From positions 17,946-81,945 of the forward strand of contig JBBQZK010000002.1 of the NCBI GenBank assembly GCA_038207785.1: a stretch of 64,000 nucleotides of DNA. The letters are read 5' to 3'. Made by a program: the position numbers and the translations under genes. This DNA is from Candidatus Limnocylindria bacterium. Its GTDB lineage: Bacteria; Chloroflexota; Limnocylindria; P2-11E. Below, one piece after another: positions 1 to 64,000 of the stretch (position 1 is the stretch's first letter; each line of letters starts with the position of its first letter). The notes below the pieces were generated by a model. It saw nothing but the letters and a program-made list of their open reading frames with translations. It was not told the origin of the DNA and made no database searches.

Positions 1-329
1 CAGCGGGCCTTCTGCTCGCCCGACGCGGCGGTCAGCAGGTGGCCGATGCATAACGAGTTGTGCGCCGCGAGGGTGAGCGCGATCGAGCCGTCCCCGGCCC
101 CAAGCTCTTCGGCGACCAGCGCGGTCGTCAGGGCATCGAGACCCGAGCCGGCGTGCTCCTCCGGGATCGTGAGGCCGGTCAGGCCGACGGATGCGAGCTC
201 TGGGAGGAGGGGCATCGGGAACTCGCCCTGCTCGCTCCACAGGGCGGCGCGCGGCACGATGCGCTCGCGGACGAACGCGCGGATCGCGTCGCGGACCGCC
301 AGCTGATCGTCGCGATAGCGCAGATCCAC
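1..329 (-). CDS. acyl-CoA dehydrogenase, N-terminal part (3' end outside window)
   Basis: My minus-strand translation of 1-329 reads VDLRYRDDQLAVRDAIRAFVRERIVPRAALWSEQGEFPMPLLPELASVGLTGLTIPEEHAGSGLDALTTALVAEELGAGDGSIALTLAAHNSLCIGHLLTAASGEQKAR, a typical ACAD N-terminal domain. The GTG start overlaps the TAG stop of the upstream gene. It is absent from the ORF track because it is truncated at the window edge. Confidence 0.7.
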   Translation of the reverse strand, partial: MDLRYRDDQLAVRDAIRAFVRERIVPRAALWSEQGEFPMPLLPELASVGLTGLTIPEEHAGSGLDALTTALVAEELGAGDGSIALTLAAHNSLCIGHLLTAASGEQKAR

Positions 330-709
330 TACGGGGTCGGGTACGCCGAGCGAACGCCCGCGTCGACGGTCGGCAGGATCTTGTCGACAAGGGCCTGGTC
401 CTTCTCGAGCACGCCGCGGTCGACATCCCACGCCGCCTTGCGCGCCGCCGCGAGCAGCTGGCGCTGATCCGCCGGCAGCTGCGCGAACGCGACGACCCGG
501 GCCCGAGTGAGCCGCTCGCGCTCGGTGTCGTTAGTCATGCGGGTGAGCTCGCGGAGCTGTGGGGTGAGCGCGCCGACCCGTGCGATGTCGTTCGGGATCG
601 CGGCGACGAGCGCGAGACGCTTCTTCCAGAATTCGATCGCGCCAGCCTCGTCGGTCCCACCCAGGGCCGCCAGGCCCACGTCGATCGGCCGGTCGTCCTT
701 CTTGGCCAT
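329..709 (-). CDS. hypothetical protein in the acyl-CoA catabolic operon
   Basis: 126-aa ORF (MAKKDDRPIDVGLAALGGTDEAGAIEFWKK...). It is sandwiched between the mutase B12 subunit and an ACAD gene with only a 1-nt junction. I recognise no domain. Confidence 0.45.
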   Translation of the reverse strand: MAKKDDRPIDVGLAALGGTDEAGAIEFWKKRLALVAAIPNDIARVGALTPQLRELTRMTNDTERERLTRARVVAFAQLPADQRQLLAAARKAAWDVDRGVLEKDQALVDKILPTVDAGVRSAYPTP

Positions 710-720
710 GTCGCTCCTCC

Positions 721-1134
721 TTATGCGGGCTGACCGCGGCGTTTCGCCACGGCCTCGCGAACGTACGCGATGATCTCCTCGAGCGAGGCGCCGGGCTGGA
801 AGATGCGCTCCACGCCATGTTCGCGGAGCGCGATGATGTCGTCCTCTGGGATGATCCCGCCCCCGAACAGGAGGACGTCAGCCATCCCCTTCTCCTTCAT
901 GAGCTCGGCCACGCGCGGGAACAGGTAGTTGTGAGCGCCCGACAGGAGCGAGAGACCGATCGCGTCGGCATCCTCCTGCAGGGCGGTCGCCACGACCTGC
1001 TCGGGCGTCTGATGCACGCCCGTGTAGATGACTTCCATCCCGGCATCCCGCAACGCTCGCGCCACCACCTTGACCCCCCGGTCGTGGCCGTCCAGCCCGG
1101 CCTTCGCCATGACGACGCGGATCGGCCGCTTCAT
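721..1134 (-). CDS. B12-binding small subunit of acyl-CoA mutase (isobutyryl-CoA/methylmalonyl-CoA mutase family)
   Basis: [72 protein letters not shown]... carries the DxHxxG-type cobalamin-binding domain. Start placed by codon arithmetic at the Met after an Arg-rich 5' extension. Its ATG overlaps the stop of the upstream DinB-like gene (ATGA). Confidence 0.8.
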
Positions 1135-1670
1135 TCGAGGCCCAGCTCCGTCGCATGCTCCTGATAGTGCCCGTAGGTGCAGCACGCCACGATGTCCACG
1201 AGCCGGTCGCCGTGCGTCCGAAGCTGCTCGTCGGTCAGTGCGGCGAGCTCCCTGCGCACCGCCCGGAAGGTCGTATCGAGCTCGTCGACGAGGGCCTCGG
1301 CTCCGACGAGCCGATGGCTCGTGACCACACGCGCGTTGAATGCGTCGGCGTCGGTGAACGCCGGCAACCCGAGCGCGACTTCGTCGCCCGGACCGGGTAC
1401 CGCGCCGTTGCTCCGGAACGCGCGGAGCCGGCGTGCGGTGAGATCGTGCCAGCCGGCGACGTGGGCGACGAGGTCGTGGAATGTCCAGCCCGCGCCGGTC
1501 GGCTCCGCCATCTTTGCGCGGCCGATATGGCGGACCGCCTCGCGGAACGGGCGCCAGCCGTCGTCCACGCGAGCGAGGAGCTCAGCTTGGGTCAATCGTG
1601 CGGCCGGGCCGGCTTTGCCGGCCGCGGCCGAGCCCCATTCAAAAGTACCCGGGGTCGTGGTACTCGCCAT
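1131..1670 (-). CDS. DinB/YfiT-like (DinB_2 superfamily) metal-dependent protein
   Basis: 179 aa with a [15 protein letters not shown] His motif and an [15 protein letters not shown]-terminal pattern typical of DinB_2. A strong GAAGGAGG RBS sits immediately 5' of the ATG. It lies between the mutase large and small subunits. Confidence 0.6.
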
Positions 1671-3312
1671 ATGCCTCCTTCAACACCTCGACCTGCTCAC
1701 CGACGGTCGCCATCGCGCGCGCGCATTCGACGAACGCCGGCATCAGCTCGGCGTGGGCCTTCGCCTCCGCGCGCAGACGGTCCATGGCCTCGCGCCACCG
1801 GCCCGCGTCACGGGCCGCGCGGGTGGCCTGGATGCGCGCGACCTGATTGGCCTCGACGTTCGGATCGATCGCGAGGACGGGGATCTTCCCGGCGGCCTTC
1901 TCGTCGACGTACTTGTTGATGCCGACGATGACCTTTTCCTTCTCCTCGACCTGCTGCTGGAAGTGGAACGAGGCCTCGATGATCTCGCGTTGCGGGTAGC
2001 CGCGCTCGACGGCAGCGACCATGCCGCCCATTCCGTCGATCTCGTCGCGATACTTCTCGAAGCCCTTCTCCATCTCGTTGGTGAGGTGCTCGAGGTAGTA
2101 CGAGCCGGCCAGCGGATCCACGGTCTCGCTGACCCCGGACTCGTGGGCGATCACCTGCTGCGTGCGGAGGGCCAGGGTCACGGCCTCTTCCGTCGGCAGG
2201 GCGTACGTCTCGTCGAGCGAATTCGTATGCAGGGAATTCGTGCCACCGAGCACGGCCGCGAGGGCCTGGAGCGCGACCCGGACGACGTTGTTGTATGGCT
2301 GCTGCGCCGTGAGCGACACACCGGCGGTCTGCGCGTGGGTGCGCATGAGGAGGGCCTTCTCGTTCGTCGGGTGGTAGCGACGCTCCATCTCGCGCGCCCA
2401 GATCCGGCGCGCCGCGCGGAACTTCGCGATCTCTTCGAAGAAGTCGTTGTGGACGTCGAAGAAGAAGGACAGGTGCGGCGCGAAGTCGTTCACGTCGAGC
2501 CCGGCGTCCACGCCCCACTTCACGTACTCGAGCCCATCGAGCAGCGTGAACGCGAGCTCCTGGACCGCCGTCGAGCCGGCCTCTCGGATGTGATAGCCGC
2601 TGATCGACACCGTGTTCCACTTCGGCACCTCCCGGGCGCCGTAGCGGAAGCTGTCTACGACGAGCTCCATCGCGGGCTTCACCGGGACGATCCACTCGCG
2701 TTGGGCGATGTACTCCTTGAGGCAGTCGTTCTGGATCGTGCCGCCGAGCTTGCTGAACGGGATCCCCCGCTCCTCGGCGGCGGCCAAGTACATCGCCCAG
2801 ACGATCGAGGCCGGGCCGTTGATGGTCATCGACGTGGTGACCTCGCCCAGAGGGATCTTGTCGAAGAGGATGCGCATGTCCGCGAGCGAGCTCACCGCGA
2901 CCCCTTCGCGGCCGACCTCGCCGCGCGACAGCGGGTCGTCCGCGTCGCGCCCCATGAGCGTCGGCATGTCAAAGGCCGTCGACAAGCCGGTCACGCCGTG
3001 CGCGAGCAGGTAGTGGAAGCGCGCGTTGGTGTCCTCGGCGGAGCCGAAGCCCGCGAACTGCCGCATGGTCCAGAGGCGCCCGCGGTACATCGAGGGATAC
3101 ACGCCGCGCGTGTACGGGAACTGCCCGGGCAGCCCGAGGTCGCGCTCGGGATCGAAGTCCGGCAGGTCATCCGCCGTGTACAGCGGATCGACCGGCAGAT
3201 CGGACAGCGTCGAGAACCGCGACTTGCGCTCGGGATGCGCGGCGATCGCGGTCTCGTATTTTTCGAGCCACCGCGACTTCGCGGTCCCGGTCTCGGCGTT
3301 CTCGGCTTTCAT
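1639..3312 (-). CDS. acyl-CoA mutase large (catalytic) subunit; residue signature suggests isobutyryl-CoA mutase
   Basis: 557 aa. [23 protein letters not shown]...[16 protein letters not shown]...[12 protein letters not shown]...LRTHAQTAG...[28 protein letters not shown] aligns to the MCM alpha catalytic TIM-barrel. It has no C-terminal B12 domain, so this is the split form. The ATG overlaps the stop of the upstream ACAD (ATGA). Confidence 0.9.
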
Positions 3313-4460
3313 GCCGCCACCAGTGACCGGGCGATGACCATGCGCTGTACCTCGCTCGTTCCTTCATAGATCGTGGTCGCGCGGGCGTCGCGGAAGTACC
3401 GCTCGATACCGTACTCGCGCATGTAGCCGTAGCCCCCGAACACCTGCAGGCACGCGTACGCAGCCCGGTTGGCGGCTTCGCTGGCGTAGAGCTTCGCCAT
3501 CGCGGCCTCGCGAGTGAACCGCACCCCCCGATCCTTCAGCCATGCGGCACGCAGCACGAGGAGCCGGGCAGCATCGAGCTCCGTCCGCACGGTGCTGAGC
3601 GAGAAGCGGATCGCTTGGAACGAGGCGATCGGTGCGCCGAACTGCCGGCGCTCCTTCGCATAGCCGGCGGCGAGCCCGAGGGCGCCACGGGCGATGCCGC
3701 AGGACTGCGCCGCGATGCCGATGCGCCCGGCGTCGAGCCCGGCCATCGCCACGTCGCCGAAGCCCTTGCCCTCCGTGCCGAGCACCGCGCTCGCGGGGAT
3801 CCGCGCGCCGTCGAACGTGACGGCACTGGTCTCCGACGCCTGCAGCCCCAGCTTGTGCTCGGGCTTCCCGATGATGACGCCGGGCGTCCCCGCCGGGACG
3901 AGGAACGCGGTGATGCCGGCGTGGGGTCGAGCCGGCGCGGCCGTACCGATGCGTGCGAGCACGATGAAGAAGGGTGCGTAGCTCGCGCTGGTGACGAAGA
4001 GCTTGGTGCCGCGGAGGATCCAGCACTCGTCGTCCCGCGTTGCCGTCGCGCGGAGGGAGGCCGCATCGGATCCGGACGTAGGCTCGGTCAGACAGAAGCC
4101 CGCGAGGCCGCGGCCGTCCGAGAGCATCGGGAAGAACGCGCGCTTCTGCTCGACAGTACCGAGCCTCGCGATCGAGGTCGCGACGATGCCGCTGTTGACC
4201 GACACACCGACCGCGAGCGACGGCCACACGGCCGCGAGCTCCTCGAGGACGAGCGCGAACGCCACCGCCGACGCGCCGAGCCCGCCGTCGCTTTCCGGCA
4301 CGTTCATGCCGAGGATCCCAAGCTCGCCGAGGGACCGGGTCACGTCCATCGGGATCGTGCCCTCGGTCTCGGCGGCCGGAACGCGGTCCCGCAGTCCGCG
4401 CGCGAATGCGCCGACGCCCGCGGCGAGGTCGCGCTCCTCCGCCCCCGCGAACGGGAACAT
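3309..4460 (-). CDS. acyl-CoA dehydrogenase
   Basis: Start [10 protein letters not shown]... at 4460 by codon arithmetic inside ORF 3309..5078. ACAD motifs present: [45 protein letters not shown]. The ATG overlaps the etfA stop. Confidence 0.85.
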
Positions 4461-5344
4461 CAGGCGCCGGCCTTCGCATTCTTCACCGCGTCGGCGAACG
4501 CCGGGAGGAACTCGAACACGTCGCCGACGATGCCGTAGTCGGCGACCTTGAAGATGTCGGCATCCGGATCCTTGTTCACGGCCACGATGACCTTGCTCGA
4601 GGTCATGCCGGCGAGGTGCTGGATCGCCCCCGAGATACCGAGCGCGATGTAGAGGTCCGGGCTCACGGTCTTGCCGGTCTGGCCGACCTGCTCCTCGTTC
4701 GGCCGCCAGCCCGCGTCCGTAACGGCCCGCGACGCGCCCAGCGCGGCACCGAGGACGTCCGCCAGCGCCTCGACCTGGGTCCAGCCTTCGGGCCCCTTCA
4801 GTCCCCGGCCGCCGGACACGATCACCCGCGCTTCGCTGAGCGGCACGCGGCCGCCGCCGGACGCCGTCGGCTCGAAACGGACGAACGTGAGACCGGGGGC
4901 GTCCTGCGCCGCGACGCCCGTGACCTGCGGATCCGCGGCGCCGTCGGAGAGCGGGAACGCGTTCGGGCGCACGCTCACGACGGCCGGCAGGGCCGCGCGC
5001 ACCCGCGCCCGGACCTTCCCGGCGTACATGCCGCGCGTCGCTTCGACCGCTGCGCCGTCGATCGCAAGATCGGTGCATTCGGAGAGATACGCGCGGCCCA
5101 GCTTCGCCGCGAGCCGTGCGGCGACGTCGCGGCCCGATGGCGTGGCGCCGAGGAGGATGAGGTCGGGCGCATCCGTCTTCGCGCGCGCGGCCAGGGCGGT
5201 CGCGGCCGCCACGGCCGAGACGCGCTCGCCCGCGACCTCGAGGACGGTCGCGTCGCCGAGGGCTGCCGCTTTCGCGGCGAGCTCCTTCGAGACGCGGCGC
5301 AGCGTCCCGTCAGTGGACCGTTCGGCGATGACCCAGATCTTCAT
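4460..5344 (-). CDS. etfA: electron transfer flavoprotein alpha subunit
   Basis: MKIWVIAERS... with the C-terminal FAD-binding region (VIVAVNKDPDADIFKVADYGIVGDVFEFLP). Start by arithmetic in ORF 4460..5695. The ATG overlaps the etfB stop (ATGA). Confidence 0.9.
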   Translation of the reverse strand: MKIWVIAERSTDGTLRRVSKELAAKAAALGDATVLEVAGERVSAVAAATALAARAKTDAPDLILLGATPSGRDVAARLAAKLGRAYLSECTDLAIDGAAVEATRGMYAGKVRARVRAALPAVVSVRPNAFPLSDGAADPQVTGVAAQDAPGLTFVRFEPTASGGGRVPLSEARVIVSGGRGLKGPEGWTQVEALADVLGAALGASRAVTDAGWRPNEEQVGQTGKTVSPDLYIALGISGAIQHLAGMTSSKVIVAVNKDPDADIFKVADYGIVGDVFEFLPAFADAVKNAKAGA

Positions 5345-6111
5345 AGGACCTTCGCCTCGTCGCGCAAGAGCGTGGCGAGCTCGGCGGCGAACGCCTTCGT
5401 GTCGCCGTCCTTGAAGATCTTCCCTCCGCCGCGTGCCGGCGGCGGCTCCAGCTTCACGATCTCGAGCTTCACCGCATCGGCCACGCCGGCGACCGGCCGT
5501 TCGGGGATCTCCTTCTTCTTCGCTTTCATGATCCCGGGCAGCGACGGGTAGCGCGGGTCCTTCGCGCTCTTCTGCACGGTCAGCACGGCCCCGCCGCTCG
5601 CGTTCCAGACCTCGTGGCCGCCCTCGGTCTCCTTCCACACCTCCGTACCGCCCGCGACCGGGGCGAACTTCGTCACGACCGCGACGTGCGGCCACCCGAG
5701 GGCCTCCGCGAGCGCGGGACCGACGAAGCCCTGGTCGTCATCCGACGCCTGCTTCCCGCAGAGCACGAGGTCCGGCTTCAGCTCGTCGACCGCGCTCTTC
5801 AGCGCGTTGGCGATCCCGAGCGGCCCGAGTGCGTCGGCGCCCTCGCCGGTGACGAGCGTCGCGTCATCGCAGCCCATCGCCAGCGCCTGGCGCAGGGCGT
5901 CCTTCGTCCGCGGGCCGCCGACACTGATGACGCTCACCACCGTGTCGGCCGCGGTGTCTTTGTGCTCGAGCGCGAGCTCGATGGCGTACTCGTCGTACGG
6001 CGAGATGGACCACGTGACGCCATCCGTGACCACGGACGCGCCATCCGGCGCGACCTTGACCCGCGTCGTCGAGTCGGGGACCTGCTTGATGCAGATGAGC
6101 AGCCTCGTCAT
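5341..6111 (-). CDS. etfB: electron transfer flavoprotein beta subunit
   Basis: MTRLLICIKQVPDSTTRVKV... is the canonical EtfB N-terminus. The ATG overlaps the stop of the upstream EtfD-like gene. Confidence 0.9.
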   Translation of the reverse strand: MTRLLICIKQVPDSTTRVKVAPDGASVVTDGVTWSISPYDEYAIELALEHKDTAADTVVSVISVGGPRTKDALRQALAMGCDDATLVTGEGADALGPLGIANALKSAVDELKPDLVLCGKQASDDDQGFVGPALAEALGWPHVAVVTKFAPVAGGTEVWKETEGGHEVWNASGGAVLTVQKSAKDPRYPSLPGIMKAKKKEIPERPVAGVADAVKLEIVKLEPPPARGGGKIFKDGDTKAFAAELATLLRDEAKVL

Positions 6112-8117
6112 CGAATCACTCCTTCACCGTTGAGCCGCGCCGCCACCAGCTCCAGGACATCCACCGGTTTCAGCGTGTCCTGGATCCCCTTCGCGCCCAC
6201 GCCCTCGTCAAGCATGATGAGACAGAAGGGACAGCCCGATGCGACCTTGGAGGGCTGCGCGCCGATGGCGTCGCCGGCGGCGAGGATCTGCTCGACCCTG
6301 CGGTGATTGACCCGCTGGCCGATCTTCTCCTCCATCCACATCCGGCCGCCACCCGCGCCGCAGCAGAAGCCCCGCTCGCGGTGGTGCGGCTCGATCTCCA
6401 TCCGGCTCACGCCGTCCATCGCGTCCAGCACCGCGCGAGGGTCGTCGTAGATGCCGTTGTGCCGGCCGAGGTAGCAGGGGTCGTGGTACGCGACCGATTC
6501 CGTGACGCCCGGGCCGAGCACGATCCGCTTGTCCGCGATCAGATCCTGGACGAGCTGCAGGGCGTGCACCACCTCATAGGTGCCCCCGAGCTGCGGATAT
6601 TCGTTCGCGAACGTGTTGAAACAGTGGGGGCACGACGCGATGATCTTGCGGATCTTGTAGCGGCCGAATGTCTCGATGTTCTGCTGAGCCTGCAGTTGCC
6701 AGAGGTATTCGTTCCCCATCCGGCGCGCCGGGTCGCCGTTGCAGGTCTCTTCCGTCGCGAGGATGGCGAAGGACAGGCCCGCCGACGTGAGGATCTTTGC
6801 CAGCGCCTGGGCGACGCGCTGGTTCCGGCGATCGAACGAGGCCGCGCAGCCGACGAAGTACAGGTACTCCGCGTCGGGCATCTCGGCGAACGTCGGCACC
6901 CCGAGACCCTCCGACCAGTCGCCGCGCGTGCCCGCCGGCTCGCCCCAGGGATTCCCTGCGCGCTCGATGTTCGTCATGGCACGCTGCGCCTCGGGCGGCG
7001 CGGCGGCCTCCTGCATGGTGAGGTAGCGGCGCATGTCGACGATCTTGTCGATGTGCTCGATCGTGACCGGGCACTGCTCGACGCACGCGGCGCACGTGGT
7101 GCACGCCCAGAGCTCGTCCGGCTTCGTCGGCAGCTGATGCGCCGGCGGTGTGCCGGTGGCCAGGGGGTCCTTGAGCAGGGCATCGCCTTCCTTCAGCAGC
7201 AGGTCACGCAGATCGAGCACGATCTTCTGCGGGTCGAGCGGCTTGCCCGTCGCGAGGGCCGGACAGTTGTCCGAGCAGCGCCCGCACTCGGTGCAGGTGT
7301 AGCCATCGAGGTGCTGCTTCCACGAGAAGTCGCGCAGGCTCGCCGCGCCGAACGCCTCCTGCTCCTCGATCTGTTCCACGAACCGGAGCGCGCCGCGGGG
7401 CCGCTGCGACCGGAAGAACACGTTGGGCAGGGTCGTCACGATGTGCAGGTGCTTCGACTGCGGGAGGTACGCCGCGAACGCGAGGACCGTGACGACGTGC
7501 ACCCACCACGCGGCCGCGAACACCGATCCGGCGGCGCCGGCGGGGTACGGGATCGGCAGGAGCTGCGCGAACGGCGGCGTCGACTGGCGCACGGCGAGAT
7601 AGCCCGCGGCGACACCGGCGTTCTCGAACAGGAGCAGGGAGACCATCAGGGTCGCGATGAGCCCGAGGATGATGTAGCCGTCGAGCGCGATATGCATCCG
7701 GGGCGGCTTGAAGAACGCCCGCCGGACGAGCGCGAGCACGATGGACGCGAGCACGAGAGCCGCGAACACGTCCACGGCCCACACGAACGCGCCGCTCTCC
7801 GCACCGGGCATGCGCAGGCCGAACAGGCCGCTGGCGAGCAGGTCGACCGTGCCCAGCGTGATGACGATGAAGCCCCAGAAGATGAACGCGTGGGCGATGC
7901 CCCGGATGTAGTACGGACGCTTCAACAGCTTGCGCTGCAACACGTAGATGACGAGCTCGTCCTTCAGGCGCCTGCCCAGGTGCGCCCGCCGATCCTCGTT
8001 CCAGCCGAGCCGGAGATAGCGGTACAGTTTCCAGGCCCGGTACCCGAACGCGCCGAAGCCAAGGATGGCCACCGCCGCGAGCACGACCGCGCCGAGGCCC
8101 TGCGTCGGTGGGATCAC
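6108..8117 (-). CDS. membrane-bound Fe-S oxidoreductase with CCG domains (EtfD-like, Etf-quinone oxidoreductase candidate)
   Basis: The C-terminal ~670 aa of ORF 6108..9017 hold N-terminal transmembrane helices, two 4Fe-4S Cys clusters (CTECGRCSDNCP, CTTCAACVEQCP) and two CCG cysteine-rich domains (CCGAGGG...CPFC). I propose a GTG start at VIPPTQGLG, overlapping the TGA of the upstream ACAD (GTGA). Confidence 0.75.
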   Translation of the reverse strand: MIPPTQGLGAVVLAAVAILGFGAFGYRAWKLYRYLRLGWNEDRRAHLGRRLKDELVIYVLQRKLLKRPYYIRGIAHAFIFWGFIVITLGTVDLLASGLFGLRMPGAESGAFVWAVDVFAALVLASIVLALVRRAFFKPPRMHIALDGYIILGLIATLMVSLLLFENAGVAAGYLAVRQSTPPFAQLLPIPYPAGAAGSVFAAAWWVHVVTVLAFAAYLPQSKHLHIVTTLPNVFFRSQRPRGALRFVEQIEEQEAFGAASLRDFSWKQHLDGYTCTECGRCSDNCPALATGKPLDPQKIVLDLRDLLLKEGDALLKDPLATGTPPAHQLPTKPDELWACTTCAACVEQCPVTIEHIDKIVDMRRYLTMQEAAAPPEAQRAMTNIERAGNPWGEPAGTRGDWSEGLGVPTFAEMPDAEYLYFVGCAASFDRRNQRVAQALAKILTSAGLSFAILATEETCNGDPARRMGNEYLWQLQAQQNIETFGRYKIRKIIASCPHCFNTFANEYPQLGGTYEVVHALQLVQDLIADKRIVLGPGVTESVAYHDPCYLGRHNGIYDDPRAVLDAMDGVSRMEIEPHHRERGFCCGAGGGRMWMEEKIGQRVNHRRVEQILAAGDAIGAQPSKVASGCPFCLIMLDEGVGAKGIQDTLKPVDVLELVAARLNGEGVIR

Positions 8118-9292
8118 GCCAAGAGGTCCTCGGAGATGATGAGCTTCATGATCTCGCTCGTACCTTCGTAGATCTCGGTGATCTTCGCGTCGCGATAGTG
8201 ACGCTCGGCCGGGTAGTCCTTCAGGTAGCCGTAGCCCCCGAAGATCTGGACGCAGTTCCGGGCTGACTTCATCGCGACGTCCGACGCGAATAGCTTCGCC
8301 ATCGCCGCCTCGGCGCTGAACGGCTCCCCGCGGTCCTTGAGCGTCGCGGCGCGCCACGTCATGAGCCGCGCGGCGTCCAGCTCGGTGGCCATGTCCGCGA
8401 GCATCCACTGGATCGCCTGCAGCTCCGCGATCGGCTTGCCGAACGCCTGACGCTCCTTCGCGTACGCGAGGGAATCCTCGAGGCAGGCCCGGCCGATGCC
8501 GACCGCCTGCGCGGCGATCCCGATGCGGCCCCCATCGAGCGTCGAGAGAGCGATCCTGAATCCCTCGCCGATCTCGCCGAGGCGCTGGTCGTCGTCGACG
8601 CGCACGTTCTCGAACACCAGCTGCGCCGTGTCCGAGCCCTTGATCCCGAGCTTTTGCTCGACGCGCCCGACGGAGAGGCCCGGCGTGGGCTTGTCGACGA
8701 CGAACGCGGTGATGCCCGTGTGCCGCGAGCCCGGCTCGGTCTGCGCGAACACGACGACGACATCCGATGTCACGCCGTTGGTGATGAAGTTCTTGGTGCC
8801 GCTGAGTAGCCATCCCGAGCCGTCCCGCTTGGCGGTCATCTGGAGGCCGGCCGCGTCCGAACCCGACGCCGGCTCGGTCAGCGCGAAGCAGCCCAGCTTC
8901 TCGCCTTGCGCGAGCGGGCGAAGCCACCGCTCCTTCTGCTCGGGCGTCCCGCACTTCAGCAGCGGCCCGCAGGCAAGCGAGTTGTGGGCCTGCATGACCA
9001 CGCCCGTCGACGCGCACGCCCGATTGATCTCCTCGGACGCGAGGATGTACGACACGGTGTCGAGACCTGCGCCGCCCAGCTCCTCCGGAACGTAGATGCC
9101 CATGAAGCCGAGCGCCGCGAGCTCCTTCAGGATGGCCGGCGGGATCTTGCCCTGCTCGTCGATGTCGTGCGCGATCGGCAACAGCTTGTCGGTCGCGAAA
9201 TCGCGGGCCGTCCGCTGGACGAGCTCCTGCGAGTCGGTCAGCGAGAGATCGAACGCCGCGCCGGCGTCCGTCGGCTCAGTGGTCGTGGTCAT
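8114..9292 (-). CDS. acyl-CoA dehydrogenase
   Basis: 392 aa: MTTTTEPTD...GCFALTEPASGSDA...FGGYGYLKDYPAERHYRDAKITEIYEGTSEI. Classic ACAD. Confidence 0.85.
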   Translation of the reverse strand: MTTTTEPTDAGAAFDLSLTDSQELVQRTARDFATDKLLPIAHDIDEQGKIPPAILKELAALGFMGIYVPEELGGAGLDTVSYILASEEINRACASTGVVMQAHNSLACGPLLKCGTPEQKERWLRPLAQGEKLGCFALTEPASGSDAAGLQMTAKRDGSGWLLSGTKNFITNGVTSDVVVVFAQTEPGSRHTGITAFVVDKPTPGLSVGRVEQKLGIKGSDTAQLVFENVRVDDDQRLGEIGEGFRIALSTLDGGRIGIAAQAVGIGRACLEDSLAYAKERQAFGKPIAELQAIQWMLADMATELDAARLMTWRAATLKDRGEPFSAEAAMAKLFASDVAMKSARNCVQIFGGYGYLKDYPAERHYRDAKITEIYEGTSEIMKLIISEDLLA

Positions 9293-9650
9293 GGCCGTGC
9301 TCCTCGTTCACGTGTATGCCGATGAACCTGCCGTCAGGATCGCGCGCGAAGAAATAGTCGCCGTAGAAGTCACCGACCACCGCCTTCGCCGCCTTGGCCT
9401 TCTCGAAGGCGGCCGTCACGTCGTCGACGCCGAACCACACGACGAACGCACCCTGCCCGCGGACCTCGGCCGGCGTCTCCCGGTCATCGGGCGAATGGAA
9501 CACCACATCGGCGTTCTCCGCGCGGAGCCAGCTCGCGTTCGGATCGCCGCCCGTTCCTGCCGGAAGGCCGACGAGGTCCGCATAGAAGCGGGCCGTGGCG
9601 GCGTGGGTGGCCGAGAACGCGAACACCGGGCCGACCTGCGGACCGCTCAC
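9276..9650 (-). CDS. VOC (glyoxalase/bleomycin-resistance/dioxygenase) family protein
   Basis: ~124 aa from the proposed GTG ([30 protein letters not shown]...[12 protein letters not shown]). The GTG overlaps the hbd stop (GTGA). I infer the fold from the pattern only. Confidence 0.5.
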
Positions 9651-10489
9651 TTCGGGTACTCGAAGAAGCCCCGCCCGCTCTTCCGCCCGAGCCAGCCTGC
9701 GTGCACGTACTGCTTCAGCAGCGGCGCGGGCCGGTACTTCGGATCGCCGAGGTCGCGCTGCAGGACCTCCAGTACGGCCAGGCACACGTCGAGCCCGATG
9801 AGATCGGCGAGGGCGAGCGGGCCCATCGGGAAGTTGAGGCCCTTCATCATCGTGTCGATCGCGTCCGCGGTGCCGACGCCTTCCGCGAGCGCGAAGACCG
9901 CCTCGTTGATCATCGGCATCAGCACGCGGTTCGCGATGAATCCTGGCGCGTCGTTCGACTCGACGGCCGTCTTCCCGAGCGCCTTCGCGAGCTCGCGGGC
10001 GCGCTCCATGGTCGCGTCATCCGTCTGCAGGCCGCGAATGAGCTCGACGTACCCCATCACGGGAACGGGATTCATGAAGTGCATCCCGACGACCTGTCCG
10101 GGGCGCTTCGTCGCGGCGGCGAGCGTGGTGATCGAGATGCTCGAGGTGTTGGACGCCAGCACCGCCGCGGGCTTGCAGGTCGCGTCCAGCTTGCGAAACA
10201 GCTCCGTCTTGACCGCGGCGTCCTCGAACGCCGCTTCGACGACGAAGTCGACCGTGGCGAGGTCGCTCATCGCGGTGCTGATGCGGATCCGGCCGGCGAT
10301 CTCGGCCGCCGGACGCGGCAGCCTGCCCTTCGGCTCGAGCCGCGCGAGCGATCCCGCGATCACGGCCTGGCCGCGCTGCAGCTGCTCGAGGCCGATGTCC
10401 ACGAGGACGACCTGCAGACCCGCCGTCGCACAGACCTGCGCGATGCCGGCGCCCATCGTGCCCGCGCCGACAACACCGATCTGCTCCAT
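9647..10489 (-). CDS. hbd: 3-hydroxybutyryl-CoA dehydrogenase (3-hydroxyacyl-CoA dehydrogenase, NAD-binding)
   Basis: [19 protein letters not shown]... Rossmann motif and C-terminal 3HCDH domain ([23 protein letters not shown]). Confidence 0.85.
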
Positions 10490-11665
10490 CTAGAGCGCCT
10501 CGACCGCGAGCGCAACGGCCTCGCCGCCGCCGAGGCAGAGCGACACGACGCCACGGCGCATGCCCCGCGCGCGCAGCGCGTACAGGAGCGTCACCAGGAG
10601 GCGCGCGCCAGACGCGCCGATCGGGTGGCCCAGGGCGACCGCGCCGCCGTTCACGTTGAAGCGATCCTCGGCGATACCGAGCTCACGTCGGACGGCTTCG
10701 ATGCCCGAGAAGGCCTCGTTCACTTCGTACAGGTCCACCTCGCCTGCGCTCCAGCCGGCCTTCTCGAGCACGCGCGCGATGGCGCCAGCTGGAGCGAGGA
10801 GAAAGAGGTCCGGTTCGTGAGCGAATTGGGCCTGGGCGACGATGCGCGCGAGCGGCCTCGCGCCAAGCTCGCGCGCGCGCGTCTCACCGGCCACCACGAG
10901 CGCAGCAGCTCCGTCGTTCAGCTTCGATGCGTTGCCCGCGGTGACGGTCCCATCGGGCGTGAACGCGGGCTTGAGCGCGGCCAGCGCGGCGAGCGTCGTC
11001 TCGCGCGGCGACTCGTCCTGTTCCACCCTGCTCATGTGGCCCTTGCGACCGGGCACGTCGACGGGGACGATCTCGGCGCTGAAGGCGCCACTGCGCTGCG
11101 CTGCGAGTGCCTTCTCGTACGACCGCAGAGCGAAGCGATCCTGGTCCGCGCGCGTCAGTCCGCTCTTCGCCGCGGCCTTCTCGCCACCGAGTCCCATATG
11201 CCCGCCGCCGTACGCGTCGACGAGGCCGTCGGTGAGATTCGCGTCCTCCATCGAATGCTCCCCGAGCGTGAGCCCCTGCCGCAGGCCGCGGAGCAGATAC
11301 GGAGCGTTGGACATCGACTCCATGCCGCCGGCGACGATGACGCCGTACTCGCCCGCGGCGATCTGCGAGGCGGCCAGCATCACCGCCTTCAACCCCGACC
11401 CGCAGACCTTGTTGATCGTCGTGCACGGAACGCTGCGCGGTAGACCCGCGCCGAGCGCGGCCTGCCGCGCGGGCGCCTGACCGACACCGGCCTGCAGGAC
11501 GGAGCCCATGAATACCTCATCGATCCGTTCGGGTGCCACGCCGCTGCGCTCGATCGCGCACCTGATCGCGATGGCCCCGAGCTGGGGCGCTTGCATCGGC
11601 GCGAGGCCACCCAGGAACGCGCCGATGGGCGTGCGGGCCGCGCCGAGGATGACGCTCTGCTCCAT
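10490..11665 (-). CDS. acetyl-CoA C-acetyltransferase (thiolase II)
   Basis: 391 aa: MEQSVILGAARTPIGAF...NKVCGSGLKAV... (Cys nucleophile), ...NVNGGAVALGHPIGASGARL...CLGGGEAVA. Directly abuts hbd. Confidence 0.9.
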   Translation of the reverse strand: MEQSVILGAARTPIGAFLGGLAPMQAPQLGAIAIRCAIERSGVAPERIDEVFMGSVLQAGVGQAPARQAALGAGLPRSVPCTTINKVCGSGLKAVMLAASQIAAGEYGVIVAGGMESMSNAPYLLRGLRQGLTLGEHSMEDANLTDGLVDAYGGGHMGLGGEKAAAKSGLTRADQDRFALRSYEKALAAQRSGAFSAEIVPVDVPGRKGHMSRVEQDESPRETTLAALAALKPAFTPDGTVTAGNASKLNDGAAALVVAGETRARELGARPLARIVAQAQFAHEPDLFLLAPAGAIARVLEKAGWSAGEVDLYEVNEAFSGIEAVRRELGIAEDRFNVNGGAVALGHPIGASGARLLVTLLYALRARGMRRGVVSLCLGGGEAVALAVEAL

Positions 11666-12078
11666 CAGCGGTCGGCCTCGAGGAGCCGCTGGGTCACGTG
11701 CTCGCGGTAGCTGCGGATCTCGTCGCGGAGGGCCCGGAGCTCGGCGATGCGCCCGTCCACCGAGAGCAGGTGGGCGTCGAGGAGCTCGATGAGCCGCGGC
11801 AGCACGGTCCGGTTGCTTCGTTGCGAGGTGTAGATGCCCTCGAGCTCGTGCATCTCCTGGAGCGACAGGCCAAGGAGCTTCAGCTTGCGGATGAACTTGA
11901 GGCGTCGGACATCGTCGTCGGTGTACACGCGGGTCCCGCCGTCGAGGCGCTTCACCGAATCGAGCAGGCCGAGCTCCTCGTAGTAGCGGATGGTCCGTTC
12001 GGTCATGCCGAGCTTCGCGGCGAGCTCTCCGATGCGATAGCCCACCGTCGCCGGCTTGTTCAACGTCGCTCGCGCCAC
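11665..12078 (-). CDS. MerR-family transcriptional regulator
   Basis: GYRIGELAAKLGMTERTIRYYEELGLL helix-turn-helix with a C-terminal coiled-coil region. GTG start preceded by a GGGGAGG RBS. Its stop overlaps the thiolase ATG by 1 nt, so it is the first gene of the operon. Confidence 0.8.
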   Translation of the reverse strand: MARATLNKPATVGYRIGELAAKLGMTERTIRYYEELGLLDSVKRLDGGTRVYTDDDVRRLKFIRKLKLLGLSLQEMHELEGIYTSQRSNRTVLPRLIELLDAHLLSVDGRIAELRALRDEIRSYREHVTQRLLEADR

Positions 12079-12101
12079 GGCTTGCTTGCCTCCCCGCTTC
12101 G

Positions 12102-12119
12102 CCAGTTCACGTGAACTGG
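12102..12119. promoter_or_regulatory. perfect 18-bp palindrome CCAGTTCACGTGAACTGG upstream of the merR-led operon (candidate operator)
   Basis: Seen directly. It lies about 24 nt 5' of the merR GTG, between the operon start and the 3' end of the convergently arranged M20 hydrolase gene. Zero-loop perfect dyad. Confidence 0.35.
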
Positions 12120-12134
12120 CAGACCCGCGGGATA

Positions 12135-13346
12135 CTAGCCCGCAAGCTCCTGCAGCGCGAGTGCGAGGGCCTGGGCGCCGAGCACCGCGTCATCGAGCGT
12201 CGCGAGCTCGTTCGGGTTGTGACTGCCACCGGTCGACCGGACGAACAGCATGCCGGTCGGCACGCCTGCGAGCTGCGCATTCTCGGCGTCGTGCCCCGCC
12301 CCGGAAAAGAGCTGCGGCGCGTCCACCCCGACCTGCCGCGCGCAGCGGAGGAACAGATCGCGGAGCGCCGCGTCGAGCGGCACGGCCGACACGCGCGACA
12401 GCACGTCGAGCGATGAGCGCACGCCGCGGGCGTCGCCGATGCGCCGGATCGCCTCGCGCACATCGCGCGCGAGCTGTTCGACCGTCCGCTCCTCTCGAGC
12501 GCGCAGGTCGAGGGAGAACACGCATTCGCCGGGGACGACGTTCTTGGCGCCGGGACGCACGGCGATCTCCCCGACGGTGCCGACCGCGTCCGGGAGCGCG
12601 CGCGCCGCCGACTCGACGGCGAGGATCATCTCGGCCGCCGCGGCCAGGGCATCCTCCCGCGCCGTCATGATCGTCGCGCCCGCGTGATCCTGGCGGCCGC
12701 GCACCGTGACCCGCGCGTGCAGGATCCCGACGATGTCGCTCACCACCCCGAGCGGGATACCGCGATCCGCAAGGCGCGGGCCTTGTTCGATATGCAGCTC
12801 GAGATAGGCCGCGAGGTCACCGGGACGGCGCTTCGCCGCGGCGGGATCGCCGGACTCGCCGATGGCCCGCAGGGCATTCGCGATCGTGATCCCCGTCCGG
12901 TCCGCCCGGTCGGCCGCGCCGGCCGGCAGCCTGCCGAACGCGGCCGACGATCCGAACAGGCCGATGCCGAAGCGCGCGCCCTCCTCGTCGCACCAGCCGA
13001 CGATCTCGACGGGCCGGCGAAAGCGCACGCCGTCATCCAGGAGCGCGTCGACGGCTTCGACCGCGCACAGCACGCCGAGCGCGCCGTCGAACCGGCCTCC
13101 CTCGGGGACCGAGTCGAGGTGTGAGCCGATGAGGATCGCCGGACCCGCGTCCCCGAATCGCCCGTACACGTTGCCGGCCGCGTCGCGGCGGATGACCGCC
13201 CCGCGACCGCGCAGCCACCCGCCGATCAGGTCGCGCGCGCGCTGCTCCTCAGGGCTGAGGCCGAGCCGCGTGACGCTCGTGCCGCTTCCGCCGATGGCCG
13301 AGAGCGCGGCGGTGCGCGCCTCGAGCCGCGCGCGCTCGACGCTCAC
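12135..13346 (-). CDS. M20-family Zn-dependent amidohydrolase (allantoate amidohydrolase / N-carbamoyl-amino-acid hydrolase type)
   Basis: 403 aa with AmaB/AllC-like motifs (GSHLDSVPEGGRFDGALGV, GWCDEEGARFG, HAGATIM). Confidence 0.8.
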   Translation of the reverse strand: MSVERARLEARTAALSAIGGSGTSVTRLGLSPEEQRARDLIGGWLRGRGAVIRRDAAGNVYGRFGDAGPAILIGSHLDSVPEGGRFDGALGVLCAVEAVDALLDDGVRFRRPVEIVGWCDEEGARFGIGLFGSSAAFGRLPAGAADRADRTGITIANALRAIGESGDPAAAKRRPGDLAAYLELHIEQGPRLADRGIPLGVVSDIVGILHARVTVRGRQDHAGATIMTAREDALAAAAEMILAVESAARALPDAVGTVGEIAVRPGAKNVVPGECVFSLDLRAREERTVEQLARDVREAIRRIGDARGVRSSLDVLSRVSAVPLDAALRDLFLRCARQVGVDAPQLFSGAGHDAENAQLAGVPTGMLFVRSTGGSHNPNELATLDDAVLGAQALALALQELAG

Positions 13347-13870
13347 ACCAGGTCCAGGGGACGGAGCGCGATCCCCGCGAATACGTCCCGCTCGATCGTC
13401 CGGGCCATCGCCAGATCGGCTGCGCGCAGGTGCGCGAGCGCGGGGTGACGGGCGAGCTGCTCGTCGATGCGCTCCTCGAGCGTGACGACGCTCTGCCCTC
13501 CGCGGCGGTCGGCGTAGTAGACGATCTGCTCGGCGAGCGACCGCGGCGCCGTTGCCGGATCACGCGGCGCGTACACGGGGTGCCGCCGCGCCAGCTCCGC
13601 GAGCTCCGGCAGACCCTCCGCGGCAAGCACGAGCGGACCGAGGACGTGGTGCTCGCGGTCGTCGCCGGACAGCAGCGGGCTCTTCCCGATGTCGTGGAGA
13701 TACCCGCCCAGGCCGACCGCGCGGACATCGAGATCGGCGCCGATCGACAGGTGGGCCTCGGCAAGACAGGTCGCGATGGCGCCGACCACCAGCGAGTGCG
13801 TGCGCAGCCATTCCGGGTAGCGGTAGCGCGCGAAGTATGAGGCGGCGATTGTGGACAACCTTGTCGCTCT
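13343..13870 (-). CDS. HD-domain (HDIG) phosphohydrolase; 5' end uncertain
   Basis: The C-terminal ~175 aa of ORF 13343..14503 hold an HD motif (LGGYLHDIGK...HH). The upstream part of that ORF is antisense to the sigma-factor gene and is rejected. I find no canonical start near the domain, so the 5' coordinate is approximate. Confidence 0.45.
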   Translation of the reverse strand, partial: RATRLSTIAASYFARYRYPEWLRTHSLVVGAIATCLAEAHLSIGADLDVRAVGLGGYLHDIGKSPLLSGDDREHHVLGPLVLAAEGLPELAELARRHPVYAPRDPATAPRSLAEQIVYYADRRGGQSVVTLEERIDEQLARHPALAHLRAADLAMARTIERDVFAGIALRPLDLV

Positions 13871-13874
13871 GTTA

Positions 13875-13903
13875 TTGACAGCGCGCGGAGCACTGGATAC
13901 GGT
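13875..13903 (+). promoter_or_regulatory. candidate promoter (TTGACA-N17-TACGGT) for the sigma-factor gene
   Basis: A TTGACA hexamer in a locally AT-richer intergenic stretch, 17 nt before TACGGT and about 20 nt before the GTG start. Weak -10, low confidence. Confidence 0.2.
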
Positions 13904-13921
13904 GCCGCCGGGGAGCGAAGA

Positions 13922-14524
13922 GTGGATCGGCAGACGAGCGACGAACGCATCATCGCGCACCTCGGATTCGCGAGGGCGGTCGCATCCCGCGCGCTCGACC
14001 CGCGCTGCCGGGGAGCCGACCGGGAGGACCTGATCGCGTGGGGCGTGCTCGGCCTGGTCCAGGCGGCCCAGCGGTATCGCGACGACACCGGCGCGCCGTT
14101 CGGCGCCTACGCCGCGCGGCGGGTCCGCGGTCAGGTGCTCGATGCGCTGCGCGAGCGCGATCCCCTGACCCGCTCCGCCCGCCGCGCGTACCGCGACGCG
14201 CGCGAGCTGGATGCGAATCTTCCACCTCCGGTCGTGGAGGTGTCCCTGGATCGCTGCTTCGAAGCCGGCCTCGAGAGCGTCGACTGGGGCGTGGCGGGCG
14301 CCGGAGCGCCGCGATCGGGCCGAAGCAGGTGCGGCGATGCGCAGTGGCAGCGCGTCGCGAAGGCGCTGCGCCATCTCGCGCCCGCCGAACGAACGGTCCT
14401 CGTGCTTTCGTTCGCGCGCGGGCTCACGCTCAAAGAGATCGGCGCGCAGATCGGTCTCAGCGAGTCGGGCGTTTGCCGGTTGCGGGCCCGGGCGCTGCGT
14501 CACGTTCGCTCACGGTGCGCGTGA
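13922..14524 (+). CDS. RNA polymerase sigma factor, sigma-70 family (group-3 / SigF-FliA-like)
   Basis: 200 aa with region 2 (EDLIAWGVLGLVQAAQRYRDDTGAPFGAYAARRVRGQVLDALR) and region 4 (ERTVLVLSFARGLTLKEIGAQIGLSESGVCRLRARAL). GTG start. Confidence 0.75.
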   Translation: MDRQTSDERIIAHLGFARAVASRALDPRCRGADREDLIAWGVLGLVQAAQRYRDDTGAPFGAYAARRVRGQVLDALRERDPLTRSARRAYRDARELDANLPPPVVEVSLDRCFEAGLESVDWGVAGAGAPRSGRSRCGDAQWQRVAKALRHLAPAERTVLVLSFARGLTLKEIGAQIGLSESGVCRLRARALRHVRSRCA

Positions 14525-14545
14525 CCAGCGGCGCGCGCTGCCCGG

Positions 14546-14953
14546 TCATGCGCGGTCAGACGCGTCGCCGGCTCCAGCGCTGCCGATCGCGTCGCGGAGC
14601 GCGGTCTCGACAGCGGCGAGGCTGAACGGCTTCTCGAGGACCGAATCGGCCCGGAGCTCGAGCGTGCTTCGCGCGAGCGCGGCGCGGTCGCCACTGATGA
14701 CGACGATCGGCACGTTCTGCGTGAGCGGGGAGCCGCGCAGCGCCTGGCCCACCACGATGCCGGACACGTCCGGGAGCATGAGGTCCAGGAGGACCGCATC
14801 CGGGGCGTTCGCCCGCGCCGCGTCGATCGCGTCGCGGCCGGCATACGCGCGGGTCACGTCGTAGCCCTCCTCGGCGAGAAAATCCGCCAGGAGGTCGCAG
14901 AGGTCGCGGTCATCGTCGACGACCAGCACGCGGCGGGGGCCGACCGGACGCAT
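14546..14953 (-). CDS. single-domain response regulator receiver (CheY-like)
   Basis: MRPVGPRRVLVVDDDRDLCDLLADFLAEEGYDVTRAYAGRDAIDAAR...DAVLLDLMLPDVSG...VPIVVISG...EKPF are canonical REC residues. Start at the internal Met by arithmetic. Confidence 0.7.
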   Translation of the reverse strand: MRPVGPRRVLVVDDDRDLCDLLADFLAEEGYDVTRAYAGRDAIDAARANAPDAVLLDLMLPDVSGIVVGQALRGSPLTQNVPIVVISGDRAALARSTLELRADSVLEKPFSLAAVETALRDAIGSAGAGDASDRA

Positions 14954-14975
14954 CGCGCCCGTAAAGTAGGCCTCT

Positions 14976-15341
14976 ATGTCCGATCTCGAGCGCGCCCGGT
15001 TCGCGCGGCTGGTGCGCCGGGCGCTCATGGATCTGCCCCCGGAATTCGGTCAGCGCATGCGCAATGTCGAGATCGTCACCGACGACGAGCCGGATCCCGC
15101 GCGGGTCATGCCCGGGCAGGAGCTGCTCGGGCTGTACGAAGGCGTGCCGCTCACCGAGCGGTTCGACGAGCCGCTGATGCCCGACCGGATCTCCATCTAC
15201 CGTGGACCCATCCAGCGCATGTCGAGCTCACCGCGCCGGCAGGCGCAGATCGTCCGGGACACCGTGATGCATGAGATCGCGCACCACTTCGGGATCAGCG
15301 ACGCGCGCCTGGCCGAGCTCGGGCGCGGCGACGCGGATTAG
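14976..15341 (+). CDS. zincin-like metallopeptidase family protein (DUF1025-type)
   Basis: 121 aa with an HEIAHHFG HExxH motif near the C-terminus. Confidence 0.7.
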   Translation: MSDLERARFARLVRRALMDLPPEFGQRMRNVEIVTDDEPDPARVMPGQELLGLYEGVPLTERFDEPLMPDRISIYRGPIQRMSSSPRRQAQIVRDTVMHEIAHHFGISDARLAELGRGDAD

Positions 15342-16027
15342 TCGACCGCCCGCCGGAATTTCGCCAGCGCCGCGCTCACGCCGTCGGGATCGAGGTACAC
15401 CGCCGAGCCTGCGACGAGTACCGACGCGCCCGCCTCGGCGATCGCCTTCGCGTTGCCGGGCTTGATGCCTCCATCCACCTCGAGCTCGGCGCCTGAGCGT
15501 CGCTCGTCGAGCGCCGCTCGGATGGTGCGCACCCGCTCCAGAGCCGAGGCGATGAACGACTGGCCCCCGAAACCCGGGTGCACGCTCATGACGAGCACCA
15601 GATCCGCGCGGTCAAGGTACGGAATGATGCGGGCGACATCGGTCTCCGGGTTCAGGGTGATCCCGGGCCGCGCGCCGGCGGCGCGGATCGCGTCGAGAGC
15701 CGCGGCCGGGTCGCGGGCCGCTTCGACGTGGACCGAGAGGTACGTGGCCCCGGCCTGCGCGTACTTCGAAATCCACTCGTCGGGCCGCTCGATCATGAGA
15801 TGGACGTCGAGCGGCAGGCGCGTCGCCGCGCGCAGGTCGGCGACCATCTTGGGCCCGAATGTGAGATTCGGCACGAAGTGCCCGTCCATCACGTCGACAT
15901 GGATCCAGTCCGCCCCGCCGGACTCCGCGGCGGCCACGGCGTCGGCCAGGCGCGCAAAGTCGGCTGAGAGGATGGACGGCGCGAGCTTTGGCGTTCGCTT
16001 GTCCCGAGGCATGTGGGCTGGCATCAT
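15338..16027 (-). CDS. rpe: ribulose-phosphate 3-epimerase
   Basis: PSILSADFARLADAV...HVDVMDGHFVPNLTFGP...DVHLMI...VMSVHPGFGGQSF...VDGGI are the canonical Rpe motifs. Confidence 0.9.
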   Translation of the reverse strand: MMPAHMPRDKRTPKLAPSILSADFARLADAVAAAESGGADWIHVDVMDGHFVPNLTFGPKMVADLRAATRLPLDVHLMIERPDEWISKYAQAGATYLSVHVEAARDPAAALDAIRAAGARPGITLNPETDVARIIPYLDRADLVLVMSVHPGFGGQSFIASALERVRTIRAALDERRSGAELEVDGGIKPGNAKAIAEAGASVLVAGSAVYLDPDGVSAALAKFRRAVD

Positions 16028-16067
16028 TGATGTCGCTTCCCCCGCTTTATCCGGAGAGGATCTACAT

Positions 16068-17291
16068 ATGTATAGGCCGCAGAACCTGCGGATCCCCGGT
16101 CCAACGTTCGTCCCTCAGACCGTGCTGAACGCGTCGGCGCGGCCGATGATCAATCACCGCGGGCCCGAATTCGCCGCGCTCATGGCCGGCCTGACGCGCG
16201 CCCTGCAGGAGTTCCTCAACACCGAAGGCGACGTCTTCCTCCTCACGGCCTCCGGGTCGGGGGGCATGGAAGCGGCGATCGTGAACACGTTGTCCGGCGG
16301 CGACCGGGTGCTGCTGTTCGTCAACGGTGCGTTCGGCGAGAAGTTCGCCGCGGTCTGCAAGGCCTACGGCGTTGACGCGCGCCGCGTCGACGTGCCGTGG
16401 GGCCGCGCGGTGGAGCCTGACCTCGTGCGCGACGAGCTCGCGAAGGAGAAGGGGAAGGACGGCGCGAAGGCCGTCCTCATCACCCACAACGAGACCTCGA
16501 CCGGCGTGCTCAACCCGTTGAAGGAGATCGCCGAGGTCGTGCGCGAGTCGGGCAAGCTCCTCATCGTCGACAGCGTGTCCGGCGCGGGCGCGGTCGAGCT
16601 CATGCACGACGACTGGGGCATCGACGTCCTCATCTCAGCGTCGCAGAAAGCCTGGGGCGCGCCTCCCGGCCTCGCGATGGTCACGATGAGCGAGAAGGCC
16701 TGGAAGGCGTACGACCGGTCGAACCTGCCGAAGCTCTACTTCGATCTGCAGACGTACAAGGCCGCGCTCGAGAAGGGCGCCACCCCGGCGACGCCGGCGA
16801 TCAGCGTGTTCATCGGGCTGCAGGAGTCGTTGCGGCTTATGGCCGAAGAGGGCCAGGCCGCCATCATCAAGCGGCACCGCGATCTCGCGTACGCGACGCG
16901 GCGGGGGCTCCAGGCGTTGAACCTCGGCATCTTCGGTGACGAGCGGTACGCGTCGCCCTGCGTGACGGCGTTCCGCATGCCGACCCGCGTCGACCCGCGC
17001 AACCTCATCCGCATCCTGCGCGACGACTACGACACCGTCATCGCCGGCGGCCAGGCACGCATCGAGGGACAGATCGCGCGCGTCGGGCACATGGGCTTCG
17101 TGACGCTGCAGGACATCGTCGCGCTCTTCGGCGCGCTCGAGCCGGCCCTGAAGGACCTCAATCAGCCCGTCGAGCCGGGCCAGGCGATCTCCGCGGTGCT
17201 GCGGGCGCACGCCGAAACGTCGGCACCGCCGGCACGGACCGTCCGCGGCGGTCCTCGGCGCGAGCCCGATGCGGTGGCCGCCCGCCGCTAG
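16068..17291 (+). CDS. class-V aminotransferase (serine-pyruvate / alanine-glyoxylate aminotransferase family)
   Basis: MYRPQNLRIPGPTFVPQTVLNA... with a GGAGAGGA RBS 9 nt upstream. SASQKAWGAPPG contains the PLP-binding Lys. The 5' 615 nt of ORF 15453..17291 is antisense to rpe and is rejected. Confidence 0.85.
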   Translation: MYRPQNLRIPGPTFVPQTVLNASARPMINHRGPEFAALMAGLTRALQEFLNTEGDVFLLTASGSGGMEAAIVNTLSGGDRVLLFVNGAFGEKFAAVCKAYGVDARRVDVPWGRAVEPDLVRDELAKEKGKDGAKAVLITHNETSTGVLNPLKEIAEVVRESGKLLIVDSVSGAGAVELMHDDWGIDVLISASQKAWGAPPGLAMVTMSEKAWKAYDRSNLPKLYFDLQTYKAALEKGATPATPAISVFIGLQESLRLMAEEGQAAIIKRHRDLAYATRRGLQALNLGIFGDERYASPCVTAFRMPTRVDPRNLIRILRDDYDTVIAGGQARIEGQIARVGHMGFVTLQDIVALFGALEPALKDLNQPVEPGQAISAVLRAHAETSAPPARTVRGGPRREPDAVAARR

Positions 17292-17305
17292 CGACACCGC
17301 TCGTT

Positions 17306-18157
17306 TCACCCGAGCGCGCGAAGGCGCGGCAGGAGCTCCCGCGCCGCGAGCTCCCCGAGCCTGACCGGGTCGGGACCGGCGAGCATGACGATCTGCTCGG
17401 TGAAGCCGGCCTTCAGGTAGGTCTCGGCGACCTTCAGGGACTCGTCGACCGTCGTGAGCCGGAACTGCACCGAGCGGCGGACCGCGTTCGGATCGCGGCC
17501 GACCGCACGGCAGTGCTCGTCGAGCACGTTCGACAGGGCGATGGTCTTGTCCATCTCCCCGGCATTCGAGTTCCACACGTCGCCGTGCCGTGCGACGATC
17601 TTGAGCGTCCGCCGCGGGCCGGAGCCCCCGATCCAGATCGGCGGATACGGCTTCTGCAGGGGCTTCGGCTCAGCGATCGCGTCCGTCAGCGCGAAGTACT
17701 TCCCTTTGAAATTCGCGCGCTCGTGCGTCCACAGACGCTTGATGACGCGCACCGCCTCGCCAAAGCGCCCGAGGCGCTCGCCGAGCGGCGGGAACTCCAT
17801 GCCGAGCTGCGCGAACTCCGGCTCGTTCCATCCGGCGCCGATGCCGAACTCGAGCCGGCCGCCGGAGAGGTGGTCGATCGTGGCGCCGATCTTCGCGTGC
17901 ATCGCGGGGTGCCGGTACAGACTTCCCGCGACCATCAGCCCGATGCGCACGCGCTTCGTCGCCTCGGCCATGGCGGCGAGCATCGACCAGCCCTCGAACA
18001 CCGGCTGCGTCGGATCGTCGCCGAGCGCAAGCAGATGGTCAAAGCCCCAGAGCCCGTCGAATCCGGCGTCGTCGGCGATCTTCCAGACCGCGCGATGCGT
18101 CGGGACGGGATGGATCTGCGGCGAGAGCTTCAGTCCGATGCGGAGCGGATGCGCCAT
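17306..18157 (-). CDS. LLM-class (luciferase-like) F420-dependent oxidoreductase
   Basis: 283 aa with the typical LLM N-terminus (IGLKLSPQ..., FDGLWGFDHL) and GSGPRRTLKIVARHGDVWN. Confidence 0.8.
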   Translation of the reverse strand: MAHPLRIGLKLSPQIHPVPTHRAVWKIADDAGFDGLWGFDHLLALGDDPTQPVFEGWSMLAAMAEATKRVRIGLMVAGSLYRHPAMHAKIGATIDHLSGGRLEFGIGAGWNEPEFAQLGMEFPPLGERLGRFGEAVRVIKRLWTHERANFKGKYFALTDAIAEPKPLQKPYPPIWIGGSGPRRTLKIVARHGDVWNSNAGEMDKTIALSNVLDEHCRAVGRDPNAVRRSVQFRLTTVDESLKVAETYLKAGFTEQIVMLAGPDPVRLGELAARELLPRLRALG

Positions 18158-18209
18158 CGGCCGAGCCTAGCGGCGACCGCGAACGAGCGGGTCGTATAGT
18201 CCTCGCCTC

Positions 18210-18521
18210 ATGGAAGCAGCGCGCTTCGAGCGCACGGTCCGCACCGAGTCGAGCGAGATCTTCGCCATCTACGGCGGCGCCCGCCGCGTCGGACGCGTCG
18301 ATCTCCATTACGGCCGGTTCGAGGTGAACGCGACCTTGCTGCTCGAAGTGGAGCTCACGGACGACGAGCTGCAGCAGCTGATCGATCAGCTCGACGAAGA
18401 GCTCGTGCAGACGCACGATCCGGAGCGCGAGGACTTCCTCGTGACCGTGTTCAAGTCCGAGGAGCTCGGCTTCTACTCCGATGAGTTCGAAGAGGACGAC
18501 GAGGACGAGGACGAGAGGTAG
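18210..18521 (+). CDS. hypothetical acidic protein
   Basis: 103-aa ORF with ATG start. Its C-terminal FEEDDEDEDER tail is antisense to the poly-Ser tail of the convergent epimerase ORF, so one of the two tails is probably not translated. Confidence 0.4.
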   Translation: MEAARFERTVRTESSEIFAIYGGARRVGRVDLHYGRFEVNATLLLEVELTDDELQQLIDQLDEELVQTHDPEREDFLVTVFKSEELGFYSDEFEEDDEDEDER

Positions 18522-19440
18522 CTGACCAGCCCCTCCCGCAAGGAGCGCGGGGCCCAGCCGAGCTCCCTGCGGGCCTTCGCGTCGGTCGCCCAGAACGTCA
18601 CGTTGTCCGCGCTTTTCACGACCTCGGCGACGTCCGGCCGCACGCGGGCCGCGAATCGCAGCACCGCGGCAGGGACTTCGAACCGCGGCCCGGGGCTGCC
18701 GGCGAGCGCGGCCATGATGCGCACCGCGTCGCGGAGCCGCGCCATCTCGCCGCCGAGGACGTACGCCTCGCCGGCGCGGCCGCGGTCGAGCAAGGCCACG
18801 ATCCCTGTCGCGACGTCATCGACGTGCACGAAGGAGAGACCAAGGTCGCCGAGCGTGAGCACGGGCAGCTTCCCGGCCGCGGCGCGCCGGAACAGCGCGC
18901 CGATGCCGGAGTGGTCACCGGGTCCGTAGATCTGCCCGGGCTGCGCGATGGTGACCGGTAGTCCCCTGGCGGCGAATCCAAGGGCCACGCGGTGCGCGAG
19001 CGTCTTGGTCTCGTCGTAGTACGACGTGAACACCGGCGCGCGTTCGTACGCCTCGTCGACGACCGTCCCATTCGTATTGCCGAAGACGACGACGGACGAC
19101 ACGTGCACGACCTTCCCCACCCCGACCGCCGCGGCCGCCGACAGCACCGCCTTCGTCCCGTCGACGTTAGCCGTGTACATGTCGACGCGTCGCGGCGCGC
19201 TGATGCCGACCTCATAGATAGCCCCGGCATGAACGACCGCGTCGCAGCCGTCACAGCCGCGTTCGAGCGCGTCGGGATCCGCGAGATCGCCGACGACGAC
19301 GTCTCGTCCGGTCTTGCGCAGCAGCTCCGCCTTTGCCGGATCGCGGACCAGCTGGACGACGGTGTCGCCCCGCGCGCGCAGCTGCTCCGCGATCACGCTG
19401 CCGAGAAAACCGGTCGTACCGGTCGCGAAGATCCTCAGCT
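18473..19440 (-). CDS. NAD-dependent epimerase/dehydratase (extended SDR); start upstream of first canonical start codon
   Basis: ORF track start MIAEQL (GTG), but the Rossmann motif RIFATGTTGFLGS is encoded in-frame immediately upstream with no ATG/GTG/TTG. CTG AGG ATC TTC GCG ACC GGT would give MRIFATG. C-terminal catalytic YxxxK region present. 5' coordinate approximate. Confidence 0.65.
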
Positions 19441-19905
19441 CACGTCCGCCACGGTCCCCCGGGAAACGCGTACGAGGTCGCCCGGCGCGATCGGGAAGAC
19501 GGCGTCGGGCAGGCCCGCGGCGGCCCAGACGGTATCGAAGCCGGTCAGCCCGTCGTCGACGATCACCCGCAGGTCGGAGACGTGCCCGAACGGCGGGACG
19601 CCGCCGATCGCGAAGCCCGTCGCTGCCTTAGCTTCATCGGCGGTCGCGCGGCGCACCGCGTTCGCTCCGACCGCCGACTTGAGCTTGGATTCGTCTACAC
19701 GATCCGCGCCCGAGCACAGCACCACGATCGGCGTGCCGTCCGCGACGAACACGAGGCACTTCACGATCTCCGCGACCGTGCAGCCGATCTGCTGTGCCGC
19801 ATCGGCCGCGGTGGCCGTCTTGCCGGTGAACCGCGTGACAGCGATCTCGACGCCGTGCGCGGCCGCCTGCGCGCTGACGCGCGCGACATTCGCGTGCTCG
19901 GTTAT
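19435..19905 (-). CDS. YbaK/ProX-type aminoacyl-tRNA deacylase domain protein; start unresolved
   Basis: The 109-aa ORF from GTG has ...KCLVFVADGTPIVVLCSGADRVDESKLKSAVG...GFAIGGVPPFGH.... In-frame upstream sequence (VARVSAQAAAHGVEIAVTRFTGKTATAADAAQQIGCTVAEI) continues the YbaK N-terminal homology up to the stop of the upstream gene, with no canonical start. Confidence 0.5.
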   Translation of the reverse strand: MTEHANVARVSAQAAAHGVEIAVTRFTGKTATAADAAQQIGCTVAEIVKCLVFVADGTPIVVLCSGADRVDESKLKSAVGANAVRRATADEAKAATGFAIGGVPPFGHVSDLRVIVDDGLTGFDTVWAAAGLPDAVFPIAPGDLVRVSRGTVADVS

Positions 19906-22178
19906 CGGACGAACTTCGAGAGGGCGCGCACGATCCGGGTCGGCAGGAGCGTGACCAAGATCCGTGCGACCTTCCGCCAGGCCGCGGCTGCGGCGGCGCG
20001 CTCGGCATCGGTCGCGCCCTGTGGCGAGTAGCGGTCCTGCACCCGGGCATTCGCGATGGTCCGCAGCGACTCGTGCACGTCGGGGATCTCCCGGCCCATC
20101 GCGTCGGCGTATTCATACGGGGTCTGCGACGGCCGCGCCGCGTGACCCGCGTACGCGCCGAGGAGCCTCGTCTTGCCCCACGCCGTGTCAATCGTGCCGA
20201 GCCCACGGAACCGCATCTCGAAGCGCACGAGTCCGATGAAGAGCGCGATGAGCAGCGCCGACAAGACCGCCAGACCGGGCCGCGGATCGATCGTCCGCAC
20301 GAGAGCCCCGCCGACGCCGCTCGGCGGGGCGTCGTCGACGCCGCCGACGCCTGGGTCGGGCTCGTTGTCCCGCCCGGCCAGGCCGGAGCTGTTCTCGCGG
20401 CCGTTCGGATTCTTCGGCGTGCCGTCCGGATTGGTGCCGACGGCGGCCGGCGCCTCCGCCCGGTCGAATGGCAGCTCGGACGGCGTCGGCTCGAACTCGA
20501 TCCACCCATACCCCGGGAAGTAGGCCTCCACCCAGGCGTGCGCGTTGAGCTCGCGAACGGCGTAGCGGCCGCTCGGGTCGATCTCTCCGGCGGTGAACCC
20601 TTCGACGACCCGTGACGGCACCCCGACCTCGCGCAGCAGCACGGCCATCGACGACGCGAAGTACTCGCAGAAGTCCGCCTTGAGCTCGAACAGGAAGTAG
20701 TCGACCGGGTCGCGGCCCGGCGGCGCCGACTTCACGACCGTCGAGTACTTGTAGTTGTTCCGCAGGTACGTCTCGATCGCCTCCGCTTTGTCGTACGGCG
20801 TGGCGGCCGACCTGGCCGCGACGATCGTCTGCGCGAGCTGGGCCACCCGCGCCGGCACGCCGGACGGCAGCTGCAGATACTTCGATCGGATCGTCGCCGG
20901 GTAATTCGTCGTGGCCTTCCGCAGCTGGTCCTTGTTCGCGACCGAGACGAGCGACGTCGTGGTGTACGTGCCCGCGGCTTCGTTGCGATTCACCGCGCGG
21001 ACCGATGTCGAATAGCCGCGGTCATCACCCGTCTGGAACTGGAACGCGACGTTGACCTTGCTCGGCTCGTTTGCGCCGAACAGGAGGTTCGCGTGCGGCA
21101 CGACGATGTCAAAGGTGGCGTCAATCTTCTCCCGCTGGAGCGTGGGCGGCGTCACCTTGTCGACGCGATCGGTCTCGGTGGTCCGCCAGCCGGCACCGGT
21201 GTAGAAGTCGTACGTCACCGCGCGCCAGAAGTGCGCGGCCGGCGCGTCGACGTGGAACACGATGCGGTCGCCCAGATTCGGGGCCTGGCCGAGACGGATG
21301 GCGTCGGAGAACGACACGCCCTGCAGCCGGCTCGGCCCCGATACGCCGGCGAAGAACCGCTGCCACTCGGCCTGTACCCGCTGGTACGGAGCTTCGAAGG
21401 TGTTGAACGCGTTCGATACGAGCTCCGCGGCGCCGACCCGAGGCGTGAAGAACGCCATCAGGATGAGCACCAGGGTCCAGGTCAGGCCGCCGCGCAGGAG
21501 CCGCCAGTCCATCTCGCCGGCCGGCACGATGTTCTGCCGCTCCCACCGCTCGGTCAGATTGACGATGTGCAGCCGGGTCAGCAGGACGAGCGCGAGAAGC
21601 GTGAACAGGATGAGGTCGAAGTACAGGGAGGTGAGCGCGAGCGACACGTTGATCGTGAGACAGATGCCGCTGAACACGACCGCGTCCCACGGCCGGTGCT
21701 CGCGAGCCAACGCGAACGCGCCCACGTACGCGCTGGCCCAGCAGGTGGCCCCGATAAGCAGGACGAACACCGATGGATCGTTCGCCGATTCTCCGGCGAT
21801 GATCTGCGTCGACCAGTTGTTCACGTGCGTCGCCAGCTCCACGGCCTTCGCGTGCAGCGTGGCTCCGGGCGACGCGACGATCGTGAAGCCCGCGACCGCG
21901 AGCGCGCCGACCACGGAGGCGAGCAGCGTCGAGCGCCTGGTCCGCATCCGGCCGTTCCCGACCACCGTTCCGAGGATGGCGCCGGCCACGACGATGTAGG
22001 TGAGCTGCGCGTTGAGATCGACCCAGCCGGCCTGCGCGATGGACGCCGGGTAGATGAGGGTCATGACGAGGTAGATCGGAAGGGCCGTCCAGCCACCCCG
22101 GAACCGCAGCTTCCGCCCGTCGATCGGCGGGAACAGTGACCGCTTCACGGAGCGGAACAGCAGGTCAGGCGATCGCAT
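19902..22178 (-). CDS. transglutaminase-like domain membrane protein (TgpA-like, DUF3488 + transglutaminase core)
   Basis: 758 aa with N-terminal multi-TM helices and a Cys-His-Asp transglutaminase core (DFCEYFASSMAVLLREVGVPSRVVEGF...HAWVEAYFPGYGWIEFEPT). Its 3' end overlaps the DUF58 start by 14 nt. Confidence 0.8.
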   Translation of the reverse strand: MRSPDLLFRSVKRSLFPPIDGRKLRFRGGWTALPIYLVMTLIYPASIAQAGWVDLNAQLTYIVVAGAILGTVVGNGRMRTRRSTLLASVVGALAVAGFTIVASPGATLHAKAVELATHVNNWSTQIIAGESANDPSVFVLLIGATCWASAYVGAFALAREHRPWDAVVFSGICLTINVSLALTSLYFDLILFTLLALVLLTRLHIVNLTERWERQNIVPAGEMDWRLLRGGLTWTLVLILMAFFTPRVGAAELVSNAFNTFEAPYQRVQAEWQRFFAGVSGPSRLQGVSFSDAIRLGQAPNLGDRIVFHVDAPAAHFWRAVTYDFYTGAGWRTTETDRVDKVTPPTLQREKIDATFDIVVPHANLLFGANEPSKVNVAFQFQTGDDRGYSTSVRAVNRNEAAGTYTTTSLVSVANKDQLRKATTNYPATIRSKYLQLPSGVPARVAQLAQTIVAARSAATPYDKAEAIETYLRNNYKYSTVVKSAPPGRDPVDYFLFELKADFCEYFASSMAVLLREVGVPSRVVEGFTAGEIDPSGRYAVRELNAHAWVEAYFPGYGWIEFEPTPSELPFDRAEAPAAVGTNPDGTPKNPNGRENSSGLAGRDNEPDPGVGGVDDAPPSGVGGALVRTIDPRPGLAVLSALLIALFIGLVRFEMRFRGLGTIDTAWGKTRLLGAYAGHAARPSQTPYEYADAMGREIPDVHESLRTIANARVQDRYSPQGATDAERAAAAAAWRKVARILVTLLPTRIVRALSKFVR

Positions 22179-23373
22179 TCATCGTCTCATGGAAGAGATC
22201 CTCGATCTGCATGGTGCGCTGGAGGTGCGCCGTGCGGACGCCGGCGACCGCGAGCTCGCCCAGCAGCGCGTGCCGGCGGGCGCGGTCACGCTCGTCGGTG
22301 TCCTCGGATCCGACGAGCACGGCCTGGGTGGAGATGGCCGCCTCCCGGAGCGTGCTCGCCGGTCTGACCCACGCGCGGTCGAGCGACGGGGTGATGAGCA
22401 GGACCGATGCGCCGCGGCGGATGCGCGGCAGCGTCTCGACCATGACCTCCGCGAGCGTGCGCGATCCGCCCACCTGCACCTCAGCCAGGTACTGCATGAG
22501 CTTGCCGAATTGTTTCGTGCCGCGGTCCGGGTGGAGGATCTCGGCTCGGACGCCCGTGGTGACGAGCCCGACGTTCCGGTGCTCGCGCAGCGCCTTCGAC
22601 ACGACGGATGCGGCCACCGTCACCGCGCGCTCTTCCGTCGACGTCTCGCCCTCACCGCGGTGCCAGTGGCGTTCGAGGTCAAGGTAGATCCAGAGGTCGG
22701 CGGTCTTGTCGAGCTCGAATTCCTTCACGAACAGGCCGCGGTGCCGCACCGATGACGGCCAGTGGATCCGATTCACCGCGTCGCCCGGGCGGTAGTCCCG
22801 AATGCCCATCACCATCGACGTCGACTGCAGCGAGCGCTGCCCGGTGAGCACGTTGCCTTCGAGGAACGAGCCGGGGAGCTGCCAGAACGGCAACGGCAGC
22901 ACCTTCGGGTACACGAGGATGAGCGCATCCAGTGGGATCCGCGCCACCGTGGCGAACAACCCGAATGGGTCGCCGGAGCGCAGCACGATCGGGCCGAGGT
23001 GGAAGCGCCCGCGGCGGAGCGCAGGGACGCTGACCTTCCAGCGCCGGACTGAGCCCTTGCCGGCGATGGACAGGACGCGACCGGTGAGCGGCTCGGGCCA
23101 GTTGGAGGTCTCGCTGACCTCGACCCAGAGCTTCCCGAAGCGATGGTCATTCCGCAGCTCGTAGTTGAGGTCGATCTTGTCTCCGAGATGGGCGTAGGCC
23201 TGGCCGACGGTGCGCTTGACCGAGAGACCTTCGAGCGTGAGCCGCGCGGTGACCCACATCGCGGCACCGACGAAGAGGAGGAGGTACGCGAGGTAGCTGA
23301 GGAGCTCGACGCCGCTCGAGATCGCGGCGATGAACAGCCCGACCCAGAGGACCGCGAAGTGCCAGGGGCGCAT
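22165..23373 (-). CDS. DUF58 domain protein (MoxR-associated, VWA-like)
   Basis: 402 aa with two N-terminal TM helices and a DUF58 core (GIRDYRPGDAVNRIHWPSSVRHRGLFVKEFE). Lies between the MoxR and transglutaminase genes. Confidence 0.8.
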   Translation of the reverse strand: MRPWHFAVLWVGLFIAAISSGVELLSYLAYLLLFVGAAMWVTARLTLEGLSVKRTVGQAYAHLGDKIDLNYELRNDHRFGKLWVEVSETSNWPEPLTGRVLSIAGKGSVRRWKVSVPALRRGRFHLGPIVLRSGDPFGLFATVARIPLDALILVYPKVLPLPFWQLPGSFLEGNVLTGQRSLQSTSMVMGIRDYRPGDAVNRIHWPSSVRHRGLFVKEFELDKTADLWIYLDLERHWHRGEGETSTEERAVTVAASVVSKALREHRNVGLVTTGVRAEILHPDRGTKQFGKLMQYLAEVQVGGSRTLAEVMVETLPRIRRGASVLLITPSLDRAWVRPASTLREAAISTQAVLVGSEDTDERDRARRHALLGELAVAGVRTAHLQRTMQIEDLFHETMNAIA

Positions 23374-23376
23374 GCC

Positions 23377-24342
23377 CTAGGTCCGCAGCGCCGTCGGGGA
23401 ACCGACCTCCACCGGCACGCTCGCGAGGACCTCTGCGATGACCGTGGTCTGCGCGAGGTCTTTCAACCGAGCCTGGGGCTGGAGGATCACGCGGTGCGCC
23501 AGCGTCGGACCGGCGAGGGCCTTCACATCGTCGGGCACGACGTAGTCCCGGCCGCGCACGGCCGCGTACGCCTGCGCGGCGCGCGCCAGGGCAAGCGAGC
23601 CGCGGGGCGATGCGCCGAGGTACACGTCAGGGTGGGACCGCGTCGCGCCGACGACGGCGACGACGTACTGCTTCACCCCATCGGCCAGATGCACGTCGCG
23701 GACGCCGGCCTGCGCGCCCAGGAGCTCGTCCGCGCTCATCACCTGACCGAGGCTGTCGAGTGGGTGCTGCACCCGCTGCGCGTCGAGGATGTCGACCTCT
23801 TCCTTTGGCTTGGGGTACCCGAGCTGCAGGCGGATGAAGAACCGGTCGAGCTGCGCCTCCGGCAGGGGAAAGGTGCCTTCGTACTCGATCGGGTTCTGCG
23901 TGGCCATGACGAGGAACGGATCCGGCAGCCGGTAGGTCGTCCCATCGACAGTGACCTGACGTTCCTCCATCGCCTCGAGGAGGGCCGATTGGGTCTTGGG
24001 GGTCGCGCGGTTGATCTCATCGGCGAGCACGATCTGGCTCATGACCGGCCCCGCCCGGAACTCGAAGGTGTTGTTCTGCTGATTGAAGATGGATACGCCG
24101 GTCACGTCCGATGGCAGCAGGTCCGGCGTGAACTGGATGCGGCGGAAGCTGCATCCGAGGGACCGCGCGAACGCCTTCGCGAGGACCGTCTTGCCCGTTC
24201 CGGGCACATCCTCGACGAGGATGTGCCCGCGGCAGAGCAGCGCGACGAAGGCCAGCTCGACCTCGTGGTGCTTGCCGAAGATGACCCGCTCGACGTTCTC
24301 GACGACTAGGGCGACCTGCCGGGCGAGCCCAGTGCTGTCCAA
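23377..24342 (-). CDS. MoxR-family AAA+ ATPase
   Basis: [14 protein letters not shown] (Walker A), [23 protein letters not shown] (Walker B / sensor). I propose a TTG start at LDSTGLARQ... with an AGGGGGA RBS 7 nt upstream. The upstream Arg-rich extension of the ORF is rejected. Confidence 0.85.
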
Positions 24343-24412
24343 AATGAATCCCCCTGAACCCCTAATCCCTATGTGCCATGGTACGTGCGGCCCCCGCGAG
24401 CGACGCGGTCGC

Positions 24413-24428
24413 GAACGGGTCATCCGGC
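24413..24428. terminator. GC-rich inverted repeat GGCGGGC-TC-GCCCGCC in the pbpA-moxR intergenic region
   Basis: Seen directly, about 75 nt downstream of the pbpA stop on the minus strand. No U-tract. Could be an I-shaped terminator or a regulatory hairpin. Confidence 0.3.
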
Positions 24429-24503
24429 GGGCTCGCCCGCCTATAGAACGGTCCAACGCGCCCGGCGGTTCAATCAGTACCGCCGCGAGGGCACGGCGGT
24501 TCC

Positions 24504-25943
24504 CTATTTGCCGAGCACGGCACGCATCACCGCGCCGCCCAAGGGCGCGGCATCGACCCCACCCTGCCCCGCGTTCTCGATGATCACGGCCACCGCGACC
24601 TGCGGGTCCTCGGCCGGCGCGAACCCCACGAACCAGCCGTGCGGGGTGCCGCTCGGGGTCTCGGCCGTGCCCGTCTTTCCCGCCACGTGGACGCCCGCGA
24701 TCTTCGCGCCGAAGGCGAAGGCACCCGGCGCCTCGACGGCTTGCACGAGGTACGTCGTCAGCTTGGCCGCGGTCGAGGCGCTGATGATCTGATCACCCGT
24801 CCCGCCGCCGATCGCGCGAAGGATGCCGCCCGCCGCGTCGCGGATCTCCGTCACGTAGTGCGGCTGGATCTGCACGCCGTGATCGGCGATGGTCGCCGCG
24901 ACGAGCGCCATCTGCAACGGCGAGGTGAGGAGCTCGCCCTGGCCGTAGCTCGTGTCGGCCAGCAGCGTCGGCCGCTCGATGGTGCCGCTGTTCGAGAGCT
25001 GGCCCTTCCCGGTGGCGAGGTCGAGGCTGGGTGCATGGCCGATCCCGAATTTCTTGGCCATATCGCTTTCCTTCTGCGCGCCGATCGAGAGGCCCAGCTT
25101 CGCGAAATAGATGTTCTCGCTCCGCTGGAACGCGAGCGACATGTCGTAGTCCCCGTGCGCCTGCGAGGACGAGCGCACGAAATAGTCGCCCCAGGACCGG
25201 TCCGCCTGGTACGGGTCGTCGACGCGGATCTTCTGGTTCGGATCGAAGCCGCCCTCGAGGGCGGCCGCGGCGGTGATGATCTTCATCGTCGAGCCGGGCG
25301 GATACAGCCCCTGCGCCGCGCGGTTGATGAGGGGCTTGTCCTTGTTGTCGCCGAGCTGACCCCACGCGACGTCCTGCTGCTGCGGGTCCACGAGCGCGTT
25401 CGCGTCGTAGCTCGGCAGGCTGACCGAGGCGAGGATGCGGCCGGTCTTCGGATCGAGGGCGACGATGGCGCCGCGGCGGCCGGCCAGCGCCGCGACGGCG
25501 GCCTGCTGGACCTTAGGGTCGATGCCGAGCACGATGGAGCCCGGCTCACTTCGCGCCCCGAGGTACCGCGCTTTCCACTGCCCGAGCAGATCGGACGGAT
25601 CCTGGCCGATGAGCGACTCCTGGTAGGCGCCTTCGACACCCGACGCCCCGTACTTGAAGGACGCGTAGCCGACGACCTGAGCCAGCGATCGGTCGCTGTA
25701 GGTGCGCCTGTAGGCGTCACCGTCCTTGACCGATTGGGCGAGGACCCGCCCGCTCGAATCGACGATCTTGCCGCGCGGGCGGTCGCGCACGGCCGCGATC
25801 AGGCGCGGATTGAACGGATCGGCATTGAGCTCAGTGGCCGCGACGAGCGTCCAGTAGCCGACCCCGATGGACGTGAGGAGGAACGCGATGGCGATCGTCA
25901 GCGTGAGCCGGCGGATGTTCCCCGGGATGGTGCGCTCCTTCAT
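24504..25943 (-). CDS. pbpA: penicillin-binding protein A-type transpeptidase (PbpA/FtsI family)
   Basis: Start MKERTIPGN... by arithmetic. N-terminal TM helix plus STMK active-site motif ([13 protein letters not shown]), SxN and KTGT (AGKTGTAE) motifs. Confidence 0.85.
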
Positions 25944-27235
25944 CGCCGGACCTTCGCCGTGATGTCGCTCACTCGCAGCAGCAGCGCGCACAACATGTAG
26001 TTCGTGATCAGCGACGAGCCGCCATACGCGACGAACGGCAGCGTGATCCCGGTCAGCGGAATGAGCTTCGCGTTGCCGGCGACGATGACGAGCGTCTGGA
26101 AGGCCACGATGAACGAGAGGCCGCCCGCGAGGAGCTGCAGGAAGATCGTCGGCGCGCGTAGCGCAATGAGCATGCCGCGGTAGACGAAGACGAGGTACAG
26201 GGCGAGCAGCCCGAGCGCACCGACGAACCCGACCTCCTCGGTGAACGCGTCGAACACGAAGTCGCTCCACACGACCGGGATGCGCTCGGGCATGCCGCTG
26301 CCGAGCCCCGCGCCAAGCACGCCGGCGTTTGCGAGCGAGAACAGCCCCTGGGTGAGCTGGTACCCCTGGTCGAAGCGCAGGTCGCTGTCGAACGGCGCCA
26401 GCCACACGTCAATGCGCGCGGCGACGTGCCCGAACGCGTGATACGCGACGAAGCCGCCGCCGACCAGGAGGAGGAGTCCGATGACGACGTACACCGGCTC
26501 CCCCGTGGCGAGGTACAGCATCGCGAGGAAGATCCCGAAGAACAGGAGCGTCGCGCCGAGGTCCTTCTCGAACACCATCACGAGCATGGCCACGAGCCAC
26601 ATCGCGACGATCGGCAGGAGGTACGGCACCGGCGGAACGGGGATCGGGCCGAAGCGGCGGGGCGGCTTCGAGAGGACCTCACGATATTCCTCGAGGTAGG
26701 CCGCGAAGAAGATCACGAGGGCGATCTTCACCAGCTCCCACGGCTCGAACTGTGCGACCCCGGCCACACCGACCCAGATGCGCGCGCCATTGATCTCGCG
26801 GCCGATGACCGGCAGGAGCGGGGAGACCAGCAACAGCATCCCGAGGAGGGCCCACGTGTACTTGAACCGCGCGAGCACCGATAGGTCGCGGGGGATGAGG
26901 ATCGTCATCGCGAACGCGCCGGCCGCGATCACCAGCCAGGTCAGCTGCTGGAGGAGCAGCGCGGGCGCGAGCCGCTCCACGAGCACGAACCCGATGCCGG
27001 TGAGGCCGACGGCCAGGGGCATGAGCAGCTGATCGCCGCGGAAGCCGATGCTAACGAGGAACACGTGCAGGGCGCCGAAGACCGCGAGCACGGCGAGCGG
27101 GACCGCGATCTCGTACCACGCGAAGCGACCGGAGGCGGCCGCGACGACGGCGACGTATCCGGTGAGCAGGAGGGCGGCGACCCACATGAGCATCCGCAGC
27201 TCGCCCAGGCGGGCGCCCGGACGCGCGCGGATCAC
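25940..27235 (-). CDS. rodA: SEDS-family peptidoglycan glycosyltransferase (RodA/FtsW)
   Basis: Polytopic membrane protein with SEDS motifs (FEPWELVKIALVIFFAAYL, LPFVAYGGSSL). I propose a GTG start overlapping the fhaB TGA (GTGA). Its stop overlaps the pbpA ATG. Confidence 0.85.
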   Translation of the reverse strand: MIRARPGARLGELRMLMWVAALLLTGYVAVVAAASGRFAWYEIAVPLAVLAVFGALHVFLVSIGFRGDQLLMPLAVGLTGIGFVLVERLAPALLLQQLTWLVIAAGAFAMTILIPRDLSVLARFKYTWALLGMLLLVSPLLPVIGREINGARIWVGVAGVAQFEPWELVKIALVIFFAAYLEEYREVLSKPPRRFGPIPVPPVPYLLPIVAMWLVAMLVMVFEKDLGATLLFFGIFLAMLYLATGEPVYVVIGLLLLVGGGFVAYHAFGHVAARIDVWLAPFDSDLRFDQGYQLTQGLFSLANAGVLGAGLGSGMPERIPVVWSDFVFDAFTEEVGFVGALGLLALYLVFVYRGMLIALRAPTIFLQLLAGGLSFIVAFQTLVIVAGNAKLIPLTGITLPFVAYGGSSLITNYMLCALLLRVSDITAKVRR

Positions 27236-27678
27236 TGGGCGCGCTCCAGGCGGAGGGCGATCCGCCCCACCGAGACCTCGTCCCCGTAGTGGAAGCGCTC
27301 CTTGTCCCAGATCCGCGAGCCGTTCAGGACCGTTCCGTTGGTGCTGCCGGCGTCCTCCAGCCACCACTCACCGTCGGCGAAGCTCACGATCGCGTGTTTC
27401 GCGGAGGCGGCCTCGTCGTTCAGCACGATGTCATTCCCCGCGTCGCGCCCGACGCTCGACACCGCCCGTAGTGGGAGCCGCTCGCCCACGCGCGGTCCGC
27501 CGCCGTGGCTTCGCGTCACGACGAGTGCCGCGATCCCAAGCTGCCGGGCGCTGATCGCGGCCCGCTCGTCGGTGAGCGCACGGTGCAGGGAGCGGAACGC
27601 GCGGATGAGAAAGAGATAGAGAAGGATGAGGAACGCGATGCGCACGGCCCACAGCAGGACCGCGAAGGTGATCTCCAA
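27232..27678 (-). CDS. FHA-domain protein (FhaB/FipA-like)
   Basis: 148 aa with an N-terminal TM segment and C-terminal FHA motifs (VGRDAGNDIVLNDEAASAKHAIV...TNGTVLNG). Confidence 0.75.
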   Translation of the reverse strand: MEITFAVLLWAVRIAFLILLYLFLIRAFRSLHRALTDERAAISARQLGIAALVVTRSHGGGPRVGERLPLRAVSSVGRDAGNDIVLNDEAASAKHAIVSFADGEWWLEDAGSTNGTVLNGSRIWDKERFHYGDEVSVGRIALRLERAQ

Positions 27679-28440
27679 TCAGCCCTCGAGCCGGACGACC
27701 AGCTCCGCCCCGCCGATCGTGATCCGGTCGTCATCCGACAGCACCATCTCCGCGATCCGCCGTCCGTTGACGAACGTCCCGTTGGTGCTCTGCAGGTCGT
27801 AGAGGGTGTAGCGGCCGAGGCGCAGCCGCACCTCGGCGTGCCGCCGCGACACCCGCCGGTCGTCGAGGACGATGTCGTTCTTCGGATCGCGCCCGACCGA
27901 GATCGGCTCGGCGGTGAGAGGCACCTCGCGGCGGACGCTGCCCTCGCGCGCAACGATCGCGCCCTGCGGTGCGCGGGGTTTCGCGGCAAGGAGGGCCTCA
28001 CGGTCGAGGATCATCGTGTGGCCGGCTTCGATGCCGCCCAGCCGGTCCGGCTCGTTCGCCGGCACTTCATCACCGGACGCGTCGACGAGCGCGCACGCCA
28101 CGCGCAGATCGCCCGGAGAGACATCCGCATCTTCCTCGATCTCGACGGTCGGATACGCGAGCAGGGTGAAGCTTCGGTCGCGCGCCGCACCGAGGACGGC
28201 CTCCGCGAGGTCGCGCTCCAGGCTGCGCTTGTACTGGTCGAACTGCGCGTAGTCGGCGGGTGAGAGCGACACGACGTAGCTGTTGGGCACGAAGGTCTTC
28301 GCGAGGGAGATCGTCTGGTGCGCCTCCATCGTGCGGATCACGCGTTTGGCGATCATCACTGGTTGCAGCCTGGCGCGGAACAGGCGGGCGCTCCACCCTT
28401 CGATCACCCGGCTGGCCATCGCCTCGATCCGCTCAAGCAT
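27679..28440 (-). CDS. FHA-domain protein with DUF3662 N-terminal domain (FhaA-like)
   Basis: 253 aa. N-terminal MLERIEAMASRVIEGWSARLFR... (DUF3662 pattern). C-terminal FHA (VGRDPKNDIVLDDRRVSRRHAEV...STNGTFVNG). Confidence 0.75.
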   Translation of the reverse strand: MLERIEAMASRVIEGWSARLFRARLQPVMIAKRVIRTMEAHQTISLAKTFVPNSYVVSLSPADYAQFDQYKRSLERDLAEAVLGAARDRSFTLLAYPTVEIEEDADVSPGDLRVACALVDASGDEVPANEPDRLGGIEAGHTMILDREALLAAKPRAPQGAIVAREGSVRREVPLTAEPISVGRDPKNDIVLDDRRVSRRHAEVRLRLGRYTLYDLQSTNGTFVNGRRIAEMVLSDDDRITIGGAELVVRLEG

Positions 28441-29240
28441 CGCGCGTCTTCACGACCTCCGCCCCAATGAGGATGATCACCGCCGTCACGTAGATCCATG
28501 TCAACAGTCCCGCCGCGAAGGCGAGCGCGCCGTACGCCTGGAAGATACCGAGACCGCGGGTGAGGAAGCCAAAGGCCACCTTGGCGATCTCCCAGAGCAC
28601 GGCCGATACCAGAGCGCCCCGGCGGGCATCGCGGCGGCGCACCGCGCGACGGGGAGCAAATCGGAAGACCAGGTAGAAGAACCAGAACCCGAACAGGAGG
28701 CCGACCAGGGGCGAGACGAGCTCGAAGAACAGCCGCACGCCGCGAAGCCCGGACGCCGCGAGCGCGTCGGCCGCGGCCTGGACCCCGAAGCTGACCACGA
28801 ATGAGGCCACCGCCAGCACGAGCACGAGGAGCACGAAGGCCATGCTGTTGAGGCGCTCACGGACGAAGGCGCGCTTGCCCTCGCGGCCAAGGATGTGTGA
28901 CATCGCGATATCGAGCGAGCCGAGGATCGCGGTGACGGTGACCAGCGTTCCGACCAGGCCGAGGCTCAGCGACAGCGCGCGGCCCTCGACCAGCTGGCCG
29001 ACCAGCTTCGTCTCCTGGCCGGTGGCCGCCGGCAACACGCCACGGACGATCGAAACGAGCTCGGTCTCGGCCTGCTGCGTTCCATAGATGAACCCGAAGA
29101 TACCGATGATGACCGCGAGGAGCGGGATGAGGGCGAAGAAGATCTGGTACGCCACCGCGCCGGCGAGGAACGGTCCGTCGTCGTCGAGGAAGGCGCCGAA
29201 GACGCGGCGCGCCGTTACGAGGATGCGGCCTCGCCTTTCG
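28433..29240 (-). CDS. YihY/BrkB-family membrane protein; 5' end uncertain
   Basis: Polytopic membrane protein (AVAYQIFFALIPLLAVIIGIFG...). In-frame upstream sequence RILVTARRVFGAFLDDDGPFLAGA matches the YihY N-terminal region but holds no ATG/GTG/TTG. It would overlap the 3' end of the FmdB gene. Confidence 0.6.
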
Positions 29241-29601
29241 GCCCCGCGGCGGGCGCATCGGACTTTTTCGTCTCGGTCTTCGCCGGTGGGCTCGGTTTCG
29301 TCTTGTCATCGGACTTCGGGCCGGCCTTGTCGGCCTTCTCGCCGGACTTCTCGCCGGACTTCTCGCCGGACTTCTCGCTGGCGTCCGTCGTGCTCCCGGC
29401 CTTCGGGTCGCTATCCTTCTGCGCGGGCCGGCTGTCCGTCTTGTACCAGCCGCCGCCCCTGAACACGATCGCGGGCGTGGCCATGAGCTTCCGCGGACGC
29501 TTGCCGCAGCTCGGGCACGTCTCCAACGTCGCGTCGGTGTACGACTGGACGGCCGAGAACGTGTGCCCGCAGTGGTCGCAGTGATAGTCATAGATGGGCA
29601 T
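29215..29601 (-). CDS. FmdB-family zinc-ribbon protein with low-complexity Lys/Ser/Glu-rich tail
   Basis: MPIYDYHCDHCGHTFSAVQSYTDATLETCPSCGK is the FmdB CxxC...CxxC signature. Its C-terminal SEKSGEKSGEKSGEKADKAGPK tail is encoded by a 12-nt tandem repeat. Confidence 0.6.
   Translation of the reverse strand: MPIYDYHCDHCGHTFSAVQSYTDATLETCPSCGKRPRKLMATPAIVFRGGGWYKTDSRPAQKDSDPKAGSTTDASEKSGEKSGEKSGEKADKAGPKSDDKTKPSPPAKTETKKSDAPAAGPKGEAASS
29329..29380. repeat. tandem 12-nt repeat (gccggacttctc x about 4) encoding the (SGEK)n tail of the FmdB-like protein
   Basis: Seen directly in sequence lines 29281-29400. Confidence 0.8.
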
Positions 29602-29640
29602 GTGCTCCCCTATCATCGCAGCACGGTGAGGGTCGGCGTG

Positions 29641-30618
29641 ATGTCCCGTCCTGCGGTCGGAGCCGCACGCCGCCGTCGCATCCTCGCCGAGAACCTCCTG
29701 GCGTACGCGTTCCTGTTGCCGGCCTTCCTCGTGCTCCTGGTCTTCCACTTCCTGCCGGGATTCGCCGCCATCTATATGTCCCTGTTCCGCTGGGACATCG
29801 TCCAGGGGCCGTTCCGGGGCCTCGACAACTATGCGACGGTGCTCGTCGGCTCCCGGTCCGAGGAGTTCTGGCATTCCCTGTCGGTGAGCCTGACCTACAC
29901 GCTCATCACCGTCCCGATCGAGCTCGTCGTCTCCCTCGTGCTCGCGTACCTCCTGTTCCAGAAGATGCGGGGCCGGGGCATCTATCGGACGCTCTATTAC
30001 CTGCCGTACATCACGTCGGCGATCGCGGCCGCCGTGATCTTCAACTGGCTGATGAACCCGAATTACGGGCTGTTCAACAGCCTGCTTGAGCTTGTCGGCA
30101 TCGGGCCGCAGAAGTGGCTCGATGAGCCGCGGGGCCTGTTCGAGCTCATCTTCGGCAGCTTCGGCGTAACTGTCCCCGGGTGGGCGCAGGGACCGAGCCT
30201 CGCGCTCGTCGGGGTCTCGCTCTTCACCATCTGGAAGTTCGTCGGCTTCCAGGTGGTCCTGTTCCTGGCGGGGCTCGGCAACATCTCGAGCGAGTACTAC
30301 GAGGCGGCGCGCCTCGACGGCGCCAGCGAGCGGCAGATCTTCACGAAGATCACGCTGCCCCTCCTCAGCCCGACCACCTTCTTCGTCGCGACGATCGGCA
30401 CCATCGGCTCGTTGACCGCCTTCAACCAGATCTACGCCATGACGAACGGCGGGCCGCTCGACACGACGAAGAACCTCGCCTACGAGATCTTCCACGTGTT
30501 CTTCCAGCAGGGCCGCATCGACCTGGGCGCGACCATGGCGATCCTGCTCGCCCTGCTGATCCTCGGCTTCACCCAATTCCAGTTCCGCGTGGTCGAGCGC
30601 CGGGTCCACTACGTATGA
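29641..30618 (+). CDS. carbohydrate ABC transporter permease (MalF/UgpA-like)
   Basis: ATG at MSRPAVGAARRRR... with GGTGAGGG upstream. Six TM segments and an EAA loop (YEAARLDGASERQIFTKITLP). Confidence 0.85.
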   Translation: MSRPAVGAARRRRILAENLLAYAFLLPAFLVLLVFHFLPGFAAIYMSLFRWDIVQGPFRGLDNYATVLVGSRSEEFWHSLSVSLTYTLITVPIELVVSLVLAYLLFQKMRGRGIYRTLYYLPYITSAIAAAVIFNWLMNPNYGLFNSLLELVGIGPQKWLDEPRGLFELIFGSFGVTVPGWAQGPSLALVGVSLFTIWKFVGFQVVLFLAGLGNISSEYYEAARLDGASERQIFTKITLPLLSPTTFFVATIGTIGSLTAFNQIYAMTNGGPLDTTKNLAYEIFHVFFQQGRIDLGATMAILLALLILGFTQFQFRVVERRVHYV

Positions 30619-30625
30619 GGGTCTG

Positions 30626-31486
30626 GTGACCGCCACATCGCTCCCGCGGCCTCGCGGCGTGGGCCGGCTCCGCGGACGGACGATCGTGAAGCACCTCATC
30701 CTCGCCGGCGTCGCAATCGTGATCGCGTTCCCGTTCTACTGGATGCTGTCGACGGCGACGAAGAGCTTCTTCGAGGCGACGACGTTCCCGCCGACCTTGT
30801 TCCCGCAGGAGCTCCACTTCGAGAACTTCGCCACCGCCTGGGGAGACGCTCCGTGGCGCACCTTCTTCACGAACACCGGGATCATCATGGTCATCGGCAC
30901 GATCGGCGAGCTCGTGACGTCGATCCTCGCCGCGTACGCCTTCGCCCGTCTCGAGTTCAAGGGAAAGGGCTTCTTGTTCCTGCTGTTCCTGGCCACGTAC
31001 ATGGTCCCGGCCGAAGCCACGGTCATCCCGAACTTCGTGCTGGTCACCAAGTACCTGCACCTCGGCAACACGCTGCAGGCGCAGATCATCCCGTTCCTCG
31101 CCTCGGTGTTCTCCATCTTCCTGCTACGCCAGCACTTCAAGTCGATCCCGAACGAGCTGCACGACGCCGCGAAAGTGGACGGAGCCGGGCACCTCCGGTT
31201 CCTCTGGACCGTCGTTCTGCCCCTGTCCATCCCCGTGCTCGTCACGGTCACCCTGATCACCGGGCTCAAGTTCTACGACGCGTTCCAGTGGCCCCTCCTG
31301 GTGACGAACAGCGACGCGGTCAGACCGGTCCAGATCGGAATGGCGCAGTTCCGCACTGAATTCGGGGCGCAATATCATCTCGAAATGGCGGCGGCCACCT
31401 TCGTGATCGCCCCCGTGGTCCTGATCTTCCTGTTCGCCCAGCGGTATCTCATCCAGGGGGTGGCGAGGACAGGTATCCGCGGCTAG
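30626..31486 (+). CDS. carbohydrate ABC transporter permease (MalG/UgpE-like)
   Basis: 286 aa with an EAA motif (LHDAAKVDGAGHLRFLWTVVLP). Confidence 0.85.
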   Translation: MTATSLPRPRGVGRLRGRTIVKHLILAGVAIVIAFPFYWMLSTATKSFFEATTFPPTLFPQELHFENFATAWGDAPWRTFFTNTGIIMVIGTIGELVTSILAAYAFARLEFKGKGFLFLLFLATYMVPAEATVIPNFVLVTKYLHLGNTLQAQIIPFLASVFSIFLLRQHFKSIPNELHDAAKVDGAGHLRFLWTVVLPLSIPVLVTVTLITGLKFYDAFQWPLLVTNSDAVRPVQIGMAQFRTEFGAQYHLEMAAATFVIAPVVLIFLFAQRYLIQGVARTGIRG

Positions 31487-31543
31487 CACGTGTTCGTATA
31501 CCCGGTGGAACGAGTCGGTCGGGGGAATTAGAGGAGGGGTCAC

Positions 31544-32872
31544 ATGCGGTTGAAGGTCGCGATCCTCGCGGCGGTCATGGTCGTCGCCACGGCGTGCAGC
31601 GGGGCTGCGGCGCCGGCGCCGGCCCAGTCGACCCAGGCGGACATCGACCTGAGCGGTCAGCCCATCGCGCTGACGCTTTGGCACACCCAGACCGGCGTGA
31701 ACGCGGCGGCGCTCCAGGCCATGGTCGACCGGTTCAACTCGACCAACGGCAAGGGCATCACCGTCACCCTGCAATACCAGGGCAGCTACACCCAGCTCTA
31801 CCAGAAGAACCTGTCGGCCATCCAGGCCGGCGCGCTCCCCGAGCTCGCGGTCGCGTACGAGAGCTTCGTCGCCGACTACATGAAGGCGGACGTCGTGCTC
31901 AACCTCGACCCGTACCTGAACTCCGCGAAGAACGGCCTCTCCAAAGAGTCGCAGGCCGACATCTACAAGCCGTACTTCGATACGAACCGGTTTCCCCAGT
32001 TCGGCAACCAGCTCCTGTCATTCCCGTTCACCAAGTCGCTGTTGCTCATGTATACGAACGACGACATCCTGAAGGAGATCGGGAAGAGCGCTCCGAAGAC
32101 CTGGGATGAGTTCGAGGCCACCGCCGCGGCGGCCGTCAAGAAGGGTGCCGACGGCAAGACCACCCGCTACGGTTGGGCGGTCACCATCGGCGCATCGACG
32201 TTCAACGGCTGGGTCCTCTCGCGCGGCGGCACGCTCATGAGCGCCGATCAGAAGACCGTCGCCTGGGACCAGCAGCCCGCGATCGACGCCGTCACGATGA
32301 TGAAGCGCATGATCGACAACGGCAGCGCGTATACGCCCAAGGGCTTCGACTACCAGACGGACTTCGGGACCGCCAAGGTCGCGTTCGTCCAGGAGTCGAG
32401 CACCGGCCGGCCGTTCTTCGTCTCGAGCTTCAAGCAGCCGATCAACTGGAGCCTGACGAGCATCCCGCAGAAGGACCCCGCCAAGGCGGCCACGGTCCAG
32501 TACGGGGCGAACGTCGCGATCTTCAAGAGCACGCCGGAGAAGCAGCTCGCCTCATGGCTGTTCGTGAAGTGGTTCGCGGACGCCGCGCAGACCGCCGAGT
32601 GGGCCGTGAAGTCGAGCTACATGCCGGTCCGCAAGACCGCCGGTGACACCGACACGTTGAAGAACGCCTGGAAGACGGACGTCCAGGGCAAGCAAGCCTT
32701 CGACCAGATCGGATCGAGCGTGCCCGAGCCGAACGTTCGCGGACAGCAGGACATCCGGACCGTCATCGAGGATCTCCTCAACGCGGTCGTCGCAGGCAAG
32801 GTCACCGACATCGCCGCCGGCGTGAAGGCGGCGGGGGTGAAGGCGAACCAGATCCTGAAGGACAACCAGTAG
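31544..32872 (+). CDS. ABC transporter extracellular solute-binding lipoprotein (family 1, sugar)
   Basis: Signal peptide with lipobox (MRLKVAILAAVMVVATAC). AGAGGAGGGG RBS. 442 aa. Confidence 0.85.
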   Translation: MRLKVAILAAVMVVATACSGAAAPAPAQSTQADIDLSGQPIALTLWHTQTGVNAAALQAMVDRFNSTNGKGITVTLQYQGSYTQLYQKNLSAIQAGALPELAVAYESFVADYMKADVVLNLDPYLNSAKNGLSKESQADIYKPYFDTNRFPQFGNQLLSFPFTKSLLLMYTNDDILKEIGKSAPKTWDEFEATAAAAVKKGADGKTTRYGWAVTIGASTFNGWVLSRGGTLMSADQKTVAWDQQPAIDAVTMMKRMIDNGSAYTPKGFDYQTDFGTAKVAFVQESSTGRPFFVSSFKQPINWSLTSIPQKDPAKAATVQYGANVAIFKSTPEKQLASWLFVKWFADAAQTAEWAVKSSYMPVRKTAGDTDTLKNAWKTDVQGKQAFDQIGSSVPEPNVRGQQDIRTVIEDLLNAVVAGKVTDIAAGVKAAGVKANQILKDNQ

Positions 32873-32901
32873 CCCGGGCCTCCAGGCACACACGGCGACC
32901 A

Positions 32902-32927
32902 GAGGGCGGGGCGCAGGCCCCGCCCTC
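32902..32927. terminator. bidirectional stem-loop GAGGGCGGGGC-gcag-GCCCCGCCCTC between convergent SBP and NUDIX genes
   Basis: 11-bp perfect GC-rich stem seen directly, followed by cttcgttgt on the plus strand. Confidence 0.5.
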
Positions 32928-32935
32928 CTTCGTTG

Positions 32936-33421
32936 TCAGGTCCGGCGCTCGCCATCCTGCAGCTCGGCGACGGAGCCGTCGGCGCGCGCGTCCAGTGCCG
33001 CGCCGAGGCGCCGCGCGAGCTTCGCCGAGAGATGATCGGCGAGTCTGGACCGCGGGACGAACGCGACGGCGCCGAGCTCGTCGGGCGGGAGCCGGATGCA
33101 CGCCGGGTCGTCGAGGACACCGCCGTCGTAGATGCACATGATGGAGTCGCCCTTCGGTCCGGCAGCGCGCTGGTGCTCGATGACCAGGAGCCGCCCGATC
33201 GGACGGTCGAGCCCCAGCTCCTCGCGGACCTCGCGGGCGCAGGCCTCGGGCGCGGTCTCGTGGTCCTCGACGATCCCGCCGGGAACCTCCCAGCCCGGCT
33301 TGTAGGTCGGGCGGACGATGCACACGCCGCCGGCGCGATCGGTGATGAGCGCTCCCGCGCCGATCCGCTTGCGCGGCAGCGCGGCGTAGAACGCTGGGTC
33401 CGCCGGCGGCGGCTCGGTCAC
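32936..33421 (-). CDS. NUDIX hydrolase
   Basis: Nudix box GGIVEDHETAPEACAREVREELGL. I propose a GTG start 5 nt after the valS stop. The upstream Arg-rich part of ORF 32936..34207 is rejected. Confidence 0.7.
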   Translation of the reverse strand: MTEPPPADPAFYAALPRKRIGAGALITDRAGGVCIVRPTYKPGWEVPGGIVEDHETAPEACAREVREELGLDRPIGRLLVIEHQRAAGPKGDSIMCIYDGGVLDDPACIRLPPDELGAVAFVPRSRLADHLSAKLARRLGAALDARADGSVAELQDGERRT

Positions 33422-33426
33422 GGCGG

Positions 33427-36147
33427 TCAGCCGAGCTTCGCGAGCTCGGCCTTCAGCGACCCTACGGCCGCCTCGCGTTCGGCCAGCTTCGCCCGTTCCT
33501 TCACGATCACCGCCGGGGGGGCCTTGGTCGTGAAGTCCGAGGCAAGCAAGGTGCGGGTCTTCTGGAGCAGGCCAAGCGCCTCGGCCAGCTCTTTTTCGAG
33601 CCGCGCTCGATCGCCGACCGCATCCCGGGGCACGTCGACCCGGATCTCCACGGCGCGAACGAGCGTCGGGGCCGAGTCGCCGCCGCCGAATCGGACGTCT
33701 GCGGTCGTGAGCGAGGCGATGATGTCGGCGAACGGCTCGAGCGCCGCAGCATCGCCGGCGAGAGCCACCTGCACCGTGGTCCGGGCATCGAGGTCCGCTT
33801 CCTGGCGACGTTCGCGGATGCGCCGGATCACCTCGATGGCGAGCCCGAACCGATCCTCCAGCGCAGCATCGCGGGCACCAGGCGTGGGCCACGCTGAGAC
33901 GACGAGGGACGGCGCGACGTCCGATCGTTGGCCCTGCGCCCAGAGCTGGAGCGCGAGGGTATCGGTCACGAACGGGATGATCGGATGCGCCAAGCGTAGG
34001 ACGCGGTCGAGCACGTACGCGGCGGTCCGAACGGCACTGTCCAGGGATCCGGCGGTCCGCCGCTGCGGCTTCGCGAGCTCGACATAGAAGTCGGCCACCT
34101 CGGTCCACAGGAACTGCTGGAGCGCGGTCGCGTACTCGCCGAACTGGTACTGCTCGATCAGCCGGGTGAGCTCCAGGACTGCGCCCTCGGTCCGCGAGAG
34201 GATCCACCGGTCGGCCTCCGTCAGGTCAGGACCCGCCGGCGCAACGTCGATCGGTCCGGTCAGCGCGCCGGGCCGGGCGTCGATCTGGGCGAGCACGAAC
34301 CGGCCCACGTTCCACAGCTTGTTCACGAACCGGCGGCCGTTCTCGAGCTTGCCTTCGGAGAACTCGCTGTCAGCACCGGCCGACACCCCGCTCACCAGCG
34401 CGTAGCGGAGCGCATCGGCGCCGTGGGCCTCGATCATCTCGACCGGGCTCACCACGTTGCCCTTTGACTTGCTCATCTTCTGGTGCCCGCCCGTGCGGAC
34501 CAGGCCATGGAGGTAGACGGCGTGAAATGGCACGTCGCGCATGTTCTCGACGCCCATCATCAGCATCCGTGCGACCCAGAAGAACAGGATGTCGTAGCCG
34601 GTCTCGAGGACCGAGCCCGGGTAGAAGCGCTCGAGGTCATCGGTCTGCTCGGGCCATCCGAGCGTCGAATGTGGCCACAGCGCCGAGCTGAACCACGTGT
34701 CGAGCACGTCGGGATCCTGCCGCAGGTCGGTGGACCGGCACTTCGGACAGCTCGTGGGGTCGTTCGCGTCTTCTTCGGGCACGACGATCGCATCGCACTC
34801 CCGGCAGTACCAGACCGGGATGGAGTGGCCCCACCAGATCTGGCGCGACACGGGCCAGTCCCGGATGTTCTCCATCCACTCGAAGTACACCTTCTCCTGG
34901 TACGTGGGGATGATGCGGACGGTGCCGCTCCTGACGGCCTCGATCGCCGGCTTCGCGAGCGGCGCCATCCGCATCCACCACTGCTTCATCACGAGGGGCT
35001 CGTCCACCGTCTCGCACCGGTCATGGATACCGACGTTGTGCGTGATCGGCTCCTGTCGCTGCAGCAGACCCTGCTCCTTCAGCCGGTCGATCATGGCCGT
35101 GCGCGCCCGGTCACGATCGAGGCCCGCGAGCGGGCCGGCGGCCGGCGTCATGAAGCCGCGCGTGTCGATGGCCGACAACACCTGCAGTCCGTGGCGCTGG
35201 CCGATCTCGAAGTCCGTCGCATCGTGCCCCGGGGTGACCTTCAGCGCACCGGTCCCGAATTCGCGGTCGACGGCCGGGTCTCCGATGATCTTGACGGTGC
35301 GCTCCGATACGGGCACGAGCACATCCCGGCCGATCAGCGCATTCCACCGCGGGTCGTCGGGATGGACCGCGATCGCGGTGTCGGCCACGATCGTCTCCGG
35401 CCGGGTCGTCGCGACCACGACGTCGGGCGTGCCGTGAGGCATCGCCTCCGCCCACGGGTAGCGGACGTAGCTGAGCTGATCGGTGCGCTCCACATGAAGC
35501 GACTCGAGGTCGGAGTAGGTCGTCTGGCAGGTCAGGCACCAGTGGACGATCCGGTCGGCGCGGTACAGGTAGCCCTTCGCGTACATCCGGATGAAATGGA
35601 TCCGCACGCGGCGCTGCATGTCGGGATCCATCGTGAAGTGCACCCGGGTCCAATCGAGGCTGCAGCCGAGCATCCGCAGCTGCTTGTAGATGCGCGGCTT
35701 GTAGTGCTCCATCCAGCGCCACATCTCGCCGAGGAACTGCTCCCGACCGAGCCCCTCCTGCGACGCCGGCGAGTCGGGGCCTTTCTTCTTTGTCCCGAAC
35801 TCCTTGGCCAGCTCCTTCTCCACGACGATCTGGGCGATGATCCCGGCGTGATCGGATCCCGGCAGCCAGAGCGTCGGCTCGCCGCGCATGCGATGCCAGC
35901 GGGCCATGAGGTCCTCGTAGCCGCCGAACCCGAGGGCGTGGCCGAGGTGCAGGTCGCCGGTCACGTTGGGGAGCGGCAGCATCATGACGAACGGCTTCTC
36001 GCCGGGCGTCTTCGGGCCGGGCGTGAAGAAGCCCGATGCGTCCCACCAGTCGTAGAGGAACGTCTCGACGGCGCTCGCGTCGAAGTTCTTTCCGCGGTAT
36101 TGCAGGACCGCCTGAGGTGGCGCGGGCCGCGTCGTCCGTTCGGTCAC
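33427..36147 (-). CDS. valS: valine--tRNA ligase
   Basis: HLGH-type motif (PNVTGDLHLGHALG), KMSKS (HQKMSKSKGNVV), C-terminal coiled coil. I propose a GTG start at VTERTTRPAPP... with an AAAGAGGA RBS. The further-upstream MVPRG... portion overlaps the terminator hairpin of the leader. Confidence 0.9.
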   Translation of the reverse strand: MTERTTRPAPPQAVLQYRGKNFDASAVETFLYDWWDASGFFTPGPKTPGEKPFVMMLPLPNVTGDLHLGHALGFGGYEDLMARWHRMRGEPTLWLPGSDHAGIIAQIVVEKELAKEFGTKKKGPDSPASQEGLGREQFLGEMWRWMEHYKPRIYKQLRMLGCSLDWTRVHFTMDPDMQRRVRIHFIRMYAKGYLYRADRIVHWCLTCQTTYSDLESLHVERTDQLSYVRYPWAEAMPHGTPDVVVATTRPETIVADTAIAVHPDDPRWNALIGRDVLVPVSERTVKIIGDPAVDREFGTGALKVTPGHDATDFEIGQRHGLQVLSAIDTRGFMTPAAGPLAGLDRDRARTAMIDRLKEQGLLQRQEPITHNVGIHDRCETVDEPLVMKQWWMRMAPLAKPAIEAVRSGTVRIIPTYQEKVYFEWMENIRDWPVSRQIWWGHSIPVWYCRECDAIVVPEEDANDPTSCPKCRSTDLRQDPDVLDTWFSSALWPHSTLGWPEQTDDLERFYPGSVLETGYDILFFWVARMLMMGVENMRDVPFHAVYLHGLVRTGGHQKMSKSKGNVVSPVEMIEAHGADALRYALVSGVSAGADSEFSEGKLENGRRFVNKLWNVGRFVLAQIDARPGALTGPIDVAPAGPDLTEADRWILSRTEGAVLELTRLIEQYQFGEYATALQQFLWTEVADFYVELAKPQRRTAGSLDSAVRTAAYVLDRVLRLAHPIIPFVTDTLALQLWAQGQRSDVAPSLVVSAWPTPGARDAALEDRFGLAIEVIRRIRERRQEADLDARTTVQVALAGDAAALEPFADIIASLTTADVRFGGGDSAPTLVRAVEIRVDVPRDAVGDRARLEKELAEALGLLQKTRTLLASDFTTKAPPAVIVKERAKLAEREAAVGSLKAELAKLG

Positions 36148-36159
36148 TTCGTCCTCTTT

Positions 36160-36370
36160 CTGCGCCGAGTACACAAAAGCCGTCGTCCGACAGGACGACG
36201 GCCGAGGCCCTCGTGGTACCACCTGAGTTCACGACCCTCGATCGCTGCGGGCGAGGGCCGCCTCATCTACGCCGTAACGGGCGCACCCGACCCCACTCGC
36301 GAGCGACGTTCCCGAGGCACGACCGCGGCCCGCTTCCAGCCTGCTGGCGGGCCGTCTCTATCGGCTGCGC
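36160..36370 (-). promoter_or_regulatory. candidate T-box riboswitch leader controlling valS
   Basis: On the minus-strand RNA, in 5'-to-3' order: an AG-box AGAGA (about 36355-36359); a GUC Val codon in GGGAACGUCGCUC (about 36305-36307); an F-box CCGUUA (36275-36280); a T-box-like AGGUGGUACCACG with UGGU (36211-36229, consensus GGGUGGNACCGCG); then the terminator hairpin and U-tract, RBS and valS. Confidence 0.5.
36172..36201 (-). terminator. intrinsic terminator (CCGUCGUCC-UGUC-GGACGACGG + CUUUUGUGU) of the valS leader and of the upstream sensor gene
   Basis: 9-bp stem followed by a U-rich tract on the minus strand, 25-50 nt upstream of the valS GTG. Confidence 0.6.
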
Positions 36371-36413
36371 TCGGTACTCTTCCCGGTCTTCGAAGGGTAT
36401 GGACGGAAGTGTA

Positions 36414-39400
36414 CTAGCCCGCCCGCGCCTTCCCGAGCTGCTTCTGGCGGTACATCGCGCGATCGGCCGCATCGACGAGCGCATCGACGGACGTGCCTTC
36501 CACGAGCGACGGGGCGATGCCCCAGGCGATGGTGGGGACCTGCTGGCCGGAAGGGATCGTCGCGTTCGCGATGTCCTCGGCCAGCCGGCGCATGATCCGG
36601 TCGGCGGCGAAGAGCGGCGCGCCCGGAAAAACGACCCCGAACTCGTCGCCGCCGATGCGGGCTACGACGTCGCCCACTCGGACCCCGGCAGCGAGGAGCT
36701 CGCCGATCCGGATGAGCGCCTGATCTCCGGATGCGTGGCCGAACCGGTCGTTCAGCTGCTTCAGGCCGTTCGCATCGATCATCGCGACGGAGAGCGGCGT
36801 GCCGTCCTCTTCGCTACGGGCCAGGCCTTCGGCCAGCTTGTCGAAGAACACACGCCGGTTGGGAAGGCCCGTGAGCGGATCGGTCGCCGCAGCCGACTTC
36901 GCCGCCTGGTGCAGGCGGGCCACGCGCACGGCGGCGGCCACCTGATGGGACGTCGCGGTGAGCATGGTCTCGTCCTCGATCGAGAACGCCGCGGGCCGGG
37001 TGCTCTCGATCCCGATGATGCCGACGATCTCATCGCCGATGCGCAGGGGCACGATCAAGCTCGACCGGATGTCCGCCGGCCCGACGAACCGCGTGTCTGC
37101 TTGGACGTCGGCCACGTTCTGCAGCCGCCCGTGCTCCATCACCCAGTAGCTGATGCCGGTACCGACCGGCAGGGCCTGCCCGAGGAACTGCGTGGACGGG
37201 CCGAACGCGGCGCGGATCGTGAGCTCCCCGGCGTCGTTCAGCGTCGTCAGGAAGCCGTTCTCGTAGCCCATGGCGTCACAGACGATCCGGAGGAGGCGGC
37301 TGGCCAGCTCGTCGAGATCGAGCACCGCGCTGATCTCGGACGCGAGTCGCTGGAGGATCGCGAGCTGGCGCGCGTGGGCGTGCGAGTGCTCCGCCATGCG
37401 TTCGACGAGCGAGCCCGGACCAGGGATGTCCTCGATGTCTTCGTGCTCGATCGCACCGACCCTGCTCAGATACACGCTGCCCTCGCGACGGTCCCGCTCG
37501 ATGACCCGGATGAATGCGTCGACCACCGCGGGATGGAACTGCGTGCCGCTGCAGCGTCGCAGCTCGGTGACCGCGAAGTCGACGCTCTGCGCGGCCTTGT
37601 ACGCGCGCTTGCTGACAATGACCTCATACGCGTCGGCCGCAGAGACGATGTACGCCGCCAGGGGGACCGCGTCGCCGGCGAGCCCGTCGGGGTAGCCGGT
37701 GCCGTCGAAGCGCTCGTGGTGGGAGCGCACGATCGGCACGAGGTCGGCAAGGGGCTCGACCGCAGCGAGGATGGACGCGCCGAGCGGGGCGTGGGTCTTC
37801 ATGATCACCCACTCCTCGTTCGTGAGGGCCGCGGGCTTGTTGAGGATCGCGTCGGGGATGCCGATCTTCCCGATGTCGTGCAGCAGCGCCGACAATTGCA
37901 CCCGGCGGATCTCGTCGGCGGGCAGCTGCATCTCGACGGCGATGATCCGCGACAGCGCAGCGACCCGGGCCGAGTGGCTGCGCGTATAGGGGTCACGCGC
38001 GTCCACGGCCGCCGCCAGCGCCTTCACCGACGCCATGTACAGCTCGCGCAGCCGGGCGTGATGCTCGGCGTTCTCGAACGACGAGGCGATGATGTTCGCG
38101 AACGACTGCAGGATCGCCACGTCCTCGGTGTCGTACGCCGCGGCCCGGTAGGCCTGGGCCGACACGACCCCCACGATGGTCCCGCGGATCTTCAACGGAA
38201 CGTGGATCGCCGACTCGCTCCGACGGCTCTCGTCGCCGTAGGGCCTCCCCCGGTTCATGATCGCGTCGTCGCGGCTCGTGGCGACGTACGGCTCTCCGCT
38301 CAGCACGACCTGACTGGTGGGACCCGCACCGAGCGGGAGGAAGAACTCGCCTTCGCGGACGAGTCCGCCGTCCACCTCGATCAGGAAGTCGAACAGCCGG
38401 CGCTCGGCGTCGTACCGGGCGACATAGAAGGAGTCGAAGTCGACCAGCGATCGCGCCGATTCGTACGCGAAGCTCGCGATCGCCTGCGGGTCGTGCACGA
38501 GCGCGGTCTTCGATGCGATCTCGTTCAGCGTCGCCAGGCGCTGGATCCGGTGCTCGCGCTCACGCCGCGTGGCGACCGCCCGGAGCGCTGTGCCGGCGAG
38601 CTCCGCGAGGTCGTTCAATCCCTGCCGATCCACGGCGTCGAACCGGCGGTGGGGGTCGGTCGTACCGACCATGAACATCGCCACCACGGCATCGTTCACG
38701 AGGACCGGCACGCCCATGACGGCGTGCACCCCGGCCGCGAGCGCGGCCCGCGCACCCTCGACGCCTGCGAACTCGGCGGTGTAGTCGGGCATGGCGACGG
38801 CAACCCGCTCCTTGACGACCCTCGCGATCAGTGGACCGGGCCGTTCGAAGGACAACCCGTTCAGCTGCGACGCGCCGCCCAGCCCGGCCACGACCCGCGC
38901 GGCGCCGGTAGCGCTGATGTCCACCGCCGCGACGTACTCCGCGTTGAACGCACGGTGGGCCTCGTCCGCGAGCCGCGTCATGACTTCGTCCGTGGTAGAC
39001 GAGGCGAGCTCCCGGGCAAGCTCTTCCCGACGCTTGCCGAGGTCGAGGCGACGCGCGTTCGCGAGCGCGATCGCGGCGTGGGCGGCGAAGCCTTCGAGGC
39101 TGCTCCGCTCGGCGCGGTCGAACGGGCGCACGGTGCAGCGCGCGACGTTCAGCACCGCGGCGATCTCGCCCTGCACGAGGACCGGGACGCCGATCGCGCT
39201 GCGCAGCCCGAGCTCCAACACGGCCTTCGGCGCGTCGGCGAGCGACGCGTAGTCGTCCACGGTCACCGTGGCGCGTCCCCTCACGACGCGTCCGACGATG
39301 CCGGTGGTCGCGGGCGCATGCACCCCGACGACCCGCTCGCCAAGGCCCGCCCCGGCAATGATGAGGAATTCGGTCCCCCGATGGACGTTGAGCGTGGCGT

Positions 39401-40034
39401 GGTCGGCCTGGACGAGCTCGAGGGCATGACGCGGGATCGACGCGAGTACCCGATCCGCATCCGTCTCCGCGCCGATCTCCGTCGCGGCGCGTTCGAGCAG
39501 ATCGGCGCGGCGGAGCGCGCGGGCGGCCCGCTCGGACTCCTCGCGGTAGGCGGTGGCGACGACCCCGATCACGAGCAGGACGAGACCGACCACCACCGTT
39601 TGGCGGAACACCGGCTGGAGCTCCACCGGTGAGCCGGTCGCCGCCAACGCGAGCTGCTGGGCAGCGGTCGCGGCGATGAATCCCGCCATGGTGATGGCGA
39701 TGCCTCGGCGGCCCATGCGGAACTGGACCAGCACCGCCGCGACGAGCACCAGCGCGAACGCGACGCTGCGCGGATCGGGCGCGGTGGCGACCATCCAGAG
39801 CGACGCGGTGACCAGGTCGGTCAGGACCATGCCGATGGGGGCGCTCGTCAGCGTGAACGTCTTTGCGCGTGTCGACTGGGCCGTCCAGCTGTACACGATG
39901 GTGCCGAACAGCACGGCCAGGGCGAGGACGGCGACCGGCACGACGACCACGCTGCCGATCGCGACCCAGATCGTGCCCGCGATCAAGCCGAAGATCCGCC
40001 CGTAGAGGAGGACGTCGCCGGGCACGCGACGCAT
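36414..40034 (-). CDS. membrane sensor c-di-GMP turnover protein: TM domain - GAF x3 - HD-GYP - GAF - GGDEF
   Basis: Start MRRVPGDVLLYG... by arithmetic. About five N-terminal TM helices. HD-GYP (LHDIGKIGIPDAILNKP...HHERFDGTGYP). C-terminal GGDEF (RIGGDEFGVV). Several GAF-like segments in between. Confidence 0.85.
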   Translation of the reverse strand: MRRVPGDVLLYGRIFGLIAGTIWVAIGSVVVVPVAVLALAVLFGTIVYSWTAQSTRAKTFTLTSAPIGMVLTDLVTASLWMVATAPDPRSVAFALVLVAAVLVQFRMGRRGIAITMAGFIAATAAQQLALAATGSPVELQPVFRQTVVVGLVLLVIGVVATAYREESERAARALRRADLLERAATEIGAETDADRVLASIPRHALELVQADHATLNVHRGTEFLIIAGAGLGERVVGVHAPATTGIVGRVVRGRATVTVDDYASLADAPKAVLELGLRSAIGVPVLVQGEIAAVLNVARCTVRPFDRAERSSLEGFAAHAAIALANARRLDLGKRREELARELASSTTDEVMTRLADEAHRAFNAEYVAAVDISATGAARVVAGLGGASQLNGLSFERPGPLIARVVKERVAVAMPDYTAEFAGVEGARAALAAGVHAVMGVPVLVNDAVVAMFMVGTTDPHRRFDAVDRQGLNDLAELAGTALRAVATRREREHRIQRLATLNEIASKTALVHDPQAIASFAYESARSLVDFDSFYVARYDAERRLFDFLIEVDGGLVREGEFFLPLGAGPTSQVVLSGEPYVATSRDDAIMNRGRPYGDESRRSESAIHVPLKIRGTIVGVVSAQAYRAAAYDTEDVAILQSFANIIASSFENAEHHARLRELYMASVKALAAAVDARDPYTRSHSARVAALSRIIAVEMQLPADEIRRVQLSALLHDIGKIGIPDAILNKPAALTNEEWVIMKTHAPLGASILAAVEPLADLVPIVRSHHERFDGTGYPDGLAGDAVPLAAYIVSAADAYEVIVSKRAYKAAQSVDFAVTELRRCSGTQFHPAVVDAFIRVIERDRREGSVYLSRVGAIEHEDIEDIPGPGSLVERMAEHSHAHARQLAILQRLASEISAVLDLDELASRLLRIVCDAMGYENGFLTTLNDAGELTIRAAFGPSTQFLGQALPVGTGISYWVMEHGRLQNVADVQADTRFVGPADIRSSLIVPLRIGDEIVGIIGIESTRPAAFSIEDETMLTATSHQVAAAVRVARLHQAAKSAAATDPLTGLPNRRVFFDKLAEGLARSEEDGTPLSVAMIDANGLKQLNDRFGHASGDQALIRIGELLAAGVRVGDVVARIGGDEFGVVFPGAPLFAADRIMRRLAEDIANATIPSGQQVPTIAWGIAPSLVEGTSVDALVDAADRAMYRQKQLGKARAG

Positions 40035-40146
40035 TGGGTCCTTCACGCCGATCGACCCTACGCACGGCGCGACCGGCCGGGGTGTCAGGTCGCTGGAGGC
40101 TGGGTCCCCGGTCTCCCCCGAACGGGGGAGGACACCCGTTCGGCGG

Positions 40147-40500
40147 CTAGAGGTCGTCCCGGGCGGGCGCCCAGATGTCGATGACCTGGCAGGGATCTTC
40201 GAACACGCGGGCACCGTGCGTCGCGTTCGGCGGGACGCGATAGGTATCGCCGGGCGTCAGGATGCGTTGCTCGCCGGCGATGATCATGACCATGCTCCCT
40301 TTCGTGATCACGCCGGTCTGCTCCATCGGATGCTTGTGCGAATCGACCACGACCTTCGGGGCGAGGTCGGTGATGGCGATCGTGGCCGCCTCCGCCCGGA
40401 TGATGCGTTGGGTCATCCCGGGGATGGGGACCTTGAGGGGCAGGTCGCGCGGCGCGGCGAAGTACAGCTTGGGCACGCTACGCGCTCGAGGCTTCGTCAC
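40147..40500 (-). CDS. cupin-domain protein
   Basis: 117 aa with a cupin-2 pattern ([26 protein letters not shown]...[11 protein letters not shown]). The start may be the internal MTQRII. It overlaps the clpX 3' end by about 20 nt in another frame. Confidence 0.55.
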
Positions 40501-41752
40501 CCTCGAGAACGAGCTGCTCGTTCTTGCTGAGGAGCAGCGGGTTGGACTTCCCCTCGATCGCCTCAGCGGTCACGACGACCTTGCGGACGTCGGAGCGCGA
40601 CGGGATCTCGTACATGACGTCGAGCAGGACCTCCTCGATGATCGTCCGCAGTCCGCGAGCGCCGGTCTTCCGTTTCGCGGCGCCCACCGCTGCCGCGTGG
40701 AGGCCATCCTCGGTGAACTGCAGCTCGACCTTGTCGATGGACAGGAACTTCTGGTACTGCTTCACGATGGCGTTCTTCGGCTCGGTGAGGATGCGGAGGA
40801 GGTCGGCCTCATCGAGGGCCTGCAGCGGCACGATGACCGGCATGCGGCCGACGAACTCCGGGATGAGGCCGTACTTCAGCAGGTCGTCAGGCATCACCTC
40901 CGACAGCACGGCCGTCGTCTCCTTGGTGTTCTGCGAGAGCGTCGCCCCGAAGCCCATGGTCTTCTTGCCGATGCGGGCCTCCACGATCTTCTCGAGGCCC
41001 TCGAACGCGCCGCCGAGGATGAACAGGATGTTCGTCGTGTCGATCTGGATGAAGTCCTGGTGGGGATGCTTGCGGCCGCCCTGGGGCGGGACGTTGGCGA
41101 CGGTGCCCTCGAGGATCTTGAGAAGCGCCTGTTGCACGCCCTCACCCGACACATCCCTGGTGATCGAGGGGTTGTCGCCCTTGCGGGCGATCTTGTCGAT
41201 CTCGTCGATGTAGATGATCCCGCGCTGCGCGCGGTTCAGGTCGAAGTCGGCGGCCTGGATGAGGCGCAGGAGGATGTTCTCCACGTCCTCGCCGACGTAG
41301 CCGGCCTCCGTGAGGCTTGTCGCGTCGGCGATGGAGAACGGCACATCGAGGATCCGCGCGAGCGTCTGCGCGAGCAGCGTCTTCCCGCAGCCGGTCGGAC
41401 CGATGAGGAGCACGTTCGACTTGCCGAGCTCGACCTCGTCGACGCGATGACCCGCCCCGACGCGCTTGTAGTGGTTGTAGACCGCGACCGACAGCACGCG
41501 CTTGGCCCGGTCCTGCCCGATGACGTACTGGTCGAGGATCTCGTTGATCCGGCGGGGGCTCGGGACCTTCGATCCCGTCGCGCGCGCCTTCGGCGTCTCC
41601 ATGAACTCTTCGTCGACGATCTCGCGGCAGAGGGTGATGCACTCGTCGCAGATGTAGACACCCTGGCCGGCGATGAGCTTGCGGACCTGATCCTGGGATT
41701 TGCCGCAGAAGGAGCAGCGGTAGGGCTTCCCTCCCTTGGCGGCGGTGGTCAC
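40478..41752 (-). CDS. clpX: ATP-dependent Clp protease ATP-binding subunit ClpX
   Basis: Zinc-binding CSFCGK...CDEC N-domain, Walker A GPTGCGKT, Walker [10 protein letters not shown], sensor motifs. 424 aa. Confidence 0.95.
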
Positions 41753-41755
41753 GTC

Positions 41756-42421
41756 CTAACGGACCCGCACCGTGTCGCCGATCGCTGTTGGTGCGCCGAC
41801 CGGCTCTTCGGCCTTCGGCAGGACGTCGTCGTTCGCCTTGCCGACGTACACGTCGTCGATGAGCCCATAGGTCTTGGCCTCCTCGGCGCTCATGAACCGG
41901 TCACGCTCGGAGTCGCTCTTGACCTTGTCGGCGGGCTGACCGGTGTGGAACGCGATGATCTTCGTCAGCTTGTCGACGAGGGTCTCGAGCTCCTTCACCT
42001 GGATGATCACGTCCGGGGTGTTGCCGCGGAATCCACCGGATCCCTGGTGGATCATGATCCGCGAATTCGGGAGGGCGAACCGCTTCCCCGGCGCGCCCGC
42101 GGCGAGGAGCACGGCGGCCATCGAGGCGGCTTGGCCGATGCATACCGTATTGATCGGGGACCGCAGGTACTGCATGGTGTCGTAGATCGCGAGCCCCGCG
42201 GTGACCACGCCGCCGCCCGAGTTGATGTAGACGTGGATGTCCTTCTCGGGATCCTCGGAGTCGAGGAACAGGAGCTGGGCGATGATCAGGTTCGCCATGT
42301 TGTCTTCGATCATGTCGGTGATGAAGATGATCCGGTCCTTGAGCAGGCGGGAGAAGATGTCGTACGCGCGCTCGCCACGGCCGGACTGCTCGACCACCAT
42401 CGGTACGAGGTTGTTCTGCAA
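41756..42421 (-). CDS. clpP: ATP-dependent Clp protease proteolytic subunit ClpP
   Basis: Catalytic Ser/His/Asp context ([11 protein letters not shown]...IMIHQ...). I propose a TTG start ([12 protein letters not shown]...) 9 nt after AGGAGG. The ATG at 42442 is an alternative. Confidence 0.85.
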
Positions 42422-42516
42422 CGCTGTGGCCCTCCTAGACATGGCTGCCTTCCGAGTGTACCAACCGGTATCCGCGGATCGGGGTGGCGGGACGGTAGCC
42501 GTCTAGCATCCTGACG

Positions 42517-44955
42517 ATGAAACGCCGCTCGGTCTACGTTGGCGGAGCGGTCGCCTACGCGGTCGCCGTGTACCTCGCGCTGGCCCTCGGCACCACCACC
42601 GCGGACACGGTCGAGATCCTCATCGTGGTCCTGGCGATGAGCGTGGCCGCAGGGAGCGTTGCCTGGCGGTTCGCGACGCGCCTGGACGCCGCCCGGCTGG
42701 ACGCGGAGCGCGGACGCGAAGAGCTCGCGTTCGTCGGCAAACTGTCGGCGACGCTCTCGGGGCCGCTCACGCCTGCCGAAGTGGCCGCGCAGTTCCTGGC
42801 CGGGATCAAAGGCCTCCTGCCGGAGTCGGTCGCGGCAACGCTCCTCCAGTACGAGGAGACCGCCGAGTCGGTCACGGTCCTCGCGCAGCAGGGCCGAGCG
42901 GGCGCGCTTTCGCCGGGCGCGGTATACCCGGTGGCGGCGTTGCCGCTCGCGCTGCGGACGAGGCTGATCGGCGAGCGCAAGAGCTTCGTCATCGACGACA
43001 CGGCGACGACGGCCGATTGGGAGCACCTCGTGGCGGATCTACCGGGCCTCGCCGACGCCCGCTCGTTCGCCGTGCTGCCGCTCGTGTCCCGATCGCGGCT
43101 CATCGGCGCTCTGGCGCTCACCGATCCGGCACCCAACGCGGTCGCCCGCGACCAGCTGCAGCTCCTCGTGCTGCTGGGCCAATACGTGGCGGGTGCGCTC
43201 CATAACGCGTTGTCGATCGCCGAGGCCGACTCGCGCGCGGACCGCGAGGCGGTCGTGAACCGGATCTCCCAGCGCATCTATTCGAACCTGGATCCGGACG
43301 CGGTCGTCCAGTCGGCGCTCGAGGAGCTCGGTGGCGAGCTCGGTGTGTCACGCGCGATCGTCAGCGGGGCGGTCGGTGCCGAGCTCATCGTCCTGCACGA
43401 GTGGGACGCGCCGGGCGTGGTGGCCGCCGGGGTCGGGACGCGTGGCAGCCTCCCGCTCAGCATGCTGGCCGCGCGCGAGGGTCGGACCATCGCGGTGCGT
43501 GATGCGCGGACCGATCCACGACTGCAGGATCCCGCCCTCGGCAGCCACGCCCTCATCGAGAGCGGCACGCTTGCCGCCGTCGCGACGCCGATCGGACTCG
43601 GCGGTCAGCTGTCTGGCGTCCTGGCTCTCGATCAGGTCGGCGAGCCGCGGGCCTGGACCTCACAGGAGATCCGCCTGCTCGAAGGGGTCGCTCGGGAGCT
43701 GCGCACAGCACTCGAAGCTGCGCAGCTGCTGGTCGCGCGGCAGCGCGAGAACCGGCGCATGCTCGCTCTCCACCGCGCCTCGACGCTGGTCGCCGCGCAG
43801 ACCGATCCGCGGGCCGTATTGCGCCACGTGCTCGAAGCGGCCGGTTCCCTCCTCGGGCGAGGCAGCGCCGCCCTCTACCGGTGGGACGACCACGCGCGGG
43901 TCCTCCGGCTCGCTGAAACGGTCTCTCCCGACCGGTCGACCCCACCGATGCTCCGCCCCGGCGAAGGGGTCGGCGGCCGCGCATTCCTCGACCTGAAGCC
44001 GGTGATCGTGAATGACTACGCGAACTGGCCGGACGCCAGCGCCTCGGCGGTCGCCGCGGGCTTCAAGGCGGTGCTCTCGGTGCCGCTGATCCGGGCCGGC
44101 GAGTGCCTCGGCGTGCTCACCGTACGGTCGAGGTACCCCCTGACCCGCTTCGAGGAGGAGGACGCCCGCCTGTTGAGCCTGTTCGGGGACCAGGCTCTCG
44201 CCGCGCTCACGACGGCGGAGCTCTTGGAGCAGCAGCGACAGGCCGTCGAGCAGCTGGAGCGTCTCAACGCGGCCAAGAGCGACTTCGTGTCGATCGTGAG
44301 CCACGAGTTCCGTACACCCCTCACGGGGATCCAGGGGTTCAGTGAGCTCATCCGCGACGAGGATCTCAGCGCCGCCGAGATGAAGGAGTACGCGGGCGAC
44401 ATCAACAAGGACGCCCAGCGGCTGAACCGGATGATCACCGAGATGCTCGACCTCGACCGCATGGAATCGGGCCGGATGGCCCTCCATCGCGAGCGGGCGG
44501 ACCTCAACGCGATCATCACCGAGACCGTCGACAAGCTCGGTCCCCGTTCGGCGCGCCACGCCATCGAGCTCAAGCTCGATCCCGCCGTACCGCACCTCGA
44601 GCTGGATCGGGACAAGATCGATCAGGTGCTCATCAATCTGCTGAGCAACGCGATGAAGTACTCGCCCGATGGCGGTGTCATCACCGTCACCACACGACTC
44701 GAAGGCGACAATATCCACGTGTTCGTGCGCGATCCGGGACTCGGGATCCCGGCCGATTCACTGGAGAAGGTGTTCGAGCGCTACTCGCGCCTCGAATCCG
44801 GAGCGACGCGCTACATCCAGGGCACCGGGCTCGGACTGCCAATCGCCCGCCAGATCGTCGAGATGCATGGCGGCCGCGCGTGGGTGGAGAGCACGCCGGG
44901 CCAGGGCTCGGTGTTCCAGTTCACGCTGCCGCTGACCGCGGTCGCGAGCGCGTAG
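42517..44955 (+). CDS. multi-GAF sensor histidine kinase
   Basis: 812 aa with N-terminal TM helices, three GAF-like segments, HisKA (SIVSHEFRTPLTGIQG) and HATPase_c (N, G1 and G2 boxes: LSNAMKYS, DPGLGIP, GTGLGL). Confidence 0.85.
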   Translation: MKRRSVYVGGAVAYAVAVYLALALGTTTADTVEILIVVLAMSVAAGSVAWRFATRLDAARLDAERGREELAFVGKLSATLSGPLTPAEVAAQFLAGIKGLLPESVAATLLQYEETAESVTVLAQQGRAGALSPGAVYPVAALPLALRTRLIGERKSFVIDDTATTADWEHLVADLPGLADARSFAVLPLVSRSRLIGALALTDPAPNAVARDQLQLLVLLGQYVAGALHNALSIAEADSRADREAVVNRISQRIYSNLDPDAVVQSALEELGGELGVSRAIVSGAVGAELIVLHEWDAPGVVAAGVGTRGSLPLSMLAAREGRTIAVRDARTDPRLQDPALGSHALIESGTLAAVATPIGLGGQLSGVLALDQVGEPRAWTSQEIRLLEGVARELRTALEAAQLLVARQRENRRMLALHRASTLVAAQTDPRAVLRHVLEAAGSLLGRGSAALYRWDDHARVLRLAETVSPDRSTPPMLRPGEGVGGRAFLDLKPVIVNDYANWPDASASAVAAGFKAVLSVPLIRAGECLGVLTVRSRYPLTRFEEEDARLLSLFGDQALAALTTAELLEQQRQAVEQLERLNAAKSDFVSIVSHEFRTPLTGIQGFSELIRDEDLSAAEMKEYAGDINKDAQRLNRMITEMLDLDRMESGRMALHRERADLNAIITETVDKLGPRSARHAIELKLDPAVPHLELDRDKIDQVLINLLSNAMKYSPDGGVITVTTRLEGDNIHVFVRDPGLGIPADSLEKVFERYSRLESGATRYIQGTGLGLPIARQIVEMHGGRAWVESTPGQGSVFQFTLPLTAVASA

Positions 44956-44964
44956 AGGATCGGG

Positions 44965-45336
44965 ATGGCGAAGATCGTGTTCTGCGAAGATGACCCGACG
45001 ATCCAAAAGCTGGTGCGCGCCGCCCTCCGTGGCAGCGGGCACGAGATCCACATCGCCTCCGACGGCGAGGAAGGGCTGGCACTGGTGCGCTCGCTCCGGC
45101 CTGACCTCGTGTTCAGCGACGTATCCATGCCGAGGCTGGACGGCTACCAGCTCGGCGACGCGCTCAAGGCGTCACCCGAGACCGCGGCCATCCCGCTCGT
45201 CTTCGTGACCGCCTCGGTGCAACGCTCGCAGATCGCCGAGGCCGAGCGGCACGGTGCCGCGGGCGTCCTGCCGAAACCGTTCACGATGGCGGACCTCCGC
45301 GCGCGCGTAGCGGAGCTCCTGAACGTGGAGGGCTGA
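44965..45336 (+). CDS. single-domain response regulator receiver (CheY-like)
   Basis: MAKIVFCEDDPTIQKLV...DLVFSDVSMPRLDG...LVFVTAS...PKPF are the canonical REC residues. Confidence 0.8.
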   Translation: MAKIVFCEDDPTIQKLVRAALRGSGHEIHIASDGEEGLALVRSLRPDLVFSDVSMPRLDGYQLGDALKASPETAAIPLVFVTASVQRSQIAEAERHGAAGVLPKPFTMADLRARVAELLNVEG

Positions 45337-45338
45337 GC

Positions 45339-46490
45339 ATGGCCGGTGAACGCATCCTGTTCGTCGACGACGAGGCCCAGATCCGCAAGCTCGTCCAGAC
45401 GTTCCTGCAGCGACACGGCTATATCGTCACGACCGCGACCGATGGCTACGAAGCGCTGCAGGAGATCCGCACCCAGCGGCCCCACCTGCTGATCACCGAC
45501 GTGAACATGCCGAATCTGGGCGGATTGGAGCTCGTGAAGCGGCTCCGCGCGGAGGCGGCAACGGCGCGGCTGCCGATCATCATGCTGTCCGCGAAGAAGC
45601 AGGCCGCCGACATCCTCGCCGGATACGCCCAAGGCGCCGACGAGTACGTGGCGAAGCCCGTCGAGCTCGCGGTCCTTGCAGCCAAGGTCGAGCTCATCCT
45701 CAAGCGCATGAAGACGCCGGACGAGCCTGGCGCCGCAGCTCGGCCGACACGTGGCCGCGTATGCGTGTTCCTGCATGGAAAGGGCGGCGTCGGCGCGACG
45801 ACGCTCGCCGTCAACGGCGCGGTCGCGCTCGCGAGCGCCATGATCTACCGAGTGACGCTGATGGATCTCTCGCTCGAGTTCCCGAACGCGGCGCTGCTCC
45901 TGGATCTGAAGCCGGAACGGACGCTCGCCGAGCTCTCGGACGTCCGCATCGAGGACATGACCGAGGATCTCTTCGACCTCTTCGTGGCGACGCACTCGAG
46001 CGGCGTGCGTCTCGTGGTCGGCTCCGACCGGCCCGAGCTCGCGGAGCTCGTGACGGTCCCGGCGGTGCATCACGCCCTCGACCGGTTGCGCGCGACCTCC
46101 GACTACGTGCTGGTCGACACCGCGGCGACCTTCACCCAGCGCACGCTCGCGGCGATCGACGCGGCCGACGTCATCTTCGCCGTCACGTCCGCCAACCTCG
46201 CCTCGCTGAAGGCCACGGCCGACGTCCTGTCGGTGCTCGAGAAGCTCGAGGTGCCGAAGGAACGCGTGCTCATCGCGCTGAATCGCATCACCGCCTCGGG
46301 CCTGGAAGCCGATCAGGTCACGCGATTCTTCGGTCGCCGGGCGGATGTGACCGTTCCGTTCACCCGGCCGTTCGACGACGCCGCGGACGCCGGCACGCCC
46401 CTGATCACGAGCTCGCCGCAGAATTCGGGCGCGGTCGTGATGCGCGAGCTGGCTGCCAAGATCAGCATGGCCGCGCCCGTGGAGCGCTGA
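45339..46490 (+). CDS. response-regulator receiver fused to MinD/ParA-type P-loop ATPase (CpaE/TadZ-like architecture)
   Basis: N-terminal REC (ILFVDDEAQIRKL...LLITDVNMPNLGG...IIMLSAK). C-terminal deviant Walker A (GKGGVGATTLAVNGAVALA) with a ParA/MinD-like core. I see no tad/cpa pilus genes in the window. Confidence 0.75.
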   Translation: MAGERILFVDDEAQIRKLVQTFLQRHGYIVTTATDGYEALQEIRTQRPHLLITDVNMPNLGGLELVKRLRAEAATARLPIIMLSAKKQAADILAGYAQGADEYVAKPVELAVLAAKVELILKRMKTPDEPGAAARPTRGRVCVFLHGKGGVGATTLAVNGAVALASAMIYRVTLMDLSLEFPNAALLLDLKPERTLAELSDVRIEDMTEDLFDLFVATHSSGVRLVVGSDRPELAELVTVPAVHHALDRLRATSDYVLVDTAATFTQRTLAAIDAADVIFAVTSANLASLKATADVLSVLEKLEVPKERVLIALNRITASGLEADQVTRFFGRRADVTVPFTRPFDDAADAGTPLITSSPQNSGAVVMRELAAKISMAAPVER

Positions 46491-47806
46491 TGCGGATCCG
46501 CTTCTGGGGCGTTCGCGGCTCGATCGCGGCGGCCGGCCCCGAGACGCTGCGCTACGGCGGCAACACGCCGTGCGTCGAGGCACGGGCCGACGACGGCACG
46601 CTCCTCATCTTCGACTGCGGTACGGGTGCCCGGAAGCTCGGCATCGAGCTGGCGCGCGGCGGTCCGGTGCGCGCGCATCTCTTCATCAGCCACACCCACG
46701 CGGATCACATCCAGGGCCTGCCCTTCTTCCTTCCGGCGTTCCTCCCGGGGTCGCACCTCACCGTGTATGGACCCGCGGGCATCGACCGCTCATTCCCATC
46801 GGCCCTCGGCGGGCAGATGGACTACGCCTACTTCCCCGTGCCGATGGATCAGCTGCCGTCGAAGGTCGAGATCGTCGAGCTCGGCGAGGGCGAGTTCGGC
46901 ATCGGCTCGCTGCGCATCCGAACGGAGTTCATGAACCACACTGCGCCGACGCTGGGGTACCGCGTATCGGGGGCCGGCGGATCGTTCGTGTACGCGACCG
47001 ATCACGAGGCCCACGAAGGCGCCACCTGGCGACCGGGTCATGTGGAGGGCACGTTCGACGAGGCCGATCTGCTGCACGCCGGTGATCAGCGCCACGCCGC
47101 GTTCCTGCGGGACGCCGATCTGGTCATCCACGACTGCCAGTACCGCGGCGCGGACTATCCCGCGAAGGCGGGCTGGGGCCACAGCACGATGGAGTACGCC
47201 GTGGACACGGCGCGGGTCGCCAACGTGAAGCGGCTCGCCCTCTTCCACCACGACCCGAACCGCGACGACGCCGGGATCGACGCGCTGACCCGCGAGGCGA
47301 CGCAGCGCGCCGGGACGATGGAGGTGGTGGCCGCCGCGGAAGGCGATGAGCTCATCCTCAGCGAGACCGGGCCGAACGAATCGGGCGAGGCCGAGGGTCC
47401 GCACGCGCCGAAGATCCAGACCCGGGCGCGGATCCTCGTCGCCGACGACGACCGGGCGATCCTGCAGGTGCTCGACACCGTCCTGAGCGGTGACGGCTAT
47501 CAGGTCATCACTGCCGAAGACGGGCGCCGGGCCGTCGAGCTCGCGAAGCGGGACGGATTCGATCTCATCATGTTGGACGTGCAGATGCCCGGTCTCGACG
47601 GACTCGCCGCCGCGCGTCTGCTGCGACTGGACGCCAGGCTGACCGACGTGCCGATCGTGATGCTCACGGCGCGGACGTCGGACAAGGACATCGAGGCCGC
47701 CTTCGCGGAGGGCGTGACCGACTACATCACGAAGCCGTTCGCAGTCGCGCAGATGCGCGCGCGCGTACGGTCGTGGCTATCGCGATCGGCCGAGGTCGAG
47801 AAGTGA
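46490..47806 (+). CDS. MBL-fold metallo-hydrolase fused to C-terminal response-regulator receiver
   Basis: MRIRFWGVRGS... start overlapping the upstream stop (TGATG). HTHADHIQG (HxHxDH) plus a downstream His/Asp ligand region. The C-terminal REC domain is canonical (ARILVADDDRAILQVL...LIMLDVQMPGLDG...IVMLTARTSDKD...TKPF). Confidence 0.75.
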   Translation: MRIRFWGVRGSIAAAGPETLRYGGNTPCVEARADDGTLLIFDCGTGARKLGIELARGGPVRAHLFISHTHADHIQGLPFFLPAFLPGSHLTVYGPAGIDRSFPSALGGQMDYAYFPVPMDQLPSKVEIVELGEGEFGIGSLRIRTEFMNHTAPTLGYRVSGAGGSFVYATDHEAHEGATWRPGHVEGTFDEADLLHAGDQRHAAFLRDADLVIHDCQYRGADYPAKAGWGHSTMEYAVDTARVANVKRLALFHHDPNRDDAGIDALTREATQRAGTMEVVAAAEGDELILSETGPNESGEAEGPHAPKIQTRARILVADDDRAILQVLDTVLSGDGYQVITAEDGRRAVELAKRDGFDLIMLDVQMPGLDGLAAARLLRLDARLTDVPIVMLTARTSDKDIEAAFAEGVTDYITKPFAVAQMRARVRSWLSRSAEVEK

Positions 47807-48819
47807 GCCAGCCGTGGACCGATCTCCAACGCTACGTGATCGAAGAGCATTTCGAGGACTACGTCGAGGGCCGGATCTCGCGTCGCGAGATGTTGAAGCG
47901 GGTGTCGTACATCACCGGTGGCGTCGCGGCCTCGCTCGCCGTGCTCACCGCCCTCGGCTGCAACGTGGACCAGCCGCGCGCGGGCGCCGGCGGGCCGTCG
48001 GCCTCCGCGGCGGCGGCGAGCCCCAAGCCGGCGTCACCGCAGCCGAACGTCGCGTACGCCACCCCGCCTTCGACCGCGACCACGTCGCCGGTCACCGTGA
48101 AGCCCGACGACCCGCGGCTCCGCCAGGCCGGACCGGTGACGATCCCGTCGAGCGATGGGAAGGCGTCGCTGATCGGATACGAGGTGTATCCGGCGGCGCC
48201 GAACGGACACGGAGTCCTGGTCATGCACGAGAACACCGGCCTCACCGATCACATCAAGGACGTCATCAGGCGCGTAGCGACGGCCGGATACATGGGGTTC
48301 GGCATCGACCTGTTGTCGCGGCAAGGTGGCGCCGAGAAGCTGGGAGTCGGCTACTCGGGCGCGCTCGCGAACACGACCGTCGAGCAGATGAACGCGGACC
48401 TCGTGGCCGCGATCGCGTACATCCAGGCGAAGGCCATCGACGGATACGCGCCGGTGAAGGTGGGGGCCGTCGGCTTCTGTTTCGGCGGCGGCACGACGTG
48501 GAACCTCGTCAACGCGGGCGCGCCGCTCGCGGCGGCGGTGCCGTTCTACGGTCCGCTGCCGTCGAACGCGGCCGGCCTCGCCACGACGAAGACCGCGGTC
48601 CTTGCGATATACGCCGAGCAGGACACCCGCATCACGGCGAGCTGGCCGGATACGGAGGCGCAGCTCAAGAAGAGCGGCTCACCGTATGCGCAGAAGGTCG
48701 AGCCAGGCGTCGGTCACGCGTTCCACAACGACACGAACGGCCCGTCGCGCTACGGTCCGGCGCAGGCCCAGGATGCGTGGGTCGCGACGATCGAGTGGTT
48801 CCGGAAGTATCTGACCTAG
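47803..48819 (+). CDS. dienelactone-hydrolase-family alpha/beta hydrolase, Tat-signal lipoprotein
   Basis: Twin-arginine motif and lipobox (SRREMLKRVSYITGGVAASLAVLTALGC). DLH fold with GFCFGGG. I propose a GTG start overlapping the upstream TGA (GTGA). Confidence 0.7.
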   Translation: MSQPWTDLQRYVIEEHFEDYVEGRISRREMLKRVSYITGGVAASLAVLTALGCNVDQPRAGAGGPSASAAAASPKPASPQPNVAYATPPSTATTSPVTVKPDDPRLRQAGPVTIPSSDGKASLIGYEVYPAAPNGHGVLVMHENTGLTDHIKDVIRRVATAGYMGFGIDLLSRQGGAEKLGVGYSGALANTTVEQMNADLVAAIAYIQAKAIDGYAPVKVGAVGFCFGGGTTWNLVNAGAPLAAAVPFYGPLPSNAAGLATTKTAVLAIYAEQDTRITASWPDTEAQLKKSGSPYAQKVEPGVGHAFHNDTNGPSRYGPAQAQDAWVATIEWFRKYLT

Positions 48820-49223
48820 TTCGGCTTCGAGCCGCGCTGGCGGTGGCGTTCGATGGTCTGCAGCAGCTCGTTCACGTCGAAGGGCTTCGCGATGTAACCG
48901 GTGGCGCCGATCTCCTCGGCCCAGCGGCGCGCGCTCTCCGCCGCGGTCATGACGACGATCGGATACGTGTGGTGACGGTCGCGGAACTCCTTGGCGAAGC
49001 CCCAGCCGTCCAGGACGGGCATCCGCATGTCGAGCAGGATCAGCGAGGGTGCGATCTGGATCAACGCGTCGAGCGCCTCCGCACCGTTCGATGCGGTCCG
49101 AACGGCGAGGCCCTCGCTTTCAAGGAAGTCGCGGAGCATGGCGAGGATCTCGGGGTCGTCATCGACGACGAGGATGAGCCGACCGGCGCCCGCGGAGTCA
49201 TCGACGCGCGGTCGCGGACCCAT
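48816..49223 (-). CDS. single-domain response regulator receiver
   Basis: LILVVDDDPEILAMLRDFL...LILLDMRMPVLDG...IVVMTAAES...AKPF. Start at MGPRPRV by arithmetic. An alternative TTG overlaps the upstream HK stop (TTGA). Confidence 0.75.
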   Translation of the reverse strand: MGPRPRVDDSAGAGRLILVVDDDPEILAMLRDFLESEGLAVRTASNGAEALDALIQIAPSLILLDMRMPVLDGWGFAKEFRDRHHTYPIVVMTAAESARRWAEEIGATGYIAKPFDVNELLQTIERHRQRGSKPN

Positions 49224-49282
49224 TCCGCGCCCTGGGATGTTGGGCTGATCCTGGGCGAGGCCGATGTGCTGCAGGTCTACCG

Positions 49283-51118
49283 TCAATTCAGCGTTCCTTC
49301 CTCGACGACCGGCAGCGCGACGTGGAACGTGCTGCCCTCGCCGACGGTGCTTTCCACCCAGATCCGTCCGCCGTGCTCGTGTGCGATGCCGCGGCAAATG
49401 TATAGACCCAGGCCGATGCCCGCATAGCGGCGAGCGTCGACATTGGCGGCGCGATGGAAGCGTTCGAACACGTGCGGCACATCGGACGCAGGGATCCCGA
49501 TGCCGTGGTCACGCACGCTGATGCGAATGTCGTTCTCCGACCGCCATGCGTTGACCTCGACCGGGCTCTCGTCGTCGCTGTACTTGATCGCGTTCTCGAC
49601 GAGGTTGTCCACGAGCTGCTCGATGCGCCGCCGGTCGAAGCTGCCGGTCAGCCGCTCGCGGGCATCGACGACGATCCGCTCCTTCTCCGGCCGGCTCCGC
49701 GCCGCGACGGCACTGACGACCGCGGCCACGTCGATGGGCTCACGCCGCACCTCGAGCTTGCCTTCCTCGATCCGCGACGCGTCCAGGAGGTCCTCGACGA
49801 GCGCCGAGAGCCGCCGCGCCTCGCGCGCGATCCGCCCGATCGCCGGCTGGTGCTGCGCCAGACCGGGGTCGCGGGCGAAGCGCAGCTCGAGGATCTGGGC
49901 CTGGCCCAGCAGGGTCGTCAGGGGCGTCTTCAGGTCGTGTGCCGCGGCCGAAACGAAGTCATCCTTCAGCCTGGTGGCCTCTTTCTGCGCCCGCACCCGC
50001 GCCGCTTCGTCGATGAGCGCCCGACTCTCGAGAACGACCGCGGCTTGATCGGCGAGCAGCTGGGCGAGCGCGAGGTCGTCGGTCGAGAAGACCGGCTGGT
50101 TCGCGGCGAACGCTTCGAGGACGCCGATCCGGCGGTCGCCCGCGGTGATCGGCGCCACGAGCACGGCTCCGACGGCGGCAGCCCGGTACGCGGCGGCGTG
50201 CTTCGGATGCGCGCGCGCGGCGTCGGGAAAGTACTCGGCCGTCTGCGAGCTGAACACGCGCGCGGCCAGGAACTCGCTGTCCTCCGGCACCTCCCGCGGA
50301 AGGGCGCCGTGGCCGTTATCGAATCGCAGGGCCTTCGCATCGGGGTCGTAGAGCCCGATCGCCGCGCGGGCCCCGAACGACTCGCCCGTGCCACGCTCGA
50401 GCTCGCGCAGGATGGCATCCGTCGTGGGAAGGCGGGGCAAGGTGCTCGCGCGCTCGAGGAAGGCGCGCAGCTCCGGTTCCTGCCAGTAGCGCCGCAGCTG
50501 TGCTGGAGGCGCGAACCCCAGGACCCACGCGACCGCCGCGAACAAGGCGAGCACCTGCGTCGCGCCGGCGAAGAGCCCGGCCGACGCTGGCGCGAGCGTG
50601 CTTCCCGCGGCGACGAGGACCGCGAGGCCGATGAGGCCCATGCCGGCGGCGACGGCCTGGGTCCGGCGTTTCGTCACGCCGGAGGAGCTCCGAGAGAGCT
50701 TGATGAAGCCGAACGCGACGTACAGCGCGCCTGTCGCGAAGTACAGGATGAGGAACAGGGTCTCGACGGCATCGAGCGGGGCGCTCGTGACGACCAGGAT
50801 GACCGCTGTAATGAAGCCACTGAGCGTCGCCGCACGGACCGGCATCGGCACGCCCGAGAAATCCGCGAGCAGCCGCAGCATCAGGTACGGCAGCGCCATG
50901 GCGAGGACCGTCGCGATCGCGGTCGTGACCGCGCTGGTCGCGATGCCTAGCACCTGGAGCGTCGGCGCCTCGAGGGCCGCCAACGCGAGGGCTCCGAAGA
51001 AGAGCGCGGTGTCCACGGCGGTGCGCGTGCGCCGCCGGTCGGCGGCGACGGCGACGAGAACGGCGATCCCTACGAAGAGGACGTTATTGATGCCCTGGAT
51101 GAGCTGGAGCGCTGTCAC
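49283..51118 (-). CDS. membrane sensor histidine kinase with GAF domain
   Basis: 611 aa with about six N-terminal TM helices, a GAF-like segment, HisKA (AAAHDLKTPLTTLLGQ) and HATPase_c (NAIKYS...DHGIGIP...GIGLGL). Confidence 0.85.
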   Translation of the reverse strand: MTALQLIQGINNVLFVGIAVLVAVAADRRRTRTAVDTALFFGALALAALEAPTLQVLGIATSAVTTAIATVLAMALPYLMLRLLADFSGVPMPVRAATLSGFITAVILVVTSAPLDAVETLFLILYFATGALYVAFGFIKLSRSSSGVTKRRTQAVAAGMGLIGLAVLVAAGSTLAPASAGLFAGATQVLALFAAVAWVLGFAPPAQLRRYWQEPELRAFLERASTLPRLPTTDAILRELERGTGESFGARAAIGLYDPDAKALRFDNGHGALPREVPEDSEFLAARVFSSQTAEYFPDAARAHPKHAAAYRAAAVGAVLVAPITAGDRRIGVLEAFAANQPVFSTDDLALAQLLADQAAVVLESRALIDEAARVRAQKEATRLKDDFVSAAAHDLKTPLTTLLGQAQILELRFARDPGLAQHQPAIGRIAREARRLSALVEDLLDASRIEEGKLEVRREPIDVAAVVSAVAARSRPEKERIVVDARERLTGSFDRRRIEQLVDNLVENAIKYSDDESPVEVNAWRSENDIRISVRDHGIGIPASDVPHVFERFHRAANVDARRYAGIGLGLYICRGIAHEHGGRIWVESTVGEGSTFHVALPVVEEGTLN

Positions 51119-51130
51119 TCGCGCGGCATG

Positions 51131-52603
51131 CTACTGGCCAGATTGCTCCTTGAGCATCGCTCGGATCGCCTCCCGACCCTGCGGCGACGACTCGGGGACC
51201 GGTGCGTGTGCCGGCGGCACGATGATGGCTTGGTCGCCTGCCGGCTCGGGATGCGGCAGCTCGACGTCCTCGGGCCCGCCGGCCGCGCGGATGAGCGTCC
51301 GCTCCGCGTCGGGCGAGTCGAGCCCGATGAGCTTGTCGACGAGCTTGCGGTTGCGCATCGAACGCGCCAGCGCGCCGAGCACCGCCGGATTGCGCAGCGC
51401 ATTCGGATCCTGCTGGGCGAGCGGCGTGAGCGCGACCTCCTGCGCCAGCTCGGTCGAGGAGATCGTCACGTTCTCCTTCTTCGCCAGCGCGTCGAGCACG
51501 AGCAGCGATTTCGCCCGGCGCTCCGCCGTCGCGCGCCAGTCCGCCCGGATCTCGTCCTCCGTCTTGCGCGCCTGCAGCAGGAACTGCTCCCAGCTCAAGC
51601 CCTGCTCGGTCACGCGAGCCTTGAGGTCGGCCATCAGATGGTCGAGCTCATCGGACACGAGGATCTCCGGCACTTCGACCGTCGAGGTGTCCAAGAGGTG
51701 GGCCAGGAGCTTCTCGGCCGCATCGTCACGGGCTTCGTGGAACGCGGCGTGGGCGAGCTCGCCGCGGACGGCCTTGTCGAGGTCCGGCACCGTCGCGACG
51801 CCCACGGTCTTCGCGAACTCGTCGTCGAGCGCCGGCAGGATCTTCTCCGCGACCTGCGAGACCTTCGCGGTGAAGACGCCCGTCTTGCCGCGCAGATCCG
51901 CATCCGGGTAGTCGGCCGGGAAGGCCAGCTCGAACGACTTCTCGTCTCCGGCCTTGGTCCCGACCAATTCCTCCGCGAGGCCGGGGATCGCGTACTCCTT
52001 GCCGAGCTCGAGATGCGCGTTGCGGCCCATCGGCGGCATCTGCCGGCCGTCGAGCTTCACATCGAGGTCGATCGTGAGCACATCGTTCTGCTCGGCGGCG
52101 CGTTCCACGGTCTTGAGCTCAGCGTGATGCTCGCGCATCCCGGCGATCGTTCGCTCGACCTGCTCATCGGTGATCGCGGCCGGCTGGACTGTGATGCCGG
52201 CCGCGGCGTGATCCCCGAGCTCGACCTCGGGACGGACGGGAACGGTCGCTTTGTACTTCAGCGACTTGCCCGCCTCGAGCTGGCTGACCTCCACCTCGGG
52301 TCGATCGAGCCAGTCGATCTGCTCGAGGTCGGCGATCTCCTTGAATGTTTCGTCGACGACGTCCGCGGCCGCATCCTCCCACAGATGGTCCGCGCCGTAG
52401 GTGCGCTCGTACAAGGCCCGTGGCGCTTTCCCCGGTCGGAAGCCCGGGATCTTCGCGTGTTGCACGTGCTTCTGGAACGCCCGCTCGCTCGCGCGCTCGA
52501 GGCGATCGGCATCGACCTCCACAGTGAGCGCGACGATCGAGCCGGGCCTGCGCTCGATGCTGTGGGTGAAGGAGCGCGCTGGGGCGTCCTGTTCGGTGGT
52601 CAT
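51131..52603 (-). CDS. tig: trigger factor
   Basis: Start MTTEQDAPARSF... by arithmetic. N-terminal ribosome-binding domain with a GFRPGKAP motif, PPIase and C-terminal arm domains. About 490 aa. Confidence 0.9.
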   Translation of the reverse strand: MTTEQDAPARSFTHSIERRPGSIVALTVEVDADRLERASERAFQKHVQHAKIPGFRPGKAPRALYERTYGADHLWEDAAADVVDETFKEIADLEQIDWLDRPEVEVSQLEAGKSLKYKATVPVRPEVELGDHAAAGITVQPAAITDEQVERTIAGMREHHAELKTVERAAEQNDVLTIDLDVKLDGRQMPPMGRNAHLELGKEYAIPGLAEELVGTKAGDEKSFELAFPADYPDADLRGKTGVFTAKVSQVAEKILPALDDEFAKTVGVATVPDLDKAVRGELAHAAFHEARDDAAEKLLAHLLDTSTVEVPEILVSDELDHLMADLKARVTEQGLSWEQFLLQARKTEDEIRADWRATAERRAKSLLVLDALAKKENVTISSTELAQEVALTPLAQQDPNALRNPAVLGALARSMRNRKLVDKLIGLDSPDAERTLIRAAGGPEDVELPHPEPAGDQAIIVPPAHAPVPESSPQGREAIRAMLKEQSGQ

Positions 52604-52650
52604 CGGAGACGCGAGTTTAGGCGTCTGCGCCGTATGCTGCGAACGCCCCG

Positions 52651-52989
52651 ATGTACTTCTACGAGATCCACGAGCCCGACGACGACCTCGGCACGGCCGT
52701 CCTGCTGTCCCACGAGGACCGCTTCTCACCTGAGGAGTTCTTCCGGATGGTCAAGAAGGCCCGGGACCTGGTCAAAGACAGCTTCGAAGAGGCGTCGCTT
52801 CCGGAGGCCATCGCGAATGAGCTCGAGCGATCGAGCCACTTCGTCCACGTGACCGACGACCGGCTCCTGGCCTCGGTGAGCGTCGGAGACACCGATCAGG
52901 ACACGTATCTGCTCGCGACCGACGAAGGCGTGCGGACGGTGTACGTCGAGGGCGACGAGCCGAAGGCCAATGGCGACCGCCCCAATTAA
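52651..52989 (+). CDS. hypothetical acidic protein
   Basis: 112-aa ORF with ATG start in a locally lower-GC start region (atgtacttctacgag). It sits divergent from tig. I recognise no domain. Confidence 0.45.
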   Translation: MYFYEIHEPDDDLGTAVLLSHEDRFSPEEFFRMVKKARDLVKDSFEEASLPEAIANELERSSHFVHVTDDRLLASVSVGDTDQDTYLLATDEGVRTVYVEGDEPKANGDRPN

Positions 52990-53884
52990 CACGCCCCGCG
53001 TCGGCTTCGTCGGGCTCGGGATCATGGGGCAGCCGATGGCCCGCAACGCCCTGAAGGCCGGCTTCCCGGTGACCGTCACCAACCGCACCCTCGCCCGGGC
53101 CGATCCGCTCCGGGGCGACGGCGCGACGGTCGTGCCGACGCCCCGTGACGTCGCGCGGGTGTCGGATCTCGTCGTCACGATGGTGACGAACGCGCCCGAG
53201 GTCGAGGCGGTCACGTTCGGGCCAGACGGCATCGCCGACGGCGCGCACGACGGACTCCTCGTGATCGACATGAGCAGCATCTCCCCGGTCGCGGCACGCG
53301 CCTTCGCCGAGCGCGCGGAGGAGAACGGCTTCCGGACGCTTGACGCGCCCGTCTCGGGCGGCGAGCTCGGGGCCGTGGAAGCGCGCCTCTCGATCATGGT
53401 GGGTGGCGACGAAGCCGACGTCGAACGGGCGCGGCCCCTGTTCCTGGCCATGGGCAAGACGATCGTGCACATCGGGGGGCACGGCGCGGGGCAGGCCTGC
53501 AAGCTCGCGAACCAGATCGCGGTCGCGATCAACAACCTCGGCGTCTCGGAGGCGCTCGTGTTCGCCGCCGCGATGGGCATCGACCTCGAGCGCACCCGGC
53601 AGGTGATCGCAGGCGGCGCGGGGAGCTCGTGGGCGATGCAGAACTACGCGCCAAAGATGCTGGCGGGTGACTTCACGCCCGGGTTCATGGTCGACCATCA
53701 GCAGAAGGATCTTCGCAATGTCCTTGACGCCGCGTTCTCGTCGCACCTGTCGCTGCCGGGAACGTCCTTGGCGCATGCGCTGTACACGGCGCTGCAGCAC
53801 GACGGCGGCGGGCGCGAGGGGAACCTCGCGATCATCAAGGTCATCGAGCGGCTCTCGGGCATCGAGGCCCGCGCCCGACCGTGA
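52970..53884 (+). CDS. NAD(P)-dependent 3-hydroxyisobutyrate dehydrogenase-family oxidoreductase
   Basis: VGFVGLGIMGQPMARN Rossmann motif. HIBADH signature region (GGHGAGQACKLANQIAVA). 304 aa. Confidence 0.85.
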   Translation: MATAPINTPRVGFVGLGIMGQPMARNALKAGFPVTVTNRTLARADPLRGDGATVVPTPRDVARVSDLVVTMVTNAPEVEAVTFGPDGIADGAHDGLLVIDMSSISPVAARAFAERAEENGFRTLDAPVSGGELGAVEARLSIMVGGDEADVERARPLFLAMGKTIVHIGGHGAGQACKLANQIAVAINNLGVSEALVFAAAMGIDLERTRQVIAGGAGSSWAMQNYAPKMLAGDFTPGFMVDHQQKDLRNVLDAAFSSHLSLPGTSLAHALYTALQHDGGGREGNLAIIKVIERLSGIEARARP

Positions 53885-54643
53885 CCTTCGACGAGTCGCT
53901 GGCCCGGCTTGCGCCGCTCGCGGATACCGCGCTCCGGGACGGCTGGACCTTCCGCGGGAAGCGGCTGGGCCTCGGCTACGCGCTGTACCACGCCGTTGAA
54001 GAGGAGCAGCGCGCCGTGATCGCTGCCCCACCGTCGCGGTCCGAGGCCGCCAGGATCCTGTCGCTTGCCCAGAGCGCCTTTGGCGACCTCCGCGGCCTGG
54101 TCGCGGGACTTCCGACCGACGGCCTCGATCGGGCGCCGGGCGAGCGGGAATGGTCGATCCGGGAGACCCTCGCGCACGCCGTCGATGTCGAGCGCGCGTC
54201 TCGCCAGCACGCAGTACGCGCTCACGAGAACGGCAGCCGAGCCGGTGCTCATGCCGCCCGACCGCCGGCCGCGAGCGGATCCGGCGGACGTGGCCGGCGG
54301 GACCGGCGACATCGTCGTGCGCTTCGCCGCGTTGCGGGCCGAAACGGACGCCGCCCTCACCGACACGCCCGATGCCGACCTCGCGCGGCCGAGCATGTGG
54401 AGCGGAGTCGAGATCGACGTGCGGCATCGGCTGCACCGATTCGCGTCGCACATCGCTGAGCATGCCTATCAGTGCGAGAAGGCGATCAGAGCGCTCGGCC
54501 TGTACGGCGGCGACGCGCGCAACACCTGCCGCAGGATCGGCGCGCTGCGCGGATCGCACGAGGGGCGCACCGAACGCGAGCGCCTGGACGCGCTCGATGC
54601 GGCGCTTGCCCAGAAGGCCCAGCTCGCGACAGCATCGCGGTAG
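53881..54643 (+). pseudogene. DinB_2-family gene disrupted by an apparent frameshift near 54190-54215
   Basis: The first frame (53881..54459) encodes the DinB N-terminal pattern ...RILSLAQSAFGDLRGLVAGLPTDGLDRAPGEREWSIRETLAHAVDVE, then degenerates into an Arg-rich sequence. A second frame (54065..54643) encodes a plausible C-terminal half (...VRFAALRAETDAALTDTPDADLARPSMWSGVEIDVRHRLHRFASHIAEHAYQ). Confidence 0.45.
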
Positions 54644-54654
54644 GCTTGCGCTTC

Positions 54655-54740
54655 GGGCGAGTGGCGAAGTCGGTAGACGCGGCAGCCCTAGGAGCTGTTG
54701 CTCGTAAGAGCGTGAGGGTTCGAGTCCCTCCTCGCCCACC
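54655..54740 (+). tRNA. tRNA-Leu (anticodon UAG), class II with long variable arm
   Basis: Cloverleaf read directly: acceptor GGGCGAG/CTCGCCC, D-arm GCG-AAGTCGGTAGA-CGC, anticodon stem GCAGC/GCTGT with loop CCTAGGA, variable arm TGCTCGTAAGAGCGT, T-arm GAGGG-TTCGAGT-CCCTC, discriminator A. Position 33 appears to be C rather than U. Confidence 0.8.
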
Positions 54741-54933
54741 GTCGTTACTGTTCCGCGCGACTCGCGGAGATGCGCTGCTGCTACGGTGAGGCCGTCGGCA
54801 GCGCTCACGCGCGTACAAGCGGAAACTCCCTTGTCGTCATGAGCGGTCGTCATGACGGACCAGGGGGTTTGACATCGTCATCAGCTGGACGCGGCTCCTG
54901 GGCACGGCCCGGGTCACCATCCACACCAGCGAC

Positions 54934-55569
54934 GTGGCGCTTCGGCTGTACGTCGAGGAGGTCCTCCGCGACCACGCGCAGCTCGCCGTCGAGCACACCC
55001 CGCACCGCCGTGACGGGCCACCCCCGCACCTGGCCCTGGTGGACCTGGACCCGCCCCACGCCATCGAGACGCTCCGGGCCTACACCCAAGGGGCGAGCGC
55101 CGTCCCCACGATCGCCCTTACTCGCAGCACCGATCTGCAACCCCGGCTGGCCGCGTTCGCGAACGGCGCCGATGACGTGATCACGCTTCCCGCGGCCCAC
55201 CCTGAGATCGCTGCCCGGGTCCGCGCGCTGCTCCGCCGTTCATATGGGACGCGGCTCGCGTTCGTGCCGGCCGTCAAGGTCGGTGACCTCGAGATCGACG
55301 TGATGGAGAACCGCGTCCGTTGCGGCACTGCGGTACCGGATTTGACGAGCACCGAGCAGGCGATCCTCTTCGTCCTCGCATCGAACGCCGGCCACACCGT
55401 GAGCCGCGAAGTGATCCGGCGCACCGTCTGGGGGGCATCGGACGCGCCACCCAGCAACATCGTGGACCGCCACGTCCGCTCGCTGCGATCGAAGCTCGGC
55501 GACTCATGGCGCGCACCGCGGTACATCGCGACAGTGCGCCAGGCCGGATACCGGCTGGTGGCCGCGTGA
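54934..55569 (+). CDS. OmpR/PhoB-family winged-helix regulator with degenerate receiver domain
   Basis: C-terminal trans_reg_C (LEIDVMENRVRCGTAVPDLTSTEQAILFVLASNAGHTVSREVIRRTVWGASDAPPSNIVDRHVRSLRSKLGD). The N-terminal REC-like region lacks the acidic DD pocket. GTG start. Confidence 0.65.
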   Translation: MALRLYVEEVLRDHAQLAVEHTPHRRDGPPPHLALVDLDPPHAIETLRAYTQGASAVPTIALTRSTDLQPRLAAFANGADDVITLPAAHPEIAARVRALLRRSYGTRLAFVPAVKVGDLEIDVMENRVRCGTAVPDLTSTEQAILFVLASNAGHTVSREVIRRTVWGASDAPPSNIVDRHVRSLRSKLGDSWRAPRYIATVRQAGYRLVAA

Positions 55570-55580
55570 ACGCGGACCCG

Positions 55581-55856
55581 ATGAAGCTCATCAAGTACAT
55601 CTGCGTCGCGCCCGCGCATGCGGATGGACGCAGTGAGTCCGCGCTGACCATTCACGACAGCGCGTGGGCGTTCTGCCCGCTGGGCGGCGATGCGATCGGC
55701 CATGACTGGAAACAGAGCGACGGCCTGCCGCTCGCTGAAGCGATGCGGTTGACCACTCGGCAGCAGGCCGCCGCCGCCGCGGGAGGCCGGGGCCCTGCGG
55801 CGGAGTCGAAGACGGCACCGCCGACCGCGACGAAGAGCAAGTCCAAAACGCGCTGA
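55581..55856 (+). CDS. small hypothetical protein (about 92 aa)
   Basis: ATG (MKLIKYICVAPAHADGRSESALTIHDSAWAFCPLGGDAIGHDW...) immediately after the regulator stop, with a Lys/Ser-rich C-terminus. No homology that I recognise. Could be non-coding. Confidence 0.3.
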   Translation: MKLIKYICVAPAHADGRSESALTIHDSAWAFCPLGGDAIGHDWKQSDGLPLAEAMRLTTRQQAAAAAGGRGPAAESKTAPPTATKSKSKTR

Positions 55857-55948
55857 CCGCCCGTCATCGCGAGCACTGGCCTCAGGCAATCGCGATCTTG
55901 CTCCTCCGCCACCGCATCCATCCGACCATCGCCGAGCCGCGCCCCGCC

Positions 55949-57568
55949 CTAGAACCCCGGCTTCGCGACGTACATCGCGGCGAGCGTGAACTGGCCGAAC
56001 TCCCAGTCCGACGCCGTAAGCGCGTATCCACGGAGGCGCGGACTCACGAGGTAACGCACCTCGCTCGAGTAGAGGAACGCTACCGGCGCATCGCGGGTCA
56101 GCACGCGCTGGGCCTCCTTGTACAGATCGATCCGCTTCGCCGGATCGGGCTCGACATCCGCGCGCTCGGTGAGCGAATCGAACTCGACGCTCGCATAGCC
56201 GACGTGCGTGACGGTCGACCCGCGGTGAAAGATCGTCGACAGCCAGTCCTGGGGATCCGGGTAGTCCGAGCACCAGCCGAGCAGGAACAGCTGCGGGACC
56301 TGTTGGGGTGTTCTCACGAGCGGCCCGCTGAATCCGGGCGAGATCGGGTCCTCGGTCACCACGACGCTGAGATTGTCCTTCCATTGCGAGATCGCCCAGC
56401 GCACGCGAGCTGCTTGTTGGTTCGACGTACGCGCTGCATAGGTGAATCGCACGGCTGGCATCTCGCGGGCGTACCGCGAGACCGCGAGGAGCGCGCGTGC
56501 GGCGACCGGATCGAACGACTGGGTGCGATCCGCCGGATCGCTGCCCGGTACGCCGGGCGGCAGCAGGGACATCGCCGGTATGCCGGGAAGATCCAGCACG
56601 TCGCGGACGAAGGCGTTCCGATCCAGCGATCGAGCGAACGCGGTCCGCACGGCGATGTCATCGAACGGCGCCCTCTGGGTGTTGAAGCCGACGTAGAAGG
56701 TGCACGGGCCGGGCGCGGCGATCGCGTCGGCCTCGCGACCGGCTGGAGCCACGTCGAGCTCGCCGTTGCGGAAGGCCGCGGCGGCCACAGCCTGGTCGGG
56801 CACCAGCATCTTGGTCCAGCGCTTGATCTTCGCCGGGGCGCGATAGCGCTCGTTGCGCTCGAAGACGAGCCGCTCGTTGTGCTTCCACTGCGTCAGCTTG
56901 AAGGGCCCGTTGCCGATGAAGGTCGCGGGCTCCGTCCATGTGGCTCCGCCGGTCGCGACATCGAATGAGCGCACCGGGACGCCGACCCAGAGCGCGGCGA
57001 TCGCGAGGAAATACGGCGCGGGCCGCGTCAGCGTGAACAGGACGTGCATCTGGTCGGGTGCGGCGACCCCGACCGCACGCCGGGCGGCCGTCAGCGCCTC
57101 GAGCGTCGCCCGCTTCGGGTCCATTTGGTTCCATTCCCCGCAGCCGGTGATGACATATCCGACGAATGCGTAGTCGCCGGACACGTTCGGGTCACACAGG
57201 CGTTTCCAGCCATCGACGAAGTCGGCCCCGGTCACCGGAGCACCGTCGGAGTACAGGAGGCCATCCCTAAGCGTGAAGGTCACGGTGAGCCCGTCGTCCG
57301 AGACGACGGGGAGCGCACGGGCCGCCGCGGGGATCGGCTGGAGCGTCTTCGGGTCGAAGGTCAGGAGCGGCTCGAACACCATCATCGTGTGGGCGATCTC
57401 GCTCGGGAACGACTCCTTCTGCGGGTCGATGGTGTCGGGCTCGCCGGCCGCGACGGTCGTGATCTCACCGTTCGGGTCCGCTGGGTCCGGCGACGGGACC
57501 GGCGGCGGCGTCTCGAGGCACGCCGAAGCGAGCAGGCAGGCGACGAGCAGGAGTACGGCACCTCTCAC
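55949..57568 (-). CDS. ABC transporter substrate-binding lipoprotein, family 5 (peptide/nickel/opine type), orphan
   Basis: Lipoprotein signal (MRGAVLLLVACLLASAC), 539 aa, SBP_bac_5 pattern. I find no cognate permease or ATPase genes adjacent. Confidence 0.8.
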   Translation of the reverse strand: MRGAVLLLVACLLASACLETPPPVPSPDPADPNGEITTVAAGEPDTIDPQKESFPSEIAHTMMVFEPLLTFDPKTLQPIPAAARALPVVSDDGLTVTFTLRDGLLYSDGAPVTGADFVDGWKRLCDPNVSGDYAFVGYVITGCGEWNQMDPKRATLEALTAARRAVGVAAPDQMHVLFTLTRPAPYFLAIAALWVGVPVRSFDVATGGATWTEPATFIGNGPFKLTQWKHNERLVFERNERYRAPAKIKRWTKMLVPDQAVAAAAFRNGELDVAPAGREADAIAAPGPCTFYVGFNTQRAPFDDIAVRTAFARSLDRNAFVRDVLDLPGIPAMSLLPPGVPGSDPADRTQSFDPVAARALLAVSRYAREMPAVRFTYAARTSNQQAARVRWAISQWKDNLSVVVTEDPISPGFSGPLVRTPQQVPQLFLLGWCSDYPDPQDWLSTIFHRGSTVTHVGYASVEFDSLTERADVEPDPAKRIDLYKEAQRVLTRDAPVAFLYSSEVRYLVSPRLRGYALTASDWEFGQFTLAAMYVAKPGF

Positions 57569-57608
57569 ACTGGAACGTCGCGGCAGGAGGCGAAAGATCG
57601 CGGAACCG

Positions 57609-58118
57609 GTGCAACGACCCGAGCCCCGGCGCGACCTGTCCTTCAGTGAGCACGCTTTCGAGGACTGTTACCACCGGACCTTCGGTACGGTCTGGTCGAT
57701 CGCGCGCCGGGTCGCGCGCGACGATGGCGAGGCGGACGACGTCGTCCAGAAGGCCTACCTCGCGCTGTACCGCTACTGGGCCACGGGGCAGCTGCGCGAG
57801 CCGCCATCCCATCTCCTGTACCGGGTCGCCAAGCGCGGAGCGGTCGACCTCATCCGCTCGCGGCAGCGCGCGATCCGCCTCTTCGAGCGGCTTCCCCGCC
57901 CCGCGTCCGTCGACGACGTCACCGGGCCGCTCGATCGCGCGCTCCGCAGGCTTCGGCCCGACGATGCGGCGCTCGTGCTGATGCAGGCGGCCGGCGGGTT
58001 CAGCTACGAGGAGCTCGCCGCGATCGAGCGCACGAGCGTGGCCGCGATCCGCTCGCGGCTGTTCCGCGCGCGCCGAGAGCTCGCGCGACGCTACGACGAG
58101 GAGGGCGGCGAGTGGTGA
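57609..58118 (+). CDS. ECF-type RNA polymerase sigma factor
   Basis: GTG start (VQRPEPRRDLSFSEHAFEDCYHRTFGTVWSIARRVARDDGEADDVVQKAYLALYRYW...). Region 2 plus region 4 (FSYEELAAIERTSVAAIRSRLFRARREL). About 170 aa. Confidence 0.75.
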   Translation: MQRPEPRRDLSFSEHAFEDCYHRTFGTVWSIARRVARDDGEADDVVQKAYLALYRYWATGQLREPPSHLLYRVAKRGAVDLIRSRQRAIRLFERLPRPASVDDVTGPLDRALRRLRPDDAALVLMQAAGGFSYEELAAIERTSVAAIRSRLFRARRELARRYDEEGGEW

Positions 58119-58768
58119 GCGATCGCGAGGAGCAGCTCGCCGCCCGGCTGGGCGCCCCGCTCGGATCGGAGCGCGCCGCGGCGGACCGGAACTGGCGTGC
58201 GGTCCGGGCCGGTATCGAGACCGGAGTGCGTCCACGCTTGCGCCGGGTCCTGGAGACCGCGTCGACGCTGGCCCTCGCCGCTGTCGTCGTCCTCGCGGTC
58301 GGCTGGTGGCAGGGTGCGCGCGTGGACGTCGCGGGGGACCGGCTCCCCGTCCTGTATCAGCAAGAGGTCGCGCGGACGGCGATCGCAAGTTCGGGCATCG
58401 AGGCCAGCCTGGCGGTGCAGCAGAAGCACATCGAGAGCGGCACCCGGCTCCGGGTCGTGGGCGTCACCGACGTACGCCTTGCATCCGAGCGCCTCCCCGC
58501 GGTCATCGAGCTGCGCTTCTCGCGGCCGGGGGACGAGAGCTACGGCCTCCTCGCGCGTAGTGAGGTCATCGATCCGCGTCGCGCGACCGGCACGACCCGT
58601 ACGTTGTATGAAGCGCCGTTCCCGCCATCCACGGATCGCGCGCCATCCACGTACCGCGTGTGGCTGCACATCGAGACGGCGAATGGGACGGTGGAGTCAC
58701 CGGTCGTTGTCGTTCGCGTAACAGACCGGCCGGAAGGGCAACGGGCCGATGTCGCCGAGCTCCCCTAG
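58112..58768 (+). CDS. putative anti-sigma factor (single-pass membrane protein)
   Basis: Its start overlaps the ECF sigma stop (GTGA). One TM helix (TASTLALAAVVVLAVGWW) separates a short cytoplasmic N-terminus from an extracytoplasmic domain. Assignment is by context. Confidence 0.5.
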   Translation: MVSDREEQLAARLGAPLGSERAAADRNWRAVRAGIETGVRPRLRRVLETASTLALAAVVVLAVGWWQGARVDVAGDRLPVLYQQEVARTAIASSGIEASLAVQQKHIESGTRLRVVGVTDVRLASERLPAVIELRFSRPGDESYGLLARSEVIDPRRATGTTRTLYEAPFPPSTDRAPSTYRVWLHIETANGTVESPVVVVRVTDRPEGQRADVAELP

Positions 58769-58805
58769 GCACGGCCTTTGCTCGCCGTTGGACGGAGGGT
58801 CGGTG

Positions 58806-59222
58806 ATGAAGATCGCAGACCGAGCGGCAAAGGGCCTGCCCGAGCGCGTACTGGTCGTGGAAGACGACCCCGACACGCGTCGGATGCTCGTGGCGGTGAT
58901 CGCCGATGAAGGCTTTGAGCCGATCCCAGCCCTTGATGGCGAGCACGCGCTTCGCACGGCGATCGCGATCGAACCGTCAGCCATCGTGCTCGACCTCATG
59001 CTCCCGGGGACGGACGGCCAGGAGTTCGTGACCGCCTATCGTGCCCAGGGCGTCGCGGAGGCGCCCATCGTCGTCGTGAGCGCGCGACAGGATGCCCAGA
59101 GCGTGGCGCAGCAGATCGGCGCCCGCGCGGTCGTGCCCAAGCCGCTCGACATCAGTGAATTCGGTGCCCGCCTGCGTGCGACGATCGACGCGAGCCGTGA
59201 GGTCCGGGAGGTCCGGGACTAG
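58806..59222 (+). CDS. single-domain response regulator receiver
   Basis: MKIADRAAKGLPERVLVVEDDPDTRRML...AIVLDLMLPGTDG...IVVVSARQD...PKPL. GGAGGG RBS upstream. Confidence 0.75.
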   Translation: MKIADRAAKGLPERVLVVEDDPDTRRMLVAVIADEGFEPIPALDGEHALRTAIAIEPSAIVLDLMLPGTDGQEFVTAYRAQGVAEAPIVVVSARQDAQSVAQQIGARAVVPKPLDISEFGARLRATIDASREVREVRD

Positions 59223-60040
59223 ACCGCGAGCTCGGCCCCTTCTCGCGCCACGATCACCTCGAGGTCACCGCCGAGCGCATCGGCCGCGTGCTGCGCCTCG
59301 ACACCGATGCGATCGAGCGCGTCATCACTGCGGTCGGGGTCATGGTGGTACAGGACCAGGCGCTTCGCCCCGGCCCGCTTCGCCACATCGAGCGCGGTCG
59401 CGACCGTCGAATGACCCCAGCCGGGCTTGAAGTCCGCGTCCAGGTACTGGGCGTCGTGAATGAGGGCATCTGCGTTCTTCGCCAGCTCGACCACCGGATT
59501 CGCCTGGCCGCTGAACGGATCCTCGGTGTCGGTCGCGTAGACGATCGATCTCCCGTCCGCTTCGATGCGATACGCCAGCGCGGGCGCGGGATGGAAGATC
59601 GTTGTCGCGGTCAGCTGATAGGGACCGATCATCTGCCTCGAGCCGTTGCCAAGCTCGTGCACCTCGAGCTGGACCGGCAGGCCGTCGAGGTCGACCGGAA
59701 AGAAGGGATCGTCCATCCCTAAACCGAGCAGCTCTTTCAACGGGCGGTGCTGCATCGGGCCGTAGAGCCGGAGCGTGCTCTTGGGGTCGTACGCCGGCCG
59801 GAAGAACGGGATCCCCTGGATGTGATCCCAGTGGAGATGTGAGAGCAGCAGGTCGACGAGGAGCGGCGACATCCCATTCAGCGTGAGGCCGAGCTCGCGC
59901 AAGCCGGTGCCCGCGTCGAGAACGAGCAGGTGGCCCGAGGAATCGCGCACCTCGACGCAGGCGGTGTTGCCGCCGTACCGGACCGTGCGCGGGCCAGGCG
60001 TGGGGATCGAGCCCCGGGTACCCCAGAACCGGATGTTCAT
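59219..60040 (-). CDS. MBL-fold metallo-hydrolase (paralogue of the hydrolase domain of 46490..47806)
   Basis: MNIRFWGTRGSIPTPGPRTVRYGGNTACVEV...SHLHWDHIQGIPFF...HDAQY...GWGHST...LYHHDP has the same motif order as MRIRFWGVRGS...HTHADHIQGLPFF...HDCQY...GWGHST...LFHHDP. Convergent with, and 4 nt overlapping, the receiver gene. Confidence 0.75.
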   Translation of the reverse strand: MNIRFWGTRGSIPTPGPRTVRYGGNTACVEVRDSSGHLLVLDAGTGLRELGLTLNGMSPLLVDLLLSHLHWDHIQGIPFFRPAYDPKSTLRLYGPMQHRPLKELLGLGMDDPFFPVDLDGLPVQLEVHELGNGSRQMIGPYQLTATTIFHPAPALAYRIEADGRSIVYATDTEDPFSGQANPVVELAKNADALIHDAQYLDADFKPGWGHSTVATALDVAKRAGAKRLVLYHHDPDRSDDALDRIGVEAQHAADALGGDLEVIVAREGAELAV

Positions 60041-61320
60041 GCGGTCGCCGCGTCCCGGTCCCGCGCGGAGAGCCCGGTCGCTGCCTCGGAGAGGCTGCCC
60101 ATCCCCTCGTCGCCGGCCTTCGGCCAGGTGAACTCGAGGAGCTCCACGGTGCGTTCGAGCTCGGGCAAGGCCCGATGGAGCGCGGCCGTCACCTCCGGAT
60201 CGAGATGCGCGCCGGCCATGGCGTCCATGATCTCCATCGTCTTCTCGATCGAGTAGGCCGGCTTGTAGTAGCGCGGCGCGGTCAGGGCGTCGAAGACGTC
60301 GGCCGCCGCCACGATCCGCGCGCCGACGAGGATCTCGTCCCCCTTCAAGCCCTTGGGGTAGCCCGTGCCGTCCATGCGCTCATGGTGCTGCGCGGCGATC
60401 AGGGGCACCTCCCGCATGTCGGCCGGGAAATCGAGGTAGCTCAGGAACTCGGCGGTCTTCTCGGCATGGGCCTTCATGTACTCGAACTCGGCCTCGTCGA
60501 GCTTCCCGGCCTTTTGCAGGAACCGGTCGCGCACCGCGATCTTTCCGTAGTCGTGGAGCAGGGCCGCGGCGCGCAGGCGTTCGAGCTCGTCGTCGGAGAG
60601 TCCCATCTCGGCGCCGATGACCTCCGAGTACCGCGTCACCCGCTTGCTGTGACCCGCGGTCTGCTGGTCGCGTGCGTCGACCGTCGTGGCGAGCGTCTCG
60701 ATGAGCGAGAGCCAGAGACGCTTCTGGGCCCCAACGAGCTGCGCGTTCTCGACCGCGACCGCCGCCGACGATGCGAGCGAGCCGAGCGTCACCTCGTCGT
60801 CGTCGGTGAACGCGCCGGCCTTCTTGTTCACGGCCTGGAACACGCCGATCACCCCGCCATGCCCGGTCATCGCGACCGTCAGGAGGTTGCGGGTCTGGAA
60901 GCCCGTCCGCAGGTCGTTCTCCGGATTGAATCGCGCGTCCGCGTACGCGTCCGGGATGTTGATCGTCTCTCCGGTCTCGGCGACCGTTCCGGCTATGCCG
61001 ACGCCGATCGGGAACCGGATCTCCCCTACGCCCTTGCCCGTCGCGACGCGCGACCAGTACTCGTGCCGGCCCTGGTCGACGATATAGATGGTCGCCCGTT
61101 CGGCACCGACCATGGTCACCGTGGCCTCGGCGATCAGCCGGAGCAGGGCGTCGAGATCGGTGACGGTCATCAGCTGACGGGTGACGTCAAGCAGCGTGTC
61201 GAGGTCGCGGCGGCCGGCTCCGCGGCGGCGCTCCTCCGCCCGCCGGTCGGTGCTCCGGCGGTCGGGCCGCGGCGCGCTCCGGCGTTCGCCTGCCCGGCGC
61301 TCGAACGGCTGGCGGCTCAC
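60037..61320 (-). CDS. GAF-domain HD-GYP phosphohydrolase
   Basis: GAF segment (ATIYIVDQGRHEYWSRVATGKGVGEIRFPIGVGIAGTVAETGETINIPDAYADARF) followed by HD-GYP (LLHDYGKIAV...HHERMDGTGYPKGL). I propose a GTG start overlapping the upstream GAF gene's TGA (GTGA). The Arg-rich first ~45 aa may not be real; MTVTDLD at 61170 is an alternative start. Confidence 0.75.
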   Translation of the reverse strand: MSRQPFERRAGERRSAPRPDRRSTDRRAEERRRGAGRRDLDTLLDVTRQLMTVTDLDALLRLIAEATVTMVGAERATIYIVDQGRHEYWSRVATGKGVGEIRFPIGVGIAGTVAETGETINIPDAYADARFNPENDLRTGFQTRNLLTVAMTGHGGVIGVFQAVNKKAGAFTDDDEVTLGSLASSAAVAVENAQLVGAQKRLWLSLIETLATTVDARDQQTAGHSKRVTRYSEVIGAEMGLSDDELERLRAAALLHDYGKIAVRDRFLQKAGKLDEAEFEYMKAHAEKTAEFLSYLDFPADMREVPLIAAQHHERMDGTGYPKGLKGDEILVGARIVAAADVFDALTAPRYYKPAYSIEKTMEIMDAMAGAHLDPEVTAALHRALPELERTVELLEFTWPKAGDEGMGSLSEAATGLSARDRDAATA

Positions 61321-61817
61321 GAGTGCTGCTCGAGCGGGATCTGCGCGAGCACGGGGCTCACGCTTTCGGCGATCCGCTCGAGGAGCATCTGGTCGCGGCG
61401 CTCGAAGGGGCCGCTGCGCTTGTTCAGGACCTGCAGGACGCCGACGACGGTCCGCCCGGTCGCCTCCCACACCGGCACGACCAGCATGTTGAGCGTCCGG
61501 TAGCCGCTGCGGAGGTCCACGTTGCGGTCGAACCGCGGATCGGCGTACGCATCGGGCACGTTGACGGTCTCCCCGGTCTGCGCGACGGCGCCGGCGATGC
61601 CCGAGCCGAGCGGCAGCCGGATCTCCATCGCGGTGCGCGCCGCGACGCGGGACCAGAGCTCCTTGCGGGCCTGGTCGACGAAGTACACGGTGCAGCGTTC
61701 CGCGTCGGTGGCCTGCGCGCAGAGATCGATGAGGCCACGGAGGTACGCCTCGCGGTCGCGCTGCACCGCGAGGTGCGAGAGCTTCATCAATACGAAGGCG
61801 ACCTTGTCGTCGATCAT
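61317..61817 (-). CDS. stand-alone GAF-domain protein
   Basis: 166 aa (CTVYFVDQARKELWSRVAARTAMEIRLPLGSGIAGAVAQTGETVNVPDAYADPRF). Its ATG overlaps the cyclase stop (ATGA). Confidence 0.7.
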   Translation of the reverse strand: MIDDKVAFVLMKLSHLAVQRDREAYLRGLIDLCAQATDAERCTVYFVDQARKELWSRVAARTAMEIRLPLGSGIAGAVAQTGETVNVPDAYADPRFDRNVDLRSGYRTLNMLVVPVWEATGRTVVGVLQVLNKRSGPFERRDQMLLERIAESVSPVLAQIPLEQHS

Positions 61818-63829
61818 CTGTGGCTCAGTTGGGACCCGGCCACGGCGGCGGTGCCGATCCGGCGCTCCGGTGCGGGCGCGGGATTGGGGCTCTCGAGGGC
61901 ACCGATGCTGTTCACCTGATAGCAGCGGATCGCCCCGACCCGACCCTTCACCTCCACGTCGCCGAGATCGATCGCGATCACATCGGAGCCAAGCTCCGAG
62001 AGCGTCTCCGCGCTCACCACGATCTGATCGCGTCGGGCGATGTCACTGCTCGTGAGCCGTGATGCAACGTTCGCGGTATCGCCGATGACCGTGTATTCCA
62101 TGCGACCCATCGCACCGAGGAAGCCGGCCACGACGGCGCCGGTGTTGATGCCGAAGCCGAACGAGACATCAGGCCCGCCGGTGCCGCGCTCCCGGACGAT
62201 CCAGCGCTGGATCTCGAGCGCCGCCTGCACGGCCTTGCGGGCGTGGTCGGCGACCGGCACCGGGGCGCCCCAGATCACCATGATGTTGTCACCGTTGTAC
62301 TTGTTCACCGTCCCTTCATACCGGTTGACGATACCGACGATGCCAGCGAAATAACGGTTCAGCGTGTCAAGCAGTACGCCGGGCGTCATCCGTTCGCTCA
62401 TCGTGGTGAATCCGCGGATATCGCCGAACAGTACGGTGACGCGCTTCTCCTCGCCGCCGAGCGCGAGTTTCCCGCTCTCCTCGATGTCCATGATCGTCCG
62501 GGCGATCGACGGCGTGACGAACCGCCCGAACGTGGTCTGGGCGCGCAATACCGCGCGCTGCTCCTCGACGAGGAGGTACCCGAGCGCGACAACCCACCAG
62601 AACGACGCCGGCACGAGGTAGCCGAGCGACGCGACGGCGATCGGGCCGTCGCCGCTCGGGCCACGCGTGCCGGCGACGAAGAGCAGATACCGCGCCACGG
62701 AGTAGGCGCAGAGACCGAGGATCGCGGCGAAGAATCCGTAGAGGCGGAACCGCGCGACCAGCAGGATCCCGCCGAGCGTCACGACCAGCAGCTCGATGAG
62801 CGTGACGCCGAAGCTCTCGCGGGGCTGTGGGAACCGGTTGGTCAAGATCGACGCGGTCGTGTTCGCCCACATCTCAACTCCCCACATCTTCCGGGAGCCG
62901 CTGTTCGGCGTCGGATAGCTGTCGGGAACGCCGGCGAGCGAGTGCGCCCCGATGAGAACGGTCCGGTTCGCGATGAGGTCGCGCGGCACCGTGCCGGCGA
63001 CCACGTCCACAAGGGACACGACGCAGAACCGGCTTTGGTCAGCGCACGCTGGAGCGCCCGGCTCGCGCGCCGTCAGGTCGGATGCCGGCGGCGCGGCGTA
63101 GTAGATCCCCATCCGGCCGTTGGCGTCGATCGGCATGAGCCGGTCGACCAGCCCCTGCCGGCCGGGGAGTACGAGGGCATCGCCTGTCCGCGTGATCGAC
63201 GCCTCGGTCCCGGCGACGATCTTCGCCGAGACGAGCGCGCGCGCCGCCGCGACGAGCGGCAACGTGTAATACCGCCCGCTGGGGGTGTCGATGACGAGCT
63301 CGGCCTTTCGAACACGCCCATCACCATCCGGAAGCAGATTCACGGCGCCCACGCCCGCCGCCGCCTGCCGCAGCACCGTGACCGGCAGCTGCTCGGCGGT
63401 GTACCGGACCACGCCGTCGCCGTCGGTGTGCGTACCGGTCCCTTGCATCGAAAGGATCACGGTGCCGAAGTCTTTGATCGCGCCGGCGAGTGCCAGGTCC
63501 TCCCCGGGGGTCGGCGAGTCGTCGTAGAAACCGATGTCGAAAACGACCACCCGGGGAGCCAACGGCTTCAGGGCGGCGAGCAGGTCGACCCACGCCCGGC
63601 GCGGCAGCGGATAGCTCCCGTAGCGGGTCACCGCCGTGTCGTCGAGCGCGACGATCGTCACCTGGTTGGAAAGGGTCGCCGGCGAGTTCGTGATGAAGGT
63701 GTCGTAGGCCACGGCCTGCAAATTGGCGTCGAGCTGATTCGTGCGGAACGCGACGGCGCCAAGCGCGATGCCCACCGTGGCGATGGCGGCGAGGATGGCG
63801 CGCTGACGCGTCCGCCGGCCTGCGAGCAT
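61814..63829 (-). CDS. CHASE2-sensor membrane adenylate/guanylate cyclase (class III)
   Basis: 671 aa with an N-terminal signal/TM, a periplasmic CHASE2-like region, TM helices and a C-terminal CYCc (VTVLFGDIRGFTTMSERMTP...GDNIMVIWGAP...GFGINTGAVVAGFLG...YTVIGDTANVASRL). Confidence 0.85.
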   Translation of the reverse strand: MLAGRRTRQRAILAAIATVGIALGAVAFRTNQLDANLQAVAYDTFITNSPATLSNQVTIVALDDTAVTRYGSYPLPRRAWVDLLAALKPLAPRVVVFDIGFYDDSPTPGEDLALAGAIKDFGTVILSMQGTGTHTDGDGVVRYTAEQLPVTVLRQAAAGVGAVNLLPDGDGRVRKAELVIDTPSGRYYTLPLVAAARALVSAKIVAGTEASITRTGDALVLPGRQGLVDRLMPIDANGRMGIYYAAPPASDLTAREPGAPACADQSRFCVVSLVDVVAGTVPRDLIANRTVLIGAHSLAGVPDSYPTPNSGSRKMWGVEMWANTTASILTNRFPQPRESFGVTLIELLVVTLGGILLVARFRLYGFFAAILGLCAYSVARYLLFVAGTRGPSGDGPIAVASLGYLVPASFWWVVALGYLLVEEQRAVLRAQTTFGRFVTPSIARTIMDIEESGKLALGGEEKRVTVLFGDIRGFTTMSERMTPGVLLDTLNRYFAGIVGIVNRYEGTVNKYNGDNIMVIWGAPVPVADHARKAVQAALEIQRWIVRERGTGGPDVSFGFGINTGAVVAGFLGAMGRMEYTVIGDTANVASRLTSSDIARRDQIVVSAETLSELGSDVIAIDLGDVEVKGRVGAIRCYQVNSIGALESPNPAPAPERRIGTAAVAGSQLSHR

Positions 63830-63883
63830 CCTTCCCCCTTCGCCCCGAGCCTCACGGGAAGACGCAGGGGCCAGCGGTCATGC

Positions 63884-64000
63884 TAGCGGCTGGCCGCTCT
63901 CCGAAGGACGTCCCGCAGGACTTCAATGGCCCGTCCGTACTCCTCGAGCGACAGCCGTTCCATCGGCGTGTGGTCGTATCGCGCGTCGCCCGGCCCATAC
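63884..64000 (-). CDS. 3' end of an unidentified gene continuing beyond the window
   Basis: My minus-strand translation ends ...YDHTPMERLSLEEYGRAIEVLRDVLRRAASR then TAG. Protein-like, but too short to classify. Confidence 0.3.

Follow-up and report, generated by a model that had tools for sequence, protein, structure and literature searches.

Isobutyryl-CoA mutase (ICM, EC 5.4.99.13) of S. cinnamonensis is encoded by two genes: IcmA, the large subunit, has no B12 domain, and IcmB, the small subunit, is of about 137 residues. Phenylalanine and glutamine occupy the IcmA positions that in methylmalonyl-CoA mutase (MCM) are Tyr89 and Arg207, the pair that binds the substrate carboxylate. The 2-hydroxyisobutyryl-CoA mutase (HCM) of Aquincola tertiaricarbonis (HcmA/HcmB, PDB 4R3U) is also split and has Gln at the Arg207 position together with Ile90 and Asp117, which we take to be the defining residues of its large subunit. 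In IcmF of Cupriavidus metallidurans (4XC6, protein family model NF045497) a single polypeptide of about 1100 residues comprises the B12 domain, the mutase barrel and a GTPase of the MeaB type. MCM of the archaeal type is split and its large subunit has the Tyr/Arg pair; the PDB entry 2YXB, titled 'Coenzyme B12-dependent mutase', is presumably the small subunit of the Aeropyrum pernix MCM. Classification by two specificity sites follows Jost et al. 2015, as cited in PMC7238569; in R. rubrum MCM these sites, Tyr-92 and Arg-210, are 118 residues apart.

The window (the whole 64,000-nucleotide stretch that was analyzed) is C2:17946-81945, part of a contig of a 2.48-Mb metagenome-assembled genome (MAG) of 126 contigs, 92.7% completeness and a GC content of about 69%. 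The closest relatives of its proteins carry the names Candidatus Limnocylindria or Chloroflexota. On its reverse strand lies a co-directional string of genes (Table 1) in the order merR, thiolase, hbd, etfD-like, etfB, etfA, acyl-CoA dehydrogenase (ACAD), icmA, dinB-like, icmB, orf126, ACAD and meaB, the last of which is beyond the left edge. Many junctions in this string overlap by 1-4 nt, and the stop codon of the first ACAD gene overlaps the start of the large-subunit gene. The original prediction of a 557-residue catalytic subunit of the MCM family, with its B12-binding partner encoded by a separate gene of 137 codons, was borne out by the family matches. The PF01642 (MM_CoA_mutase) match spans residues 35-549 of the 557 and the large subunit has no B12 domain, whereas the small subunit has the motifs DGHDRG (which fits DxHxxG), SLL and GGG. 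The IcmF equivalog model NF045497 gave the large subunit 317 bits, far under its cut-off of 1500, and the match to the IcmF structure was weak (4e-73). IcmF has the same predicted chemistry, but the parts that it fuses are three separate genes here.

Table 1 Features of the mutase locus and of the adjoining part of contig C2 (window positions unless marked C2)
Feature	Position	Strand	Evidence
MerR-family regulator, first gene of the co-directional string	11665-12078	-	PF13411, PF00376
Acetyl-CoA acetyltransferase/thiolase	10490-11665	-	Thiolase_N/C, TIGR01930
3-Hydroxyacyl-CoA dehydrogenase (Hbd)	9647-10489	-	PF02737/PF00725
EtfD-like Fe-S/CCG oxidoreductase	6108-9017	-	CCG + 4Fe-4S dicluster domains, C-terminal half
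EtfB	5341-6111	-	PF00766/PF01012 (EtfA/EtfB pair)
EtfA	4460-5344	-	PF00766/PF01012 (EtfA/EtfB pair)
Acyl-CoA dehydrogenase, ~384 aa, directly upstream of mutase	3309-4463	-	Acyl-CoA_dh_N/M/1
IcmA-like large (substrate-binding) subunit, 557 aa	1639-3312	-	PF01642 1e-213, TIGR00641 6e-217
DinB_2/MDMPI_N-like gene, 179 aa, between the mutase subunits	1131-1670	-	PF12867 7e-10, PF11716 2e-7
IcmB-like adenosylcobalamin-binding small subunit, 137 aa	721-1134	-	TIGR00640 2e-47, PF02310 1e-24, DGHDRG
orf126, 126 aa, between small subunit and next ACAD	329-709	-	Genus-wide conservation
Second acyl-CoA dehydrogenase, 5' part, runs off left edge	1-431 (C2:17141-18376)	-	Acyl-CoA_dh_N/M/1
MeaB, 313 aa, outside window	C2:16203-17144	-	PF03308 1e-93
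MBL-fold gene, beyond meaB	C2	-	Gene string past the window's left edge
Propionyl-CoA carboxylase: carboxyltransferase, biotin carboxylase and BCCP genes	C2, beyond MBL-fold gene	-	
Tyr/Arg large subunit P0123, 530 aa	C2:9062-10654	-	RQYAGF + IARGTY
Glyoxalase-fold gene, epimerase-like, beyond P0123	C2	-	

The assignment to the ICM type had been made from a Phe/Gln pair at the two specificity positions, with Tyr89 of P. shermanii MCM located in the motif NAFYRRN and its counterpart in NARFHYL. That location was in error. In the wild-type 1REQ chain the tyrosine is found in TIRQYAGF, where the 5REQ chain, presumably that of the Y89F mutant, differs by Phe alone. The chain indices of the Tyr of TIRQYAGF and the Arg of MVRNTY are 88 and 206, and the shared offset of +1 makes these residues 89 and 207. 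When the large subunit was aligned by phmmer and MAFFT with the MCM chains 1REQ, 5REQ, 2XIJ and 6OXC and with HcmA, the residue at the Tyr89 position was the Phe of RQFAGF, and NARFHYL proved irrelevant. The Gln of IAQREW fell at the Arg207 position opposite MVRNTY, as had been proposed. Because the window protein has both RQFAGF and IAQREW, the Phe/Gln conclusion survives the mislocated tyrosine, and Phe and Gln, rather than Tyr and Arg, are the residues at the two sites.

Public databases label close homologues of the large subunit 'methylmalonyl-CoA mutase', and the protein gave a partial match to the MCM equivalog model NF006944. However, that match scored 606 bits against a cut-off of 876, and both residues of the carboxylate-binding pair are absent. 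Moreover, the same contig encodes a separate Tyr/Arg paralogue, P0123, adjoining the propionyl-CoA carboxylase genes and an epimerase-like gene 9 kb from the ICM-type subunit, and the tree described below splits the two paralogues. It is hardly conceivable, given these differences, that the large subunit is an MCM, and the role played by the Tyr/Arg large subunit of split MCM would fall here to P0123. The close homologues are almost certainly mislabelled, the enzyme almost certainly being one that handles isobutyryl-CoA/butyryl-CoA, and the annotation of the large-subunit gene should be changed accordingly from methylmalonyl-CoA mutase.

Both mutase subunits had their best PDB matches in the HCM structure 4R3U (HcmA, E 7.7e-165; HcmB, 4R3U_C, 2e-42), although the small subunit was almost as close to 2YXB (1e-39). 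A large subunit of the HCM kind would interconvert 3-hydroxybutyryl-CoA and 2-hydroxyisobutyryl-CoA, for which an hbd gene in the operon would be a fitting neighbor. The residues argue otherwise. The specificity residues of HcmA, in RQIAGF, ISTDFD and MAQKEY, have spacings of 27 and 118, which match Ile90, Asp117 and Gln208, whereas the window protein has Phe at the first of these positions and, at that of Asp117, the Ala of LSTAFDMP. HcmA has the top PDB score only because the PDB contains no split IcmA structure. HcmA and the other sequences of the Ile/Gln/Asp type also form a clade of their own (98/87), outside the Phe/Gln clade, and we regard an HCM as very improbable. On the residues and the tree, both the MCM and the HCM identities were rejected.

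The phylogeny of the catalytic subunit was built from 70 sequences with the mixture model LG+C20+F+G4 and PMSF. Congeneric Streptomyces orthologues stood in for S. cinnamonensis IcmA, to which the window protein is thus a putative orthologue, and the trees were built without IcmF. All 43 Phe/Gln sequences, including the window protein and the IcmA orthologues of Streptomyces, Microbispora and Kribbella, fell into one clade (97/94), and all Tyr/Arg sequences, including the paralogue from the same genome, fell outside it. The window protein belongs to a clade of four genomes (100/100), the sister of which consists of Nitrospira plus the sequence P0124 (99/98). A quick tree had placed HcmA inside the Phe/Gln clade with a support of only 87; the mixture-model tree, which separated HcmA, is preferred. 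A clade that comprises all Phe/Gln sequences together with the Streptomyces IcmA orthologues, and that lies apart from the MCMs and HcmA, argues that the large subunit is of the ICM type. The proposed grouping with ICM rather than with bona fide MCMs was thus supported.

The Phe/Gln class extends well beyond Streptomyces. A scan of one genome per species for DNA that could encode WT[MI]RQFAGFG gave at least 120 loci. Among the matches listed these came from Streptomyces and other Actinomycetota, Solirubrobacterales, Gemmatimonadota, Acidobacteriota, Nitrospira, Planctomycetota, Ignavibacteriota, Asgard archaea and haloarchaea. Although picked by the Phe motif alone, all 83 full-length proteins among the matches listed had Gln at the Arg207 position. 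A PDB search showed that one Phe/Gln representative, P0161, is a triple fusion of mutase, B12 and MeaB domains.

Identity of the large subunit was only about 50-51% to the Streptomyces IcmA orthologues, with values of 64% to Nitrospira, 48% to HcmA and 51% to its own Tyr/Arg paralogue. At sampled positions its Phe/Gln pocket equals that of the ICM orthologues: 25 of 26 pocket-region positions, chosen with reference to the MCM structure, were the same as in the Streptomyces proteins, and those that differ from MCM are 89, 119, 163, 207 and 209. With its barrel lacking a B12 domain, its Phe/Gln pair, a separate small subunit bearing the DxHxxG motif and a place in the clade of the IcmA orthologues, the mutase is another instance of the already known split ICM type. 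Judged by residues, phylogeny and context together, the pair is very probably an adenosylcobalamin-dependent acyl-CoA mutase that is split in the manner of IcmA/IcmB.

The context is that of butyrate oxidation, as originally proposed. Genes for thiolase, 3-hydroxyacyl-CoA dehydrogenase, EtfB and EtfA are all present, together with ACAD genes, of which two rather than the claimed three were seen. The EtfD-like gene probably starts downstream of 9017. Genes for thiolase, Hbd, ACADs or Etf are repeatedly found beside Phe/Gln mutases in other phyla (Nitrospira, Actinomycetota and Natrialba), which supports a link of these mutases to the oxidation of C4 acyl-CoAs. The statement that no MeaB chaperone lies in the window is literally true but misleading, since meaB lies about 800 bp past the left edge on the same strand and in the same gene string. 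A search of the genome for the chaperone and for a crotonase, which had been suggested, found this MeaB plus five crotonase (ECH) genes, all on other contigs and none in the operon. The genome also encodes a PduO-type adenosyltransferase. A search of the 35 kb surrounding the mutase genes gave no cobalamin riboswitch and no match to any other Rfam family. The arrangement differs from that of Streptomyces, where 8-kb loci around the Phe/Gln genes showed neither a small subunit nor MeaB nearby. In the present genome the genes for both subunits are linked, separated by the DinB-like gene, and they belong to a β-oxidation/Etf operon that has meaB in the string. In truncated 8-kb loci among the matches listed, a small subunit was near 31 of the 83 Phe/Gln large subunits and MeaB near 11.

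Given these neighbors, a route can be proposed, although the substrate of the mutase and the direction of flux are what we infer from them and from the residues. The 557-residue subunit would bind the acyl-CoA and the 137-residue subunit would bind B12 through the histidine of its DxHxxG motif. Phe and Gln, in place of the Tyr and Arg with which MCM binds a carboxylate, would give a pocket that suits an uncharged C4 acyl group, and owing to this exchange the expected reaction is the interconversion of isobutyryl-CoA with n-butyryl-CoA. The flanking ACADs would then oxidize n-butyryl-CoA, with electrons passing to EtfAB and on to the EtfD-like oxidoreductase, and the crotonases encoded elsewhere, Hbd and thiolase would complete conversion to two molecules of acetyl-CoA. 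MeaB, four genes downstream in the string, would load and repair the cofactor. The whole would constitute a route from valine or isobutyrate to acetyl-CoA, albeit one with a reversible reaction. Limnocylindria are abundant Chloroflexota of soil and freshwater, and the mutase would give them a B12-dependent link from valine and isobutyrate to butyrate oxidation.

The Phe/Gln pair does not fix a single substrate, because ICM and IcmF enzymes convert isovaleryl-CoA and pivalyl-CoA as well (PMC10481361). The Limnocylindria mutase could chiefly serve another uncharged branched acyl-CoA such as one of these, with the C4 conversion as a side activity. This would be consistent with the separation of the subclade of Limnocylindria, Nitrospira and P0124 from that of Streptomyces and with the unassigned specificity of the two ACADs that flank the mutase. 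However, the near identity of the sampled pocket to that of the Streptomyces IcmA orthologues and the repeated linkage of the family to Hbd and acetoacetyl-CoA thiolase, both of them C4 enzymes, make a main role in C5 metabolism unlikely, and we favor isobutyryl-CoA and n-butyryl-CoA as the predicted pair.

The enzyme itself seems an ordinary two-subunit ICM, and its one unusual feature is that the cofactor subunit and chaperone seem to be common to it and the neighboring MCM. The MCM module (propionyl-CoA carboxylase, P0123 and the epimerase-like gene) lacks a dedicated small subunit. Searches of the assembly with the TIGR00640 and PF02310 models and by tblastn found a single small subunit and no second B12-binding domain, and an HMM search found a single MeaB. 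The same pattern of two large subunits and one small subunit above cut-off was seen in nearly all of 31 genomes of the class, including near-complete assemblies of 2-7 contigs (G022, G024, G026 and G030). Wherever both large subunits of a genome of the class were read, one was of the Tyr/Arg and the other of the Phe/Gln type. Outside the class the 2:1 pattern was found in four genomes: complete chromosomes of Binatia, Bryobacterales and Solirubrobacterales and a Nitrospira MAG. Each of these has one split Tyr/Arg large subunit, one split Phe/Gln large subunit and one stand-alone small subunit, and any extra B12 domain is part of a fused enzyme. The 2:1 arrangement is widespread in bacteria.

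The occurrence of this pattern in nearly all of the 31 related and in four unrelated genomes makes sharing of the small subunit likely, and sharing is also the simplest reading of the 2:1 counts. From these gene counts we consider it reasonably probable that one small subunit and one MeaB serve both the Phe/Gln ICM-type and the Tyr/Arg MCM-type large subunits. The literature searched gave no description of a small subunit common to split ICM and MCM. Should this be confirmed, two enzymes of different specificity would have a single cofactor-carrying subunit in common; the cofactor module would be a shared, exchangeable part, for which the two mutase activities would compete or through which they would be co-regulated.

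Two small genes of the string remain to be described. The DinB-like gene has an ATG at 1670 preceded by AAGGAGG, and it overlaps the 3' end of the large-subunit gene by 32 nt. It is kept at the same place within the genus (62-73% identity), whereas a look at the 83 other Phe/Gln loci (8-kb loci, among the matches listed) gave no counterpart. The orf126 gene likewise has a strong AAGGAGG before its ATG, and its product is 59-94% identical within the genus and has no Pfam or NCBIfam match. Within the genus the small subunit (91-100% identity) is more conserved than the large subunit (85-95%).

The assembly (genome 92.7% complete) yielded a single B12-binding domain of the PF02310 family, that of the small subunit of the predicted isobutyryl-CoA mutase (ICM); proteins with a corrinoid domain of the MetH type or any other kind were not detected. 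The module for conversion of propionyl-CoA to succinyl-CoA on the same contig is complete in that it contains a carboxyltransferase, biotin carboxylase, BCCP, a methylmalonyl-CoA mutase large subunit having the Tyr/Arg specificity residues and a glyoxalase-fold epimerase-like gene, and it has no mutase small subunit of its own.

Positions of genes in and near the ICM operon
Feature	Coordinates	Strand	Location
126-aa gene	window 329-709	-	between mutase small subunit and an acyl-CoA dehydrogenase
DinB_2/MDMPI_N-like gene	window 1131-1670	-	between the two mutase subunit genes
EtfD-like Fe-S/CCG oxidoreductase	window 6108-9017	-	coupled to etfBA
Propionyl-CoA-to-succinyl-CoA module (L002)	contig C2:8613-14188	same as ICM operon	outside window

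Two small genes flank that of the small subunit. The DinB_2/MDMPI_N-like gene keeps its position throughout the genus (62-73% identity) and is present in two copies at L022, a locus from a genome of the same order; none was found at 83 other Phe/Gln mutase loci. The 126-aa gene, which is preceded by a strong Shine-Dalgarno sequence, is also conserved genus-wide (59-94% identity) and gave no match in a family search. As the N-terminal 500 residues of the EtfD-like open frame also lack a family match, the true start of this gene is probably later than that of the frame.

In other families of the class (G021-G030, loci L036-L045) the large subunits belong to a different Phe/Gln subclade having the motifs RMFAGF, AYDMPT and AQKEY. 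There ~16 kb separates the large subunit from a cassette of small subunit, MeaB GTPase chaperone and 3-hydroxybutyryl-CoA dehydrogenase, whereas the subunits are linked in the ICM operon. Among representatives of 50%-identity clusters (P0124-P0273), the specificity-site pairs were highly varied (V/V, L/V, I/L, V/E, N/S, Q/H and others) and many pair types fell into separate clades; the relatives with divergent pairs are probably mutases for unknown substrates. Two representatives, P0161 (913 aa) and P0177 (887 aa), are fusions in which the C-terminus of a Phe/Gln mutase barrel is joined to a B12 domain, with a MeaB-like GTPase after it; this domain order differs from that of the fused mutase IcmF.

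Follow-up and report, generated by a model that had tools for sequence, protein, structure and literature searches.

T-box riboswitches have been recorded in Chloroflexi and Deinococcus-Thermus, and an ancestor shared by Firmicutes, Actinobacteria, Chloroflexi and Deinococcus-Thermus is assumed to have possessed them already. Valine-specific T-boxes are catalogued for Haur_3008-valS of Herpetosiphon aurantiacus and for DR0149-valS of Deinococcus deserti and D. radiodurans (Sun et al. 2013, PMC3766115, supplementary file 2). The leader described here has the regulated gene and the Val specificity in common with these systems, all of which lie outside Firmicutes, and Herpetosiphon even shares the phylum. 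Hence, valS T-boxes of Chloroflexota are of an already known kind. Nevertheless, our element originates from the uncultured class Limnocylindria, whereas the catalogued ones belong to another class or phylum and are preceded by another gene in the operon (Haur_3008 or DR0149), and the comparison is one of gene and specificity alone.

T-boxes have been grouped into four classes (PMC10482949). [quoted passage not shown] Class II T-boxes (B. subtilis glyQS) also have a long Stem I with an internal-loop specifier and an interdigitated T-loop platform (IDTM) and control transcription, but they are glycine-specific and their whole Stem II domain, including the pseudoknot, is a single-stranded linker. 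The S-turn Stem II is thus found in classes I, III, and IV and is absent from the glycine-specific class II (PMC10482949), and as the glyQS T-boxes are bona fide T-boxes without Stem II it does not define the family. The ileS T-boxes of Actinobacteria (classes III and IV; Nocardia farcinica, Mycobacterium tuberculosis), which come from high-GC hosts, have a IIA/B pseudoknot and a UGGN bulge, but their Stem I is short or intermediate and lacks the IDTM, they require Stem II, and they act on translation by sequestration of the ribosome binding site (RBS). According to reviews, transcriptional T-boxes generally need the platform, and a truncated Stem I needs Stem II.

The leader lies on the minus strand of a 64,000-nt stretch of DNA (the window) with a GC content of 69.1% (leader: 68%). 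It comprises 266 nt (36148-36413) and is exactly the gap between the TAG stop codon of the upstream gene (36416-36414) and the GTG start codon of valS (Table 1). A match to the 3' end of the upstream GAF/HD/GGDEF gene is also found directly 5' of the valS leader at the orthologous loci L001, L002, L004, L019, and L032. As the next gene downstream, which codes for a solute-binding protein, is convergent, valS looks monocistronic. Just past this convergent gene there is another 11-bp GC-rich hairpin (GAGGGCGGGGC-GCAG-GCCCCGCCCTC, 32902-32927), and the about 500 nt between this hairpin and the valS stop codon contain no Pfam-recognisable gene. The first-pass annotation had assumed an actinobacterial-type genome and had described T-box control of valS as uncommon outside Firmicutes. 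The source is a member of the Chloroflexota, class Limnocylindria: with one genome taken per species, the ValS orthologues are from Chloroflexota/Candidatus Limnocylindria metagenome-assembled genomes (MAGs), or from MAGs with obviously mis-binned labels, the closest one sharing 92% protein identity, whereas actinobacterial ValS matches reach only 26-29% identity, i.e. paralogue level. The argument from rarity is weaker than had been stated, given the catalogued elements in Herpetosiphon and two Deinococcus species.

Table 1. Features of the valS leader and of its flanking genes (window coordinates; minus-strand elements are given 5' to 3' where the order is descending).
Feature	Position	Strand	Sequence or content	Basis or remark
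Upstream gene	36414-40214	-	1266 aa; four GAF, HD/HD_5 (HD-GYP-like), C-terminal GGDEF	
Probable -10 hexamer	36408..36413	-	TACACT	Cross-species conservation alone
Stem I	36290..36398	-		Rfam alignment; compensatory changes in five Stem I helices
Stem I basal helix	36398-36392 with 36296-36290	-		
K-turn/GA motif	36391-36386 opposite 36299-36297	-	GAAGAC opposite CGA	
Specifier loop	36381-36375 with 36311-36304	-	AAGAGUA with GAACGUCG (read as GAA-C-GUC-G)	
AG bay	36361-36355	-	AUAGAGA	AGAGA (36359-36355) on Rfam consensus AGAGA
Distal loop	36348-36332	-	Contains GCUGGAAGC	Aligned to Rfam consensus GGUGaaA
Specifier codon	36305..36307	-	GUC (Val)	Purine G next, at 36304
Stem IIA/B pseudoknot	36269..36289	-	With F-box CCGUUA (36280-36275)	
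Helix IIA	36289-36287 with 36280-36278	-	CGG with CCG	Pairs nearly invariant
Helix IIB	36284-36281 with 36272-36269	-	GCGC with GCGU	
Stem III	36232..36260	-	CGGCCCUCG / CGAGGGUCG	All 8 modelled pairs with compensatory changes (helix 7)
Antiterminator	36191..36225	-		Minimum-free-energy fold of 36228-36188, -15.7 kcal/mol
Antiterminator helix A1	36225-36222 with 36194-36191	-	CAGG with CCUG	
T-box bulge, 7 nt	36221-36215	-	UGGUACC, inside AGGUGGUACCACG	
Antiterminator helix A2		-	ACGA(G)GGC with GCC(G)UCGU	
Intrinsic terminator	36171..36203	-		Terminator scan; -21.4 kcal/mol
Terminator stem, 11 bp, GC-rich	36203-36193 with 36188-36178	-	GGCCGUCGUCC-UGUC-GGACGACGGCU, with UGUC as the loop	
Terminator U-tract	36177-36171	-	UUUGUGU	Short, interrupted
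RBS, start codon, and valS CDS	33427..36157	-	RBS AGAGGA (36157-36152), GTG (36147-36145); 906 aa	Pfam tRNA-synt_1, Anticodon_1, Val_tRNA-synt_C
Solute-binding-protein gene	31544-32872	+	Convergent to valS	Next gene downstream of valS

On the T-box family of Rfam, RF00230, the leader aligns with the full length of the model (positions 1-219 of 219; window 36399-36188, minus strand) at 49.1 bits, corresponding to E = 6.7e-10 for the leader alone and to E = 9.6e-08 for both strands of the 64 kb and 4227 families, which excludes a chance match. The score stays below the curated gathering score of 93 bits, and a default Rfam scan of the window reports a tRNA-Leu alone and misses the T-box. As this results from the gathering score, it is a threshold effect rather than absence of the element, the 93 bits being a curation cut-off and not a biological criterion. 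The alignment carries a bias of 10.1 bits and leaves out 27 model positions between Stem I and the hairpin of the pseudoknot, and the low score is likely due to the missing Stem II and to the GC content of the leader as compared to an AT-rich, Firmicutes-dominated model. Nevertheless, the K-turn, AGUA and GAA of the specifier loop, the AG bay, the distal loop, the F-box hairpin, Stem III, the T-box sequence, and the 3' strand of the antiterminator are all set on their consensus counterparts. Orthologous leaders score similarly on RF00230 (L001, 2740-2947, 60.8 bits; L002, 2738-2946, 53.6 bits; L017, 2791-2933, 35.4 bits), i.e. all tested valS T-boxes of the lineage, including that of the window, reach 35-61 bits and thus remain far below 93. 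A second T-box was not found in the 64-kb window at E < 0.1 with RF00230, and other window matches of our own covariance model (see below) have at most 12 bits. A separate RF00230 match (40.5 bits, E = 1.4e-05) is present at locus L038 of Psychromicrobium silvestre (14-205, minus strand), about 2.8 kb from the class I synthetase gene of that locus and in opposite orientation; presumably, it is an actinobacterial T-box that belongs to a gene beyond the end of the locus.

The same element is carried by 23 of the 30 orthologous loci with usable upstream sequence. Alignments made with MAFFT only (A1, A2) lose the register in the antiterminator/terminator region as loop lengths differ, and we used a covariance-model alignment (A4) instead. 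The underlying covariance model (R1), built from the explicit secondary structure of the window leader and 20 leaders, retrieves exactly the 24 valS leaders (80-221 bits), whereas no other match in 313 kb exceeds 21 bits. In the model alignment 85.9% of the cells are standard pairs, as compared to 33-42% after displacement of the 3' partners by 1-3 columns; compensatory changes occur in 30 of 45 pairs (slid controls: 9-14), and the covariation score amounts to 0.280 (controls: at most 0.066), a value reached in none of 500 shuffles. A covariance-model alignment leans towards the modelled structure, being fitted to it. Three lines of evidence are free of this bias. One is RNAalifold, which, on the plain MAFFT alignment, detects compensatory changes in the F-box helix, in the distal part of Stem I, and in the outer helix of the antiterminator. 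The other two are the pseudoknot helix IIB, absent from our covariance model, and the folds of the individual leaders. Thus, the candidate T-box proposed in the first-pass annotation is borne out by a significant full-length family match, by 23 orthologous leaders, and by covarying helices. Its individual motifs could also be located, in the order listed in Table 1: the AG-box-like AGAGA, the GUC codon in a loop context of Stem I, followed by a purine, the exact F-box, the T-box-like core with its UGGU, an alternative antiterminator fold that engages the T-box bases, and the strong terminator with U-tract in front of RBS and GTG.

No recognisable T-box is present at seven valS loci (L008, 2859-2965; L007, 1-134; L020, 2821-2974; L012, 2817-2972; L024; L028; L036). 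At two of these, L008 and L020, a -10-like hexamer (TAAACT, TACACT) is located only about 15-45 nt before a hairpin resembling the terminator of the lineage, and L020 keeps GGCACCACGACGCCGCUCGUCC, apparently a leftover of the T-box sequence. Such an arrangement suggests a deletion of Stems I-III, with the terminator left behind.

In Stem I, the bases of the K-turn (G15/A16 and G105/A106) are invariant in alignment A2 (20 leaders), and the flanking helices 1 and 2 covary. In the distal part, T65/G66 and A69/G70/C71 of the distal loop are invariant in A2, and the helix that connects the AG bay and the distal loop (helix 5) exhibits compensatory changes in six of six pairs. From their sequences, AG bay and distal loop are predicted to form the IDTM that docks to the tRNA elbow.

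The specifier GUC agrees with the identity of the downstream gene, valS, and is invariant in all 24 leaders (window included). The two flanking genes, too, use GUC more often than any other Val codon (101 GUC, 89 GUG, 6 GUU, 5 GUA). As the loop GAACGUCG also holds the overlapping triplets CGU (Arg) and UCG (Ser), the specifier might in principle be read in another register, so that the leader would sense a non-Val tRNA. However, the base preceding GUC varies freely among the 24 leaders (C, A, G, or U), i.e. an NGU triplet is not conserved, whereas the base following it is always G or A; this combination of a varying base before and a constant purine after GUC fixes the register and excludes CGU and UCG. 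Moreover, the unpaired purine that is required after the specifier would be missing after a UCR triplet, a paired C standing in its place, the Rfam alignment assigns GUC to the codon position, and it is valS that is regulated. Finally, the UGGU of the T-box bulge fits a discriminator A73 as in tRNA-Val, but not the G73 of tRNA-Ser. We therefore consider a shifted register to have a negligible probability and take GUC as the specifier.

The pseudoknot follows Stem I immediately, with 0 nt between the 3' end of Stem I (36290) and the start of Stem IIA (36289), and the S-turn Stem II is absent. In spite of this, the pseudoknot itself is well supported: helix IIB is paired in 93.3% of the cases, although it was not included in our covariance model, and has a covariation score of 0.50, as compared to at most 0.15 in slid controls, with CG/AU and GC/CG swaps. 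Stem III is flanked by GAG on its 5' side and by GAA on its 3' side, with G139, A140, G141, and A174 being invariant, and these flanking purines are consistent with the RRRxG-Stem III-AA motif that has been described (PMC7583486). In the leader of locus L006 (within 298-555) the loop of Stem III carries a microsatellite-like (CT)n insertion, TCTCTCTCTCTCTCTCTCTC, which shows that the length of Stem III is unconstrained in Limnocylindria valS leaders.

The switch region can adopt two alternative structures. In the antiterminator, UGGUACC forms the 7-nt bulge of the minimum-free-energy fold, and the 5' arm of the terminator, GGCCGUCGUCC, includes almost the complete 3' strand of this antiterminator. 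As the strand GCCGUCGUCC is common to both structures they are mutually exclusive, the terminator being the more stable one (-21.4 versus -15.7 kcal/mol). As compared to the energies given in TBDB (terminators, -19.5 +/- 7.9 kcal/mol; antiterminators, -7.4 +/- 4.2 kcal/mol), the terminator lies inside the range and the antiterminator exceeds the typical stability, in line with a GC content of 68%. The bulge UGGUACC is invariant in the leaders, with the exception of locus L030, and helix A1 covaries at the pair of columns 241/280, which is AU in nine and GC in eight sequences. The L030 bulge (about 2917-2923) reads UGGCACC, with a C that would not pair with the discriminator A73; this may be a variant that is tolerated, or an error of sequencing or assembly.

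Separate folding recovered a canonical antiterminator and a competing terminator in most orthologues, and most of the orthologous terminators have -19 to -25 kcal/mol and U-rich tails. On A4, an alignment that was not fitted to the terminator, the terminator is 80% paired, as compared to 26-57% in slid controls.

A high-GC genome and an imperfect U-tract, with even poorer tails in several orthologues, e.g. GAUUCGUUU, might indicate that the T-box acts on translation by sequestration of the RBS, just like the actinobacterial ileS T-boxes. Yet the RBS, which is unpaired according to the prediction, follows the hairpin at a distance of 20 nt, the competing hairpin shows the terminator pattern, i.e. 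a GC-rich 11-bp stem with a U-rich tail, and the long Stem I with AG bay and distal loop is as in the transcriptional classes, rendering translational control very unlikely. Attenuation via a leader peptide was also considered and rejected, the leader having no Val-rich small ORF in any frame. The unpaired RBS and the absence of a Val-rich peptide argue for control by transcriptional attenuation rather than by RBS sequestration or a leader peptide. Taken together, we regard it as highly probable that the leader is a T-box riboswitch that attenuates transcription and has specificity for tRNA-Val (anticodon GAC).

The leader appears to have its own promoter. All 23 leaders with upstream sequence contain a TANNNT hexamer at a fixed distance 5' of the basal helix of Stem I, with TACACT in the window and TAGAAT, TAGACT, TAAACT, and TACAAT as variants, and this hexamer is kept although the sequences further upstream fall into at least two unrelated groups. 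Its conservation irrespective of the upstream sequence points to a dedicated promoter of the valS leader, from which transcription would probably start at around 36400-36404. A simple sigma-70 consensus scan returned no -35/-10 pair and recognised no -35 element. The probable -10 box is directly adjoined by the TAG stop codon of the GAF/HD/GGDEF gene, and as a terminator scan gave no other terminator between this stop codon (36414) and the T-box hairpin, any read-through from the GGDEF gene would meet the T-box terminator.

From this arrangement one might argue that the hairpin, as the only terminator after the upstream stop codon, is a mere terminator of the upstream gene and that the T-box-like motifs are a decayed relic or coincidence; moreover, the T-box has been lost at seven orthologous valS loci, at least four of which (L007, L008, L012, and L020) keep a similar hairpin. 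However, a relic would hardly show compensatory changes across 24 leaders with a ValS protein identity of only 65-92%, nor would a mere terminator be kept next to unrelated upstream sequences together with a conserved -10-like hexamer of its own on the 5' side, and coincidence is excluded by the E-value of the family match. We thus attach very little weight to this explanation and retain the T-box reading. That the hairpin doubles as terminator of the GGDEF gene, as proposed in the first-pass annotation, is possible, but at most as a by-product, as nothing supports a selected function of this kind.

Based on the established T-box mechanism we suggest the following mode of action. Transcription would start at the putative promoter with the -10 element TACACT, and Stem I would fold with the K-turn at its base and offer the GUC codon in the specifier loop to the anticodon of the tRNA, while AG bay and distal loop may provide a stacking platform for the tRNA elbow. 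Directly next, without an S-turn Stem II, would come the IIA/B pseudoknot including the F-box, and Stem III and the antiterminator would then expose UGGU for pairing with the 3'-terminal ACCA of the tRNA. If tRNA-Val is uncharged, pairing with UGGU would stabilise the antiterminator, allowing RNA polymerase to read into valS. If tRNA-Val is charged, the more stable terminator would form instead, and transcription would stop at the U-tract, 24-30 nt before the GTG start codon. We take the cognate tRNA-Val to have the anticodon GAC and the discriminator A73, as expected from general tRNA knowledge; a tRNA-Val gene was found neither in the 64-kb window nor in the 36 loci of the orthologue search. 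The only tRNA gene in the 64 kb codes for a tRNA-Leu (54655-54740, plus strand) with a long variable arm and, according to ARAGORN, the anticodon TAG.

Compared with the published classes, the leader resembles class I in its long, platform-bearing Stem I with internal-loop specifier, but its pseudoknot abuts Stem I instead of being separated from it by an elongated S-turn Stem II. With class II it shares the long, IDTM-bearing Stem I, the absence of the S-turn Stem II, and transcriptional control, but it is specific for valine and has a covarying IIA/B pseudoknot with F-box in place of a single-stranded linker. This places the architecture of the leader between classes I and II of the four-class scheme (PMC10482949), none of whose classes it matches cleanly. 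Similarities to the ileS T-boxes of Actinobacteria comprise the high GC content of the host, the IIA/B pseudoknot, the UGGN bulge, and the type of gene regulated, as ileS and valS both code for class I aminoacyl-tRNA synthetases for branched-chain amino acids; in contrast to these, the leader has IDTM motifs, no Stem II, and a terminator. Among the matches listed in our literature search for a T-box or riboswitch in this class, there was no mention of Limnocylindria. One may ask whether the valS leaders of Limnocylindria constitute an undescribed T-box subclass that is characterized by a class-I-type Stem I, a pseudoknot joined to the K-turn, and the lack of an S-turn Stem II, a proposal that we put forward only tentatively and regard as rather doubtful.

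A further variation is observed in the leaders of L015 (2753-2939), L017 (2788-2955), L018 (2796-2965), and L023 (1636-1822), in which AG bay and distal loop are replaced by a 4-bp hairpin, CCUG-ACACCAAG-CAGG. These leaders have no Stem II either, yet they possess a terminator of -19 to -23 kcal/mol, followed by UUUUGUUU. As all four belong to one subclade (83-88% nucleotide identity of the CDS), the loss of the platform can be traced to one evolutionary event. If these leaders are functional, they would represent transcriptional T-boxes that capture tRNA with neither IDTM nor Stem II, which, if true, would contradict the current view that one of the two is needed.

Our findings provide a confident annotation of valS regulation for an uncultured class of soil and freshwater Chloroflexota and add support to the notion that the common ancestor of Firmicutes, Actinobacteria, Chloroflexi, and Deinococcus-Thermus already had T-boxes. 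Moreover, a whole lineage of real T-boxes would go unnoticed in annotations that follow the standard Rfam procedure. The leaders without Stem II, together with their platform-less relatives, are natural test cases for the question of which tRNA contacts a transcriptional T-box needs.
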